Assembly: GCA_965198065.1 (NCBI GenBank)
Contig: CBDAON010000004.1
Span: 1,248,001-1,312,000, forward strand
Length of the DNA stretch: 64,000 nt
DNA from: Longimicrobiales bacterium
GTDB taxonomy: Bacteria > Gemmatimonadota > Gemmatimonadetes > Longimicrobiales > Gaopeijiaceae
Reading direction: 5' to 3'
Shown: positions 1 to 64,000 of the stretch, one piece after another
Numbering within the stretch: the stretch's first letter is position 1
How the letters are laid out: each line of letters starts with the position of its first letter
Program-made: the position numbers and the translations under genes
Notes under the pieces: model-generated
Told to the model about the DNA's origin: nothing
Database searches by the model: none
What the model saw: only the letters and a program-made list of their open reading frames with translations

Positions 1-612
1 GTGGATCTCGTCGCCCGGCTGTACGAGTGCGGTCCGGGCACGATCCTGATGGACGGACGGGACGTACGGGAGCTTTCGGTGCCGTCGTTCCACCGGCGCA
101 TGGCTCTGGTCAGCCAGGAGACCTGGCTCCTGAACCGCTCCCTGCGCGAGAACCTGTGCTTCGGGCTGCGGAGTCCTCCCCCGGACGCCGTGCTCCTCGA
201 TCTATTGAGGCAGCTGGCCATGGACGACTTGATGTCGCGTCTTCCCGCCGGCCTCGATACGGAAGTCGGAGATCGCGGGGTGCGCCTCTCCGGGGGGCAA
301 CGCCAACGCATCGACATTGCCCGGGCTCTGCTTCGGGAGCCCGACCTCGTCATCCTGGACGAAGCGACCTCCGCCCTGGACAGCGTCGTGGAGCGACAGG
401 TGCTCGAGACCGTGCTGGACCGCCTGGCCAGACGGACCGTAATCTTCGTCGCTCACCGGCTCTCCACCGTGCGCGCGGCCGATCTCATCCTAGTGATGCG
501 AAGAGGGCAGATCGTCGAGTCCGGAGCATGGGGAGAGCTGCTCGAGCTGGAGGGCGAGTTCTTCGACCTTCATCGAGCCCAGCTCGGCCGCACGGGAAGC
601 CCAGCCGGCTGA
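1..612 (+). CDS. ABC exporter ATP-binding domain, C-terminal part (gene starts left of the window)
   Basis: Q-loop VSQE, signature LSGGQRQR, Walker B VILDEATS, H-loop VAHRLST. Confidence 0.9.
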   Translation: MDLVARLYECGPGTILMDGRDVRELSVPSFHRRMALVSQETWLLNRSLRENLCFGLRSPPPDAVLLDLLRQLAMDDLMSRLPAGLDTEVGDRGVRLSGGQRQRIDIARALLREPDLVILDEATSALDSVVERQVLETVLDRLARRTVIFVAHRLSTVRAADLILVMRRGQIVESGAWGELLELEGEFFDLHRAQLGRTGSPAG

Positions 613-966
613 GCGTACGATGGCCCGGCGAAGACGTCGTCTGTCTCGGGGTTCGTCCACAGGATCCCCTTCTTACTGTCGCTGAACTCCCAGAAGGCCA
701 GCCAGAAGATGCCCGAGGCGGTGACAGCGTTTCCCGAGTCATCCTGACCAAAACCATCTACCAGCATGTGACACCTCCCCAAGCAGTAGGGTGAGGGCGA
801 ACACCACCACCAGGTTGTCCTCCCGGGCCAGGAGGACTGAGCCGTCGGTGAACGTTTCGATCAGCCCGGCTATGTACTCCGCGCACAGATCACATATTTG
901 CATCCCGGCTTATGTCCCCTGACTCGAGCACGCCGACGCCGCTTGGGGCGCGGTGACGGCGCTACC

Positions 967-1834
967 TTACTTCCCGAGCGCGAGGAGCACGCCTGCCCTT
1001 TGAGCCGCGCGAAGGACCCGCGCCTCCCGGCGCCAGGCAGACAGGGAGCTCTCGGGCGGCAGCCCGACCGACCGCCGTCTTCGCTTCACGTCGGACAGGA
1101 GGCGCTCGAGCGTCGGAGATGGAACGGGCCCGATGAAGTGCAGGATCGGCTTGGAGGGGCGGGCCGGATCGAGTGAGAGGATCTCCGCCGGCCAGTACAT
1201 GGGCCCCGGGGAAGGGAACGTGTGGAACCCCATTCGCCCACCGGCCACGCCGAAGCCCAGCTCGTCCCCCAGGAAGCGCCACGGCCGGAGCCGACTCCTT
1301 AACGCGGGGCGCACTTCCTCGACGTAGCAGCGGAAGCACTCCTCCATTGCCTCGGGCCCACCTTCCCTCCGAACGTGGAAGACCCCGCTATTCGTCTTGA
1401 GGTACGCGGGAAGGTCGAGCCGCTCCATCAGCTCGCGGGTCGAGAAACCGTGGTGGTGCCTGTCGTCGGTCGGGCCGAGGAGCTCGCCCGCCATCGTGAG
1501 AGGTCCGGGGCCGGTCCCGGACCACACGGGCTCGGGATCGGAGAGCGCCAGGCAGTCGGCGTCGATGAACATGGTTTCGTCCAGCGGCGAGGCGGCGGCG
1601 ACCCCGAACTTCCTGGCCCGGCCGTCCAGGAAGCGGCGCTCGACCCGGACGATCTCGGCGAAAACGCCCGGAAAGACTGTCCCTCGCGAGCGCCCCCAGC
1701 TTCTCGTCGGCGGCCAGCAGGACCGGCAGGGTGGTTCGCTCCCCGAGCGAGAGCGCCAGATCCACGGCCATCTCGAGGTACGGTCGGCGGCCGACGGCCA
1801 TCGTGAGATAGCCGCGGTCGCGGGAGTAGCTCAC
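967..1834 (-). pseudogene. GT-A fold glycosyltransferase (GT8-like), split by a frameshift near 1677
   Basis: GTG at 1834 overlaps the upstream stop (GTGA). Frame 1 reads RGYLTMAVGRRPYLEMAVDLALSL. After a +1 shift it reads FPGVFAEIVRV...RKF...TMFIDADCL (DxD)...NSGVF...GDE...ILHF. Confidence 0.7.
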
Positions 1835-3360
1835 GGGAGCGTCGGGCTGGGCTCGCGGCGGAACACTCCGGCCCACTGGAGGAGCACCACGAGGGCGAGG
1901 CACATGCCCCAGAAGGCGAGGGGAAGCGTCCAGAGGAGCTCGCCGCGAACGACGAGAACGCCCAGACCCAGCGCGCAGTACGCGACGACGATGAGCTCCA
2001 GGAAGAACGTCCAGTGAAGCGGATTGGGGTACGGCCGGTCGGCGCCAAGCGCGCTCAGCTCGTGAGCCGCCGGGGATCGCCGACGCTTCGGGGTGCGGCG
2101 GAACTCGCCCGTCCGGCTGAGGATGCCCTGCACCTGCCCCACGGTATTCGCGATCATCAGCCCTACCCCCAGGCACACGCCAGCCAGGATCCGCACCAGG
2201 GACCCGGCCGACAGGGGATCGCCCCGCTCCCTCGAGGCGAGGAGGAAGCTCAGCGGGGCAACCAGGATGAGCAGGGTGAGGACCACCTGGAGGCCGATGA
2301 AGAGGGCCCGATCCATATACAGGACCGCCCACGGCCAGAGGACGAGGTTGGCCAGGAGAATCGGGTGGATGGCGTAGCCCGCGAGAAGGTGCATCTCCTC
2401 CCACCGGTCGCGGATGAGCCCCGATCGGAGAACGCTTCGCGTCAGCTTCCGAAGGCACTGCGCGTTCCCTCGCGCCCATCGGTGCTGCTGGAGCTTGAAG
2501 GCTCGAATGTCTCCGGGGAGGTCGCTAGGCACCGCCACGTCACGGAAGTACCGACCTCTCCAGCCACCGAGCGCGCAACGATAGCTCAGATCGAGGTCCT
2601 CGGTCAGGCTGTCGGTGGCCCACCCCCCCACGGCGTCGATGGCTTCGCGCCGCCAGATACCGGCCGAGCCGTTGAAACTCGTGACGTTTCCCATGTACGC
2701 CTTCGTCGGCTTCTGAACGAAGAAGTGTCGGTCCATGAGCAAGCCGACGGCCGAGTGGAAGAGGCTCCGGATCGAGCCGCTCCACGCCCAGCGCGCCTGA
2801 GCGAAGGCGACCCTTGGGTCCTCGAACGCGTCTTCCTCCACGAGGAGCCGACGCAGAAACGACGGATCCCGCTGGAAGTCTGCGTCGAAGATCGCCACGA
2901 ACCCGGCGGAGGAGTGCTTGAGCCCCTCCGCGAGGGCCCCCGCTTTGTACCCGGTTCTCCGGTCCCGCCGAATGTGGCGGATGTGTACGCCCCGGTCGCG
3001 GACTCCCTCGACGAGGCGGGCCACGATCTGGGTCGTTTCGTCGGTCGAATCATCCAGCACCTGGACATCGAACCGATTGAGCGGATACTCCTGCGCGGCG
3101 GCCGCGAGGATCACCTGCTCGGCGGAGGTCCGTTCGTTGTAGAGAGGGATCTGGATCGTGACGGACGGGGGGAGCCCGTTCGAGCGCGCGGAGCCGTTCG
3201 GAGAGACCCCGTTGCCGAGGTGCGCCGCGCGCGAGGAAACCGAGTCGCGGATCTCCCTCCGGTGCCGGACGAATCGAGAGAGGAGCCTCAACTCGAAGAA
3301 CGCGAAAGCCGCCCCGAGGGTCGCGGCCGTCAAATAGAGGGCAGAGATAGCGAGCGGCAT
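1831..3360 (-). CDS. GT2 processive glycosyltransferase (cellulose-synthase-like)
   Basis: QIPLYNE, DDSTD, KAGAL, FDADF, TEDLD and QQHRW (D,D,D,QxxRW) motifs; N- and C-terminal TM helices. Confidence 0.9.
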   Translation of the reverse strand: MPLAISALYLTAATLGAAFAFFELRLLSRFVRHRREIRDSVSSRAAHLGNGVSPNGSARSNGLPPSVTIQIPLYNERTSAEQVILAAAAQEYPLNRFDVQVLDDSTDETTQIVARLVEGVRDRGVHIRHIRRDRRTGYKAGALAEGLKHSSAGFVAIFDADFQRDPSFLRRLLVEEDAFEDPRVAFAQARWAWSGSIRSLFHSAVGLLMDRHFFVQKPTKAYMGNVTSFNGSAGIWRREAIDAVGGWATDSLTEDLDLSYRCALGGWRGRYFRDVAVPSDLPGDIRAFKLQQHRWARGNAQCLRKLTRSVLRSGLIRDRWEEMHLLAGYAIHPILLANLVLWPWAVLYMDRALFIGLQVVLTLLILVAPLSFLLASRERGDPLSAGSLVRILAGVCLGVGLMIANTVGQVQGILSRTGEFRRTPKRRRSPAAHELSALGADRPYPNPLHWTFFLELIVVAYCALGLGVLVVRGELLWTLPLAFWGMCLALVVLLQWAGVFRREPSPTLP

Positions 3361-3516
3361 GCGTACCGTGAAGCGGGCGAGGGCTCCTCGAAAAGGGGCG
3401 CGGTGGCCTCATTTCTCGCGCGACCCGCTAGGGTACCGCGTCCCCTCGGGCGAAGGCAACCCCGCCGACCCGGCCGCTTGCGATTTCCATGGCGGTTGGG
3501 GAAAGTTTGAAGCCCG

Positions 3517-5319
3517 ATGAGATTCCGCACCGTCGATCCGCAGAGCGTGCCGTCCGGAGGGCGGAGTGCGTCCGGGGCCGCCGGCCGGCTGGCCGTGATC
3601 GTGACGTGTCTCGTCGCTCCCGGGGTCGCGCGAGCGCAGGACCAGGGCGCGATCCCTTCGTGCCCGGCGGGGCGCGTCACCGCCGTCGAGATCCGAAACG
3701 GCTCGGTCTTCGACCCGAGCACGACTGAGAGCTCGTTCCTCGGCACGATGTACCGCGCTGCGAACATGGCTCACGTCCGCACCCGCGAGGGCTTCATTCG
3801 CTCGGAGCTCCTGCTCGAGGAAGGCGACTGCTTCGATCCGGTCCTGGCGGAGGACTCTCAGCTGATCCTCGACCGTCACGGGTTCCTTCGCCAGGCTGTC
3901 TTGCGTGCGGAGGACGACGGACAAGGCGGCCGTCGGCTGGTCGTGGAGACGTCGGACGAGTGGTCGCTCGGAGTGTGGCTGGGTGTCACGTACGACGAGG
4001 GCGTGAACCTGGAGCGGGTCCACGTCTGGGACCGGAACTTCCTCGGGCGGGGAATCGTGGCCGAGGCGAGCCTGGACCAGTACCGGGATCGAAATGACCG
4101 CGCCCTCCGACTCTACACCCCGCGCCTCTTCGGGCGCGGCGAGCTGACGCTCTCGTGGGGGCGCGCGCGCCGCGGAGAGTTCCTCGGACTGGTCCTAGCT
4201 TATCCGTTCGTGGGAGAGACCGGTCGATTCTCCCTGCGGCAGGCCTATTCCCGGAGCCCGGGCGACTTCACGTACGCGACGGGCGGCCGCGAGGACGTCA
4301 CCCACGTCGTCGTACCGGTCCGCCGGGAGGCCTTCGAGGTTGCGGCCGGGCGACGCTTCGGCGAGCCGGACCGGTCCACGATCTTCGGGATCTCGATCGC
4401 CCGCCAGGAGGTGCTATTTCCGGGCGATCCCGAGCGGGTGTTCGGGAGTGACTTCGGATTGGGGGACACGACGGACCACGCCGATCTGGACGAAGGGATC
4501 GTCCGACAGCGGCGTCCGCTCGGAGGTACTCTGATTGCGGTTCATCTGGGCGCGCGTCACTTCCGCTACGAGGAGTTTCGCGGGCTGGACGCGGTGCGTG
4601 AGGAGCAGACGGTGGGCCTCGGTTTCTTCGCGGGAATGAGCGTCGGGCGAGGGCTCGGGCTCCTTGCGCCGGACGGCGTGCCGGAGGACTCGGATTCGTA
4701 CGTCCGCACGCACGCGAGCTTCGGGCGAGTCCTGGGCGGGGCCCTCTTTCACGGGGGCACGACCGTGGAGGCCCGACGGGGCGAGGGGTGGCGGGACATC
4801 CTGGCCGAAGGGGACGTCGTCGCCTACGGGCGCGCATCGTGGCTCCCGCACCAGACCGTTTTCGCCCGGGCGTCGTTCGCCGCCGGCTGGCGGACGGAGG
4901 TTCCCTTCCAGCTCACGCTCGGGGGGCGCGACGGCGTGCGCTCGCTTCACGAGGACCAGTTCCCCGGCGGACGTGAGGTTCTCTTCACGCTGGAGGACCG
5001 GATCGCGCTCCCCTGGCCACGCTGGGGCGTCGGCGACCTGGGGGCCACGGTGTTCGGCGATCTGGGCCGCGTTTGGCGCGGAGACGTTCCCTACGGGGTC
5101 GACTCGGGGTGGAAGGGAGGGGTGGGAATCGGGCTCCGGATCGCCGTTCCGTCGGGATCCCGTATCGTATTGCGGCCCGACGTGACCTTTCCCCTCGGAC
5201 CGGGTCGGGGCGATCCGATCGTCCGGATCACCGTGGAGACGAACCGCATCCGGGCCGGGTTCTTCACGCCCGAGCTCTCCAGAAGCCGGCAGTTTCGGCG
5301 GGGTCCCGAGCACTTCTGA
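3517..5319 (+). CDS. Omp85 (BamA/TamA)-family outer membrane protein
   Basis: Signal peptide ending ARA-Q, POTRA-like TREGFIRSELLLEEGD, NFLGRG, LGGRDGVRSL, FGDLGRVW, GIGLR, C-terminal Phe. Confidence 0.8.
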   Translation: MRFRTVDPQSVPSGGRSASGAAGRLAVIVTCLVAPGVARAQDQGAIPSCPAGRVTAVEIRNGSVFDPSTTESSFLGTMYRAANMAHVRTREGFIRSELLLEEGDCFDPVLAEDSQLILDRHGFLRQAVLRAEDDGQGGRRLVVETSDEWSLGVWLGVTYDEGVNLERVHVWDRNFLGRGIVAEASLDQYRDRNDRALRLYTPRLFGRGELTLSWGRARRGEFLGLVLAYPFVGETGRFSLRQAYSRSPGDFTYATGGREDVTHVVVPVRREAFEVAAGRRFGEPDRSTIFGISIARQEVLFPGDPERVFGSDFGLGDTTDHADLDEGIVRQRRPLGGTLIAVHLGARHFRYEEFRGLDAVREEQTVGLGFFAGMSVGRGLGLLAPDGVPEDSDSYVRTHASFGRVLGGALFHGGTTVEARRGEGWRDILAEGDVVAYGRASWLPHQTVFARASFAAGWRTEVPFQLTLGGRDGVRSLHEDQFPGGREVLFTLEDRIALPWPRWGVGDLGATVFGDLGRVWRGDVPYGVDSGWKGGVGIGLRIAVPSGSRIVLRPDVTFPLGPGRGDPIVRITVETNRIRAGFFTPELSRSRQFRRGPEHF

Positions 5320-5342
5320 CCAAGCTGCTTAGCGGATCTTGC

Positions 5343-5371
5343 TAGACAATGCCTCCCCCGGGGCGTAAACT
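5343..5371 (+). promoter_or_regulatory. Putative sigma70 promoter TAGACA-N17-TAAACT
   Basis: Near-consensus hexamers with 17-nt spacer in the intergenic region upstream of the NHL gene. Confidence 0.55.
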
Positions 5372-5491
5372 GGCCCCTAATCCCATGTACACGGACCGCT
5401 CGTACGGAGCGTCGTCATGCCGCTCCTACGGCGCAGCCTTCCCTTCGGGCGGCAGGATAGGAGCGTGCGGACGAGCATGAAAGGAGGCAGC

Positions 5492-6676
5492 ATGAAGAGG
5501 AGACGCCAATTCTGGTTTGCGGCGGGCCTCGGCGGGGCCGTCGCCGTTCTACTCGTTGTCCAGGCCTGCGCCGAGAGGGGGATCGCGACTCAGGGGGTCG
5601 CGCCGATGTTCGAGGTAGATCCTTACTGGCCGCAGCCCATGCCGAATGCCTGGCTCCTGGGCAGCTCCATCGGCGTGTGGGTGGACGACTCGGACGTGAT
5701 CTGGATGGTCCACCGAGGCAACCTCACGGGAGGCGAGGCCGGGGCGGTCAATGGGGGGGCCGAGTGCTGCATCCCGGCGCCGCCCATCCTCGCGTTCGAC
5801 CTGGAGGGGAACGTTGTCCATGCCTGGGGGCCCGAGGCCGGAGCCATGTACCAGGGGGCCGAGTGGCCCAGCTCGAACCACGGGATCTTCGTGGACCACG
5901 AGGGCTACGTCTGGGTCGGCGGCAACGGCGGCGGTGATTCGCACATCCTGAAGCTCACCCAGGACGGGGACGTGGTGCAACAGTTCGGCCACGCGAACGC
6001 CCGGGCCGACGAGTCGGGCAACATGGTGCGCGGGAGCCACGACACGGAGAGCTTTGGCCGCGTGGCCAAGATCTTCGTGGACGAGGTGACGAACGAGGTG
6101 TACCTCGCGGACGGCTACTTCAACCGGCGCGTGGCGGTCCTGAACCAAGAAACCGGCCTGGTGGACCGTTACTGGGGCGCGTACGGGAACCCGCCCGACG
6201 ACGATTACGAGCACCCGGAAGGTGGCGCCGTGTCGCAGCAGTTCCGGGGGCCGGTGCACTGCGCCGACGTGTCTGTGGACCGGCTCGTCTACGTCTGCGA
6301 CCGGGGCAGCAGGCGCATCCAGGTCTTCACGACCGCGGGAGAGTTCGTCAGCGAGCACTTCTTCGGAACCATCGGTGCCTCGACCTGGGACGTGGCCTTC
6401 TCGCCCGACCCCGAGCAGACCTACATGTACATCCCGGACGGGACGAACCAGAGGGTCCGCGTGGTGCTGCGCGAGACGATGCAGGAGCTCACGACCTTCG
6501 GCCAGGGGGGACGCTACCCGGGCATGTTCTTCGGAGCTCACAGCATTGCCACCGACTCGCAGGGCAACATCTACACGACGGAAACTTACGAGGGCAAGCG
6601 CATCCAGAAGTTCGTCAACATGGGCGAGGGCCCGGTCACGCCGGGTGACCAGGGACAGCCCCGGCCGGGGCTGTAA
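5492..6676 (+). CDS. Secreted NHL-repeat beta-propeller, peptidyl-alpha-hydroxyglycine amidating lyase-like
   Basis: SD AAGGAGG at 5481-5487; signal/anchor sequence; FEVDPYWP, HGIFVD, YLADGYFNRRV, VHC, YVCDR, HSIATDSQGNIY. Confidence 0.8.
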   Translation: MKRRRQFWFAAGLGGAVAVLLVVQACAERGIATQGVAPMFEVDPYWPQPMPNAWLLGSSIGVWVDDSDVIWMVHRGNLTGGEAGAVNGGAECCIPAPPILAFDLEGNVVHAWGPEAGAMYQGAEWPSSNHGIFVDHEGYVWVGGNGGGDSHILKLTQDGDVVQQFGHANARADESGNMVRGSHDTESFGRVAKIFVDEVTNEVYLADGYFNRRVAVLNQETGLVDRYWGAYGNPPDDDYEHPEGGAVSQQFRGPVHCADVSVDRLVYVCDRGSRRIQVFTTAGEFVSEHFFGTIGASTWDVAFSPDPEQTYMYIPDGTNQRVRVVLRETMQELTTFGQGGRYPGMFFGAHSIATDSQGNIYTTETYEGKRIQKFVNMGEGPVTPGDQGQPRPGL

Positions 6677-6726
6677 CCCGACCTTGACGTAAGCGCCGGC
6701 CACTCCAGGCCCGGCTTCAAGAGCGA

Positions 6727-6761
6727 ACGGCCCCGCCGGTCAGCCAGACCGGCGGGGCCGT
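6727..6761. terminator. Probable bidirectional terminator hairpin
   Basis: Perfect 15-bp inverted repeat ACGGCCCCGCCGGTC-agcca-GACCGGCGGGGCCGT between convergent genes; no clear U-tract. Confidence 0.7.
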
Positions 6762-6764
6762 CGT

Positions 6765-7301
6765 CTATCTCTCTCTGAGCCCCCCTTCCTCCAGGACGAA
6801 GCGGCGCTCGTAGGCGACGGACGGGCAGCACGGCGGATCGTCGGGCCCGTAGTCGAGCACGTGGACGATGATCTCGCCCTCCTGATATCGAATCCCTTCC
6901 ACGCGCATCCGCTCCCCGAGCGAGAGCGACGACACGTGGGTCAGCTCGCCGTCCACCTGACGAGCGACCACGAGCTCGGTCTGGGTCTCCGCGCCGCCAC
7001 GGGTCGTATAGAGGATCCCGGTCGTGACGGGGGCCCCCGGCGTGTCCAGGACTCCCGTGAGGTGCAGGTCGTCGAGCACGATCTCTACGCTCTCGTCGTC
7101 GAGGAGCGCCCGACGCTCCTCGAGCCGCACCGCGCGTCCTCCCAGGGCCTCGACCCGGACCTCGAGGTTCTCGAACGCGGTCCCAGGGTCAGCGGCTTCA
7201 CCTCCGCACGCGCCCAGCCCGAGGGCCATGAGGGCAACCGGAAGGGTGGGCATGGAGCGGGTTGGCGCGGGGCTGGTCCGGAGAGCAGGCGTTCGCTTCA
7301 T
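6765..7301 (-). CDS. Lipoprotein with C-terminal DDPPCCPS motif (LppP/LprE-like); start uncertain
   Basis: Lipobox LGAC after a hydrophobic stretch; GGAET and DDPPCCPS motifs. Confidence 0.65.
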   Translation of the reverse strand: MKRTPALRTSPAPTRSMPTLPVALMALGLGACGGEAADPGTAFENLEVRVEALGGRAVRLEERRALLDDESVEIVLDDLHLTGVLDTPGAPVTTGILYTTRGGAETQTELVVARQVDGELTHVSSLSLGERMRVEGIRYQEGEIIVHVLDYGPDDPPCCPSVAYERRFVLEEGGLRER

Positions 7302-7432
7302 TCGTGGGGAGGGGGAGACGAAGGGTTGGCGGAAACGCTCTGGGCGGGGGGACCGTGAACTCGCCCCCCTGAATACGGGAACGATCGGGAGGACACGCAA
7401 GGGGCGGAGGGGACACAGGTGGAAGGGAACAC

Positions 7433-7891
7433 GTGACCGAATCGACGGGGGAGCGGAAGGGGGTGGGCGCCCCCCGAGCGGGCGAGCCCCGGGTTCGGGT
7501 CGTGGCCGCGGTCATCCAACGGGCGGGTCGTGTGCTGGTTGCCCGTCGCCCGGACGGGAAGCGGCATGCGGGGCTCTGGGAGTTTCCCGGCGGGAAGGTC
7601 GCAAACGGGGAGTCGGCGAGAGACGCCCTAGCGCGAGAACTCTGGGAGGAGCTCGGGGTCGGGCTCGCATCTCACGGCCCCGAGATCTTCGCGTTTCCGG
7701 ATCCGGGGTCGGAGCACTCCGTTCACTTCCATCCGGTCCGCATCCTGGGGTCCCCCAGAGCAATCGATCACGCCGAGCTCCGGTGGTGTGACGGTGAGGC
7801 GCTGGCGAGTCTCGACATGGCGCCCGCGGACGCGCGCGTTGCCCGATTCCTGGTCGCGGACCTTTTGGGAGAAACGCGCCAGCGAGGATGA
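7433..7891 (+). CDS. Nudix hydrolase, MutT/NudG type
   Basis: VVAAVI, WEFPGGK, Nudix box GGKVANGESARDALARELWEELG, MAPAD. Confidence 0.88.
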   Translation: MTESTGERKGVGAPRAGEPRVRVVAAVIQRAGRVLVARRPDGKRHAGLWEFPGGKVANGESARDALARELWEELGVGLASHGPEIFAFPDPGSEHSVHFHPVRILGSPRAIDHAELRWCDGEALASLDMAPADARVARFLVADLLGETRQRG

Positions 7892-7914
7892 CTCGCCGGC
7901 GAGACCGCACATTC

Positions 7915-7943
7915 TTGACGGGCCCAGAGCGTGCGGCTAGTCT
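7915..7943 (+). promoter_or_regulatory. Putative sigma70 promoter TTGACG-N17-TAGTCT for the mrp operon
   Basis: Near-consensus hexamers, 17-nt spacer, about 90 nt upstream of mrpE. Confidence 0.6.
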
Positions 7944-8031
7944 CGCCGCGGTTCCGGCCCCTCCCCGGCGTTTCCCCGGGTCGTCCCGGCAGGAGCAGAC
8001 CGCACAGGTGAGAGCGAGTCGAGAGCCCAGC

Positions 8032-8514
8032 GTGCTCCACGTCCTGTCCCTGAGCAGCGTCGTCTTCGGTCTCTGGCTGCTCCTCTCCGGTCACTGGACG
8101 CCTCTGTTCCTGTTCCTGGGCGTTCTTTCCACGGCCGTGGCAGTCTCCCTCGCCCTCCGGATGGAAGTCGTGGAGGAGGAGGGCGTGCCGGTCGTCCATC
8201 TGAATTGGCGGATCCTCACGTACGTTCCGTGGCTGATCTGGAAGGTGCTCAAGTCGAACCTCGCGGTAGCTCGCCTGATCCTGGATCCCGGGCTCCCCAT
8301 AAGCCCGAAGATCGGGCGCATCCGTGGAAGGCAGCGGACCGATCTCGGACGGGTGATCTTCGCGAACTCGATCACGATGACCCCCGGGACCGTCACCGTG
8401 GCGGTGACGGGATCGGACTTACAGGTCCACGCCCTGTATCGTGAGGCGCTGGACGGCATGGAGGAGGGGGAAATGAACCGGAGGATCGCGGCACTGGAGA
8501 AGGGCGGCCCATGA
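8032..8514 (+). CDS. mrpE: Mrp Na+/H+ antiporter subunit E
   Basis: LWLLLSG, SNLAVA, ANSITMTPGT, VHAL; GTG 8032 chosen by family length. Confidence 0.9.
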   Translation: MLHVLSLSSVVFGLWLLLSGHWTPLFLFLGVLSTAVAVSLALRMEVVEEEGVPVVHLNWRILTYVPWLIWKVLKSNLAVARLILDPGLPISPKIGRIRGRQRTDLGRVIFANSITMTPGTVTVAVTGSDLQVHALYREALDGMEEGEMNRRIAALEKGGP

Positions 8515-8807
8515 CGGTGGCGCTCAGCGCGGCCGCGATCCTGGTCACGATGACGATGGCCATCGTGCGCGCGCTCCGCGGCCCGACTGTCTATGACCGG
8601 GTTCTCGCGGGCAACATGTTCGGGACGGCGACCGTGCTTCTCATCGCGGTGATCGGGTTCCTGACCGAGCGTCCGGACTTCCTGGACCTCGCCCTCCTCT
8701 ACGCCCTTCTCAGCTTCATCGGGACGATTGCCGTGCTCAAGTACGTGAGCTATCGGGACCTGGGGAAGGGGGGAGAGCAGACGGAGGAGGAGAAGTGGAA
8801 CTGGTGA
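8511..8807 (+). CDS. mrpF: Mrp subunit F
   Basis: RGPTVYDR, DLALLYALLSFIGT; ATGA overlap with mrpE. Confidence 0.9.
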   Translation: MTVALSAAAILVTMTMAIVRALRGPTVYDRVLAGNMFGTATVLLIAVIGFLTERPDFLDLALLYALLSFIGTIAVLKYVSYRDLGKGGEQTEEEKWNW

Positions 8808-9199
8808 TGTCCCTCGTGAGCGGCGCGCTTCTCGTCGCGGGGGCGTTCTTCATCCTCGTCGCCGGGATCGGCGTGCTCCGCCTCCCGGATGTCTTCACCC
8901 GCATGCACGCGGCGGGAATCAAGGACACGATGGGCTCGGCCCTGACCCTCGCGGGGCTCATGCTCGTGGCCGGCTTCTCCCTCGTGACCGTGAAGCTCCT
9001 CATCATCTGGGGGCTTCTCTGGCTCACCTGCTCGGTTGCGACGCACGCGGTCGCGCGGGCCGCCCTGCGTGGGGGCCTGGAGCCGATCCTGGCCGAGGGA
9101 GGATCGGTCCGGATGGCAACTGGAGCCGCCGACGGGGCCGCCACGGGGGAGTCGGAGGGCCGGACGGGCGGCGGCGTGGACCCTGGAGGCGCACGGTGA
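8795..9199 (+). CDS. mrpG: Mrp subunit G
   Basis: GVLRLPDVFTRMHAA, THAVARAA. Confidence 0.9.
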   Translation: MELVMSLVSGALLVAGAFFILVAGIGVLRLPDVFTRMHAAGIKDTMGSALTLAGLMLVAGFSLVTVKLLIIWGLLWLTCSVATHAVARAALRGGLEPILAEGGSVRMATGAADGAATGESEGRTGGGVDPGGAR

Positions 9200-9732
9200 T
9201 CGAGCTCGTCGACGTCGCGCTCCTCACACTGCTCGCCGTCACGGCCTTCGGGATCCTCCGGCTTCGGAACCTGTTCGCGGTCGTCCTCATGAGCGCGATC
9301 TACAGCCTCCTCTCGGCAGGGCTCTTCGTCACGATGGACGCGCCCGATGTCGCGTTCACCGAAGCTGCGGTCGGCGTGGGGATCTCGACTGTGCTCTTCC
9401 TAGGAGCCCTGGCGCTGCTGGGGGACGAGGAGCGGCCGGAGGCTCGTTCCAGGGCCCTTCCGCTCGTCGTCGTGATCGTCACGGGAGGCATCCTCGCGTA
9501 CGGCATGCTCGACGTGCCGCCCTTCGGGGACCCGGCCAACCCGGTCCACCATCACGTCGTCCCCCGCTACCTCGAGGAGCAGGAGGCGGAGATCGGGATT
9601 CCGAACGTGGTGACGGCCGTGCTTACGAGCTACCGGGGTTACGACACCCTCGGGGAGACCACCGTCATCTTCACGGCCGGCATCGGGGTGCTCCTCCTCC
9701 TGGCCGGTCACCTGAGGAAGCGCGACCCGTGA
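9196..9732 (+). CDS. Mrp subunit B-related protein (DUF4040 plus MnhB N-terminal part)
   Basis: APDVAFTEAAVG and PNVVTAVLTSYRGYDTLGE motifs. Confidence 0.85.
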   Translation: MIELVDVALLTLLAVTAFGILRLRNLFAVVLMSAIYSLLSAGLFVTMDAPDVAFTEAAVGVGISTVLFLGALALLGDEERPEARSRALPLVVVIVTGGILAYGMLDVPPFGDPANPVHHHVVPRYLEEQEAEIGIPNVVTAVLTSYRGYDTLGETTVIFTAGIGVLLLLAGHLRKRDP

Positions 9733-10151
9733 GCGGGAACGTGATCCTCCGGGTGGCCACCAAGCTCCTCTGCCCGAACATCTTCCTCTTCGCGCTCTAT
9801 GTGCAGTTCCACGGCGATTATGGCCCGGGGGGGGGCTTCCAGGCCGGCGTGATCATGGGGGCGGGCTTCATCCTCTACGCTCTAGTCTATGGGCTCGATT
9901 ACACCCGCCGGGTCCTTCCCCCGGGAGTGGCGAGCACCTGCATGGCGCTCGGGGTCCTCCTCTTCGCGTCGGTCGGGGTGGTCGCGCTTCTCGGCGGCGG
10001 CGCGTACCTGGACTACAGCGCTCTCGCCGAGGACCAGCACATCGGGCAGCACTGGGGGATCTTCACGGTCGAGCTAGGCGTGTTCATCACGGTCTTCGGG
10101 ACGATGGTCTCGATCTTCTACGCAGTGGCCGGCCGCAAGGGCCGAAACTGA
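9729..10151 (+). CDS. mrpB: Mrp subunit B
   Basis: GTG at 9729 (GTGA overlap); HGDYGPGGGFQAG, ELGV. Confidence 0.88.
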   Translation: MSGNVILRVATKLLCPNIFLFALYVQFHGDYGPGGGFQAGVIMGAGFILYALVYGLDYTRRVLPPGVASTCMALGVLLFASVGVVALLGGGAYLDYSALAEDQHIGQHWGIFTVELGVFITVFGTMVSIFYAVAGRKGRN

Positions 10152-10159
10152 GCGCTTCG

Positions 10160-10552
10160 ATGGAATTCCTCCTCGGACACTACAACTACCTGGTCGTCGT
10201 CTTTCTGATGATGCTCGGGTTCTACATCGTCATCTCCCGCTCGAACATGGTGAAGGTGCTGGTGGGGCTCAGCCTCTTCCAGACGTCCGTCTTCATCTTC
10301 TACATTTCGCTGGGCAAGATCCGCGGCGGCACTGCGCCCATCCTCATCGAGGGCGCGGAGGACGTGGCGTACGCGAACCCGCTTCCCAGCGTTCTCATCC
10401 TCACCGCGATCGTCGTGAGCATCTCCACGACAGCGCTGGGCCTCGCCATCGTCATCCGGATCCGCGAGGCGTACGGCACGATCGAGGAGGAGGAAATCGA
10501 CTCGATCGAGAGCGCCGAAGACGTGTCGTCGCCGGACATCCGCTGGACGTGA
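10160..10552 (+). CDS. mrpC: Mrp subunit C
   Basis: NMVKVLVGL, NPLPSVLILTAIVV. Confidence 0.9.
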   Translation: MEFLLGHYNYLVVVFLMMLGFYIVISRSNMVKVLVGLSLFQTSVFIFYISLGKIRGGTAPILIEGAEDVAYANPLPSVLILTAIVVSISTTALGLAIVIRIREAYGTIEEEEIDSIESAEDVSSPDIRWT

Positions 10553-12057
10553 CCGGACAGCTGCCCATCCTCCAGGTTGCGGTCCCGCTGATGGCCGCCG
10601 GGATCTGTGCCCTGATCCCGCGAGGCCGGGTCGCCTGGGGGTGGGGCGTCCTGGTGGCGTGGGCCGCGCTCACCATCGCGATCTCGCTTCTGGCCCGTGT
10701 GCTCGCGGAGGGTCCGATCAGCTACGAGTTGGGCGGGTGGGCGGCGCCGTGGGGGATCGAGTACCGGATCGACGCCGTGAACGCCTTCGTCCTCGTGATC
10801 GTGGCGGGGATCGCGGCAGTCGTCTTTCCCTTCGCGCTCAAGAGCGTAGAAAAGGAGCTCGAGGTGGGGAAGATCCCCCTTTTCTACGCCGCCTTCCTCC
10901 TCTGCTTGACCGGGCTCCTTGGGGTCACGATCACGGGAGACGTCTTCAACCTCTTCGTGTTCCTGGAGATCTCCTCGCTCTCCAGCTACGTGCTGGTCGC
11001 GATGGGACGGGACCGGAGAGCGCTCACCGCCGCGTTCCGGTACCTCGTGATGGGGAGCGTCGGGGCGACGTTCATCCTGATCGGGATCGGCCTCCTGTAC
11101 GCGGTGACGGGAACGCTGAACATGCTGGATCTCTCGATCCGGATCCCACAGGTAGGCCCGTCCCGGACGATTCCCGTCGCCTTCGGCTTCCTCACGGTGG
11201 GGATCTGCCTGAAGCTGGCGCTCTTCCCGCTCCACCTCTGGCTTCCGAACGCGTACGCGTACGCGCCGTCCGTGGCGACCGCCTTTCTCGCTGCGACCTC
11301 GACCAAAGTCGCCGTCTACATGCTGCTTCGGTTCTTTTTCACGATTTTCGGGGCGGAATTCTCGTTCGACGTCATGCGTCTGGACGCGGTTCTAATCCCG
11401 CTCGCGCTCGTCGCGATCCTCACGATGTCTCTGGCGGCCATCTTCCAAGACAATCTGAAGCGCATGCTCGCGTACTCGAGCCTGGCCCAGATCGGATACA
11501 TCGCGCTGGGCATCGGCTTGGCGTCCGTGACGGGGCTGACCGCCGGAGTCCTGCACCTCTTCAACCACGCCCTCATGAAGGGAGCGCTCTTTCTCGCGGT
11601 AGGGTGCGTGTTCTACCGGCTCGGATCGGTGAGTGTGAGCCGCATGGCGGGGGTGGGTCGTGAGATGCCGTGGACCATGGGTGCCTTCACGGCGGCGGGG
11701 CTCAGCATCATTGGCGTGCCGCTCACGGTTGGGTTCATAAGCAAATGGTATCTGATCCTGGCGGCGCTGGACCGAGGATGGTGGCCGGTGGCGGCGCTCG
11801 TGCTTGTGGCCTCTCTCCTCGCGCTCGTGTACGTCGGGCGAGTCGTCGAGTCCGCATACTTCCGTCCTTCCCCCGAGGGGAGGGAGCGGCTGGCTGAGGC
11901 GCCGCTCTTCCTCCTCCTGCCGACTTGGGCTCTCGTGTTTGCCAACCTCCTTTTCGGCGTGGACGCGTCCCTCACGGTGGGGGTCGCGACGCGAGCCGCG
12001 GACTTGCTTCTCGGTGGGGGCGGCGTGACCGGGAGCCTGGGGTTGGGGCGACCGTGA
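10549..12057 (+). CDS. mrpD: Mrp subunit D (proton-conducting membrane subunit)
   Basis: TGDVFNLFVFLE, KLALFPLHLWLP, KRMLAYSS, NHALMKGALF, GFISKW. Confidence 0.92.
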   Translation: MTGQLPILQVAVPLMAAGICALIPRGRVAWGWGVLVAWAALTIAISLLARVLAEGPISYELGGWAAPWGIEYRIDAVNAFVLVIVAGIAAVVFPFALKSVEKELEVGKIPLFYAAFLLCLTGLLGVTITGDVFNLFVFLEISSLSSYVLVAMGRDRRALTAAFRYLVMGSVGATFILIGIGLLYAVTGTLNMLDLSIRIPQVGPSRTIPVAFGFLTVGICLKLALFPLHLWLPNAYAYAPSVATAFLAATSTKVAVYMLLRFFFTIFGAEFSFDVMRLDAVLIPLALVAILTMSLAAIFQDNLKRMLAYSSLAQIGYIALGIGLASVTGLTAGVLHLFNHALMKGALFLAVGCVFYRLGSVSVSRMAGVGREMPWTMGAFTAAGLSIIGVPLTVGFISKWYLILAALDRGWWPVAALVLVASLLALVYVGRVVESAYFRPSPEGRERLAEAPLFLLLPTWALVFANLLFGVDASLTVGVATRAADLLLGGGGVTGSLGLGRP

Positions 12058-13571
12058 GCGCCGAGCTTCTGTCCCGGCTGGTCGTCCTCGTTCCTGTGGC
12101 TGGCGCGTTCCTGATCGCGCTCGCCGGCCGACGCGCCAATCTGCGGGAAGGCGTATCGTTTCTGGCCGGAGGCCTCCTGCTCGCGAGCGTCGCCGGCCTG
12201 ACCGCCGAGGTGCTGCAGGGCGCCCGGCCCCAGGTCGTTCTCTTCCGGTTATTTCCGGGCCTGCCGCTCGAGCTTTCGGCGGAGCCCCTCGGCATGCTGT
12301 TCGCTCTTGTGGCCGCGCTCCTCTGGCCGATCAACTCGCTCTATTCCGTCGGATACATGCGGGGGAACCGGGAGGGGAATCAGACCCGCTACTACGTCTG
12401 CTTCGCGGTCGCGATCGCGAGCGCCATGGGGATCGCGTTAGCGGGGAATCTGGTCACGCTCTTCGCGTTCTACGAGGCCCTCACGTTCTCGACCTTTCCC
12501 CTGGTCACGCACCGTGGAACCGAGAAGGCGATGAAGGCGGGACGCGTCTACTTGGGAGTCCTCGTCTCTACCTCGATCGGCTTCCTGCTTCTGGCGATCG
12601 GCTGGACCTGGCTGGCCGCGGGCACGGTGGAGTTCACCCCGGGGGGGATACTCGAGGGGAGGGTGGACGGACCGGGCCTCGGGATCCTCCTCGCGCTCTA
12701 CGTGTTCGGGATCGGTAAGGCCGCGGTGATGCCCGTCCACCGGTGGCTCCCGGCCGCGATGGTCGCGCCCACCCCGGTGAGCGCTCTCCTGCACGCGGTG
12801 GCGGTCGTGAAGGCGGGAGTCTTCTCGATCGTCAAGGTCGTCGTGTATGTGTTCGGGCTGGAGACGCTCGCTGCGGCCGGGTCGACCGGGTGGGTAGCCT
12901 ACGTAGCCGGCTTCACCGTGATCGGGGCGTCCGTGGTCTCCATCCGGATCCTGCTCGCTGGTGGGGACCTGAAGCGGTTGCTCGCGTACTCCACCATCAG
13001 CCAGCTCTCCTACGTCGTCCTGGCCGCGGCCGTCTACGCTCCAATGTCGGCTGCTGGCGCGGCTCTTCACATCATCGCGCACGCCTTCGGTAAGATCACC
13101 CTCTTCTTCGCGGCCGGGTCCATCTATACGGCCGCGCGCGAGACCCAGATCTCCGGATTGGACGGGATCGGTCGCCTGATGCCTTGGACCATGGGGGCGT
13201 TCGCCGTCGGGAGCCTCTCGATGATCGGACTTCCGCCCACGGGCGGCTTCATCAGCAAATGGTATATGCTGATGGGGGCCATGGAGGCCCAGCACCTGAT
13301 CGCTGCTGGCGTCCTGGTGGCGAGCACGCTTCTGAACGCAGCTTACTTCGGTCCGATCGTGTACCGTGCTTTCTTGATCGCACCGGGGGCGAAGTTGGAC
13401 GCCCCCGGCGGCACGGGCCACGACGGCGAGGCACCCCTCCCCATCGTCGTCGCAACCGTGGCGACGGCCGCCCTGACCGTAATCCTGTTCTTCTTCCCCG
13501 ACGTGCCGCTCGAGCTGGTTTCACAGATGCTGGAGTCGGCGCTCCCGGCTCAGGTGGTGGGACTCCGATGA
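12054..13571 (+). CDS. MrpD/NuoL-like antiporter subunit (second paralog)
   Basis: GTG at 12054 (GTGA overlap); WLPAAMVAPTPVSALLHA, KRLLAYSTISQ, HAFGK. Confidence 0.9.
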   Translation: MSAELLSRLVVLVPVAGAFLIALAGRRANLREGVSFLAGGLLLASVAGLTAEVLQGARPQVVLFRLFPGLPLELSAEPLGMLFALVAALLWPINSLYSVGYMRGNREGNQTRYYVCFAVAIASAMGIALAGNLVTLFAFYEALTFSTFPLVTHRGTEKAMKAGRVYLGVLVSTSIGFLLLAIGWTWLAAGTVEFTPGGILEGRVDGPGLGILLALYVFGIGKAAVMPVHRWLPAAMVAPTPVSALLHAVAVVKAGVFSIVKVVVYVFGLETLAAAGSTGWVAYVAGFTVIGASVVSIRILLAGGDLKRLLAYSTISQLSYVVLAAAVYAPMSAAGAALHIIAHAFGKITLFFAAGSIYTAARETQISGLDGIGRLMPWTMGAFAVGSLSMIGLPPTGGFISKWYMLMGAMEAQHLIAAGVLVASTLLNAAYFGPIVYRAFLIAPGAKLDAPGGTGHDGEAPLPIVVATVATAALTVILFFFPDVPLELVSQMLESALPAQVVGLR

Positions 13572-13620
13572 GACGAGGATCGTGTCGGTGAGGCTGGGTG
13601 GGGGCGGGGTGGGCCCTCCG

Positions 13621-13875
13621 ATGAGACCGTCCGACGAGCCCACCCACTGGCTCGTTCGTCCCCAGACGATCCGGATGCTCTGGAGGGTGTTCATCGGGAT
13701 TCTCGTCCTGACGGTCCTTGCCGACTTCTTCGTCCGTCAGCACGAGCACTTTGGGATCGACGACTCGTTCGGGTTTTACGCCGGGTACGGATTCGTCAGC
13801 TGTGTCGCGATGGTGCTCTTCGCGAAGTTGCTCGGCGTCTTCGTGAAGCGAAGAGACACGTATTATGGGGATTGA
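13621..13875 (+). CDS. Small two-TM membrane protein inside the mrp operon
   Basis: Two hydrophobic helices, GFYAGYGF, C-terminal KRRDTYY; overlaps the next start. Confidence 0.75.
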   Translation: MRPSDEPTHWLVRPQTIRMLWRVFIGILVLTVLADFFVRQHEHFGIDDSFGFYAGYGFVSCVAMVLFAKLLGVFVKRRDTYYGD

Positions 13876-15550
13876 GTCCTTTCCGCCGGGGCTGATCCTG
13901 ATCCTGGGAGCGTTTTTCCTTCCGGCCCTGAAGGGAACGCCGAGAGCGGTGGGCGTCCTCGTGCTCCCGCTCCTCACCCTCGCGGCGGTAGTGACGATCC
14001 CCACGGGGGTACATCTCGAGCTTGGCTTTCTAGGGTTCGAGCTGGAGCCGCTCAGGGTGACTACCCTCGGCCGGCTCTTCGCCATCGTGTTCTCGCTCAT
14101 GGCCGCGGCCGGGGGCCTCTACGGGCTCCGGCAAGCTTCTCTGTTCGAGATCGTGTCGGCCTACGTCTACGCCGGGAGCGCGGTGGGGGCGACGTTCGCG
14201 GGCGACCTCATCACGCTCTTCGTGTTCTGGGAGCTGATGGCCATCGGATCGACCGCCGTAATCTGGTCGGCGGGAACGGAGCCTGCGTATCGGGCGGGGG
14301 TGCGCTACCTCCTAGTTCACCTCCTGGGTGGCGTCCTGCTCATGCTGGGAGTGACCGGATACGCGGCGGCGAACCAATCCGTCGCGTTCGGGCCGATGGA
14401 ACTCGACGGTCCGGCCACCTGGCTCATCTTCGCGGGCTTCCTCGTGAATGCGGGGGCCCCGCCCCTTTCCGCGTGGATCGCGGACGCCTATCCGGAGGCG
14501 AGCCCCAGCGGGGCGGCTTTCCTGTCGGCCTTCACCACGAAGACGGCTGTCTACGCTCTGCTGGTCGGTTTCGCGGGAACGTCTCTCCTCGTTCCCATCG
14601 GCCTCTACATGGCCTTTTACGGGATCATTTACGCGCTCCTCGAGAACGACATGCGCCGCATCCTGGCGTACAGCATCGTGAACCAGGTGGGGTTCATGGT
14701 TGCGGGGATTGGGATCGGAACGCCCATGGCCCTGAATGGCGCCGCGGCCCATGCCTTCGCGCACATCATCTACAAGGGTCTGCTCTTCATGTCGGCGGGG
14801 GCGGTCCTCTATCGCACCGGGAAGCGGAAATGCACCGAGCTGGGCGGACTCTTCCGCACGATGCCCTTCACGATGGCCTTCGGAGCGATCGGTGCGATCG
14901 CCATCTCGTCGTTCCCGTTCACCTCGGGGTTCGTGTCGAAGTCCATGATCAACCAGGCCGCCGCGGATGCCGATCTCGCCGTGTCGTGGTTCCTCCTCAC
15001 GGCTGCGTCGGCCGGGGTCTTCCTGCACGCGGGGATCAAGTTCCCCTGGTTCGTCTTCTTCCACAAAGACTCGGGAATGCGGCCGCCGGAGGCACCCGGG
15101 CACATGATGATCAGCATGGGCTTCTTCGCGTTCCTCTGCCTTTTCCTCGGGGTGGCACCGGGTGTGTTATACTCGCTCCTGCCTCTCCCCGTCGAGTACG
15201 TACCGTACACGGTCGAGCACCTCGTGTCCCAGTTCCAGCTTCTCCTGTTTGCGGGTCTCGCTTTCTTCGCTCTCCTCCCGGCGATGCTGCGAACGGAGAC
15301 GCTCTCGCTGGATTTCGACTGGCTCTATCGGCGACTGGGATGGGTAATCGTCGCCGGGATGGCAAGTTCGATGTCGGCGGGATGGAGTGCGCTGGGCGAG
15401 GGAGCTCGGGGGCACTTCGGTCGGATTACGTCTGTGATATTCCGCACGCATGGTCCGCAGGGGCCCCTGGCGCGCTCGTGGCCCGTCGGAAGCATGGTCC
15501 TCTGGGTCGCCGTGCTTCTCGGGGCCTTCCTCGCCTTCGCCCTGAGCTGA
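13865..15550 (+). CDS. MrpD/MrpA-like antiporter subunit (third paralog)
   Basis: FVFWE, WIADAYPEAS, AFTTKTAVY, RRILAYS, HIIYKGLLF. Confidence 0.9.
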   Translation: MGIESFPPGLILILGAFFLPALKGTPRAVGVLVLPLLTLAAVVTIPTGVHLELGFLGFELEPLRVTTLGRLFAIVFSLMAAAGGLYGLRQASLFEIVSAYVYAGSAVGATFAGDLITLFVFWELMAIGSTAVIWSAGTEPAYRAGVRYLLVHLLGGVLLMLGVTGYAAANQSVAFGPMELDGPATWLIFAGFLVNAGAPPLSAWIADAYPEASPSGAAFLSAFTTKTAVYALLVGFAGTSLLVPIGLYMAFYGIIYALLENDMRRILAYSIVNQVGFMVAGIGIGTPMALNGAAAHAFAHIIYKGLLFMSAGAVLYRTGKRKCTELGGLFRTMPFTMAFGAIGAIAISSFPFTSGFVSKSMINQAAADADLAVSWFLLTAASAGVFLHAGIKFPWFVFFHKDSGMRPPEAPGHMMISMGFFAFLCLFLGVAPGVLYSLLPLPVEYVPYTVEHLVSQFQLLLFAGLAFFALLPAMLRTETLSLDFDWLYRRLGWVIVAGMASSMSAGWSALGEGARGHFGRITSVIFRTHGPQGPLARSWPVGSMVLWVAVLLGAFLAFALS

Positions 15551-15611
15551 GCCGGCGGGGCCTCGACGCGTCGTGCGACGGGATCCGCGTGCCCGGCGGC
15601 CTGGGTCGGCC

Positions 15612-15941
15612 TCACGTCAAGCCGTCGTTTCGCTCCTTGAGAAGCCGGCGCATGGCCAGTGCATCGTGCAGCATGATCCGGAGAAACTCGCTTTCGATCG
15701 GCTTCACCAGGTAGGTTCTCGCGCCCTGATCGAGGCAGCGGACCGCGAGCGCGGGGTCGTCCAGCCCGGTCAGGATGATGACAGCCATCTCGGGTTCGCG
15801 TTCCAGGACCCAGCGCAGGAACTCGACGCCGCTCATGCGGGGAAGGTCGATGTCGAGGAGCACCGCGTCGAACGACTCGGCCCCAAGCCACGAGTCCGCC
15901 TCAGGGCGAGGATCCGCCGCGACCGACGCGCCTTCCTCCAT
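15612..15941 (-). pseudogene. Response-regulator receiver domain with degenerate or missing N-terminus
   Basis: FDAVLLDIDLPRMSG, IILTG and YLVKP are present. No beta1 acidic pair in frame, and an in-frame stop lies upstream. Confidence 0.6.
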
Positions 15942-16098
15942 CGAATGGACTCGACCTGTGCACGATCCTCCAAGTCGCCGACGGTGGGCGGCGGTTCGTC
16001 ACGCCGCCGTCGGGAACCTTCCGCACCGTGATCCCGGCTGGGCCCGCCTGGATATCGGCCTTTGAAGCTACTGTCGCCCATGGCTCTGGGCCTGGAAT

Positions 16099-18234
16099 CT
16101 AGGAGTCGCCGCGAACGCGGGCGAGCGATGCGTGGGCTCGCTCGACGACTGTGCTGGAGGTGATCCGCAGTTCTCGGAAGAGCGTTCCTCCGGGCGCAGA
16201 GGCGCCGAAACGGTCCAGGCCGACCGCCTCCCCCAGCGGGCCGATCCAGCGGGACCATCCGAGCGGGCTGCCCGCTTCCAGCGAGACGCGGGCGAGCACG
16301 TCCGGTGGAAGGACTCGGTCGATGTACGCGGGCTCCTGCCGGGAGAAGACGTACCAGCTGGGGAGGCTCACGACACGGGTGGGAATCCCGTCGGCCTCCA
16401 TCGCCGTCCCGGCCTCGATGGCGAGGTGGAGCTCCGATCCCGAGCCGATCAGGACGACCTCCGGAGGGCCCCCCGACGCCTCCCGGAACACGTACCCCCC
16501 CCTCTCGGCGTCCGCCTCTCCGGACCCGCCCTCCCGCTCGAGCTGCGGGACCGGCTGGCGCGTGAGCGCCAGGAAGGCGGGCCCATCCGAGCGAGCGAGC
16601 GCGAGGCGCCAGGCAGCGGCCGTCTCCACTGCGTCTGCCGGCCGAAAGTCCATCAGGCCGGGAATCGCGCGGAGCGCCATGAGCTGTTCGATCGGCTGAT
16701 GGGTGGGGCCGTCCTCTCCCAGGCCAATCGAATCGTGCGTGAACACGTACGTGACGGGCAGGCCCATCAGAGCCGCCAGTCGGATGGCTGGTCGCATGTA
16801 ATCCGAGAAGATCAGGAACGTTCCGCCATACACGCGCAGCCCTCCGTGGAGGGCCATCCCGCTCAGGATTCCACCCATCGCATGCTCACGAACTCCGAAG
16901 TGGAGGTTCCTTCCCCCTGGGTGATCGGGCAGGAACGAGTCGGCCCCCTTGATGTGGGTGTTGTTCGACGGCGCGAGGTCCGCAGATCCGCCCACAAGAT
17001 TGGGGATGGCCCGAGCGAGCGCCTGAAGGACTCTACCGGAGCTGGACCGGGTGGCCTCCGGCTTGGCCGCGACCGCCAGGCTCTCCGGCTGGGCGCGCGC
17101 GGACCCGGCGGAGGCAACCCCCGAGTGAGCTCCGGCCTCCGCGGTGCCGACCGCCGACTCCCAGCCGGCAGGCAGGCCTCCGGAGAGGAATCGCTCGAAC
17201 TCCTCCGCCTCCCCCGGCAACGCGGCCCGGTAGGCGGCCATCACCTCAGTCCACTCGTTCTCGAGCGCTTCTCCCCGGGGCTTCGCCTCGGCCCACTCCC
17301 GACGCGCCTCTTCGGCGACCCAGAACGGCTCGAGCGATGGGTAACCGAGCGCCTCCTTTGTGAGGCGGACCTCCTCCTCCCCGAGCGCGGCTCCGTGCGC
17401 CGCCGCGGTCCCCGCTTTGTTCGGGCTCCCGTAGGCAATCACGGTCTTGAGTGCGATGAACGACGGTCGCTCGGTTTCCTGCCGGGCGGCGTGGACGGCC
17501 CACCCGATCGCCGACAGGTCGTTCCCGTCGGCGACGGACTGGACGTGCCAACCGTACCCCTCGAAGCGGCGGAGCTGATCGGTGGACGTGGCGAGCGCCG
17601 TGGACCCCTCGATCGTGATCCCGTTGTCGTCGAAGATCCAGATGAGCTTCCCCAACCGGTGGTGCCCCGCCAGCTCCGCGGCCTCGTGCGAGACCCCCTC
17701 CATCAGGTCCCCGTCCGAGCAGAGCACGTAGGTGGCATGATCCACGACCGTGTGCCCGGGGCGGTTGAAGCGGTCAGCCAGCCAACGCTCCGCGAGGGCC
17801 ATTCCCACTGAGTTCGCTACTCCCTGCCCGAGTGGGCCTGTCGTCGTCTCGACCCCCGGGGTGAGCCCGCGCTCCGGATGACCCGGCGTGCGACTCTCCC
17901 ACTGCCGGAACCTCCTGATCTCCTCCAGGGGGAGCTCGTAACCGGACAGGTGGAGGACGGAGTAGACCAACATCGAGGCGTGACCTGCCGAGAGCACGAA
18001 GCGGTCGCGGTCCGGCCACGACGGGTTCGCCGGGTTGTGCCGGAGGACGTGTCGCCAGAGGAGGTAGCCGGCTGGAGCCAGGCCCATGGGGGCGCCCGGG
18101 TGGCCGCATCTGGCGGCCTGGACTGCGTCCATCGATAGGACCCGGATGGCGTCCACCGCGAGCCGGGCGATCCGGGCGTCGGGGAGGACGATCGCGCCGG
18201 AGACCGTTCGGGTGCGAGTCGTCCCGCCGTTCAT
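16099..18234 (-). CDS. tkt: Transketolase
   Basis: [25 protein letters not shown] (TPP motif), [16 protein letters not shown]. Confidence 0.97.
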
Positions 18235-20684
18235 CCCACGACCAGGTTCAGGAGGCGGTCGGGCACGTATACGACTCTCCTGAGCTCGGCATCTTCCAGA
18301 TAGCGAGCCACGTTGGGCTCGACCCTGGCCCGAGCGAGCGCCGCTTCCTCCGACGTTCCGCGCGCCAGCGCGATCGAGCCCCGGACCTTTCCGTTCACCT
18401 GAATCGCGAGGGTCACCGTCTCCTCCCGCGCTTTCGCCGGGTCGGAGCTCGGCCAGGCGGCCGAGTCGAAGACGGAGGCCTCGTGGCCCAGGCGGGACCA
18501 GAGCTCCTCGGCCAGGTGGGGGCAGAACGGCGCGATCATGACGACGAGCGGCTCGACCTCGGAGCGGGCCGCGCCCCGGTCACCGGCGCGCACGACGTTC
18601 AGGTACTCCATCAGGGCTGCGATCGACGTGTTGTACTGGAGCTCCGGGATCTGCCCGCTGAGCTTGGCGATCGTCTGGTGCAGCTTCCGCTCGACGTCCG
18701 GATCGGGCGGCCCGTCCCCGAGCGCCTCGACGGGAACGACGGTCTCCCAGAGGCGCTTGAGGAAGCCGAACGGCCCCTGGATGCCCTGGTCACGATAGTC
18801 CCCACCCTCCTCGAAGGGGCCAAGGAACATCAAGTAGAGACGAAACGCGTCGGCCCCGTGCTCCTCGATGATCGGATCGGGGATGATCACGTTTCCGCGG
18901 CTCTTGGACATCTTGGCGCCGTCGCGGATGATGAGGCCGTGGGCCCGGAAGCGAGTGAACGGTTCCTCGAAGCGGATCCGGCCGATCTCCTCGAGCGCCA
19001 TCGTGATGAATCGGGCGTAGAGGAGGTGGAGCACCGCGTGCTCGTTCCCGCCGATGTAGCAGTTCACGGGGAGCCACTTCCGAGTCAGCTCCCGATCGAA
19101 CGCTGCGTCGTTCCTGTCGGCCGATGGATACCGCAGGAAGTACCAGGCCGAGTCCAGGAACGTGTCGGACACGTCGGTCTCGCGCCGCGCCGGGCGGCCG
19201 CACTCCGGGCAGCTCGTCCGGTACCACTCTTCCCCACGGGCGAGGGGGCTCACGCCGGAGTCGTCCGGCGTGAAGTCCTCGACCCGGGGCAGGATCACCG
19301 GAAGCTGGTCGTCGGGGACTGCCACCGGACCGCAGCCGTCGCAATGGACGATCGGGATTGGAGGACCCCAATACCGCTGACGCGAGATGCACCAGTCGTG
19401 GAGGCGGTAGGTCACCCGGTGCTCTCCGAGCTCCCGGTCGCCGAGCCACTCGACGATCGCCCGCTTCGCCTTGGCGGTAGGCATACCGCTGAAGGTTCCG
19501 GAGTTCACGGAGGTGCCGTCCTCGACCAGCGCCTCGGCGAGGGGCGTGTCCGAGCCCTCACCGGCGCCGGCGACAACCCTACGGATGGGAAGCCCGAACA
19601 CCGTCGCAAACTCGAAGTCGCGCTCGTCGTGTCCGGGCACCGCCATGACCGCGCCCGTCCCGTACTCCATCAGGACGTAGTCGGCGATCCAGATGGGGAT
19701 CCGCTCCCCCGTCGCCGGATTCTCGCAGTGCCCGCCCGTGAAGACACCGGTCTTCGACTTGTCCACCTTCTTCCGCGCCACGAGGTCCATGCGGGCCACC
19801 TCCTCCCGATAGGCCTCGACCTCCGGACGACGATCGGCCGTGGTCACCCGGTCCACGAGCGGGTGCTCGGGCGCGAGGACCATGTACGTGGCGCCAAAGA
19901 CGGTGTCGGGGCGGGTCGTAAAGACCTCGATTGCCTCGCCGGTGGCCAACTCGGGAAGGGGGAAGCGCAGGCTCGCTCCCTCGCTCCTCCCGATCCAATT
20001 CCGCTGCGCCTTTTTCGTCGTCTCGGACCAGTCGAGCGCGTCCAGGTTCGAGAGCAGACGCTCCGCGAAGTCCGAGATGCGAAAGAACCACTGGGCGATG
20101 AGGCGCTGCTCGACCGGCGTGTCGCACCGCTCGCAGCGGCCGCCCACGACCTGCTCGTTGGCGAGGACCGTCTTGCAAGAAGGGCACCAGTTCACCGGCG
20201 CCTCCTTCCTCTCCGCGAGACCGGCCTCGAAGAGGCGGAGGAAGATCCACTGGGTCCACCGGTAGTAGTCCGGACTCGTCGTGTCGACCGCGTGATTCCA
20301 GTCGAACATGCCTCCGATCCGCCGGAGCTGGCGCGTGAAGTTGGCCACGTTCCTGGGGATCAGATCCATAGGATGGATCCCGACTTTCAGCGCGAAGTTC
20401 TCGGAATGGATCCCGAAGGCATCGAAGCCGATCGGCTCGAAGACGTCGTGGCCCGTCAGGCGCCGGAAGCGGCCGTGAACGTCGGCGCCCGTGAACGCAT
20501 AGATGTTTCCCACGTGCAGCCCCTCGGCGGAGGGGTAGGGGAACATCATGAGGTTGTAATACGGGCGCTCCGGAGCGCTCAGGTCACCGGCGGTGAAGAG
20601 GTTCGTTCCCCGACGCTCCCATTCCGCCTGCCACTTTTCCTCGACCTCGGCCGGGCGGTAGCGGTCCCTCTCCTGATCTGACAT
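18231..20684 (-). CDS. leuS: Leucine--tRNA ligase
   Basis: MFPYPS..LHVGN, FTTRPDT (CP1 editing domain), [22 protein letters not shown]; start at ATG 20684. Confidence 0.97.
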
Positions 20685-20843
20685 GCGACCCGCTCGAAGC
20701 CTGTGGGGATGGATCGGCGCGCTTCGGAGCCACCGAAGGTAATCCTCGCCCTGGGAAAGAACCAAGGGCGGAAAGCGCAGGCGCGCGGGGGGCGTTGTAG
20801 GTGGATGGGAGGCGGTGGGCGGGGCGCGCCCACGAGCGGGCGA

Positions 20844-20881
20844 GGCGGCGACCGGTCCCGCGCTAGGGGCCGGTCACCGCC
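20844..20881. terminator. 16-bp GC-rich hairpin, terminator-like
   Basis: GGCGGCGACCGGTCCC-gcgcta-GGGGCCGGTCACCGCC with one mismatch and one wobble; no U-tract. Confidence 0.45.
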
Positions 20882-20974
20882 CGACTACTTCGACATGTCC
20901 CGCGACACGCTCAACGAGCTCGCTGCCGATCAGCCCTCGATTCCGTGCGAGTCCGCGGCGCGCCGCCTCGCCGC

Positions 20975-21115
20975 TCAGGTCCCGAGCGGCTCAATTGCCG
21001 CGATAGGTAGCGACGGGCGGGAGCTGCGCCCCGCGACGCTCTCCATGGCCTGCGCCGCGACCTGCATGGGCGCGAGCGCCGGCACGGCGCCGAACAGTGT
21101 GAGGAGTGCTCGCAT
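20975..21115 (-). CDS. Putative 46-aa signal-peptide-like ORF or gene remnant
   Basis: SD-like AAGGAAGG before ATG; MRALLTLFGAVPALAPMQVAAQ...; too short for the ORF track. Confidence 0.4.
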   Translation of the reverse strand: MRALLTLFGAVPALAPMQVAAQAMESVAGRSSRPSLPIAAIEPLGT

Positions 21116-21251
21116 GGTTCCCTTCCTTATTTCAGGTTGGTGCCAGGTGGCCGGGTAGGGTAGCTACACCTGGGCCAAGCCCGGCGGGGTGTCAAGCGAT
21201 TTCGGGCGAGGTGCCGCACGGGTCGTGAGACTTCGCCACCCCGTCGGTTTG

Positions 21252-22313
21252 CTACCGACCGGCTCGTGGCTCCGTCGCGACCTCGAAGGGATCGAGGCGC
21301 GCGGGCGCCTCCTCGCGTATCCAGGCCATCAGCTGGGCGAACGTGCTCTCCCACTGCTGCCAGAGTCGGTCGAAGTCCGACAGTCGATGGTAGTAGAGGA
21401 TCCTCGCCAGGAAGGTCGCGTTGTTCAGGGGTTGATCGGCGAAGTAGGCGTAGCTCGACGCGCGGAGGGCAGGCTGAACCGAGCGCCGAAACTCCACCTG
21501 CGCCCCCGAGTAGATGCGCTCCCGCTCCACCAGCAACGCGTCGCCCTCGAGGTCTCCTCGTGCGAAGAGCTCCCGGATCCTGGCCTCCAGCGCATCGATG
21601 AACCGGGACACCTCCTTGGCATCCTCCCAGCGGTCCCGGGCGCGTCGGCACCTGACTGTGTCGGGTCCTCCGCCGTCCCGTGTGCAGAAGAACTCGATGG
21701 CAGCGGCGTTTCCTACGAAGCTCGCGTAGGACTCGTTGAACCGGCTCTGTCCAGGTACGTAGAGGTGGTTGTGGGCCAGCTCGTGGAGCACGCTCTCCAC
21801 CAGCCCGACGTCGTCCTCGCGGAGAAGGGTCGAGTAAAGGGGGTCCGCAAACCACCCCAGCGTCGAAAATGCCGGGATCGGGCGGAGGTAGGTGTCGAAT
21901 CCCTCCTCCACGAGCTCTCGCTCCGCGGCCTCGGCCGACTCCACCGAGAAGTAGGCCCGGTAGGGTACCCGTCCCGCGACGGGAAACCACCAGGTCCGGA
22001 ACTCGAGACGGTCGGGATAGGCGGCGGAGAGCACCAGGGCGAGGGTGTCCGATGGAAGTCTGGCGAGGCTCGTGTACGAGTCTCCCGCGTTCTCGAAGCC
22101 GAGCTCGCGGATGGCGAACGCCCTCGCATCCCACACGAGGCGAAGCCGCGCGCGGGTGACGGCGTCTACCGTCGTGTCGGCCATGACGTCTACGAGGGGA
22201 ACTCTGGACGAAAGAATTCGGGCCTGCGCCCACCCGGCGCGGGCCACATAAACCGGATTGCACGCGCCTACCAAGAAGAGCGTGGGGACCAGGACGGCGA
22301 CCGTCTTTCGCAT
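21252..22313 (-). CDS. Predicted zinc aminopeptidase lipoprotein (DUF2265-like)
   Basis: SD GGAGGAG, lipobox VGAC, STLGWFADP, HELAH followed by NESYA. Confidence 0.85.
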   Translation of the reverse strand: MRKTVAVLVPTLFLVGACNPVYVARAGWAQARILSSRVPLVDVMADTTVDAVTRARLRLVWDARAFAIRELGFENAGDSYTSLARLPSDTLALVLSAAYPDRLEFRTWWFPVAGRVPYRAYFSVESAEAAERELVEEGFDTYLRPIPAFSTLGWFADPLYSTLLREDDVGLVESVLHELAHNHLYVPGQSRFNESYASFVGNAAAIEFFCTRDGGGPDTVRCRRARDRWEDAKEVSRFIDALEARIRELFARGDLEGDALLVERERIYSGAQVEFRRSVQPALRASSYAYFADQPLNNATFLARILYYHRLSDFDRLWQQWESTFAQLMAWIREEAPARLDPFEVATEPRAGR

Positions 22314-22507
22314 CGTGCCCCTCCTCCGTGCATGCAGCCGGGCTCGGGGTTTGTGCACGCGGCTGAACTGCCGGACGATCGCCGAACTGTCGGACGATCG
22401 CAGTACGTGAAGCCCCACGAACGCAACGCACAAGGGGCGAGGGCGGCCGTCCTCGGGCGGTGCGGCCGGCTTGAAGCCGGCTACGGGCCCCGTTCTATTT
22501 GTGCGCC

Positions 22508-23881
22508 ATGCCAATGCTCGACCGGGCCTACGGCCTCTCCGTCCGGTTGCTCCGATCGATTGCGCCATTTTTTGATCAGGGGGAGTCCAAGCTGGCCCGC
22601 GGGCTCCGGGCCAGGGTGCGGGCCGACTCGCTCCTCCGCGAGTGGGGGAGCGTCTATCGGGATCGGGAGCGGCCCCTCGTATGGGTTCACGCGCCGTCGG
22701 TCGGGGAGGGGCTCCAGGCGCGGGCGATCCTGGACGTGCTCCGGGCCCGGCGCCCGGACCTCCAGACCGCTTTCACGTTCTTCTCGCCCTCCGCGCTGGA
22801 GCTGGCGCGAAAGATGCCCGTGCACGTGGCGGGCTTCCTCCCGTGGGACGTGCCGTCGGAGATGGAGGCGCTCGTGGGCTCCCTCGACACCGGGCTCGTC
22901 GCGTTCACGAAGACCGAGGTCTGGCCCGGACTGGCCAACGCCGCCGCCACCCGAGGGGTTCCTGCGGTTCTCATGGCGGCGACGCTGCCCGCGCAGGCGG
23001 GTCGACTGAGTCCCCTGGGCCGGCTCCTTCTGGGACCCACTTTTCGGTTGCTCACGCAGGTCCTGGCCGTGTCGGAGGCGGACGGACAGCGATTCCTGAG
23101 ACTCGGAGTGGCCGAGGAGAAGATCCTGGTCACGGGCGACCCGGGCGTGGACTCGGCGTGGCGAAGAGCCAGGGAGGTGAACCCACGGGCTCTCTATCTC
23201 TCCCCGTTCGTCGAGGATCGGCGGCCCACGGTCGTAGCCGGCTCCACCTGGGGAGAGGACGAGGCCGTACTGGTGCCGGCCCTGGCCGAGCTCAGGCGCG
23301 GGCTCGACAAGCTCAGGGTTGTGATTGCGCCGCACGAGCCGCACCCGGACCACGTGACCCGGCTCGTGGGCGCGCTCCAGGCGGCCGGCTTCCGAACGGA
23401 GCTACTCAGAGACGTGGAGGCTCGCGGCAGGGCCGGAGACGCGGACGCCGTCGTGGTCGACCGCGTGGGCGTGCTGGCTCACCTGTACACCGTGGGGGAC
23501 GTTGCGTACGTCGGGGGAGGGTTCGGCAAGAACGGCCTCCACTCCGTCCTCGAGCCCGCGGCGGCGGGGATTCCGGTCCTGTTCGGGCCGCGGCACGGCA
23601 ACGCTCCTTCTGCGGAAGATCTGAAACAGGTCGGGGCGGCCCGCGTCGTCTCCGACAGCGCGGGAGTGACCGGGATCCTTGAGTCCTGGCTCCGCGATCG
23701 AAGGCAGCTCGAGGAAGCCGCCGGGAGGGCTTCCGGGTATATTGAAGGGCACCGGGGGGCGGCCGGCAGGACGGCGGACGCGCTCACGGGTCTTCTTCCC
23801 GCCCAGAGGGAGCGGAGCGTTGACGGAGCCGATGTCGAGCGGGGAGAGCATCCCCGAGATCACTCCGACGGAGCTGCGTGA
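22508..23881 (+). CDS. waaA: 3-deoxy-D-manno-octulosonic acid (Kdo) transferase
   Basis: WVHAPSVGE, LPWD, TEVWP, AGSTW, IAPHEP, YVGGGF, HSVLEPA. Confidence 0.9.
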   Translation: MPMLDRAYGLSVRLLRSIAPFFDQGESKLARGLRARVRADSLLREWGSVYRDRERPLVWVHAPSVGEGLQARAILDVLRARRPDLQTAFTFFSPSALELARKMPVHVAGFLPWDVPSEMEALVGSLDTGLVAFTKTEVWPGLANAAATRGVPAVLMAATLPAQAGRLSPLGRLLLGPTFRLLTQVLAVSEADGQRFLRLGVAEEKILVTGDPGVDSAWRRAREVNPRALYLSPFVEDRRPTVVAGSTWGEDEAVLVPALAELRRGLDKLRVVIAPHEPHPDHVTRLVGALQAAGFRTELLRDVEARGRAGDADAVVVDRVGVLAHLYTVGDVAYVGGGFGKNGLHSVLEPAAAGIPVLFGPRHGNAPSAEDLKQVGAARVVSDSAGVTGILESWLRDRRQLEEAAGRASGYIEGHRGAAGRTADALTGLLPAQRERSVDGADVERGEHPRDHSDGAA

Positions 23882-24173
23882 CCGGATAGAGCGAGGCGAC
23901 CGGGTGGTCCTGGTAGACGTGCGTGAGCATTACGAGCGCCAGATCGCGGACCTGCCTGACTGGGGGCAGCTACGGATTCCGGTGGGCGAGCTGTTCGACC
24001 GGCTCTCGGAGCTGGATGCCGAGCAGGAGACCGTGCTCTACTGCCGTTCGGGATCGCGAAGCGGATGGGCGACTGGTCACCTCGCCGCGCGCGAATACGG
24101 CAAGGTCTGGAACCTGAAGGGCGGGCTCCTCGCCTGGAAGGCCGAGGTGGATCCTTCGATCCAGGCCTATTGA
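23832..24173 (+). CDS. Rhodanese-like domain protein
   Basis: LVDVRE, YCRSGSRS, NLKGGLLAW..EVDPS; ATG at 23832. Confidence 0.88.
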   Translation: MSSGESIPEITPTELRDRIERGDRVVLVDVREHYERQIADLPDWGQLRIPVGELFDRLSELDAEQETVLYCRSGSRSGWATGHLAAREYGKVWNLKGGLLAWKAEVDPSIQAY

Positions 24174-24300
24174 GCGGGACGCCGATCGACCTCTTCGCGC
24201 TAATCGATGGTGTAGCCCAGCACCACCTTTTCGATCCGAGGCGCTTTCCCCTGGGCGAGGTGCTGGGGAGCCTGGTGGCGAGAGACACGCCACCCGAGGG

Positions 24301-26115
24301 TCAAACCCCTACGGGGCTCGGCGCGAACTGAAGCTCGTAGAGTCGGGCGTAGAGACCGCCATGATCTAGGAGCTCCCGGTGGCTCCCCTCCTCGACGAGC
24401 TCCCCGTGGTGAAGCACGAGGATGCGATCGGACCCCTGGACCGTGGAGAGCCGGTGGGCGATGATTACGGACGTCCGCCCCTTCATGAGCCGGACCGTCG
24501 CCTCGCTGATCCGCGCCTCGATCTCGGAATCCACCGAGCTCGTCGCCTCGTCCAGCACCAGAATCCTGGGGTTGAACGCCAGAGCGCGCGCGAAGGACAC
24601 GAGCTGGCGCTCTCCTACCGATAGCGACAGGCCCCGTTCTCCAAGAGGCTGATCGTATCCTTTCGGCAGCCGAGCCACGATCGCGTCCGCGCCAACGTAC
24701 TCGGCGGCAGCCCTCATCGCCTCCTCGGAGATCCCCTCGTTTCCGAGCCGAACGTTGTAGCCGACGTCCTCGGAGAAGAGGAAGATGTCCTGGAGCACGA
24801 GGCCGATCGCGGAGCGGAGCTCCCGCTGCGCGAGCTGCCGGACCGGGACGCCGTCGACCAGGATGTCGCCTCGTTGCGGGTCGTAGAACCGCATGAGCAG
24901 GTTGATCATCGTGGTCTTCCCAGAGCCCGTGTGCCCCACGATCGCGACTTTCTCCCCCGCGGCCACGCGGAAGGACACGCCCTTCAGGACCCAGTTGGGC
25001 TCCTTCGACTCGTCGCGGTCATACGCGAACCAGACGTCACGGAACTCCACCTCGCCGCGAATCGGCGTGGGCAACCTGGCCGGAGACACGGGGTCGCGCA
25101 CCGCCGGCTCCTGGTCCAGGAGCTTGAAGATCCGCTCCGAGGACGCCATGGCGGACTGGAGCAGGTTGTACTTCTCCGAGAGGTCCTGGATCGGGCGGAA
25201 GAAGCGCCGCGCATAGAGGAGGAAGGCGGTGACGATGCCCACGGTGGTCGCGCCGGCCAGGACTTGGGATCCGCCGTACCAGAGGATCAGCGCCAGGGAG
25301 ACGGCCGAGAAGACCTCGATGACCGGAAAGAAGAGGGCGTAATAGTGAATAGAGCGCAGATGGGCCTCGAGGTAGTCCTGATTCACCTCGTTCATCCTCC
25401 GCGCGTCGGGACCCTCGCGATTGAAGAGTTGCACAACCCGAATGCCGGTGATGCGCTCGTGAAGGAACGCGTTCATGCAGGCCGTGCGCACGCGGATGTC
25501 CCGGTACGCATTCCGGATGCGCGAGCGGAAGAACGCCGCCACCCACATGACCAACGGGATGACGGCGAAGGCGACGAGCGCGAGCTCCCAGTCCATGATC
25601 ACCATCGCCGACACGATGAACACGAGGGTGAAGAGATCGCCGAAGATCGCGACCACGCCGGAGCTGAACAGCTCGTTCAGCGTCTCCACATCGGAGGTGA
25701 TCCGCGTCATGAGTCGTCCCACGGGCGTTCGATCGTAGAAGCGGAGGTCGAGACGCTGGAGGCGATCGAAGATCTGGGCTCGCAGGTCGTACATGACCCT
25801 CTGGCCCAGCCACGTCGTGGCGACGGACTGCCCGTACTCGAGCCCGAAGGTGAGGAACGCCGTGGCGAAATAGGCGGCCGCGAGAAGAGCCAGGAGGTTT
25901 GGGTTCCCCTCGGGCACGGCGATGTCCAGGGCCAGCTGCACGAGCCAGGGGCCCACGGCCTGGAGCGCCGCGGCCGAGACGAGGAGGGCGACCGCCCCCG
26001 CCACCTTCCACCGGTACGGGCGGAGGTACCGGAGGAGCCGGCGCATGAGCCGCGCGTCGTAGCCCTTGCCCAGGGCCTCCTCTTCCAGAATTTGCCCGAC
26101 GGACGGGTGCGTCAT
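24301..26115 (-). CDS. ABC exporter, TMD-NBD half transporter (MdlB/TM288-like)
   Basis: Six-TM domain, Walker A GHTGSGKT, signature LSVGERQ, LDEATSSVD, IAHRLST. Confidence 0.92.
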   Translation of the reverse strand: MTHPSVGQILEEEALGKGYDARLMRRLLRYLRPYRWKVAGAVALLVSAAALQAVGPWLVQLALDIAVPEGNPNLLALLAAAYFATAFLTFGLEYGQSVATTWLGQRVMYDLRAQIFDRLQRLDLRFYDRTPVGRLMTRITSDVETLNELFSSGVVAIFGDLFTLVFIVSAMVIMDWELALVAFAVIPLVMWVAAFFRSRIRNAYRDIRVRTACMNAFLHERITGIRVVQLFNREGPDARRMNEVNQDYLEAHLRSIHYYALFFPVIEVFSAVSLALILWYGGSQVLAGATTVGIVTAFLLYARRFFRPIQDLSEKYNLLQSAMASSERIFKLLDQEPAVRDPVSPARLPTPIRGEVEFRDVWFAYDRDESKEPNWVLKGVSFRVAAGEKVAIVGHTGSGKTTMINLLMRFYDPQRGDILVDGVPVRQLAQRELRSAIGLVLQDIFLFSEDVGYNVRLGNEGISEEAMRAAAEYVGADAIVARLPKGYDQPLGERGLSLSVGERQLVSFARALAFNPRILVLDEATSSVDSEIEARISEATVRLMKGRTSVIIAHRLSTVQGSDRILVLHHGELVEEGSHRELLDHGGLYARLYELQFAPSPVGV

Positions 26116-26116
26116 C

Positions 26117-26803
26117 TCATCGCCTGCGCTGGAGCAGCTCCCGCTCCACGTCTTCCCACGAGGCCCCGGCCCCCTTCAGGGCCACGAGCAGGTGATAGAT
26201 CAGGTCGGCCGCCTCCCGGTGAGCCGAGCTCCCGCCGCGTGCGAGCTCGCTGACGAGCTCGGCCACCTCCTCCCCTAGCTTCTTCAGGCGGAGGTTCTCG
26301 TCGTCGAGGAGGCGGGTCGTGTAGCTTCCCTCGGGGCGCTGGACGGCCCGCTCTTCGATGACCCGCCATAGATCGACGAGCACGGGAGTGCCCGCCCTCC
26401 CCTTTCCGCCGCCGTCGTCCGGCCCGGGGCCGGTGCGGGGAGCCCCGGGGACCGCCCCCAACCCGAAGCAGGCGGGCTCCCCGGTATGGCACGCGGGTCC
26501 CGCAGGCGTCACCAGGGCCAGCACCGTGTCCCCGTCGCAGTCCGCGTGGATGGAGACCACGGCCTGGGTGTTCCCCGAGGTCTCTCCCTTCTTCCAGAGC
26601 GCGTTTCGCGAGCGGGACCAGTAATGCATGGTCCCGGTCGCGAGCGTCGTCTCGAGCGCCGCCCGGGTCGCCCATGCGAGCATGAGCACGTGGCCGGTCC
26701 CCGCGTTCTGCACGACCACGGGGAGGAGCCCGCGCGCATCGAACGCGAGGGCGTCCAAATCAGACGCGTCCTGGATTCTCCGGTCGGTGGACGGTGGTGT
26801 CAC
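26117..26803 (-). CDS. hisIE: Bifunctional PR-AMP cyclohydrolase / PR-ATP pyrophosphatase
   Basis: [35 protein letters not shown] 26803 overlaps the hisF stop. Confidence 0.93.
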
Positions 26804-27585
26804 TGGGAGGTCCCGGTAAGGGGCGGCGGCGGCGCCCGAACGGGAATCCCCCATGCGGCGAGCCGCTCCTTCAGGTCACGCACTGTCGTGAGGCCGTCGT
26901 GCAGGATGCCCGCGAGGAGCACCGCCGAGGCGCCCCCCTCCGTGAAGCCGTCCCGGAGGTGCTCGGGGGTGCCCGCGCCGCCCGAGGCGATGACGGGCAC
27001 GCTCACGGCCTCGGCCACCGCCTGGGTGAGCTCAAGATCGTATCCCGAGCGTACGCCGTCGCGGTCGATCGAGGTAAGGAGCACTTCCCCAGCACCGCGC
27101 TCCACGCACTCCCGCGCCCAGCTCACAGCGTCGAGGTCCGTCCGCCGCCGTCCCCCGAGCGTGTGGTGGTACCAGCCCTCTCCGTCCCGGGCCGCATCGA
27201 TCGAGATGACGACACACTGGCTCCCGAAGCGGTCGGCGCCCCTCGTCAGGACATCGGGATCGCGCACGGCCCCCGAGTTCACGCTCACCTTGTCCGCGCC
27301 GGCTCGGAGCAGGGCGTCCATGTCCTCGACGGCGCGAACGCCACCACCCACCGTGAGCGGAACGAAGAGGACTTCGGCCGTTCGTCGCACGGTCTCGAGG
27401 AGCGTTCCCCGTCCTTCGTGCGAGGCCGAGATGTCCAGGAACACAACTTCGTCGGCGCCCTCACCCTCGTAGCGGCGAGCGAGCTCGACGGGGTCTCCCA
27501 CGTCCCGGAGCTCCTTGAACCTGGTGCCCTTCACGACACGGCCGTCGTGCACGTCCAGGCAGACGATGATGCGGGGCCGGAGCAC
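26800..27585 (-). CDS. hisF: Imidazole glycerol phosphate synthase cyclase subunit
   Basis: [42 protein letters not shown]. Confidence 0.95.
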
Positions 27586-27589
27586 GAGT

Positions 27590-28192
27590 TCAGTTTTCCT
27601 CCCGCCCGGTCCTGGGCGGGGCGCCCTTCGGGGAGTCGGTGGGCCCCGCCGCCGCCTTCCCTTCACGCACCGTGACGGCGCCCTTCGTGGAAAAGACCTC
27701 GTCCCCCACGCGTAGGGCCTGACGGAGCGCGAGCCCCGTCGCCTTAACGGCGGCTTCCACGACGTGGTGGCGATCCCTTCCCCGGAGCACCCGAACGTGG
27801 AGCGTGGCTCCCAGGTTCATCGCGAACGAGCGAAGGAGGTGCTCGTAGAGCGTAGACGGGAGGCGGCCCTCGTAATGGGCTCTCCCACCCACGTCGATCG
27901 CGGCCTGGACGAGCGCCTCGTCCATGGGGACAAGGGCCCAACCGTACCGCTCCGCCTTGGCAGGAAGGTCGCGGGACAGCGCCGATCCGAGGGTGATCGC
28001 GGCGTCCTCGACCAGGTGGTGCCGAAGGTCTCCCGTGCCCTCCATCTCGAGCCCGAGATCCCCGTAACGCGCCAGGGTCTCGATCATGTGATCGAGGAAG
28101 GCGTCGCCCGTCGAGACCTCGACGGGGCCCCTGCCGATCCTCACATCCGCCATGATTCGCGTTTCCTTGGTCTCCCTCTCGATTCGGCTCAT
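27590..28192 (-). CDS. hisB: Imidazoleglycerol-phosphate dehydratase (monofunctional)
   Basis: RETKET, FLDHM, HHLVED, PMDEAL, HHVVEA, STKG. Confidence 0.93.
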
Positions 28193-28902
28193 CCTCCGAA
28201 CTCCTCCGCGACCTCGTCCGCGTCTAGGATTCCCGTGTAGAGCGCCATCCCGAGCACGGCGCCGGCGGCGCCCCGATCCCTGAGGAAGCGCAACTCGTCA
28301 ATCGTCGTGACGCCACCCGAGATCCAGACCGGGTGTGGTGAAGCCGCGAGGACCTGGTCGACCCCGCCCCGGTCGATACCCTCCGCCCTGCCCTCCCGCC
28401 CGACGTCCGTCCATAGCACCCCGGCGAGCGGAAGCGTCCCGATGTCCTCGAGGAAGGCCTCCACGTCCAGGGACGTCTCCTCGGTCCACCCTCGTCGAAG
28501 AACCCTCCCGGCCCGCGCGTCAGCGGCCAGGATCACCGTGTCCGGGAAGCGGCCCGCGATCTCTCTTCGCCAGGCGGGATCGTCGATTGCTCGGGTGCCC
28601 AGGATGATTCGATCCACTCCGGCCCCGATGAGGACCCTGGCCCGATCGGTGTCCCGGATCCCGCCTCCCACCTGGATCTCCCCGGGCGCGTCCCGCGCGA
28701 TCCGGGACACGAGATCCAGGTTTCCGCCTCTGTCGAGCGCCGCGTCCAGATCCACCACGTGAAGCACGCGAAACCCACGGTCCCGCCAGCCACGGGCGAC
28801 ACCCACCGGGTCCGGAAGGGAGACCCGCTCGTCCTCGGGTCGTCCCCCGACGAGCTGGACGCAGCGTCCGTCCTTGAGATCCACGGCGGGCGCGGCAATC
28901 AT
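28189..28902 (-). CDS. hisA: ProFAR isomerase
   Basis: PAVDLKDGRCVQL, HVVDLDAA, QVGGGIR, TDVGREG, SGG. Confidence 0.9.
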   Translation of the reverse strand: MIAAPAVDLKDGRCVQLVGGRPEDERVSLPDPVGVARGWRDRGFRVLHVVDLDAALDRGGNLDLVSRIARDAPGEIQVGGGIRDTDRARVLIGAGVDRIILGTRAIDDPAWRREIAGRFPDTVILAADARAGRVLRRGWTEETSLDVEAFLEDIGTLPLAGVLWTDVGREGRAEGIDRGGVDQVLAASPHPVWISGGVTTIDELRFLRDRGAAGAVLGMALYTGILDADEVAEEFGG

Positions 28903-29504
28903 CCCCCCACCTCCCGCACGAAGTTGGCGAGCACCCGGAGCCCGGCTGCGGAGCTCTTCTCCGGGTGGAACTGGAAGCCCCAGGTCCGACCCTTTCGCAC
29001 GGCAGCGGCGAACGTCTCTCCCTCGTAGCTGGATCGGGCGATCACCGAATCGGCTTCGGCCTCATCCACCTCGCACACGAACGAGTTCGCGTAGTAGGCG
29101 GGAAAGGTGCCGATCCCACGGAGCGCGGGATCCGACCCTCCCTCCACGTCGTTCCACCCCATCTGGGGGACGGTTCGGGCGCGGAGCCTCCGGACCTTCC
29201 CGGAAAGAAGCCCGATCCCGGCGCCCGGGGCCTCCTCGCTCTCCGGGAAGAGGAGCTGCATCCCCAGGCAGATCCCGAGGCACGGGAGTCCCGCGTCCAG
29301 CGCCTCACGCACCCGCTCGCGCTCTCCCCCCAGGCCGCGGACGGCGGATCCAAACGAGCCCACGCCCGGAAGGACCAGACCGTCCCGGTCCAGGGCTTCC
29401 CTCCAGTCCGAGGTTACGGTGACCCGGGCCCCGCCCCGCTCGAGTCCCTTCCCGAGCGAATGCAGGTTTCCCGCACCGTAGTCGAAGAGCGCGAGATGGA
29501 TCAT
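28899..29504 (-). CDS. hisH: Imidazole glycerol phosphate synthase glutaminase subunit
   Basis: ATG 29504 (ATGA overlap); DYGAGNL, LPGVG, GICLGMQ, QFHPEKS. Confidence 0.95.
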   Translation of the reverse strand: MIHLALFDYGAGNLHSLGKGLERGGARVTVTSDWREALDRDGLVLPGVGSFGSAVRGLGGERERVREALDAGLPCLGICLGMQLLFPESEEAPGAGIGLLSGKVRRLRARTVPQMGWNDVEGGSDPALRGIGTFPAYYANSFVCEVDEAEADSVIARSSYEGETFAAAVRKGRTWGFQFHPEKSSAAGLRVLANFVREVGG

Positions 29505-30607
29505 AGGGGGGCCTCGTCGCGCAGGGGGCGCTCGGGGGCCTCGTTGGCGAAGGAGCGCTCGGCGAGCACCTCGTCCAGTGCCCGGAGGAAACGGTCGGTC
29601 TCGCGCCGTGGGCCCACCGAGACCCGAACGGCGTCGCCGATCCTGGGAAGGCCGGGGAACGGCCGCACCCCGACCCCTCGCTCGCTCAGCCCGGCCGTCA
29701 CGCCGGGCACGGTCCCTTCCGGGACCGGGAGGAGGAGGAAGTTGGCCTGGGACGGGATGGGGACGAGTCCCCGTGCTTCTAGCTCTCGGCGGAGTCGGTC
29801 CCGCTCCTCCCTGACCTTGGCGACGATCGCCGGCACCCAACCCTCCCGGTCCTCGAGGGCGACCAGTGCGGCTCCCTCGGCTGCTCGGCCCACCTTGTAC
29901 GGGCCCCTCGACTTCTCCACCTCGGCGATCACGCCCGCCGGCCCGACCGCGAAACCCACGCGCAGCCCGGCGAGCCCGTAAGCCTTGGAAAACGTCCGGA
30001 CCACGAGGAGGCGGTGTGAAGCTGCCGCCTCGCGAAGGAAGTCGTCGTCCGCGAAATCGGCATACGCCTCGTCGAGCAGGATGATCGGGCCTTCGGGGTC
30101 GGCTGCCTCGACCAGGCCCTCGACCCAGGCACGGGGCGCTGCCTCCCCCGTGGGGTTGTTGGGACGACAGACATACACGACGGCGGCGCGACGTTCGACG
30201 AGGGCCCCGGGTTCCGCGGCCGCCTCCATGGGTACCGGGTCCGGATCGAGCCCGCTCGCGCGGGCGAACACCTCCACCATCGAAAAGGTCGGCGGGAGGT
30301 ACGCCACCCGCTCGCCACCGTCCCCTGCGGCCCGGAAGATCGAGTCGAGGAGGTCGTCCGAGCCGCACCCCGTGACCACGGACTCCTCAGGTACATCGAA
30401 CCGTCGGGCGATCGCCCCGCGGAGCCCATCGGCGTACACGGAAGGGTAACGGACCAGATCCTCCTCGCGGGCGGCCCTGAGGGCACGGAGTGCTCCGGGG
30501 TGGGGTCCCCAGCGGTTCGTGTTGTCCGAGAGGTCCACCTCGACCGGCCGCCGGTCTGGGGCGTAGCGGGCGATACGCCGGTAGGGCTCGCGAGGGAACG
30601 GGCTCAT
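29501..30607 (-). CDS. hisC: Histidinol-phosphate aminotransferase
   Basis: GSDD, PNNPTG, DEAY, RTFSKAYGLAGLRVG. Confidence 0.93.
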   Translation of the reverse strand: MSPFPREPYRRIARYAPDRRPVEVDLSDNTNRWGPHPGALRALRAAREEDLVRYPSVYADGLRGAIARRFDVPEESVVTGCGSDDLLDSIFRAAGDGGERVAYLPPTFSMVEVFARASGLDPDPVPMEAAAEPGALVERRAAVVYVCRPNNPTGEAAPRAWVEGLVEAADPEGPIILLDEAYADFADDDFLREAAASHRLLVVRTFSKAYGLAGLRVGFAVGPAGVIAEVEKSRGPYKVGRAAEGAALVALEDREGWVPAIVAKVREERDRLRRELEARGLVPIPSQANFLLLPVPEGTVPGVTAGLSERGVGVRPFPGLPRIGDAVRVSVGPRRETDRFLRALDEVLAERSFANEAPERPLRDEAPL

Positions 30608-31941
30608 GGCCGGGCCCTCGCCCGGACGGCCGCCGCGTGGGCGGGGAGCCCTTCGGCCTCGGCCATCCGACCGACGTCGTCCGACAGAGCCGCGGCCCCC
30701 TCCTCGGAGACCTCCTGCCAGTTGAAGACGCGGCCGAAATCCAGCACGGAGAGACCGGAGAACGACCGGGCCCGGCCCCCCGTGGGAAGCACGTGGTTCG
30801 CCCCGGTGACGTAATCGCCGAACGCAACCGACGAGGCGTCTCCGAGGAACACCGTGCCGGCCGTCGATTGGGTCTCGAGGTCGCGCGCCGGATCGTCCGT
30901 GAAGAGCGCGAGGTGCTCGGCCGCGTACGCCTCCGCGAAGCCGAGTGCCTCGCTCCGGTCTCCCGCCAGGAGGATCGCGCCCCTGGTCGCCAGCGCGGCT
31001 TCAACGATCTCCTTCCTCCCCGCCGCGGCCACCCGCGCCCCCAGAGCGTTTCGGACCTCCTCCAGGAGCTTCGCGCTCCAGCTCACGACGGCCACCGAGG
31101 CGTCGGGGTCGTGCTCGGCCTGCGCGACCAGCTCGGCCGCCACCCGCTCGGGGTCCGCCGAGCCGTCTGCCACCACGAGTACCTCCGAGGGGCCGGCCGG
31201 CGAATCGATCCGGAGCTCGCCCGCGACCTGCCTTTTGGCCTCGGTGACCCATCGGTTCCCGGGCCCGACGATGGCGTCGACCCTCGGCACCGAGGCCGTC
31301 CCGTAGGCTAGGGCACCGATTGCTCCCGCCCCGCCGATGGCTAGGAGCCTCGAGGCCCCCGCGATGGCGCAGGCCGTGAGGACGTGGGGCGGCGGCTCGC
31401 CGGAGGCGCCGGGGGGCGAGCAAACGATGACGTCCTCCACTCCCGCGGCGCGGGCCGGTACCACGCCCATGAGGACGGACGAGGGGTAGGCCGCCCGGCC
31501 CCCCGGGGCGTAGACGCCCACCGCCCGGAGCGGAACGAACCTCCGACCAAGGCGCACCCCGGGCTCGATCTCGACCACGAGCTCGTTCGGGATCTGGGCC
31601 TCGTGAAACGCGCGGATGTTTCGGGCCGCTCGCTCGAGCGCGGCGACAAGGGAGGGATCGAGCGAACGCCTCGCGGCCTCCCACCTCACGGACGGCACCT
31701 CCAGGGAGCGAAGCTCGACGCCGTCCAGCTCCCGCGCCATCTGCAGGAGCGCGGCGTCCCCTTCGGTCCGGACTCGGGTGAGGATGGTCCGCACCGAGTC
31801 CCGAACACGCGCCTCGTCGGACGGTCTCCGCTCGAGGAGCAGGGCGCGCTCCGCCGGGCCGAGCTCCGAGACGCGGGCGTCCACGGCCAGCCGAAGGGAG
31901 GGCGCGCCGGCGCCCGGCGGTGAGCTTACTCCCTTCGTCAT
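30604..31941 (-). CDS. hisD: Histidinol dehydrogenase
   Basis: ATG 31941 (ATGA overlap); PGG..AYPSS, GPGN, AGPSE, QAEHD, GDY..GANHVLPT. Confidence 0.95.
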   Translation of the reverse strand: MTKGVSSPPGAGAPSLRLAVDARVSELGPAERALLLERRPSDEARVRDSVRTILTRVRTEGDAALLQMARELDGVELRSLEVPSVRWEAARRSLDPSLVAALERAARNIRAFHEAQIPNELVVEIEPGVRLGRRFVPLRAVGVYAPGGRAAYPSSVLMGVVPARAAGVEDVIVCSPPGASGEPPPHVLTACAIAGASRLLAIGGAGAIGALAYGTASVPRVDAIVGPGNRWVTEAKRQVAGELRIDSPAGPSEVLVVADGSADPERVAAELVAQAEHDPDASVAVVSWSAKLLEEVRNALGARVAAAGRKEIVEAALATRGAILLAGDRSEALGFAEAYAAEHLALFTDDPARDLETQSTAGTVFLGDASSVAFGDYVTGANHVLPTGGRARSFSGLSVLDFGRVFNWQEVSEEGAAALSDDVGRMAEAEGLPAHAAAVRARARP

Positions 31942-32801
31942 GGCATCAGCCGCTCGATTCGGGTGACCAGAATGCCCGCGGCCCCGAGTTCCTTCAGCCG
32001 TGAGATCGTCCGATCGACCTGGTCGGCTTCGACGACCGCGTGCGCCGCGACCCATGCTTCCCTGTCCAGCACATCCACGATTGTCGGGCCCGTGATGCCG
32101 GGTAACACCTTGCGAACCTCATCCAGCCGATCTCGCGGCACGTTGGCCATCAGGTAGCGGTGGCGCTTCGCGCGGAGCACCGACTCAAGGGCGGTCACGA
32201 GCCGCTCTCCGCTGCGCTGGGCGCCGCCGCCATTCCAGGCCGCGCGATTCGCGATGAGGCGGGCGGACGAATCGAGAACGGTCCCGACCTCCTTGAGCCC
32301 GTTCACGCGCAGGGTCGAGCCCGTCGAGGCCAGGTCCACGATCACGTCGGCCACCCCCAGGTGAGGCGCGATCTCGGCCGCGCCCGATACAGGTACGAGC
32401 TGGATCCCGATCCCGAGCGACTCGAAGTGCCGGCGGGCCAGGTTGGGGAAGGAGGTGGCCACGCGGCTTCCCTCTTCCAGCTTTGCCGGATCGTCCACGG
32501 GCGACTCCTCCCGGACGGCGATCACGAGGCGACACTTCCCGAATCCCAGGTCGAGGAGCTCGAAGACCTCGTCCCGTCCGGACTCCTCTACGAGGTCCCG
32601 GCCGGTGATCCCGAACTCGGCCGCTCCATCCGCGACGAACTCGGGAACGTCCTGCGCGCGGACGAAGATGGCCTGAAACTCCGAGCCGAGTCGGGCCAGG
32701 AGGGATCGGTCGGCCCTGAACTCGGGCTTGAGCCCGGCTTCGTCGAACAGCTCGAGCGCGCTGTTCGAGAGGCGGCCCTTGTTCGGTATCGCGATTCTCA
32801 T
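31938..32801 (-). CDS. hisG: ATP phosphoribosyltransferase, long form
   Basis: IAIPNKGRL, GITGRD, DLGFG, GAAE, DLASTGSTL, C-terminal regulatory domain. Confidence 0.95.
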   Translation of the reverse strand: MRIAIPNKGRLSNSALELFDEAGLKPEFRADRSLLARLGSEFQAIFVRAQDVPEFVADGAAEFGITGRDLVEESGRDEVFELLDLGFGKCRLVIAVREESPVDDPAKLEEGSRVATSFPNLARRHFESLGIGIQLVPVSGAAEIAPHLGVADVIVDLASTGSTLRVNGLKEVGTVLDSSARLIANRAAWNGGGAQRSGERLVTALESVLRAKRHRYLMANVPRDRLDEVRKVLPGITGPTIVDVLDREAWVAAHAVVEADQVDRTISRLKELGAAGILVTRIERLMP

Positions 32802-32823
32802 CCGTGCTCCACCGTCCGCGTGT

Positions 32824-32858
32824 AAAAAAAAGCGGCCCGTCCGGTTGGGACGGGCCGC
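32824..32858 (-). terminator. Attenuator terminator of the his operon
   Basis: GCGGCCCGTCC-CAACC-GGACGGGCCGC (perfect 11 bp) followed by T8, 22 nt upstream of hisG. Confidence 0.92.
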
Positions 32859-32879
32859 GGGGTTCGGTCGCGCTCGGTT

Positions 32880-32963
32880 TCAGGGGCGCACGCCGACCTC
32901 CACCCGTCCCGTCCGGGACCGGCGATGATGGTCGTGATAGTGGTGCGCCACGTACCGGTGCAT
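32880..32963 (-). CDS. hisL: his operon leader peptide MHRYVAHHYHDHHRRSRTGRVEVGVRP
   Basis: Six His in the first 13 codons, directly upstream of the terminator and hisG. Confidence 0.88.
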   Translation of the reverse strand: MHRYVAHHYHDHHRRSRTGRVEVGVRP

Positions 32964-32970
32964 GGCGAGG

Positions 32971-32999
32971 AAGCTACCGGCGCGGGGAGGCGCGGTCAA
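32971..32999 (-). promoter_or_regulatory. his promoter TTGACC-N17-TAGCTT
   Basis: -35 at 32999-32994, -10 at 32976-32971, only 7 nt before the leader ATG. Confidence 0.75.
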
Positions 33000-33376
33000 A
33001 CGGCGAGGCGCGACCCCGTGTAGCGCGAACTCCGATGGCGACGCCCCGGAAACGAGGCCGGCCGGGCGGCGAAGCCAACCAACGGTGGTGCGGGACCCGT
33101 CCGTCCCGGCCCTTGGCTGCCCCCGGGCGCCGGCTCTACGTTTCATCCCGCGTTCCGACCGCCCTGTCGGTCGGCCGACGTAAGCGTAAGTGCCCACGCC
33201 ACTGGCCTTGCCGGATGAGCGTCGAGTACCGAGACGAGCGATGCGCTGCCGGGCTACGGCGAGGAGGAGTGACGAACGATCAACTGCACATCCGCCACAC
33301 GCCCAACGGCGTGTGGAACATGACGTGGGTGAGCGCGGGCCACCACACCTGTGCGAAGCATCCGTTAGTGCACTGA

Positions 33377-35722
33377 ATGGGCGCTGAATCTCCCACTGCG
33401 GGGCGCGACTTCGTCCGGCAGATCATCGACAGGGACCTGGAGACCGGGGCGACCGAGGGCAGGGTAATCACCCGCTTCCCTCCGGAGCCAAACGGCTTCC
33501 TCCATATCGGTCACGCTAAGTCGCTCGTCCTGAACTTCGGGCTGGCCCAGGATTACGCGGGGGCCCGCTGCCATCTCCGCTTCGACGACACGAACCCCGC
33601 CACGGAGGACCTCCGGTACGTCCGGGCGATCGAGGAGGACGTCCGTTGGCTGGGATACGAGTGGAGCGAGCACCTGTACTTTGCCTCGGACTACTTCGAG
33701 GAGATGTACGGTTTTGCCGAGGAGCTGATCCAGAAGGGGCTCGCCTATGTGGACTCTCAGAGCGAGGAGGCGATCCGGGAGCAGCGGGGCACCGTGACCG
33801 AGCCCGGGCGGGCGAGCCCGCATCGGGAGCGCGCCGTGGAAGAAAGTCTCCGGCTGTTTCGGGAGATGAGGGAGGGAGAGCACGGCGACGGGGAGCACGT
33901 CCTTCGGGCGAAGATCGACATGGGATCGGCCAACATGCTCATGCGCGACCCCGTTCTCTATCGGATTCGCCACGCGGATCACTATCGGACCGGGGGGAGT
34001 TGGTGCATCTATCCCCTCTACGACTATGCCCATCCGCTCGAGGACGCCCTCGAGGGTATCACGCACTCGCTCTGCACGCTCGAGTTCGCCAACAACCGGG
34101 AGCTTTACGACTGGGTGGTCGAGAACGTGAGCGTCCCGCACCGGCCGCGTCAGTATGAGTTTGCGCGCCTGAGTCTCGACTACACGGTCATGAGCAAGCG
34201 CCGCTTTCTGCGGCTGGTCGAGGAGGGCGACGTCGCGGGGTGGGACGACCCACGAATGCCGACGCTGGCGGGCCTCCGGAGGCGCGGCGTCACTCCGGAG
34301 GCGATCCGGGGATTCTGCGAGATGGTCGGAGTCGGGCGCTCGGACTCGCGGGTGGACATCGCGAAGCTCGAGTACGCGATCCGGGACGACCTGAACCGTA
34401 GGGCTCCGCGTGTCCTCGCCGTGCTTCGCCCCCTTAAGGTCACGGTGATCGGGTGGCCCAAGGCCAGGGTGGACGCCTGTGACGCTCCGTATTTCCCTCA
34501 CGATGTTCCAGGGGAGGGCAGCCGGCCCCTCCCGTTCAGCGGCGAGATCTACATCGATCGGGACGACTTCGCCGAGAACCCGCCCCCGGGGTTCCGGAGG
34601 CTCGTGCCCGGGGGAGAGGTGCGGCTCCGGTACGCGTACGTCATCCGCTGCGAGGAGGTGGTGAAGAACGAGGCGGGCAAGGTGGTCGAGCTCCGGTGCA
34701 CCTACGATCCCGAAACGTGGGGACGGAACCCGCCCGACGGCCGATCCGTGAAGGGGACCATCCAATGGGTATCCGCGGCCCACGCAGTGCCGTGCGATGT
34801 CCACCTCTACGATCGCCTCTTTACCGTGCCCGATCCCGAGGCCGAGGCGATCGAGAGGGGAGGCGACTCGACGTTTCGGGACTTCCTGAACCCTGCGTCC
34901 CTCGAGGTCGTCGAGGGCGCGCTGGTGGAGCCGTCGATCGCGGGGGATCCCGGGGATACGCGCTACCAGTTCGAGCGGGTCGGTTACTTCTGGCGGGATC
35001 CTGTGGACGGCCGCGGTGACCGACCCGTGTTCAACCGGATCGTAACGCTCCGGGACACGTGGGCTAGAGTGAAGGCCGGCGGCGTTAAGCGCGGTCCGCG
35101 TGCGCGCCCCGAGGCTCCGGCGGAGAGGCGGTCCGACGGGGACGGCGCTCGGCGCGCGCCCGTGGCGCGGGAACGGGCGGCCGAGCTTCAGGCACGGTTT
35201 GGCCTGGACCCTGCCGATGCGGAGATCCTGGCCAGAGACGCGTCCACGAGTGCCTTCTTCCTGGCCGCCGTGGACGCCTCCTCGGACGCGGGTGCCGAGG
35301 ACAACTACCGGTCGGCGGCCCTCGTTGCGAACTGGATGATCAACGTCCTTCCGTCGGTAGCCGGTGGGCGAGAGCTCGCGGAGCTTCCCATGCGACCCCC
35401 CGAGTTCGCTGCGCTCGTCTCGCTGGTGGAGGAGGGGGTGGTCTCCAGACGGGCGGGGGCAGCGGTTCTAGAAGCCATGGCGCGCGACGGCGGGAACCCG
35501 CGGGAGATCGTCGAGCGGCTGAACCTCCGACAGGTGAGCGACGCCGAGTCCCTGATCCCCATCGTGAAAGAGGTGGTCGGGGGCTACCCCGACAAAGTGG
35601 AGGAATACCGTGCCGGAAAGGTGGAGCTCGTGGGGTTCTTCATGGGCCAGGTCATGCGGCGCTCGGGCGGCCGTGCGGACCCGGGCGTGGTGAGGCGGCT
35701 CCTGGACGAAGCGTTGCGGTAG
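33377..35722 (+). CDS. glnS: Glutamine--tRNA ligase with C-terminal YqeY domain
   Basis: TRFPPEPNG, HIGH, RFDDTNP, MSKR, FERVGYF; C-terminal QVSD...GFFMGQVMR...ADP. Confidence 0.96.
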   Translation: MGAESPTAGRDFVRQIIDRDLETGATEGRVITRFPPEPNGFLHIGHAKSLVLNFGLAQDYAGARCHLRFDDTNPATEDLRYVRAIEEDVRWLGYEWSEHLYFASDYFEEMYGFAEELIQKGLAYVDSQSEEAIREQRGTVTEPGRASPHRERAVEESLRLFREMREGEHGDGEHVLRAKIDMGSANMLMRDPVLYRIRHADHYRTGGSWCIYPLYDYAHPLEDALEGITHSLCTLEFANNRELYDWVVENVSVPHRPRQYEFARLSLDYTVMSKRRFLRLVEEGDVAGWDDPRMPTLAGLRRRGVTPEAIRGFCEMVGVGRSDSRVDIAKLEYAIRDDLNRRAPRVLAVLRPLKVTVIGWPKARVDACDAPYFPHDVPGEGSRPLPFSGEIYIDRDDFAENPPPGFRRLVPGGEVRLRYAYVIRCEEVVKNEAGKVVELRCTYDPETWGRNPPDGRSVKGTIQWVSAAHAVPCDVHLYDRLFTVPDPEAEAIERGGDSTFRDFLNPASLEVVEGALVEPSIAGDPGDTRYQFERVGYFWRDPVDGRGDRPVFNRIVTLRDTWARVKAGGVKRGPRARPEAPAERRSDGDGARRAPVARERAAELQARFGLDPADAEILARDASTSAFFLAAVDASSDAGAEDNYRSAALVANWMINVLPSVAGGRELAELPMRPPEFAALVSLVEEGVVSRRAGAAVLEAMARDGGNPREIVERLNLRQVSDAESLIPIVKEVVGGYPDKVEEYRAGKVELVGFFMGQVMRRSGGRADPGVVRRLLDEALR

Positions 35723-35857
35723 GGCAGAGGTCCCGGCGCGCTGCCCGGGCCCGACGGGCGAGCGCGGGGCCCTTCCGGACCCCGGTTTGGGCCCCAGGGT
35801 ACAGGCCATGCTGGAGACCGGTCCACGAACCGCCCCGTCCCGCGGGCCAGATTCCCC

Positions 35858-38785
35858 ATGGACACCCACATCCGAGTCCGCGGCGCCCGGCAGCACAACC
35901 TGAAGAACCTGGACCTGGACATCCCCCGCGGCACCCTCACGGTGATCACGGGCCCGTCTGGATCCGGCAAGTCCTCCCTGGCGCTCGACACGATCTTTGC
36001 GGAAGGGCAGAGGCGGTACGTCGAGTCGCTCTCCACCTACGCCAAGCAGTTCCTCGAGCGTATGGAGAAACCGGACGTCGACACGGTGGAGGGGATCTCC
36101 CCCGCCGTCGCCATCGAGCAGAAGAACCCCACGAAGACGAGCCGCTCCACGGTTGGGACAGCGACGGAGGTCTATGACTATCTCCGGCTTCTCTTCGCGC
36201 GAGTGGGATGGACGTTCTGCCCCCACTGCGGGCGCCGAGTGCTCCCCGACACGGTGAGCTCCGCCGTGGACCGGGTCTTCGCGCTTCCGGAGGGGACGCG
36301 GTTCATAGTGGCGTTCCCCCTTCGGCCGAGCGGACAGACATCCCACCGGGCCCTGGTCGAGAGCCTCAAGGCACTGGGTTTCGTTCGGCTGATCGCGGAC
36401 GGAGTGGCCGTCGATCTGGGCACCGCGTCGTCGGACGCCCCCGAGTCTGTGGGGCTGGACCTCGAGAACGTGGAGCTGTTGATCGTCGTTGTGGACCGCC
36501 TGAAGGTGGGGCCGGCCATTCGGGAGCGGCTTCAGGACTCGATCGGGACCGCGTTCCAGGAAGGCGAGGGAGAAGCGCTCGTGGTGCTCCACGAGGGCGG
36601 CGAGCCGACGGGCGACGGACTCGAGGAGGCCGCGAAGGCTGGTTCCGGGGAGGCCGCGAGGACTGGCCTCGGAGGGGCCACCCTCTCCTTCACCGAGCGC
36701 TTCCGCTGCCCGGACCACCTGACCGAGGAGTTCCCGGATCCCATGCCTCAGCTGTTCTCCTTCAACTCGCCGTACGGCTCGTGCCCGGAGTGCAGCGGAT
36801 TCGGGGCGACGCTCGAATACGACGAGGGCCTCATCGTGCCGAGCCCGACGAAATCCATGGAGGAAGGGGCGGTCGATCCCTGGACGATGCCGCGGTACCA
36901 CAGGGAGCGGGCGCGGCTACGGGCCTTTGCGGAGAAGCGCGGCGTCTCGGTTCACGCGCCCTGGGCGGAACTTCCCGATGACTTCCGGGAGGCCGTGATC
37001 CACGGGACGCCGAGGGGTAGGGGCCGACTCGCGGACGCCACCTTCCAGGGGGTCCTCCCCTTCCTGAGATCCCGGGAGAGGAAGCGCTACAAGCAGTACA
37101 TCCGCGTCTTCCTGCGCAGGTACCAGGCCCCCCGGGCCTGCAACAGCTGCGGGGGTGCCCGGGTGCGCCCGGGTGCGCTGAACGTTCGCGTGGCGGAGCG
37201 GACGATCGCGGACGTGTGCCGGATCCCTCTGGAGGAGCTCGGGCCGTGGCTCTCGAGCCTCGAGCTTCCCGATCAGGAGCGGGCGGTCGCCGAGACGATC
37301 CTGGAGGAGCTTCGTGCGAGGGTCTCGTTCCTCGCGGACGTGGGTCTCGGATACCTCACGCTGGACCGGCAGACCCGTTCTCTCTCCGGCGGCGAGGCTC
37401 AGCGCATCAGCCTCGCGAACTCGCTGGGCTCGAACCTGGTGGACACAATCTACGTCCTGGACGAGCCCTCCATCGGGATCCACCCGAGGGACACGGGAGC
37501 GCTCCTCGGGCTCCTCAGGCGCCTTCGGGGGCGAGGGAACACCGTTCTCGTGGTCGAGCACGATCCGCAGACGATTCGAGCGGCCGATCACGTGGTGGAG
37601 CTGGGGCCCGCGTCCGGGGAGCGCGGCGGAAACGTCGTCTTCGAGGGGAAGATCTCCGCGCTCCTCGAGGCCGACACGGCGACAGGGCGCTACCTTTCCG
37701 GAAAGGCCGCGATCCCGGTTCCGGCCCGGCGGCGCAAGACGAACGGCGCACGGCTCGGCGTTCGTGGAGCTCATCTCCACAACGTGTCCCAGGTGGACGT
37801 CGATCTCCCGCTCGGCACCCTGATCGCGGTGACGGGCGTCTCGGGCTCGGGGAAGTCCACCCTCGTCCACGACATCCTCTATCGGGCCATCGAGCGGGAA
37901 CTGGCGGGCGGCGAGACGTCCGCGAAAAAGCATCTCGGGGAGCCGGTCGGCCAGGTTCGGGCCATCACGGGGCTCGACCACCTGGAGGGGGTCGTCCTCG
38001 TGGACCAGTCTCCGATCGGCCGGACCCCGCGCTCGAACCCCGTCACCTACATCGGCGGCTGGGACGAGGTCCGGCGGATCTTCGCGGCCCAGCTCCTCTC
38101 GCAGGAGCGCGGCTACCAGGCTCGCCACTTCTCCTTCAACGTTCCGGGCGGACGCTGTGAGGCGTGCAAGGGCGCCGGGAGGGTCGAAGTGGAGATGGTG
38201 TTTATGGCCGACGTGTTCGGCCCGTGCGACGTGTGCGGGGGCCGGAGGTTCCGATCCGAGGTGCTCGAGGTCGAGGTGGGCGGGAGGCCCGTCGACGAGG
38301 TGCTCGAGCTCACCGTGGACGAGGCCATCCGGTTTTTCTACCGGGAGAGGCGACTCGGCGAAGCCCTCTGGCACCTCCAGCAGGTCGGGCTCGGGTACCT
38401 GCGGCTGGGCCAGCCGGCCACCACGCTTTCCGGGGGCGAGGCGCAGCGCCTAAAGATCGCCCGCGAACTCGCGGGGGCCGGGGGCCGACAGGGCCGCCGT
38501 ATGTACATCCTGGATGAGCCCACCACCGGATTGGCGGGTGCGGACGTCGGACGGCTCCTGGACGTGCTCCAGCAGCTCGTGAGCGTGGGCAACACCGTCC
38601 TCGTGATCGAGCACAACCTCGACGTCGTGAAGTGCGCGGATTGGGTGGTGGACATGGGGCCTGGAGCGGGGAGCCGGGGGGGCCGGATCGTGGCCGCGGG
38701 TCCCCCCGAGGCGGTCTCTACGACCCCGGGATCGGTGACCGGCCGCTTTCTCCGGGAGGTCCTCCCCGCTGCGGTCGGCGTGTGA
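35858..38785 (+). CDS. uvrA: Excinuclease ABC subunit A
   Basis: GARQHNLKN, two Walker A motifs, two LSGGEAQR signatures, Zn fingers, IGRTPRSNP. Confidence 0.95.
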   Translation: MDTHIRVRGARQHNLKNLDLDIPRGTLTVITGPSGSGKSSLALDTIFAEGQRRYVESLSTYAKQFLERMEKPDVDTVEGISPAVAIEQKNPTKTSRSTVGTATEVYDYLRLLFARVGWTFCPHCGRRVLPDTVSSAVDRVFALPEGTRFIVAFPLRPSGQTSHRALVESLKALGFVRLIADGVAVDLGTASSDAPESVGLDLENVELLIVVVDRLKVGPAIRERLQDSIGTAFQEGEGEALVVLHEGGEPTGDGLEEAAKAGSGEAARTGLGGATLSFTERFRCPDHLTEEFPDPMPQLFSFNSPYGSCPECSGFGATLEYDEGLIVPSPTKSMEEGAVDPWTMPRYHRERARLRAFAEKRGVSVHAPWAELPDDFREAVIHGTPRGRGRLADATFQGVLPFLRSRERKRYKQYIRVFLRRYQAPRACNSCGGARVRPGALNVRVAERTIADVCRIPLEELGPWLSSLELPDQERAVAETILEELRARVSFLADVGLGYLTLDRQTRSLSGGEAQRISLANSLGSNLVDTIYVLDEPSIGIHPRDTGALLGLLRRLRGRGNTVLVVEHDPQTIRAADHVVELGPASGERGGNVVFEGKISALLEADTATGRYLSGKAAIPVPARRRKTNGARLGVRGAHLHNVSQVDVDLPLGTLIAVTGVSGSGKSTLVHDILYRAIERELAGGETSAKKHLGEPVGQVRAITGLDHLEGVVLVDQSPIGRTPRSNPVTYIGGWDEVRRIFAAQLLSQERGYQARHFSFNVPGGRCEACKGAGRVEVEMVFMADVFGPCDVCGGRRFRSEVLEVEVGGRPVDEVLELTVDEAIRFFYRERRLGEALWHLQQVGLGYLRLGQPATTLSGGEAQRLKIARELAGAGGRQGRRMYILDEPTTGLAGADVGRLLDVLQQLVSVGNTVLVIEHNLDVVKCADWVVDMGPGAGSRGGRIVAAGPPEAVSTTPGSVTGRFLREVLPAAVGV

Positions 38786-38808
38786 GCGGGACCGGGCAAA
38801 GACGGGGG

Positions 38809-38837
38809 TGGACAGTCCCCGAGGGGCCGAATAGAAT
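38809..38837 (+). promoter_or_regulatory. Putative sigma70 promoter TGGACA-N17-TAGAAT
   Basis: Both hexamers match 5/6 of consensus, 17-nt spacer. Confidence 0.7.
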
Positions 38838-38841
38838 ACGC

Positions 38842-38969
38842 AGCGTTCGGGGGCCCGATCGGGCTCCGGCGGTACGTGGATCGATCACTCTAGGGCTCGG
38901 CCTCCCGGCGCGGAGGCTGGCGGGCTGGCCGCGACTGCGTCGGGTGATCCGTCCCGATGCGGTCTTTTT
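38842..38969 (+). ncRNA. Candidate structured leader RNA or sRNA, unclassified
   Basis: Lies between the promoter and terminator; three hairpins; no credible ORF. Confidence 0.45.
38933..38969 (+). terminator. Intrinsic terminator
   Basis: GACTGCGTCGGG-tgatccgt-CCCGATGCGGTC (12 bp, two G-U pairs) followed by TTTTT. Confidence 0.8.
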
Positions 38970-39022
38970 GCTTCGGGGCTTGGCAGGTCGCTGAAGAGGC
39001 ACAGGGGGTCGCGCACCGACTG

Positions 39023-39988
39023 ATGATTGCTGTCGAAGGGGTCACCAAGCGGTTCAACGGCCTCGTAGCCGTCGAGAACGTCAGCTTCGAGATCGGAAGC
39101 GGCGAGGTGGTGGGATTCCTGGGCCCGAACGGGGCGGGGAAGACCACGACGATGAGGATGCTCACCGGAACTCTTCAGCCGGATGAAGGGAGCATCCTCT
39201 ACGACGGCAGCTCGATCGATGACGCGCTCATCGAGTCCAAACAGCGGGTGGGCTACCTGCCGGAGGCGAATCCTCTCTACGAGGAAATGCTCGTCTCAGA
39301 GTACATCGAGTTCGCGGGTAGGCTTCGCGACCTAAGGGGTAGCGCCCTCCAGGACCGCCTCCGCGACGCGGTGGACGAGACCGGCATCGGCGAGGTGTTC
39401 TTCCGCCCCATCTCGGAGATCTCCAAAGGGTACCGGCAGCGCGTCGGGCTGGCGGCCGCGATCCTGCACCGTCCGGAGATACTCGTGCTGGACGAGCCCA
39501 CCGAGGGGCTGGATCCGAACCAGCGGGTTGAGATCCGGCGGTTGGTGAGCTCCCTGGGTCGCGAACGGACGGTCCTTCTCAGCACCCACGTCATGCAGGA
39601 GGTCGAGGCGACGTGCAGCCGGCTTCTGATCATCCACCGCGGCCGGCTCGTGGCCGATGGCAGCGTGGGCGACCTCCTGGCCACCAGGAAGGGCTTTGCG
39701 GCGTACGTCGTCGAGGCCGAGGGACAGGACGTCGCGCCGGCCCTCGCCGAGCTCCCGGGCGTGGAGTCCTACGAGGAGGAGAGGGTCGAGGGCCGTAGCC
39801 GAATTCGCGTGATGGTTTCCGGGGATGAGGAGCTCCGGCCCCGCATATTTCGCCTCGCCTCCGAGCGCGGCTGGATCCTGTGGGAGCTCCACCGTGAGCG
39901 AGCCAGCCTGGAGCAGCTCTTCCACGAGATCACGGCTGAGGGGGGCGGCGACGGGAACGCAGGCTCCGAGGTGGAGGAGGACCGATGA
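39023..39988 (+). CDS. ABC transporter ATPase, GldA-like
   Basis: GPNGAGKTT, GYLPE, ISKGYRQR, LDEPTEGLDP, STH. Confidence 0.9.
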   Translation: MIAVEGVTKRFNGLVAVENVSFEIGSGEVVGFLGPNGAGKTTTMRMLTGTLQPDEGSILYDGSSIDDALIESKQRVGYLPEANPLYEEMLVSEYIEFAGRLRDLRGSALQDRLRDAVDETGIGEVFFRPISEISKGYRQRVGLAAAILHRPEILVLDEPTEGLDPNQRVEIRRLVSSLGRERTVLLSTHVMQEVEATCSRLLIIHRGRLVADGSVGDLLATRKGFAAYVVEAEGQDVAPALAELPGVESYEEERVEGRSRIRVMVSGDEELRPRIFRLASERGWILWELHRERASLEQLFHEITAEGGGDGNAGSEVEEDR

Positions 39989-42255
39989 GGCCCACGGGCA
40001 CCGTGCTTCGGGCCGAGCTGCGGGGGTACCTGGACCACCCCACGGCGTATGTGCTCGTCGTCGCGTTTCTGGGGCTCGCGCTCTTCCTCTCAATCCGGCA
40101 GATGTACCTGTCGGGGCTCGCGACTCTGAGACCCCTCTTCGATTTGCTTCCCTGGCTGTTCACGGTGTTCGTGCCGGCGGTGACCATGCGATCCCTCGCC
40201 GAGGAGCGCCGCGGACGCACCCTGGAGTGGCTCCTCGCCCAGCCGCTTGGCGAGGGTGAGCTCGTCCTGGGCAAGCTCCTCGGGAACTGGCTCATGGTGC
40301 TCATCGCCCTGGCCGGAACCGTCCCCACGGCCCTGGCCCTAGCGTTCATGACGGAGGCGGATCCCGGGATCATGGTGGGTCAGTACACCGGCGCCGCGCT
40401 CCTGGCCGGTCAGCTCTCGGCCATCGGGCTGTGGGCCTCGAGCGTGACCCGAAACCAGATCACCGCGTTCATCCTCGGCGTCAGCGTGGGCCTCTTCCTC
40501 CTGCTGCTCGGCACGCCCGTTGTGACCCTCGGGCTCCCGGGTGTCCTGTCGGGTGCAGCGACTCGACTCTCCCTCCTCGGCCACTTCGCCAATGTGACCC
40601 GGGGAGTCATCGATCTCCGGGACGTGCTGTACTTCGTGTCGGCGATGGCCCTGTTCGCGTTCCTCGCGTACGTCGCGGTGGTCCGCGAGCGACTGAGCGG
40701 CGCGAGGCCGGCGTACCGGCGTCTGCGCGTCGGTGTCGTGGCGATGGCGGCAGCGGTGGTCATGCTGAACCTCGTCGGGGGCTACATCCGCGGTCGACTG
40801 GACCTGACGCGCGGAAGCGTCTACACGCTCGCGGAGGGCACTAGGCAGATCTTGGGGGAGCTGGACGACGTCGTGTCGATCCGCTTCTTCCTTTCGAGCG
40901 AGCTTCCTCCCGAGGTTCAGGTCTCGGTGCGGGACGTTCAGGATCTGCTCGCCGACATCGAGCGAGCGTCGGACGGATTCGTCCGGGTGGAGCAGGTGAA
41001 TCCGGACGACGATCCGGATACGGCCGAAGAGGCCCTGGATCTGGGCGTCAGCGACATCGACTTCAACGTGCTCCGGAACGACGAGTTCCAGGTGCGCCGC
41101 GGGTGGTTCGGCCTGGCGCTCCTGTACGCCGACCAGAGCGAGCGCATCCCGGTGATCGACCGCACGGACGATCTGGAGTTCCGGCTACTGTCGGCGATCT
41201 CCAGGATGACCACCGAGGCCAGTCCGACTGTGACGTTCCTGACCGGGTTCGGGGCGCGGGAGCCGTCGTCGTTTGTGAACTTCTACGGCATGCTCCTGGA
41301 GCGGTACGATGTCGGGGTCATCCAGCTGGAAGGGGACTCCGTTCCCGAGCGGCTCTCGCCGGATTCGACCGGCGTCATCGTGGTCGCGGCCCCGAGTCTC
41401 ACGCTCGACACGGCCGCGGTCGAGCTGGTCCGCAACTACCTGAGCGAGGGGGGAGCCGGTCTCTTCCTCCTGGACCGAAACCAGGTCCAGGGGGAGATGC
41501 TCATCGCCCAGGAAGTCACCACCGGGCTCGAGCCGGTGCTCGAGGAGCACGGAGTGCGGCTCGTGTCCGGCATCATCTACGACCTCCGGTCGAGCGAGCG
41601 GATCAACGCGGGCCAGCAGGGTGTCTTCCAGCTCGTCCAGGCCTATCCATACTGGCCCATCGTCTTCCCGGGGGACGTCCACGCGACGAACCGGGAGCTG
41701 CAGCGCATGAGCCTGGGCTGGGCCAACCCCGTGGAGATCGTGGAGGGGGCGCCGGCGGCGGCGCTCTGGATAACGACGGACGCCGCCGGGCTCCAGCCAT
41801 CCGGCACGCCGGTCGCACCTGGACCCGATGCGCAGTTCAGCGAGGATGACCTGGGAGTGCGGATCGTGGCGGCCGCGGTGGGCCCGGAGCTCGCGGCCGA
41901 GGCGGACGAAGGCGGCGCCGCACCCTCGGCGGCTTCGTCGGGGAGCCCCCCCAGTCGTATCGTGGTGGTGGGGGACGTGGACTTCCTGAACGACAGCTTC
42001 GTCGGAGCGAGCCCCCAGAACCTCTTCTTCGCCGCGAACGCGGTGGACTGGCTCGCCCAGGACGAGGCGTTGATCTCCATCCGGTCCAAGAACCGGGTGC
42101 CCCCGCCCCTCATCTTCCCCTCAGATGGCCTGCGCGCCTCCGTGCGGTGGGGGAGCCTGCTGGGGGTGCCGTTCCTGCTCGTCCTCCTCGGCCTGATCCG
42201 CGTGGGTGGCCGGCGCCGCCGCGCCGAACGCCGCTGGCGAGAGGTCCTCAAGTGA
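39985..42255 (+). CDS. Fused ABC-2 permease (GldF-like) and GldG/GIFT-type periplasmic domain
   Basis: PAVTMRSLAEERRGRTLEWL, SSVTRNQI, RGVIDLRD, then DLTRGSVYTL, VVVGDVDF, NAVDWL, C-terminal TM. Confidence 0.85.
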   Translation: MRPTGTVLRAELRGYLDHPTAYVLVVAFLGLALFLSIRQMYLSGLATLRPLFDLLPWLFTVFVPAVTMRSLAEERRGRTLEWLLAQPLGEGELVLGKLLGNWLMVLIALAGTVPTALALAFMTEADPGIMVGQYTGAALLAGQLSAIGLWASSVTRNQITAFILGVSVGLFLLLLGTPVVTLGLPGVLSGAATRLSLLGHFANVTRGVIDLRDVLYFVSAMALFAFLAYVAVVRERLSGARPAYRRLRVGVVAMAAAVVMLNLVGGYIRGRLDLTRGSVYTLAEGTRQILGELDDVVSIRFFLSSELPPEVQVSVRDVQDLLADIERASDGFVRVEQVNPDDDPDTAEEALDLGVSDIDFNVLRNDEFQVRRGWFGLALLYADQSERIPVIDRTDDLEFRLLSAISRMTTEASPTVTFLTGFGAREPSSFVNFYGMLLERYDVGVIQLEGDSVPERLSPDSTGVIVVAAPSLTLDTAAVELVRNYLSEGGAGLFLLDRNQVQGEMLIAQEVTTGLEPVLEEHGVRLVSGIIYDLRSSERINAGQQGVFQLVQAYPYWPIVFPGDVHATNRELQRMSLGWANPVEIVEGAPAAALWITTDAAGLQPSGTPVAPGPDAQFSEDDLGVRIVAAAVGPELAAEADEGGAAPSAASSGSPPSRIVVVGDVDFLNDSFVGASPQNLFFAANAVDWLAQDEALISIRSKNRVPPPLIFPSDGLRASVRWGSLLGVPFLLVLLGLIRVGGRRRRAERRWREVLK

Positions 42256-43169
42256 GCACCCGCGCCCTCCAGGTCGTGCTTGGCACGCTCGGGGGGCTCG
42301 TCCTCGTCTACGGGCTCATGCTCCTGGCGGGGTCCATGGAGGCGCCGGCGTCCGAAGCCGAGACCGCGCTCGCCGGGGCCCTCGCGGCCGTCGGCCGGGA
42401 CAGCGTCGAGGTCATCGAGATCGTGGGGGGCGAGGAGCTGGTCACGATCCGTCGGGCGCCGGAGGGTTGGACGGTAAGCGGCTTCCCCGCGGACACGCTC
42501 GCCATCTGGAGGGTCCTCGACGCGCTCGCGGTCGGCTCGATCGGCTCCCTCATCTCGTCCAACCCCGAGAACCACGACCGCCTGGGTGTGATCGGTGAGG
42601 CTGCCCTCCAGCTCAGCGTCACGAGGACGGGCGGGGCGGACGTGACGCTCACGGTCGGGGATGCCGGTCCTGGGACGTCGTCCACCTACGTGCGCCTTCC
42701 CGACTCAAACGACGTGTTCCTCCTTCGGACGGGGCTTCGGACCGCGGCGGCGCGGGGCGGCGTGGGCTCGTGGCGCGACCGCACGGTGGCGCGCGTGGAC
42801 ACCGCCGCAGTGGCGAGGCTCGCAGTCGAGCGGGAGGGAGCGTTGACGGAGATGGTACGGGCCGACAGCGTCTGGACCGTCGACGGGGCGCCGGCCGTCG
42901 CGCTTCCGGTGCGCGATCTCCTCGGCGGGCTCTCGAGCCTGATCGCCATCGGCTTCGCGCCCGACTCGGTGACGCTCGACACGGTGACGCGGAGAGTCGT
43001 GGCGATCGGGGCCGAGGGCGACACGCTGGCGGCCATCGAGATGGGGGAGGGTTCCACGGGCGGGCAGATCCCCACCCGAACGCCGGGTGTGGACGGGATC
43101 CTCGAGCTCACGCAGTTCCAGGCCGATCGGATCACCCCGACCAGGGAACGGGTGACGGGGGAGAGCTAG
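42252..43169 (+). CDS. DUF4340-like membrane-anchored protein
   Basis: GTG 42252 (GTGA overlap); N-terminal TM, TYVR...VF, WRDRTV, repeated W-T-V module; typical position after GldG. Confidence 0.75.
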   Translation: MSTRALQVVLGTLGGLVLVYGLMLLAGSMEAPASEAETALAGALAAVGRDSVEVIEIVGGEELVTIRRAPEGWTVSGFPADTLAIWRVLDALAVGSIGSLISSNPENHDRLGVIGEAALQLSVTRTGGADVTLTVGDAGPGTSSTYVRLPDSNDVFLLRTGLRTAAARGGVGSWRDRTVARVDTAAVARLAVEREGALTEMVRADSVWTVDGAPAVALPVRDLLGGLSSLIAIGFAPDSVTLDTVTRRVVAIGAEGDTLAAIEMGEGSTGGQIPTRTPGVDGILELTQFQADRITPTRERVTGES

Positions 43170-43214
43170 GGATGCTCTCTGCGCTGAACCGCGCCGGCCC
43201 AGTGATCTCCTAGC

Positions 43215-44655
43215 TCAGGGCACCGGCGCCGGAAGCGCGGACTCACTCATCAGGAACTCGTCCACGCCTCGAGCTGCGGAGCGACCCTCGGCGATCGCCC
43301 AAACGATCAGGGACTGCCCGCGCTGCATGTCGCCGCAAACGAATACCGCGGGCACGCTCGTCATCCAGCGCTCGTCCCGCCACACGTTGCCCCGCTCAGT
43401 GAGCCTGACGCCCAGATCGGTGAGGAGCCCCGGGCGCTCGGGCCCCACAAACCCCATGGCGAGGAGAACCAGGTCGGTGTCCAGGACGAGCTCACCGCCC
43501 GGGATCGGCTCGAACGAAACGCGCCCTCCCTCGATCACTCTCTGCACCTCGACGGCCTCGAGCGCTCTCACGCGCCCCTTCTCATCGCCGACGAAGCGCT
43601 GGGTCGAGACGGAGTAGACTCGATCGCCTCCCTCCTCGTGCGCCGGGGAGGTCCGGAAGACGTTCGGCCACTCGGGCCACGGGTTGTCGGCGGCACGCTC
43701 CTCGGGCGGCCGTGGGAGGAGCTCCAGTTGGTGAACCGAAAGGGCTCCCTGACGGTGGGCGGTGCCCAGGCAGTCGGCGCCGGTGTCTCCCCCGCCGATG
43801 ATCACCACGTGCCGGCCCTCGGCGCTGACGAACTCCGCGTTGGGTATGACGTCGCCCTCGCACCGGCGGTTCTGGAGCTTCAAGTACTCCATCGCGAAGT
43901 GAATTCCGTCGAGCTCCCGGCTGGGAGTCTTCAGGTCGCGGGGCTCTAATGCTCCCCCCGCCAGGACGATCGCGTCGAAGCCGTCCTGAAGCTCGCGCAC
44001 GGGCACGTCTCCCCCGACATCCGCGTTGGCGCGGAACACCACTCCGTCCTCCTCCATGAGCGCGAGCCGGCGATCGAGCACGCGCTTCTCCATCTTGAAC
44101 TCGGGGATGCCATAGCGAAGCAGGCCGCCGATGCGGTCGTCGCGCTCGAAGACGGTGACGAGGTGGCCCGACCGGTTCAGCTGCTCGGCGGCGGCCAGAC
44201 CGGCCGGTCCCGAGCCGACGACCGCGACCCTCTTGCCTGTGCGTTCCCCGGGCGGCTGGGCGCTGACCCAGCCCTCCTCGAAGGCGCGGTCGATGACGGA
44301 GATTTCCACCGCCTTGATCGTGACCGGATCGTCGTTGATCCCGAGCACGCACGACCCCTCGCAGGGAGCCGGACAGAGGGTCCCCGTGAACTCGGGGAAG
44401 TTGTTCGTCGCGTGAAGCCGCTCGATCGCTTCCTTCCAGTGATCCCGGTAGACGAGGTCGTTCCAGTCCGGGATCAGGTTCCCGAGTGGGCAGCCCTCGT
44501 GGCAGAACGGGATGCCGCAGTCCATGCAGCGCGCCGCCTGCTTCTTGAGCTCCGGCTCCGGATAGGGTAGATAGGCTTCCTTCCAGTCGCGGATGCGCTC
44601 GGCGACCGGCCGGGTAGGCCACTTCCTGTACTTGATCTCTATGAAGCCGGTGACC

Positions 44656-44663
<8 letters not shown>
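43215..44663 (-). CDS. gltD: Glutamate synthase small subunit
   Basis: [40 protein letters not shown] 44663. Confidence 0.96.
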
Positions 44664-49236
<4,573 letters not shown>

Positions 49237-49414
49237 CTCCCCTCCATTCTCACTCGATCGGGCCTCGCCGCGTGCGGACATCGACGGTCCCCTCGATGTC
49301 GCCACGGGGTCCCTCGTTCAAAGGGCCATAGAGGCCCCGGCCTCCGTAAAGCGGGACGAGGCCATTCGGGTACCCCTCTGTCGTTAAGAGCGCCGGACTT
49401 CGGCCCGAGCTTCG

Positions 49415-50332
49415 CTAGGCGGCCGGTGCGGTCATCCGACTCCCCTCTTCGGGGAGGTCGTGGTCCCTCAGGTAATGCACGAATGCGTCCACGACGGGCG
49501 GAAGCGCACGGTCCCGCCGGTGCACGATCGCGAGCGGCCGGATCAGGGTGGGCTGCAGATCCGCGGTGGCGAGCACGCCCCGCGCGACCTCGACCCGGAC
49601 AGTCCGCCGTGGAAGGATCCCGACGCCGTCCGTCTCCGAAACGGCGGCCTTGATCGTGTCGATGTTGTCGAAAGAGCTCTCCACGGTGGGCTGCACACCG
49701 TGACGCCTCAAGTACGATCGAATCTCCCGTGAAATGCGAAGGCTTGCGTCGAAGCCGATGAGCCGCTCGTCGGCGAGGTCCGCGGGACGGTGCCGCGTCC
49801 GGCCGTGCAGCCGATGCCCCACACGAAAGACCGCCACCATCCGCTCGTCCCGGAGCGGGATGTGGGCCAGGTCGGGCCAGCGGTCGGGATACGACAGAAT
49901 GCCGAAGTCGCTCTTCCCCTGACGCACGGACTCCTGGACGCCCTGCGGCTGGAGATACTGGATCTGGATCTTCACCTCGGGATTCAGCTCCTGGAACCCT
50001 TCGCGGATCTCGTTCAGGTGCGCGACGTCGGCTGAGTAGATCGACGCGACGTTCACGGTGCCGCGGAACGGCCCGACGCTCCCCACCACCTCCCGCTGGA
50101 GACGGTCGTAGCGGTCCAGGATCTCGCGGCAGCCCTCGTAATAGACCTTCCCCACGTGCGTGAGACCGCAGGGCCGCGTGGAGCGGTCGATGAGCTCCAC
50201 CCCGAGATCGTCCTCCAGGCCGCGGATCCTCTGGGACGCCGCAGATTGGGTGATCCCGTGCAGCTCCGCCCCCTTCGAGAAGTTCCCGTTCTGGGCGACG
50301 TCACAAAACAGCTTGATCGTGGCCAGGGACAT
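49415..50332 (-). CDS. LysR-family transcriptional regulator, probably of gltBD
   Basis: HTH NFSKGAELHGITQSAASQRIRGLE...LIDR plus substrate-binding domain; ATG 50332. Confidence 0.92.
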   Translation of the reverse strand: MSLATIKLFCDVAQNGNFSKGAELHGITQSAASQRIRGLEDDLGVELIDRSTRPCGLTHVGKVYYEGCREILDRYDRLQREVVGSVGPFRGTVNVASIYSADVAHLNEIREGFQELNPEVKIQIQYLQPQGVQESVRQGKSDFGILSYPDRWPDLAHIPLRDERMVAVFRVGHRLHGRTRHRPADLADERLIGFDASLRISREIRSYLRRHGVQPTVESSFDNIDTIKAAVSETDGVGILPRRTVRVEVARGVLATADLQPTLIRPLAIVHRRDRALPPVVDAFVHYLRDHDLPEEGSRMTAPAA

Positions 50333-50340
50333 GGGGGCCA

Positions 50341-50399
50341 ATACTAAGATGATTTTTTGTAATGTCAATCCTGTTGACAAGTATTCAGTCTAATACTTG
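50341..50399. promoter_or_regulatory. AT-rich control region: minus-strand promoter TTGACA-N16-TAGTAT and two inverted repeats
   Basis: TGTCAA-N5-TTGACA (50363-50379) and CAAGTATT-N6-AATACTTG (50378-50399). Confidence 0.7.
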
Positions 50400-50582
50400 A
50401 CTTCCGAAGGTGCTCCCTCAGGACGGGGGCGCCACGGGCCCTCCGGACCGTTGCCGCGATCCTCCGTTTTTCGTTATTTTTCAAGGGTTATCGAGGGTTT
50501 CTCACTCTCGCAGGACTGATCGTCCCCGACCCGGCCACGGGGATCCCCGCGGGGGCCCACTTTATCCAATCGAGCTGACTTC

Positions 50583-53051
50583 ATGGAATCGGAAAACGGG
50601 CAGAAGATCCTTTCCCGCCTGCTCGAAGACGAGATGCGGGAGTCGTTCATCGACTATTCGATGAGCGTGATCGTCCAGCGCGCCCTGCCCGACGTCCGGG
50701 ACGGCCTCAAGCCCGTGCACCGGCGCATCCTCTACGCGATGAACGGGCTCGGGCTCACTCCCGGACGGGCGTACAAGAAGAGCGCGACCGTGGTCGGAGA
50801 GGTCCTCGGCAAATTCCACCCGCATGGGGACGCCGCCGTCTACGACTCCATGGTCCGCATGGTCCAGGGCTTCTCGCTCCGCTATCCGCTCGTGGACGGG
50901 CAGGGGAATTTCGGCTCGATCGACGGGGACTCGGCAGCCGCTTACCGGTACACGGAGGCCCGGCTCACCTCGATTGCCGTCGAGTCGCTTGAGGACATTG
51001 ACAAGGAGACGGTCTCATTCGTCCCGAACTTCGACGGACGGATCGACGAGCCCACGGTGCTCCCGTCCAAGTTCCCGAACCTGCTGGTGAACGGGTCCTC
51101 CGGGATCGCGGTCGGGATGGCGACGAACATCCCACCCCACAACTTGCGTGAGGTCGCGGCCGCGCTCACGGCACTGATCGACGATCGGGAGCTCGCTCAG
51201 GAGAGGCTCGAGGCGCTGGTCCTGGGGCCGGACTTCCCCACGGGCGGGTTCATCTGCGGGTGGTCCGGGATCCGGGATGCGTACCGCACCGGGCGGGGGC
51301 GGATCGTGATGCGGGCGAAGGTCGAGGAGGAGGAAACGGCGAACGGCGCGCCGCGCATCGTCGTGCGTGAGATCCCGTTCATGGTGAACAAGGCGCGACT
51401 GCTCGAGCAGATCGCCCAGCTCGCCCGGGACAGGAAGGTACCCGAGATCTCGGCCTTGAGGGACGAGTCCGATCGAGACGGGATGCGGATCGTCGTCGAG
51501 CTGAAGAGGGATGCGATTACCCAGGTGGTGCTGAACCAGCTCTACAAGCACACGCAGATGCAGTCCACGTTCGGCACGATCCTCCTCGCTCTCGTGGACG
51601 GCGTGCCCCGCGTGATGTCGCTCCGGGAGATGCTCCTCCACTTCATCGACCACCGGCACGAGGTGGTCGTGCGGCGGAGCGAGTTCGATCTCCGGCAGGC
51701 ACGGGAGCGGGAGCACATCCTGGAAGGGCTCAAGGTCGCCGTCGACGACATCGACGAGGTGATCAAGATCATCCGGGGCTCGAAGGACACACCCACGGCC
51801 GCGGCGGCGCTGCAGGAGTCGTTCTCCCTCTCGGATCGGCAGGCGGACGCGATCCTGAATATGCGGCTCGCCCGGCTCACGGGGCTCGAGATGGAGAAGC
51901 TCAATGAGGAGCTCGCACAGGTGCGGACCGCCATCGCCGAGCTGGAGAAGCTCCTCGGGGACCGCTCGCTCCGCATGACGGTCATCAAGGACGAGCTCGG
52001 GGAGCTGGCCCGGAAGTACGGAGACGATCGCCGGACGAACGTCCTAGAGCACGAGTTCGACCTCCAGATGGAGGATCTGATCGCGGACGAGGAGATGGTC
52101 ATCACGGTGAGCCATCAGGGCTACGTGAAACGGATCCCGATCGCGACCTATCGCTCCCAGCGCCGCGGGGGCCGGGGGCTCCGGGGGATGGAGACGAAGG
52201 AGGAGGACTGGGTCGAGCACCTTTTCGTCGCGGCCACGCACGACGTCCTCATGATCTTCACGCGGGACGGGCAGTGCCACTGGCTCAAGGTGTGGCAGAT
52301 CCCGCAAGGAAGCCGGCAGGCCAAGGGGAAGCCCGTAGTGAACCTCCTGAGCATCGCCTCCGAATCGCGGATTGCCTCGGTCGTGCCCGTGCGGGAGTTC
52401 AGAGAGGACCGCTACCTCCTCTTCTGCACCCGACGGGGCGTTGTGAAAAAGACCGCGCTGTCGGCCTATGGGAACGTGCGCTCCGTGGGGCTCAACGCGA
52501 TCAACGTGCGGGCGGGGGACGAGCTGATCGACGTTCAGATCACCGGGGGTGACGACGAAGTGATCCTCGCGACCAGCGCGGGGACGGCCATTCGCTTCTC
52601 CGAGGCGGACTGCCGCCCCCTAGGTCGGGCCACCGAGGGCGTGAAGGGGATCACGCTCAGGAAGGCCGACGAGGTCGTCGGCATGGTCGTCGTGCGACCG
52701 GGCTCGACCCTCCTCGTGGTTACCGAGGGAGGGATGGGAAAGCGTACGGAAGTGGATGCCTACCGGCTCCAGAAGCGGGGCGGGATGGGCGTCATCAACA
52801 TGAAGCTATCGAAGCGCACGGGTCGGGTCGTCACCATCAAGTCCGTCGTGCCGGGCGAGGAGCTCATGCTGATCACGCGAAACGGGGTCGTGAATCGGCA
52901 GGGAGCGGACGCGATCCGCTTGATCGGGCGGGCCACGCAAGGCGTGAGACTCGTCAGCCTGGACGAGGGGGACGCGATCATGGACGTCGCGCGGATCGTC
53001 CAGGAGAACGGTGAGGAGGAGCCGGCAGCCGGTGAGGGAGGGGAGGGGTAG
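50583..53051 (+). CDS. gyrA: DNA gyrase subunit A
   Basis: [22 protein letters not shown] (catalytic Tyr), GyrA-box QRRGGRG, beta-pinwheel repeats. Confidence 0.97.
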
Positions 53052-53059
53052 GGCTGCTC

Positions 53060-53739
53060 GTGAAACGGCTTGTCCTCTTCGACATCGACGGGACGCTCCT
53101 AACCGGAGGGCCCGCGAAGGAAGCGTTCCACCTGGCGCTCCTGGAGGTGTTCGGGACGGCGGGGCCGATCGACAAGTGGGACTTCTCCGGAAAGACGGAT
53201 CCGCAGATCGCGCGTGAGCTCCTCACCGAGGCCGGTCTCGAGTGCCACCGGATCGACTCTGGGCTTCTCAGCCTGTGGTCCCAATATGTGTATGAGCTCG
53301 AGACGCGCCTTCCCAGCCTGCCGCCCAGGGCGCACCCTGGCGTGGTGGCCCTCCTCTCGCACCTCGGCGAGGTTGAGGAGACACCGCTCGGCCTCCTGAC
53401 CGGGAACGTTCGAGAGGGTGCCCGGCTCAAGCTGACGGCGGCGGGACTTCACTCCTGGTTCGCGGTCGGCGCGTACGGATCGGATCACGAGAGCCGGAAC
53501 GAGCTTCCGCCCATTGCCCTCCGGAGGGCCCGGGACCACTGGGGCATCGAGTTCCCGGCGGCGAGCATGGTCGTGATCGGGGACACGCCCAGGGACGTAG
53601 CGTGCGGCCGGCTGGCGCGCGAACGATCGCGGTTGCCACCGGGCGGTTCGACACAGAGGTTCTGGAGAGGGCGGGTCCCGACCATGTGCTTCCCGACTTC
53701 CGTGACACGGGCCGCGTGCTCGAGGCGATTGTGAACTAG
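53060..53739 (+). pseudogene. HAD-family hydrolase (PGP-like), frameshift near 53610
   Basis: FDIDGTL, LTGN and IGDTPRD in frame; the family tail GARTIAVATG...PDHVLPDF continues in the -1 frame to TAG 53739. Confidence 0.75.
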
Positions 53740-53816
53740 CGGTTCTGAGTCCGCCGTTCCGCCGGCGGGACTCCCGGTGCCCTAGCGGTTCGAGAAGCCC
53801 AACAGGAGTGCGGAGC

Positions 53817-54590
53817 GTGACCAAGAGAGCAGAACGACGGAGAGAGCAACGGAGAGAGACGTCGGAGACCCCGATGAGCCGGGCCCCATGGATCGTGGGC
53901 GGCGTGGTTGTGGCCGGGGTCCTCATCGTCGCCTGGAATCTGGTGTCCTCGATCCTGGACGACACTGTCCGGGCTCCGGTCCCGGTGGCGTACGGGAGCC
54001 CGCAGGAGCTTCTCGAGCTGGCTCAGGGAGTCGAGGCAGGGAACCCGGACGCCGCCGTCACGATCTTTGAGTTCGGCGATTACCAGTGCCCGAGCTGCCG
54101 GAACTTCTTTCAGATGACGAAGCCTTTCCTGGACCTGACGTACATCGAGGAGAACCAGATCCGGTTCGTCTTCCACGACTTTCCGCTCCTCGATGCCCAC
54201 CCGAACGCCTTCCTCGCTGCGCGCGCGGCTCGTTGCGCCGGGGATCAGGGCGCGTACTGGAACTTCCACGACCGGCTTTTCCAGATGCAGAACGAGTGGG
54301 CGTTGATGGCGGATCCAAGCGGCGAGTTCGAGGGATACGCGGAGGAGATCGGCCTTGACGGCGGCGGGTTCCGGTCGTGTCTGGCGGGTGATCGGCACGC
54401 CGACGTGGTTAGCGCGAACATGCAGCTCGGAGTCGAGCTCGGGGTGCAGGGAACTCCCACGGTCATGATCGACAGCGGAGAGGGCCGCGCGATCACGCTC
54501 TCGGACTGGTCGATCGAGAGCATTCGGGCCGTCGTGGACGAAGCGCTCGGCCCTGAGGTGCCCGCTGAGCCGGAGGCGCCCACGCCGTGA
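53817..54590 (+). CDS. DsbA/BdbD-family thioredoxin-fold protein
   Basis: N-terminal TM, EFGDYQCPSC, DFPL, GVQGTPT. Confidence 0.9.
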   Translation: MTKRAERRREQRRETSETPMSRAPWIVGGVVVAGVLIVAWNLVSSILDDTVRAPVPVAYGSPQELLELAQGVEAGNPDAAVTIFEFGDYQCPSCRNFFQMTKPFLDLTYIEENQIRFVFHDFPLLDAHPNAFLAARAARCAGDQGAYWNFHDRLFQMQNEWALMADPSGEFEGYAEEIGLDGGGFRSCLAGDRHADVVSANMQLGVELGVQGTPTVMIDSGEGRAITLSDWSIESIRAVVDEALGPEVPAEPEAPTP

Positions 54591-54784
54591 CGGGCGGCAC
54601 GGTCGGCGTTCGGCTCCTCCTCGTGGACGACGGTGAGTATCGGACCGTAGAGATCCAGGTTCCGGCGGCGGCGTTGGACCGTTATGAGCGTCTGATCGAT
54701 CTCCTCCAGGAGGAGCCGGAGGTGCTGAAGACGACGTACATCGACTTCGGGCGTCTCTGCACGGCCCAGTTGGTGGAGGGATAG
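54587..54784 (+). CDS. Small hypothetical protein, 65 aa
   Basis: GTGA overlap with the DsbA gene, globular-looking composition, high GC3. Confidence 0.65.
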   Translation: MTGGTVGVRLLLVDDGEYRTVEIQVPAAALDRYERLIDLLQEEPEVLKTTYIDFGRLCTAQLVEG

Positions 54785-54821
54785 CGGGTCGGCGAGGAGG
54801 GGGTGGCGTCCGGGTGGTACG

Positions 54822-55394
54822 TCACGCACTCACCGCTCCGAGGGCACGCTCCCGGGTCCACTCGCCGACCACCGGAGGGGGCCACCGGCCAGCCCGCGCC
54901 TCCTCGATCAGTCTTCGAGCCTCGTCCCTCCCACACGATGCCAGCGCCGGATCCACCCACCCCCGGTGCTCGGCGTAAATCAGCTCGTCCTCGTCCAGGA
55001 GGAGCGGCCTCGACGCGACTCCGGCCGTCCACTCCTCGCCGGGCAGCCATAGGTCCAAGAAGAGGTCCGTCGTGTGCCACACGCCGCCCGGCTCGAAGAC
55101 GCAGGGGACGAGCACGTTGGCGTAGATCCCCGTGAACGTGCCGTCCGCGAGGTGAAACCTTCCGATGTCGTGCCAGGCTCCGGGAAAGGTGAACCAGACG
55201 GCGTCCGAGCCCGACTCCAGGATGATCTGGTCGCCCACGCGCAGCGGCCGATCCAGACGCACGGCGCGGGCGAAGGTCACCTTCACGTCGCCCGGGTCGT
55301 AGACCAGATCCTGGACATACACGTCCGTCCGGTTCGGCGGACGCAAGTAATGGATTTGCACGGTCGGAGGGCCCCCGCCGGGAAGGCTGGGCAT
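54822..55394 (-). CDS. DUF402 domain protein
   Basis: WHDIGRF, GIYANV, TDLFLDLW, LLDEDEL; ATG 55394. Confidence 0.8.
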   Translation of the reverse strand: MPSLPGGGPPTVQIHYLRPPNRTDVYVQDLVYDPGDVKVTFARAVRLDRPLRVGDQIILESGSDAVWFTFPGAWHDIGRFHLADGTFTGIYANVLVPCVFEPGGVWHTTDLFLDLWLPGEEWTAGVASRPLLLDEDELIYAEHRGWVDPALASCGRDEARRLIEEARAGRWPPPVVGEWTRERALGAVSA

Positions 55395-55411
55395 CGTCCG
55401 GACCCCTGTTC

Positions 55412-57628
55412 CTAGCGGCCGCCCGGGCCAAGCGGGCGTGAGCTTCCTTCGGGGAACGCGTCGTAGAATCCGCGCTCCGAGCGGGCGAGCTCGTCCAGCA
55501 GGGGAGCGGGAGAGAATCGGGGGCCGGCCTCTTGCTCGTACTTCCGCAGCCGCTCGATGAGCGCGCGGGGGTGCTCCTCGTCCGCGAGCTTGAGGAGGCC
55601 GCCGCGGAACGGTGGGAACCCCGTGCCCATGACCATGGCGAGATCCACGTCGGCGGCGGAGGCGGCGATTCCCTCCTGGAGCGCCCGTGCGGCCTCGTTG
55701 ATCATGGAGAGGATCAGCCGGTCGCGAATCGCCTCCGCGGAGGGCTCCGGCCCCCGCTCCCTTGCGCCGCCCAGTCCGAGGGCGGCGTACACGGAGGGGT
55801 CCACTCCGGCCTCGTGGTCGTCTTCGTACCGGTAGAATCCCGACGCCCCCTTGCGGCCCAGCCTCCCAGCCTCCCCGATCGCGACGAGCGAGCGGGCCGG
55901 CTGGAGCCGGTCGCCGAACGCCCCGTGAAGGGCCGCTCCCGCGTGCTGCGCGACGTCGATCCCGATCTCGTCCACGAGCCGGAGCGGGCCCATGGGCATC
56001 CCGAAGGCGACGGCCACGCGGTCCACGTCTTCGATGGCCGCCCCACCGTCCAGGAGGTGGCCGGCCTCGTTCAGGTACGGACCGAGAATCCGATTCACGA
56101 GGAAACCGGGCCCGTCCCGGACCACGACGGGGACCTTCCCCAGCCGCAAGGCGAGCGCGTGGACGGTGGCCACGGCCGTGTCCGAGGTCGCCCGTCCGCG
56201 GACGATCTCCACCAGCGGCATGCGGTGGACCGGGTTGAAGAAGTGCATGCCGAGGAATCGTTCGGGATGCCCGAGCTCCCCGGCCAGGGCGTCCACGGCG
56301 AGGCTCGACGTGTTCGTCGCGAGGATGCACTCGTCCGATACGACGGCTTCGAGCTCGTGGAGCACGGACATCTTCACGTCGAGGCGCTCGACGACGGCCT
56401 CTACCACGAGCCCGACGGCGCCGAACCCCGAGTAATCCAGCCCGCCCGAGATGCGATCCATGGCCTGGGCGGCCGCCCGCCGGGAAAGCCTCCTCCGCTT
56501 CACCGCGGACTCGAACAGCCCCGATGCGTGCCGAAGCGCCATCCCGATTGCCTCGTGACGCACGTCCTTCACTCGGGCGCGTATCCCGCTGTACGCGGCG
56601 AGCTGCGCAATTCCACCCCCCATCACCCCTGCGCCGACGACGCCCACGGCCGCGAGCTCGGAGGGCCGGATCCCGCTCCCGCGGAACGGTCCCTTCTTTG
56701 CCGCTTCCCTCAGGCGGAACACGTGGACCAGGTTCTTCGACACCCTCGAGACGATCAGCTCACCGGCAGCCGTGGCCTCGATCTCGAGGGCCTGCTCCAC
56801 GCTGCCACCGCGAGAGCTCCGGAGGACCTCGAGGATGCGAAGGGGGGCGGGGTAGTGCCCGCCGGTGCGCTGGAGGACCCGCCGGCGCGCTCCTCTGAGG
56901 AGCACGCTCCGTCCCGGTGGAGTCTTCTCAAGAAGGAGGCCGCCGATGCCTCCCCGGGGCCGTCCGTTGGGGGCGCTCTCCACCGCCCTCCGGAGGAAGG
57001 TCATCGCTGTAGCGTGAAAGCCGCCGTAGGGCAGGACGTCGTCGGTCAACCCGACCCGGCGAGCCTTCCGGGGCCGGACCGGGTCGCCCGTCAGGAGCAT
57101 CTCGAGCGCCGCCCTGAGCCCGACGATGCGGGGAAGCCGGGTCGTGCCGCCCCACGCGGGAAGGATGCCCAGCTGAACCTCGGGAAGGCCGATCCGCGTC
57201 GACTCGTGATCCGATGCCACCCGGTAGCGGCACGCGAGCGCCAGCTCGGTGCCTCCCCCGAGGCACGGCCCGTGAATCGCCGCCACCGTGGGGATGGGCA
57301 GCCTCTCGAGCTCGAGATATATCGCCTGGCCCAGGCGCGCGGCTTCGGCGCCCTCGTCCGGGCTCTCGATCGCGGCAATCGCGTCGATGTCGGCGCCCAC
57401 GATGAAGGAGGCGGGCTTGCCGCTCGCGATGAGGACTCCTCGGATGGAGCCCTCTCGCGCCCGGGCGTCGAGCTCATGGACCAGCTCCGCCAGGCGAGCC
57501 ATCGCCGGCTCGTCCAGGACGTTTACGGAACGGTCTGGGGCGTTAAAGAGGACGGTCGCCAGCCCGTCGGTGTCGATCGAGAGGCGAGGAGAGGATCCGG
57601 GAGTGGGAACGCTCCCGGGGGGCAGCAA
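55412..57628 (-). CDS. fadJ: Fatty acid oxidation complex alpha subunit (enoyl-CoA hydratase / 3-hydroxyacyl-CoA dehydrogenase)
   Basis: GADI, GGGTE, GLPEV, GAGVMG, TNTSSL, GMHFFNP, GFPPFRGG; start approximate. Confidence 0.9.
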   Translation of the reverse strand: MLPPGSVPTPGSSPRLSIDTDGLATVLFNAPDRSVNVLDEPAMARLAELVHELDARAREGSIRGVLIASGKPASFIVGADIDAIAAIESPDEGAEAARLGQAIYLELERLPIPTVAAIHGPCLGGGTELALACRYRVASDHESTRIGLPEVQLGILPAWGGTTRLPRIVGLRAALEMLLTGDPVRPRKARRVGLTDDVLPYGGFHATAMTFLRRAVESAPNGRPRGGIGGLLLEKTPPGRSVLLRGARRRVLQRTGGHYPAPLRILEVLRSSRGGSVEQALEIEATAAGELIVSRVSKNLVHVFRLREAAKKGPFRGSGIRPSELAAVGVVGAGVMGGGIAQLAAYSGIRARVKDVRHEAIGMALRHASGLFESAVKRRRLSRRAAAQAMDRISGGLDYSGFGAVGLVVEAVVERLDVKMSVLHELEAVVSDECILATNTSSLAVDALAGELGHPERFLGMHFFNPVHRMPLVEIVRGRATSDTAVATVHALALRLGKVPVVVRDGPGFLVNRILGPYLNEAGHLLDGGAAIEDVDRVAVAFGMPMGPLRLVDEIGIDVAQHAGAALHGAFGDRLQPARSLVAIGEAGRLGRKGASGFYRYEDDHEAGVDPSVYAALGLGGARERGPEPSAEAIRDRLILSMINEAARALQEGIAASAADVDLAMVMGTGFPPFRGGLLKLADEEHPRALIERLRKYEQEAGPRFSPAPLLDELARSERGFYDAFPEGSSRPLGPGGR

Positions 57629-57630
57629 GG

Positions 57631-58560
57631 TCAGGGAAGGGCCCCCGTGAGCACGAACGGCTCTGGGTTCACCGGGCGGTCGTTCACCCGCACCTCGTAG
57701 TGGAGGTGGGGGGAGGTCGCGATGCCGGTGTTTCCGACCTGGGCGATCGCGTCGCCGCGGTTTACCACCTGGCCGCGTGAGACGAGGGACCGGGACGCGT
57801 GCCCGTAGAGCGTCATGTAGCCGTACCCGTGATCGATCTGCACGGTGAGCCCGTAACCCACCCGCGGCCCGACGAAGCTCACCCGCCCCTTGGCCGCGGC
57901 AAGGATGGGCGTCCCCATGGGCGCGGAGACGTCGATCCCCTCGTGCGGCAAAAGCTCGTGATGGATCGGGTGCAGGCGGGCGTTCGAGAAACCGGAGGTG
58001 AGGAGGCCGTCCGTCGGGAGGATCGAGGGGGTCGATTCCAGCAAGTCGCGGTGCGCCGCCAGCGAGTCCGACGCCTCGCTAAGGCTCTCGCTCAGGAGAC
58101 GCGAGCGGCGCTCCAGCGCGTTCAGGTCGTAAGTGATCGCGAACGCTCGAGCCCCCAGCTCGGGGTTTAGCCTGTAGAGGGGATGCTCGTCCAGGATCGG
58201 GGATCCCGGTCCACCGATCCCCACCTGGAGGACCTCCTCATCGATCCTCTCCAGACCAGCCAGGGTTCGAGTCTCGGCGTCCCGCTCCGCCACGAGCCGA
58301 AGCTGCCCCTCGAGCTGTTCGACCCGACCCTGGATCAGCCCGAGCTCCTCGATGAGGACAGAGTTCTCTCGTTCCAGCTGCGCGCTTCGAAGCGTGCGGC
58401 TCCCGTGGAACCCAATCAGGCCGATGCCGGTGAGGAGCCCGAGGCACGCGAGACCGACAGCTGCAACGGCGATGCGTGCGGTGCGGGTCCGGAACGTAAG
58501 CCGGCGGAGGTCGTCTCCTCTCTCCGAAACCAGGAGAAGCGTCCACTTGTCTCGAAGCAT
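57631..58560 (-). CDS. M23-family metallopeptidase with TM and coiled coil
   Basis: HEGID, YGH, PHLHYEV. Confidence 0.9.
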   Translation of the reverse strand: MLRDKWTLLLVSERGDDLRRLTFRTRTARIAVAAVGLACLGLLTGIGLIGFHGSRTLRSAQLERENSVLIEELGLIQGRVEQLEGQLRLVAERDAETRTLAGLERIDEEVLQVGIGGPGSPILDEHPLYRLNPELGARAFAITYDLNALERRSRLLSESLSEASDSLAAHRDLLESTPSILPTDGLLTSGFSNARLHPIHHELLPHEGIDVSAPMGTPILAAAKGRVSFVGPRVGYGLTVQIDHGYGYMTLYGHASRSLVSRGQVVNRGDAIAQVGNTGIATSPHLHYEVRVNDRPVNPEPFVLTGALP

Positions 58561-58734
58561 GGATCCAGCCGCTGTGCGGTGAACGGGCAAACCCCAGCGT
58601 CGGCGCGTTTCCCGACCTACTAGCGACACGCCCCGCCGCTCGGAGGTTGAGAAGCTACCGAGGCGCGGGATCAGGTGTCAACCGCGGCACGAGGCTCGGG
58701 TAGCGAGGTCCACTTGCCGGGGCCCCGAGTCTCG

Positions 58735-60291
58735 TCACGTCTCTTCGGTGCCCTGCCGGGATTTCGGGAACAGGGGCGGCATTTTCTGCACTCGGCGCCC
58801 CGCCGGAGCGAGCCCGGTGGCCTCGGCGAGCGGGAGGGCGCCCTGGAGCCCCAGGCCCACGGACAGCTCGTCCATCTTCCGTGGCATCGCGGGAAAGAAC
58901 AGGGCCGAGAGGACCGCGAGGGCGCGAGTGAGCGAGGCCAGGACCCCGTCCAGCTCCCCCGCCCGAGCCGGATCCTTCGCAAGGGCCCACGGCTCGCTCG
59001 TCTCCACGTACCCGTTCACCAGGCGCGCCAGGTCCATGGCCGCATCCAGAGCTTCGTGGACGCGGAGGCCGGACATGGCCCTGTGGAACCGCTCGAGCGC
59101 GGAGCGGATCGGTCCGTCGAGGCCGGTCGGATCGCCGTTCGGCACCACTCCGTCCCGGTACCGGACGACCATCGACAGCACCCGGCTCGCCAGGTTTCCC
59201 AGCACGTTGGCGAGCTCATCGTAGCGGGCCAGGAAGCGCTCCGGAGTATACGACGCGTCCGAGCCCGTGGGCATCTCCCTCAAGAGATACCAGCGGAGCG
59301 CGTCGGTCCCGTATTCCTCCCGAAGGTCGAGCGGGTCCACCACGTTGCCGAGCGACTTAGACATCTTGTCCCGCCCCACGACCCACCACCCGTGCGCCAG
59401 GATCCTCCGCGGGAGGGGAAGCCCCGCGCCCATCAGGAGGGTGGGCCAATTCGCGGCGTGAAAAGTGACGATGTCCTTTCCCACGATGTGCAGGTCTGCC
59501 GGCCAGCGAGAGCCCGATACGTCGTCGAACCCCCGGTCGTCTGGCGGGGCCTCCGGGTGGATCGCCCCCGAAGCCGTTACGTAGTTGATGAGGGCCTCCA
59601 CCCAGACGTAGATCGTCTGGTCCGGGTCGAACGGAAGCGGGATCCCCCAGCTCACGCGCGCCCGCGGACGGGAGATCGACAGGTCCGAGAGGGGCTTCTG
59701 GAGGAAGCCCAGGATCTCGTTCCTCCGCGACTGCGGGACGATCCAATCCGGGTTCGCCTCTATGTGCCGGACGAGGTCGTCCTGGAATCGGCTCATGCGG
59801 AAGAAGTAGTTCTTCTCCTCGATCTCGCGAACCGCCCGCCCGCAGCTCGAGCAGGTGCCGTCCGGACCCAGGTCCTTCTCGGTCCAGAACCGCTCCTCGT
59901 GGACGCAGTACCACCCCCGGTACGTGTCCGCGTACACGTGCCCGCGCTCGTTCAGGCGGTCGAGGAACGCGGCGACAACGGCGCGGTGATCGGCGTCGGT
60001 GGTCCGGATGAAGCGATCGTACCCTATGTCCAGCCGCTCCCAGGCGCTCCGGAAGCGGGCGGCCATCTCGTCGCAGAGCTGGATGGGGGTAAGCCCCCTC
60101 TTCTCCGCCTCCTCCTGGATCTTCTGACCGTGCTCGTCCGTGCCGGTCAGGAGGAGGACGTCGGCTCCGGCCTGTCGATGGTATCGGGCGACAGCATCCG
60201 CGAGGAGGGTCGTATACGCGTGCCCGATGTGGGGCTCGCCGTTCGCGTAGTAGATGGGGGTGGTGATGTACCTCCGATCCGGTGGGATCAC
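58735..60291 (-). CDS. metG: Methionine--tRNA ligase, short form
   Basis: GTG 60291 (GTGA overlap); YITTPIYY, HIGH, GTDEHG, KMSKS; no C-terminal dimerisation domain. Confidence 0.95.
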   Translation of the reverse strand: MIPPDRRYITTPIYYANGEPHIGHAYTTLLADAVARYHRQAGADVLLLTGTDEHGQKIQEEAEKRGLTPIQLCDEMAARFRSAWERLDIGYDRFIRTTDADHRAVVAAFLDRLNERGHVYADTYRGWYCVHEERFWTEKDLGPDGTCSSCGRAVREIEEKNYFFRMSRFQDDLVRHIEANPDWIVPQSRRNEILGFLQKPLSDLSISRPRARVSWGIPLPFDPDQTIYVWVEALINYVTASGAIHPEAPPDDRGFDDVSGSRWPADLHIVGKDIVTFHAANWPTLLMGAGLPLPRRILAHGWWVVGRDKMSKSLGNVVDPLDLREEYGTDALRWYLLREMPTGSDASYTPERFLARYDELANVLGNLASRVLSMVVRYRDGVVPNGDPTGLDGPIRSALERFHRAMSGLRVHEALDAAMDLARLVNGYVETSEPWALAKDPARAGELDGVLASLTRALAVLSALFFPAMPRKMDELSVGLGLQGALPLAEATGLAPAGRRVQKMPPLFPKSRQGTEET

Positions 60292-61118
60292 GATCCGGCC
60301 TTCACCTCCGCCGTAAGCTCGTCGAGCGGCACGGTGCGGCGCTCCCCGTCCCCTCCTCGCAGGGTGACGGTCTCGCCCCAGATGTCCACCAAGACCACGT
60401 TCTCCTCCCCTCGCCCCGTTCGGAGTGTCTTCCCCTCCCTGGGGAAGCGCCTCCGGGCCTGTACGTAGGTTTCGTGCTCGTACATCAGGCAGCACATGAG
60501 GCGCCCGCAGCAGCCCGAGATCTGCGCCGGGTTCAGGGAAAGCTTCTGGTCCTTTGCGAGCTGGAGGGAGACGGGCTTGAGCTCAGGAAGCCAGGTCGAG
60601 CAGCAGAGCTCCCGGCCACACCGCCCCACCCCTCCCAGGAGCGCGGCCTCCTCCCGGGCGCCGATCTGCCGCAGCTCGATCCGGGTCCGGAAGGCCTTCG
60701 CCAGCTGCCTCACGAGCTCCCGGAAATCCACCCTGCGATCCGCCGTGAAGTAGATCGTGAGCTTCTTCCGATCGAACTGCCACTCCGCCTCGGTGACCTT
60801 CATGTTGAGCTGGAGCTTTTGGACGTGCGCGCGGGTCTCGGTGCGGACGCACTGCTCGTCCCTGCGGAGGCTCTCGATCTGGCGCACCTCCTCGGCCCGC
60901 GCCGTGCGGAGGATCTGCTGGGCGGGGACCGGTGTCGAGCACCTGCTGGATGAGGCGCACTTGCGCTCCGCCACCTGGCCCAGGGCGAGGACCTCGCCGA
61001 GATCCTCGCCGCGCTCCACTCCCACGATCACGTGCTCCCCCACCCGGAGATCCAGGTCCGTCGCCGTGAAACACTCCTTGCGTGTCCCCTTGAACCCGAC
61101 TTCGGCAAAGGTGCGCAT
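60288..61118 (-). CDS. ricT: PSP1-domain / RicT (YaaT) family Fe-S protein
   Basis: RVDFRELV, RIELRQIG, CGRELCC, QISGCCGRLMCCL.YE. Confidence 0.88.
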   Translation of the reverse strand: MRTFAEVGFKGTRKECFTATDLDLRVGEHVIVGVERGEDLGEVLALGQVAERKCASSSRCSTPVPAQQILRTARAEEVRQIESLRRDEQCVRTETRAHVQKLQLNMKVTEAEWQFDRKKLTIYFTADRRVDFRELVRQLAKAFRTRIELRQIGAREEAALLGGVGRCGRELCCSTWLPELKPVSLQLAKDQKLSLNPAQISGCCGRLMCCLMYEHETYVQARRRFPREGKTLRTGRGEENVVLVDIWGETVTLRGGDGERRTVPLDELTAEVKAGS

Positions 61119-61181
61119 CTCGATATCTCCGCTGCGGCCGGGCGCTGAACGCGCGCGCCGCCGTATTGGTGCAAGGCATCT

Positions 61182-62162
61182 CTACTGAGACCGCCCGCCG
61201 CCCCCGTCCGTCCACGCGCCCAGGGCCTCGAACTTGCGCCAGCGCTTCTGCCTCCGGTCCTGCGCCTCCATACCCTTCAGCTGCTCTAGGTGCGGGGCAA
61301 GCGCCACCCTGACGGACGCCGCCGTACCTGCCCAGTCGGTGTGAGCGCCCCCGGGGGGCTCGTCGATCACCTCATCCACGACCCCGAGGCGGAGCAGGTC
61401 GCCGGACGTGAGCTTCAGGGCCTCGGCCGCCTGATCGCGGTACTCCGCCGACCGCCACAGAATCGCGGCGCACCCCTCCGGGGAGATCACGGAGTAGATG
61501 GAATGCTCGAGCATGAGGATCCGGTCGGTCACGCCGAGCGCCAGGGCCCCCCCTGAGCCCCCTTCCCCGATCACGACCGAGATGGTTGGGACCCGAAGTC
61601 GGGCCATCTCCCGGAGGTTCGTGGCAATGGCCTCCGCCTGTCCCCGCTTCTCGGCCCCGATCCCGGGGTAGGCGCCCGGCGTGTCGATGAGCGTCACCAC
61701 GGGACGGCCGAACTTCTCGGCGGTTCGCATCAGACGGAGCGCCTTCCGGTATCCCTCGGGGTGGGGCATCCCGAAGTTCCGATGGAGGTTCTCCTTCATG
61801 TCCCGGCCCTTCTGGTGCCCGATCACCATGACAGGGCTCCCCTCCAGGCGTGCCCACCCGCCTACGATCGCGGCGTCGTCCCTGAAGGAGCGGTCCCCGT
61901 GGAGCTCGATCCAGTCCGTGAACGTTCGGACGACGTAGTCCAGGGTGTAGGGCCGACGAGGGTGCCTGGCAACCTGAACCTGCTCGATCGCGGAGAGGTT
62001 CCGGAAGGTGTCCTCCTGGAGCCTCGCCAGCCTGGAGCGCAGGTCTCTGAGCTCGGCCGACACGTCGACTCCCTTCTTCTCGGCGAGATCGAGTAGGTGC
62101 TCGATCTTGTCCTGGACTTCGACGATGTCGCGCTCGAACTCGAGGTAGGGGGTGCCGGGCAA
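61182..62162 (-). CDS. accA: Acetyl-CoA carboxylase carboxyltransferase alpha subunit
   Basis: YLEFE, ARHPRRP, ELHGDR, DTPGAYPG, GEGGSGGAL; TTG 62162 with SD GGAGG. Confidence 0.95.
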   Translation of the reverse strand: MPGTPYLEFERDIVEVQDKIEHLLDLAEKKGVDVSAELRDLRSRLARLQEDTFRNLSAIEQVQVARHPRRPYTLDYVVRTFTDWIELHGDRSFRDDAAIVGGWARLEGSPVMVIGHQKGRDMKENLHRNFGMPHPEGYRKALRLMRTAEKFGRPVVTLIDTPGAYPGIGAEKRGQAEAIATNLREMARLRVPTISVVIGEGGSGGALALGVTDRILMLEHSIYSVISPEGCAAILWRSAEYRDQAAEALKLTSGDLLRLGVVDEVIDEPPGGAHTDWAGTAASVRVALAPHLEQLKGMEAQDRRQKRWRKFEALGAWTDGGGGRSQ

Positions 62163-62188
62163 CGCGCCTCCACGGTTTCCGGGAATCG

Positions 62189-63342
62189 CTATACTAACTT
62201 GCTCTCCTCGGCCGGGAGAAGGGAAACGGCCCCCAGCCACGAGGGTGGATCCCCGCGGATGACCTCGAACGGCTCGGCGGGGCTCCCGTCCTCGAACCTT
62301 CCCCAGAACCGGGCGCCCAGGGCCACCCGGTCGGCCGAGAGATGCGCTCCCCCGGACGCGTCGAACGAATCCAGGGCCTCGAGCTTCTGATCCAGCGTCG
62401 TCGCGATCCGCACGAAAGCCGTCGGGTGAAAGTCCGGGGTCGAGTCCCCCGGGTCGTACGCGTAGACTGCGGGCGCCCCCGTTGCCTCCGACATCACGTC
62501 TTCCTGGATCAGCTGGAGCGAAGGCTCGGGGTGATTGAGCGTGGGAACGTAGACCAGGTCGGGCCGGATCTCGGTCAGCGCCCCCCTCACCAGGCGCCGG
62601 AGATCGTCCTCGAGGGGTTCATCTCCCGATCCTGCGTTCCCCACGAAGAAGCGGATCCCCATCGCGCGTCCAGCGGCCTTGGAATGGTCCCTCCGACTCA
62701 CGCCGGGCGGCGCCGGGTGCCCGTGCGTGAGGGTGAGAAGGATCACGCGGTCTCCCCGGTCGCGGTGGCGGAGGAGCGTCCCCCCGCAGCCGGCTTCCGC
62801 GTCTCCCGGTCTCACGCTCACCGCCAGGACGCGGAGCTGCCGGGGACCCTGGTCGGCGCTACGCTCCTCAGGAGGTGAACGGCTCGCCCGCGGGGACGTC
62901 GGGATGGGCGTGACCGGGGGGGCCGGAGGTCCCGATCCGTCTGGGAGAGGCCCGCGACGCCTCACGAGGGCCTCGACCTTCGCGAGGAGCTCGTCCTTCT
63001 CCAGGGGCTTGATCAGGACGTCCGTGGCTCCCTTCCGGAGCGCTTCCTCCGCGTACTGCGGACCCGAGTACCCCGTCGTGGCGAGAATGGGCGTGTCGGG
63101 CTGGGTGGTGCGAGCGGCCTCGACGACCGCCATCCCGTCCACGCCGGGAAGATTCAGGTCGGTGATCACCAGATCCCAGTCCGAATCCCGCACCAGGAGG
63201 GAGCCACGGAGCCCGTCCTGGGCGAGGGTGACCGCATAGCGTCCCTGGTCCTCAAGGAGGAACTTGACAGGTGGGCCTGATCGAGGTCGTCCTCCACGAG
63301 GAGGACCCTCTGGCATTGATTCGAGGTGCGACCCTGCTGCAT
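62189..63342 (-). CDS. Response regulator receiver fused to a PIG-L/LmbE-like domain; frameshift at about 63268
   Basis: RVLLVEDD (frame from ATG 63342), ITDLNLPG, TTG, IKP, Pro-rich linker, then GCGGTL, PDLVY, KLEAL, ARFWG, AEPFE. Confidence 0.8.
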
Positions 63343-63418
63343 ATGTCCCGCGCGCTGGAGGCTCAGCCCGTCGACCGGTAACCCGGGGGGACTAATCTAC
63401 CGGGAGTCGCGCCGGCGG

Positions 63419-64000
63419 TCACTCCATCCGGCTTTCGGGGCCACCCGCCAGCCCGAGGGCGCCGTCGGGGGGAGGGGTGGCGTCGGGCGCTTCCGGCTCG
63501 GAGACACGCCGTCGCAGCGCGGGCTCCGGGACGAGGAACCAGACGAGAAGCCCCATTCCCAGCACGGAAGCCCCTGCGAGCAGGGTGGTGGACGCGTACC
63601 CTCCTCCCGCGTACAGGAGGCCCGATCCGCCGCCGCCGACCGCGAACCCCACCTGACCGAGAGCTACCGTTAGCGAGAGGAGGATCCCACGCTGTTTCTC
63701 GCTCACGAGCGCGGTGAGGAGAGCGGAGAAGGGGCCGATCCGCATCGCGACGAGACCCATGATCAGGAAGAAGTAGGGGTAGGCCACCCAGAAGTCGCGA
63801 ATGACCACGGTGGTGAGCGCCATCACAATCGAGAGGCACGCGCAGGACCAGAGGATGATCCCCTTTCGTCCCACCCGGTCCGAGATGCGGCCCGCCTGGG
63901 GTCCCACGAGAACGTTCGCAACTCCGCCGACGAGGAAGAGTGACGCGATCTGGTTCGCTGTCGCACCGATGTCCCGCTCAAGCCACGTGGGGAGGTAGAC
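63419..64000 (-). CDS. MFS transporter, C-terminal half (gene starts right of the window)
   Basis: Motif A-like GRISDRVGRK, multiple TM helices, frame open to the window edge. Confidence 0.85.
   Translation of the reverse strand, partial: VYLPTWLERDIGATANQIASLFLVGGVANVLVGPQAGRISDRVGRKGIILWSCACLSIVMALTTVVIRDFWVAYPYFFLIMGLVAMRIGPFSALLTALVSEKQRGILLSLTVALGQVGFAVGGGGSGLLYAGGGYASTTLLAGASVLGMGLLVWFLVPEPALRRRVSEPEAPDATPPPDGALGLAGGPESRME

Follow-up and report, generated by a model that had tools for sequence, protein, structure and literature searches.

The hisG Leader Region

The window, by which we mean the whole 64,000-nucleotide stretch of Longimicrobiales DNA analyzed here, carries on its minus strand a histidine operon in the order hisGDCHABF(IE), and between its promoter and hisG lie a histidine-rich short ORF and an intrinsic terminator. 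The features are given below, with transcript nucleotides numbered from the A of the leader AUG.

32994..32999, minus strand: -35 hexamer TTGACC (sequence, and pattern kept in relatives)
32971..32976, minus strand: -10 hexamer TAGCTT, 17 nt past the -35 (sequence)
32963..32970, minus strand: pyrimidine-rich 7-nt spacer CCTCGCC (32970-32964) and predicted +1 at the A of the ATG, 32963 (from spacing)
32880..32963, minus strand: leader ORF, 27 aa, MHRYVAHHYHDHHRRSRTGRVEVGVRP, with His at codons 2, 7, 8, 10, 12, and 13 (sequence)
32894..32934, minus strand: protector (1:2) hairpin, nt 30-70 (predicted minimum free energy fold)
32847..32910, minus strand: antiterminator (2:3), nt 54-62 with 109-117, inner stem nt 66-76 with 91-105 (constrained folding)
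32832..32858, minus strand: intrinsic terminator (3:4), nt 106-132, 11 bp, -24.8 kcal/mol (terminator search and folding)
32824..32831, minus strand: U8 tract (sequence)
31938..32801, minus strand: hisG, long form, SD-led, first gene of the operon (TIGR00070, 214 bits; TIGR03455)
26117..32055, minus strand: hisD, hisC, hisH, hisA, hisB, hisF, and hisIE (ORFs and NCBIfam)

The leader places 6 His in 27 codons, so that a His-rich short ORF stands directly 5' of the operon that makes the same end product. Among the 14,623 short ATG ORFs of the 3.05 Mb genome it is the sole one with at least five His in seven codons; because this His-dense ORF is unique in the genome and the arrangement is kept in relatives, the layout goes beyond chance. 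The leader peptide matched no Pfam family at E values up to 1. The hisG ATG lies at 32801, with GGAG at 32810-32807 upstream of it. Three of the downstream genes (hisC, hisA, and hisB) score below the curated NCBIfam cut-offs, yet a his family is still the best match for each. The hisIE gene is fused (26117-26854, minus strand), hisB has the short monofunctional form, and no histidinol-phosphatase gene was recognized among the nine ORFs scanned in the window. Divergent from the his promoter lies glnS (33377-35722, plus strand), with a C-terminal YqeY/GatB-like domain (NF011291); in the his-glnS intergenic region, at 33248-33300, short contigs of several sequencing runs pile up with 85% likeness, possibly reflecting a motif common to other organisms.

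Conservation of the Leader

To follow the arrangement in relatives, we pooled 30 loci from 61 related genomes (48 with a match) with the 80 best HisG relatives in a named collection, nearly all of them labeled Gemmatimonadota and many Longimicrobiales. Of these 110 loci, nine duplicates and three with less than 90 nt upstream (L003, L012, and L107) were left out; the 98 kept, window included, are nonduplicate and have at least 400 nt upstream of hisG. Since kin are not independent, the locus figures given here are counts, not tests. A short ORF with at least three His in nine codons precedes hisG in 96 of the 98 loci, as the original prediction would require of its His codons; L023 and L025 have no His ORF before hisG. 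A terminator was called in 95 of the 96 loci with a His ORF, L004 being the exception. The peptide sequence varies across loci while the His run is kept, and a genome of the same genus (G001) retains the ORF, the promoter, and the hairpins. Going by bin labels, the element also occurs in records assigned to Acidobacteriota (L090, L091, L096, and L097), Eisenbacteria (L108), Archangiaceae (L110), and Gammaproteobacteria (L040).

A broader sample of 60 loci, hand-picked from the 133 hisG-bearing genomes among 201 of the phylum, contains a His ORF in 42, and 30 of these 42 show the promoter pattern. Nine of the 18 hand-picked loci lacking a His ORF apparently have hisG directly behind another ORF, and all three hand-picked loci of another class (f10) are without one; the L132 and L109 peptides are identical and probably come from one genome. 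At L137, L141-L147, and L172, hisG has no His leader and apparently lies directly behind, or overlaps, another ORF. More divergent hisG genes of the Gemmatimonadota (L151-L168) have His leaders with a different terminator stem, of the GCCGGC or CCCCGGGG type, and this difference in sequence suggests a second subfamily.

Promoter and Predicted Leaderless Start

The promoter proposed originally, TTGACC-N17-TAGCTT followed after 7 nt by an ATG with no Shine-Dalgarno sequence, is present in every part; like it, the other elements of that prediction lie at the coordinates given for them. The anti-SD duplex at the leader ATG amounts to -3.1 kcal/mol. With this 7-nt gap, the predicted +1 in the window falls on, or within 3 nt of, a start codon that has no SD. 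A stock promoter scan of the region listed no promoters; the two hexamers match the E. coli consensus at 8 of 12 positions, against a threshold of 9. Because the initial choice of leader starts had used the promoter score in part, we re-scanned all loci independently with a pattern fixed beforehand, TTG[AC]CN-N16-18-xAxxxT. In 87 of 96 loci this pattern ends 5-11 nt 5' of where the leader ORF starts (gaps of 5, 6, 7, 8, 9, 10, and 11 nt in 5, 20, 26, 12, 21, 2, and 1 loci, respectively), with no match in 32,374 nt of control DNA further upstream and one extra match within a leader. Counting from 5 nt past the hexamer, the first pyrimidine-purine step coincides with the start codon in 73 of the 87 loci and comes 1-5 nt earlier in 14. 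At position -1, just before the leader start, 92 of 96 loci have C or T. SD-like words stand ahead of 5 of the 96 leaders, compared with 54 of the 96 hisG starts, the latter count permitting any in-frame start close by.

The genome as a whole shows a peak of TAnnnT 5-9 nt 5' of 1,077 ATG starts (49 counts versus a background of ~2.5 per position), in a start profile built on our own rough gene calls. This peak stands beside a larger SD peak, and leaderless genes therefore appear, from sequence, to form a minority class in this genome. The spacing of the promoter, the scarcity of SD sequences, and the ~95 relatives together support the originally proposed leaderless start as the probable one, and the fixed promoter-AUG spacing offers a usable promoter consensus for Gemmatimonadota. 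Contigs of one RNA run (0.06 of words) touch hisG and not the leader, and have no bearing on transcript start, end, or level.

Competing RNA Hairpins

The leader region folds at z = -3.63. The 11-bp terminator and U8 tract anticipated before hisG were found at 32858-32832 and 32831-32824, and GGGACGGG (32910-32903) is complementary to CCCGUCCC (32854-32847) in the terminator 5' arm. A third element needs amendment: the hairpin GUCCC-GGAC-GGGAC at 32919-32906 does exist, but it is the mere apex of a longer, 41-nt protector hairpin (32934-32894), whose 5' strand takes in His codons 10-13 in the predicted fold. Before the terminator 3' arm exists, pairing of 32910-32903 with 32854-32847, the antiterminator register first proposed, has P of 0.94-0.96, and a second register, nt 50-56 with 110-116, has P of 0.03-0.05 in the window. 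We considered whether the first-proposed register was wrong and rejected this for the present genome (P 0.95 vs. 0.05); unlike in the window, the commonest register among relatives uses the first copy.

The antiterminator is mutually exclusive with the terminator, and this relation is conserved: in 92 of 95 loci a core complementary to the terminator 5' arm lies 8-20 nt past the last His codon, as expected if the pairing matters, a result favored by picking the register for best pairing. In L008, L067, and L091 the core is not fully paired. A CGGG core lies 8, 9, 10, or 11 nt past the last His codon in 12, 13, 5, and 38 of the 92 loci, respectively (68 in total). Cores of the CGGG type occur in all three reading frames, the peptides reading PTG, PDG, or PGR, which points to a constraint that acts on the RNA. 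Three-way compensated changes, involving region 2, the terminator 5' arm, and its 3' arm, are present in L016, L028, L073, L074, L079, and L105. Covariation among relatives, proposed at the outset as a check, is modest: column shuffles were exceeded at several flanking columns, but the tree-corrected tests were not significant (median p 0.5-1, at most nine independent pairs). At column -1, 21 of 94 loci are unpaired.

Proposed Switching Mechanism

We propose that RNA polymerase would start at 32963 and that a ribosome would load on the 5'-terminal AUG independently of an SD. Given ample charged tRNA-His, the ribosome would reach the UGA, and the 1:2 hairpin would re-form behind it and hold GGGACGGG; the 3:4 hairpin could then form, and transcription would stop in the U8 tract. 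When His is scarce, the ribosome would stall at the last His codons (nt 34-39), covering the 5' strand of the 1:2 hairpin to about nt 48 and leaving nt 50-62 free. These free nucleotides would capture the terminator 5' arm before its 3' arm is made, and the polymerase would enter hisG. At equilibrium the full-length leader adopts the terminator, and from this we infer that the choice between hairpins is kinetic.

Folding with ribosome masks, which extend from 15 nt upstream of the A site to 9-12 nt downstream of it, bears on these steps. In transcripts that end just short of the terminator 5' arm, a 5' partner sequesters the core in 90 of 92 loci when no ribosome is present, in 87 with the mask at the first His codon, in 82 with the mask at the stop codon, and in 31-38 with the mask at the last His codon. 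In the window, sequestration of the core falls from 0.75 to 0.02-0.13 with the mask at the last His. The modeled masks give the pattern that an attenuator needs, in which a stall at the last His would free the strand and a ribosome at the stop codon would let the protector re-form. In mask folding, direct release of the antiterminator strand is confined to stalls at the last His codons.

At equilibrium, the full-length leader forms the terminator with P of 0.91-1.0 whichever ribosome mask is applied; in transcripts that still lack the 3' arm, the antiterminator reaches P of ~0.95 even without a ribosome. Applied to 95 loci, equilibrium folding with masks left the states unseparated, and the free 5' sequence also gave spurious partners. 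We also applied a barrier-limited cotranscriptional heuristic, which is noisy. The terminator formed in all three settings when the ribosome was absent or stalled at His 2. It was blocked in two of three settings by stalls at His 7, 8, and 13 (one of three with a shorter mask at His 13) and in none of three by stalls at His 10 and 12; with the ribosome reaching the stop codon, it formed in just one or two of the three.

The logic of enterobacterial hisL attenuation, invoked in the original prediction, receives support from folding models and from conservation in ~95 relatives. The conserved His-codon leader, the competing hairpins, and the terminator make it highly likely, in our judgment, that this element is a ribosome-mediated attenuator with a transcript predicted to begin at the leader AUG.

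A Natural Stop-Codon Allele

In the contigs of three runs (X5, X6, and X7), G>T at 32952 on the plus strand turns leader codon 4 from TAC into TAA, with GTG immediately after. These contigs, from two studies, are ~99% identical over the stretch at a depth of 2.8-3.8; at such low depth a single-contig error is possible, yet three runs concur. Runs X2, X3, and X4 match the window at codon 4. The stop-allele strains also have G>A at 32862 (nt 102, C to U), inside the inner antiterminator stem, and further strain differences fall at 32884, at 32967, and in the TTT run at 32998, where one T is lost and TTGACC is kept. Barring re-initiation at the GUG, the stop allele would not be inducible; it provides a ready natural test of what an untranslated leader does.

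Alternative Explanations

Three other readings were weighed against that of an attenuator transcribed from its leader AUG. In one, the attenuator is the same, but its RNA begins slightly or far upstream of the AUG, and ribosomes enter the leader ORF either behind a short 5' end with no SD or at an SD-led start further upstream. The gap from hexamer to start is 9-11 nt in 24 of 87 loci, 5' leaders of 1-5 nt are predicted in 14 of 87, most genes of this genome contribute to the SD peak, and the window has an in-frame ATG with an SD-like site 183 nt upstream of the leader, with anti-SD pairing of -7.3 kcal/mol. Such upstream starts are, however, not conserved: an in-frame stop lies within 39 nt of the leader start in 37 of 96 loci, and 57 of 96 have no in-frame ATG or GTG upstream at all. 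The single purine of the window's spacer, moreover, lies only 5 nt past the -10 hexamer. We regard an upstream transcript start as unlikely. Decay of a real lineage-wide attenuator into a near-constitutive terminator in this species would accord with the TAA at codon 4 in X5, X6, and X7, but the window and X2, X3, and X4 (from two studies, X2 and X3 being possible sources of the window) keep the frame open, the same-genus genome keeps ORF, promoter, and hairpins, and the GTG directly behind the TAA could permit re-initiation; we consider such decay extremely improbable.

A different kind of alternative accepts that His is sensed but places control in translational coupling, Rho, or a fixed partial terminator, so that the 2:3 pairing is no switch. 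It gains from the equilibrium preference for the terminator under all masks, from kinetics that are inconsistent between heuristic settings, and from covariation that loses significance after tree correction. Against it stand the compensated changes in six loci and the persistence of the core, in all three frames, at a spacing from the last His that fits a ribosome footprint. The hisG SD, moreover, lies outside the hairpins, at least 14 nt beyond the U tract; translational attenuation through SD occlusion was rejected on this ground, and for the same reason control on transcription is more likely than control on translation. A sensor without a 2:3 switch seems to us very unlikely, and we retain ribosome-mediated attenuation as the preferred reading.

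Relation to Known Leaders

The Rfam His_leader search that had been suggested gave no support: neither the region nor the genome matched RF00514 at E values up to 10 (the cut-off is 49 bits, and a control search passes this in 1 of 14 control genomes), and by sequence the element does not belong to that enterobacterial family. No T-box or riboswitch lies over the leader among the five weak Rfam matches in 31500-34500. The hisL leaders of E. coli and Salmonella are described as a His-codon leader ORF with alternative terminator and antiterminator structures and a terminator before hisG (PMC3896937, PMC9413887), and the present element resembles them in its His leader ORF, its competing hairpins, and its intrinsic terminator before hisG. 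It differs from hisL, with its seven consecutive His, in having 27 aa and an interrupted His run. The enterobacterial his leader is SD-led, whereas the leader here is predicted to be leaderless. His attenuators that RF00514 does not detect have been predicted in the Bacillus cereus group, Eubacteriales, and Erysipelotrichales (PMC9413887); they likewise lie outside both Gammaproteobacteria and RF00514, belong to another phylum, the Firmicutes, and are likened to ours here by their description. The main text of that paper makes no mention of Gemmatimonadota.

Leaderless leader peptides have precedents. In Streptomyces lividans, trpL1, ilvL, and leuL2 are reported as leaderless leader peptides with U-tailed terminators and mapped 5' ends, and promoters there have 4-9 nt (mean 6.3) from -10 to transcription start, with 97% of leaderless starts being purines (PMC8079986), a mapped promoter-to-start geometry matched by the predicted one of the window. 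None of the eight S. lividans leaders listed in that source is for His. Corynebacterium glutamicum ilvL has been discussed as leaderless (PMC11857589), and Sinorhizobium meliloti trpL RNA is reported to begin at its ATG (PMC7298713). Like these leaders, as described, the present one has an ORF at the 5' end, then hairpins and a U tract, behind a promoter of the form TTGACn / TAnnnT; they differ in sensing Trp or branched-chain amino acids and in having mapped 5' ends, whereas the start here is predicted. The polycysteine short ORFs of mycobacteria are not known to use a terminator with a U tract, and the step that they chiefly affect is translation of the following gene. These leaderless poly-Cys ORFs are reported to control the downstream operon (10.1101/834739), and they share with the His leader a leaderless short ORF with an amino-acid run, theirs sensing Cys.

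Novelty is accordingly less than the original prediction had implied, because leaderless attenuators are in print for S. lividans, S. meliloti, and mycobacteria. The joining of leaderless initiation to attenuation has been published for Trp, Ile/Leu/Val, and Cys, while the combination with His, and with this phylum, was not found in print: literature searches, with most subscription journals beyond their reach, returned no paper on a Gemmatimonadota attenuator or a leaderless hisL. From its sequence and conservation, the element is very probably a real and strongly conserved His leader-peptide attenuator, leaderless and of an RNA family absent from Rfam. It would add histidine to the amino acids (Trp, branched-chain amino acids, and Cys) for which leaderless attenuation is known, the principle itself being textbook, and contribute a regulatory element to a phylum with almost no described gene regulation. 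The loci also provide the seed alignment from which a new family of His-leader RNAs, distinct from RF00514, can be built.

Companion Leaders in the Same Genome

We scanned the genome for the same promoter pattern followed by a short ORF. Two companions of the His leader lie outside the window:

L111:3360-3530 = G000:C4 about 1122860-1123030, minus strand: Cys/Met-rich leader
L112:3330-3590 = G000:C4 about 2403830-2404090, minus strand: aromatic leader

The former, a Cys/Met-rich ORF of 27 aa that lies 9 nt past its promoter and is followed by a terminator, precedes genes for PAPS reductase and sulfite reductase; 6 of 9 related loci have a Cys-rich ORF. The latter, a 48-aa ORF that bears a Phe/Tyr/Trp cluster and lies 7 nt past its promoter, is followed by a U-tailed hairpin and then by a DAHP synthase gene. 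Of 25 related loci, 18 have an aromatic-rich ORF, 13 of them with the promoter pattern. At G000:C4 about 1847305 (minus strand), a terminator lies 31-34 nt before a gene that we take from its sequence to be argJ-like, and upstream is an SD-led 51-aa ORF with scattered Arg; an Arg leader was rejected here, there being no clear leader ORF.

We tentatively put forward a broader proposal, to which we give slightly less than an even chance: that leaderless attenuation may be the standard amino-acid sensor of Gemmatimonadota, a single genome using it for His, aromatic amino acids, and Cys, that its RNA family, absent from Rfam, may also stand before hisG in the records labeled Acidobacteriota, Eisenbacteria, and Myxococcota, and that the codon-4 stop allele may still sense His by re-initiation at the GUG.

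The DAHP synthase ORF behind the aromatic leader (L112:2536-3291) ends at 252 aa and spans just positions 9-168 of the 270-position Pfam model; because it stops there and covers only part of the model, it looks frameshifted or misassembled.
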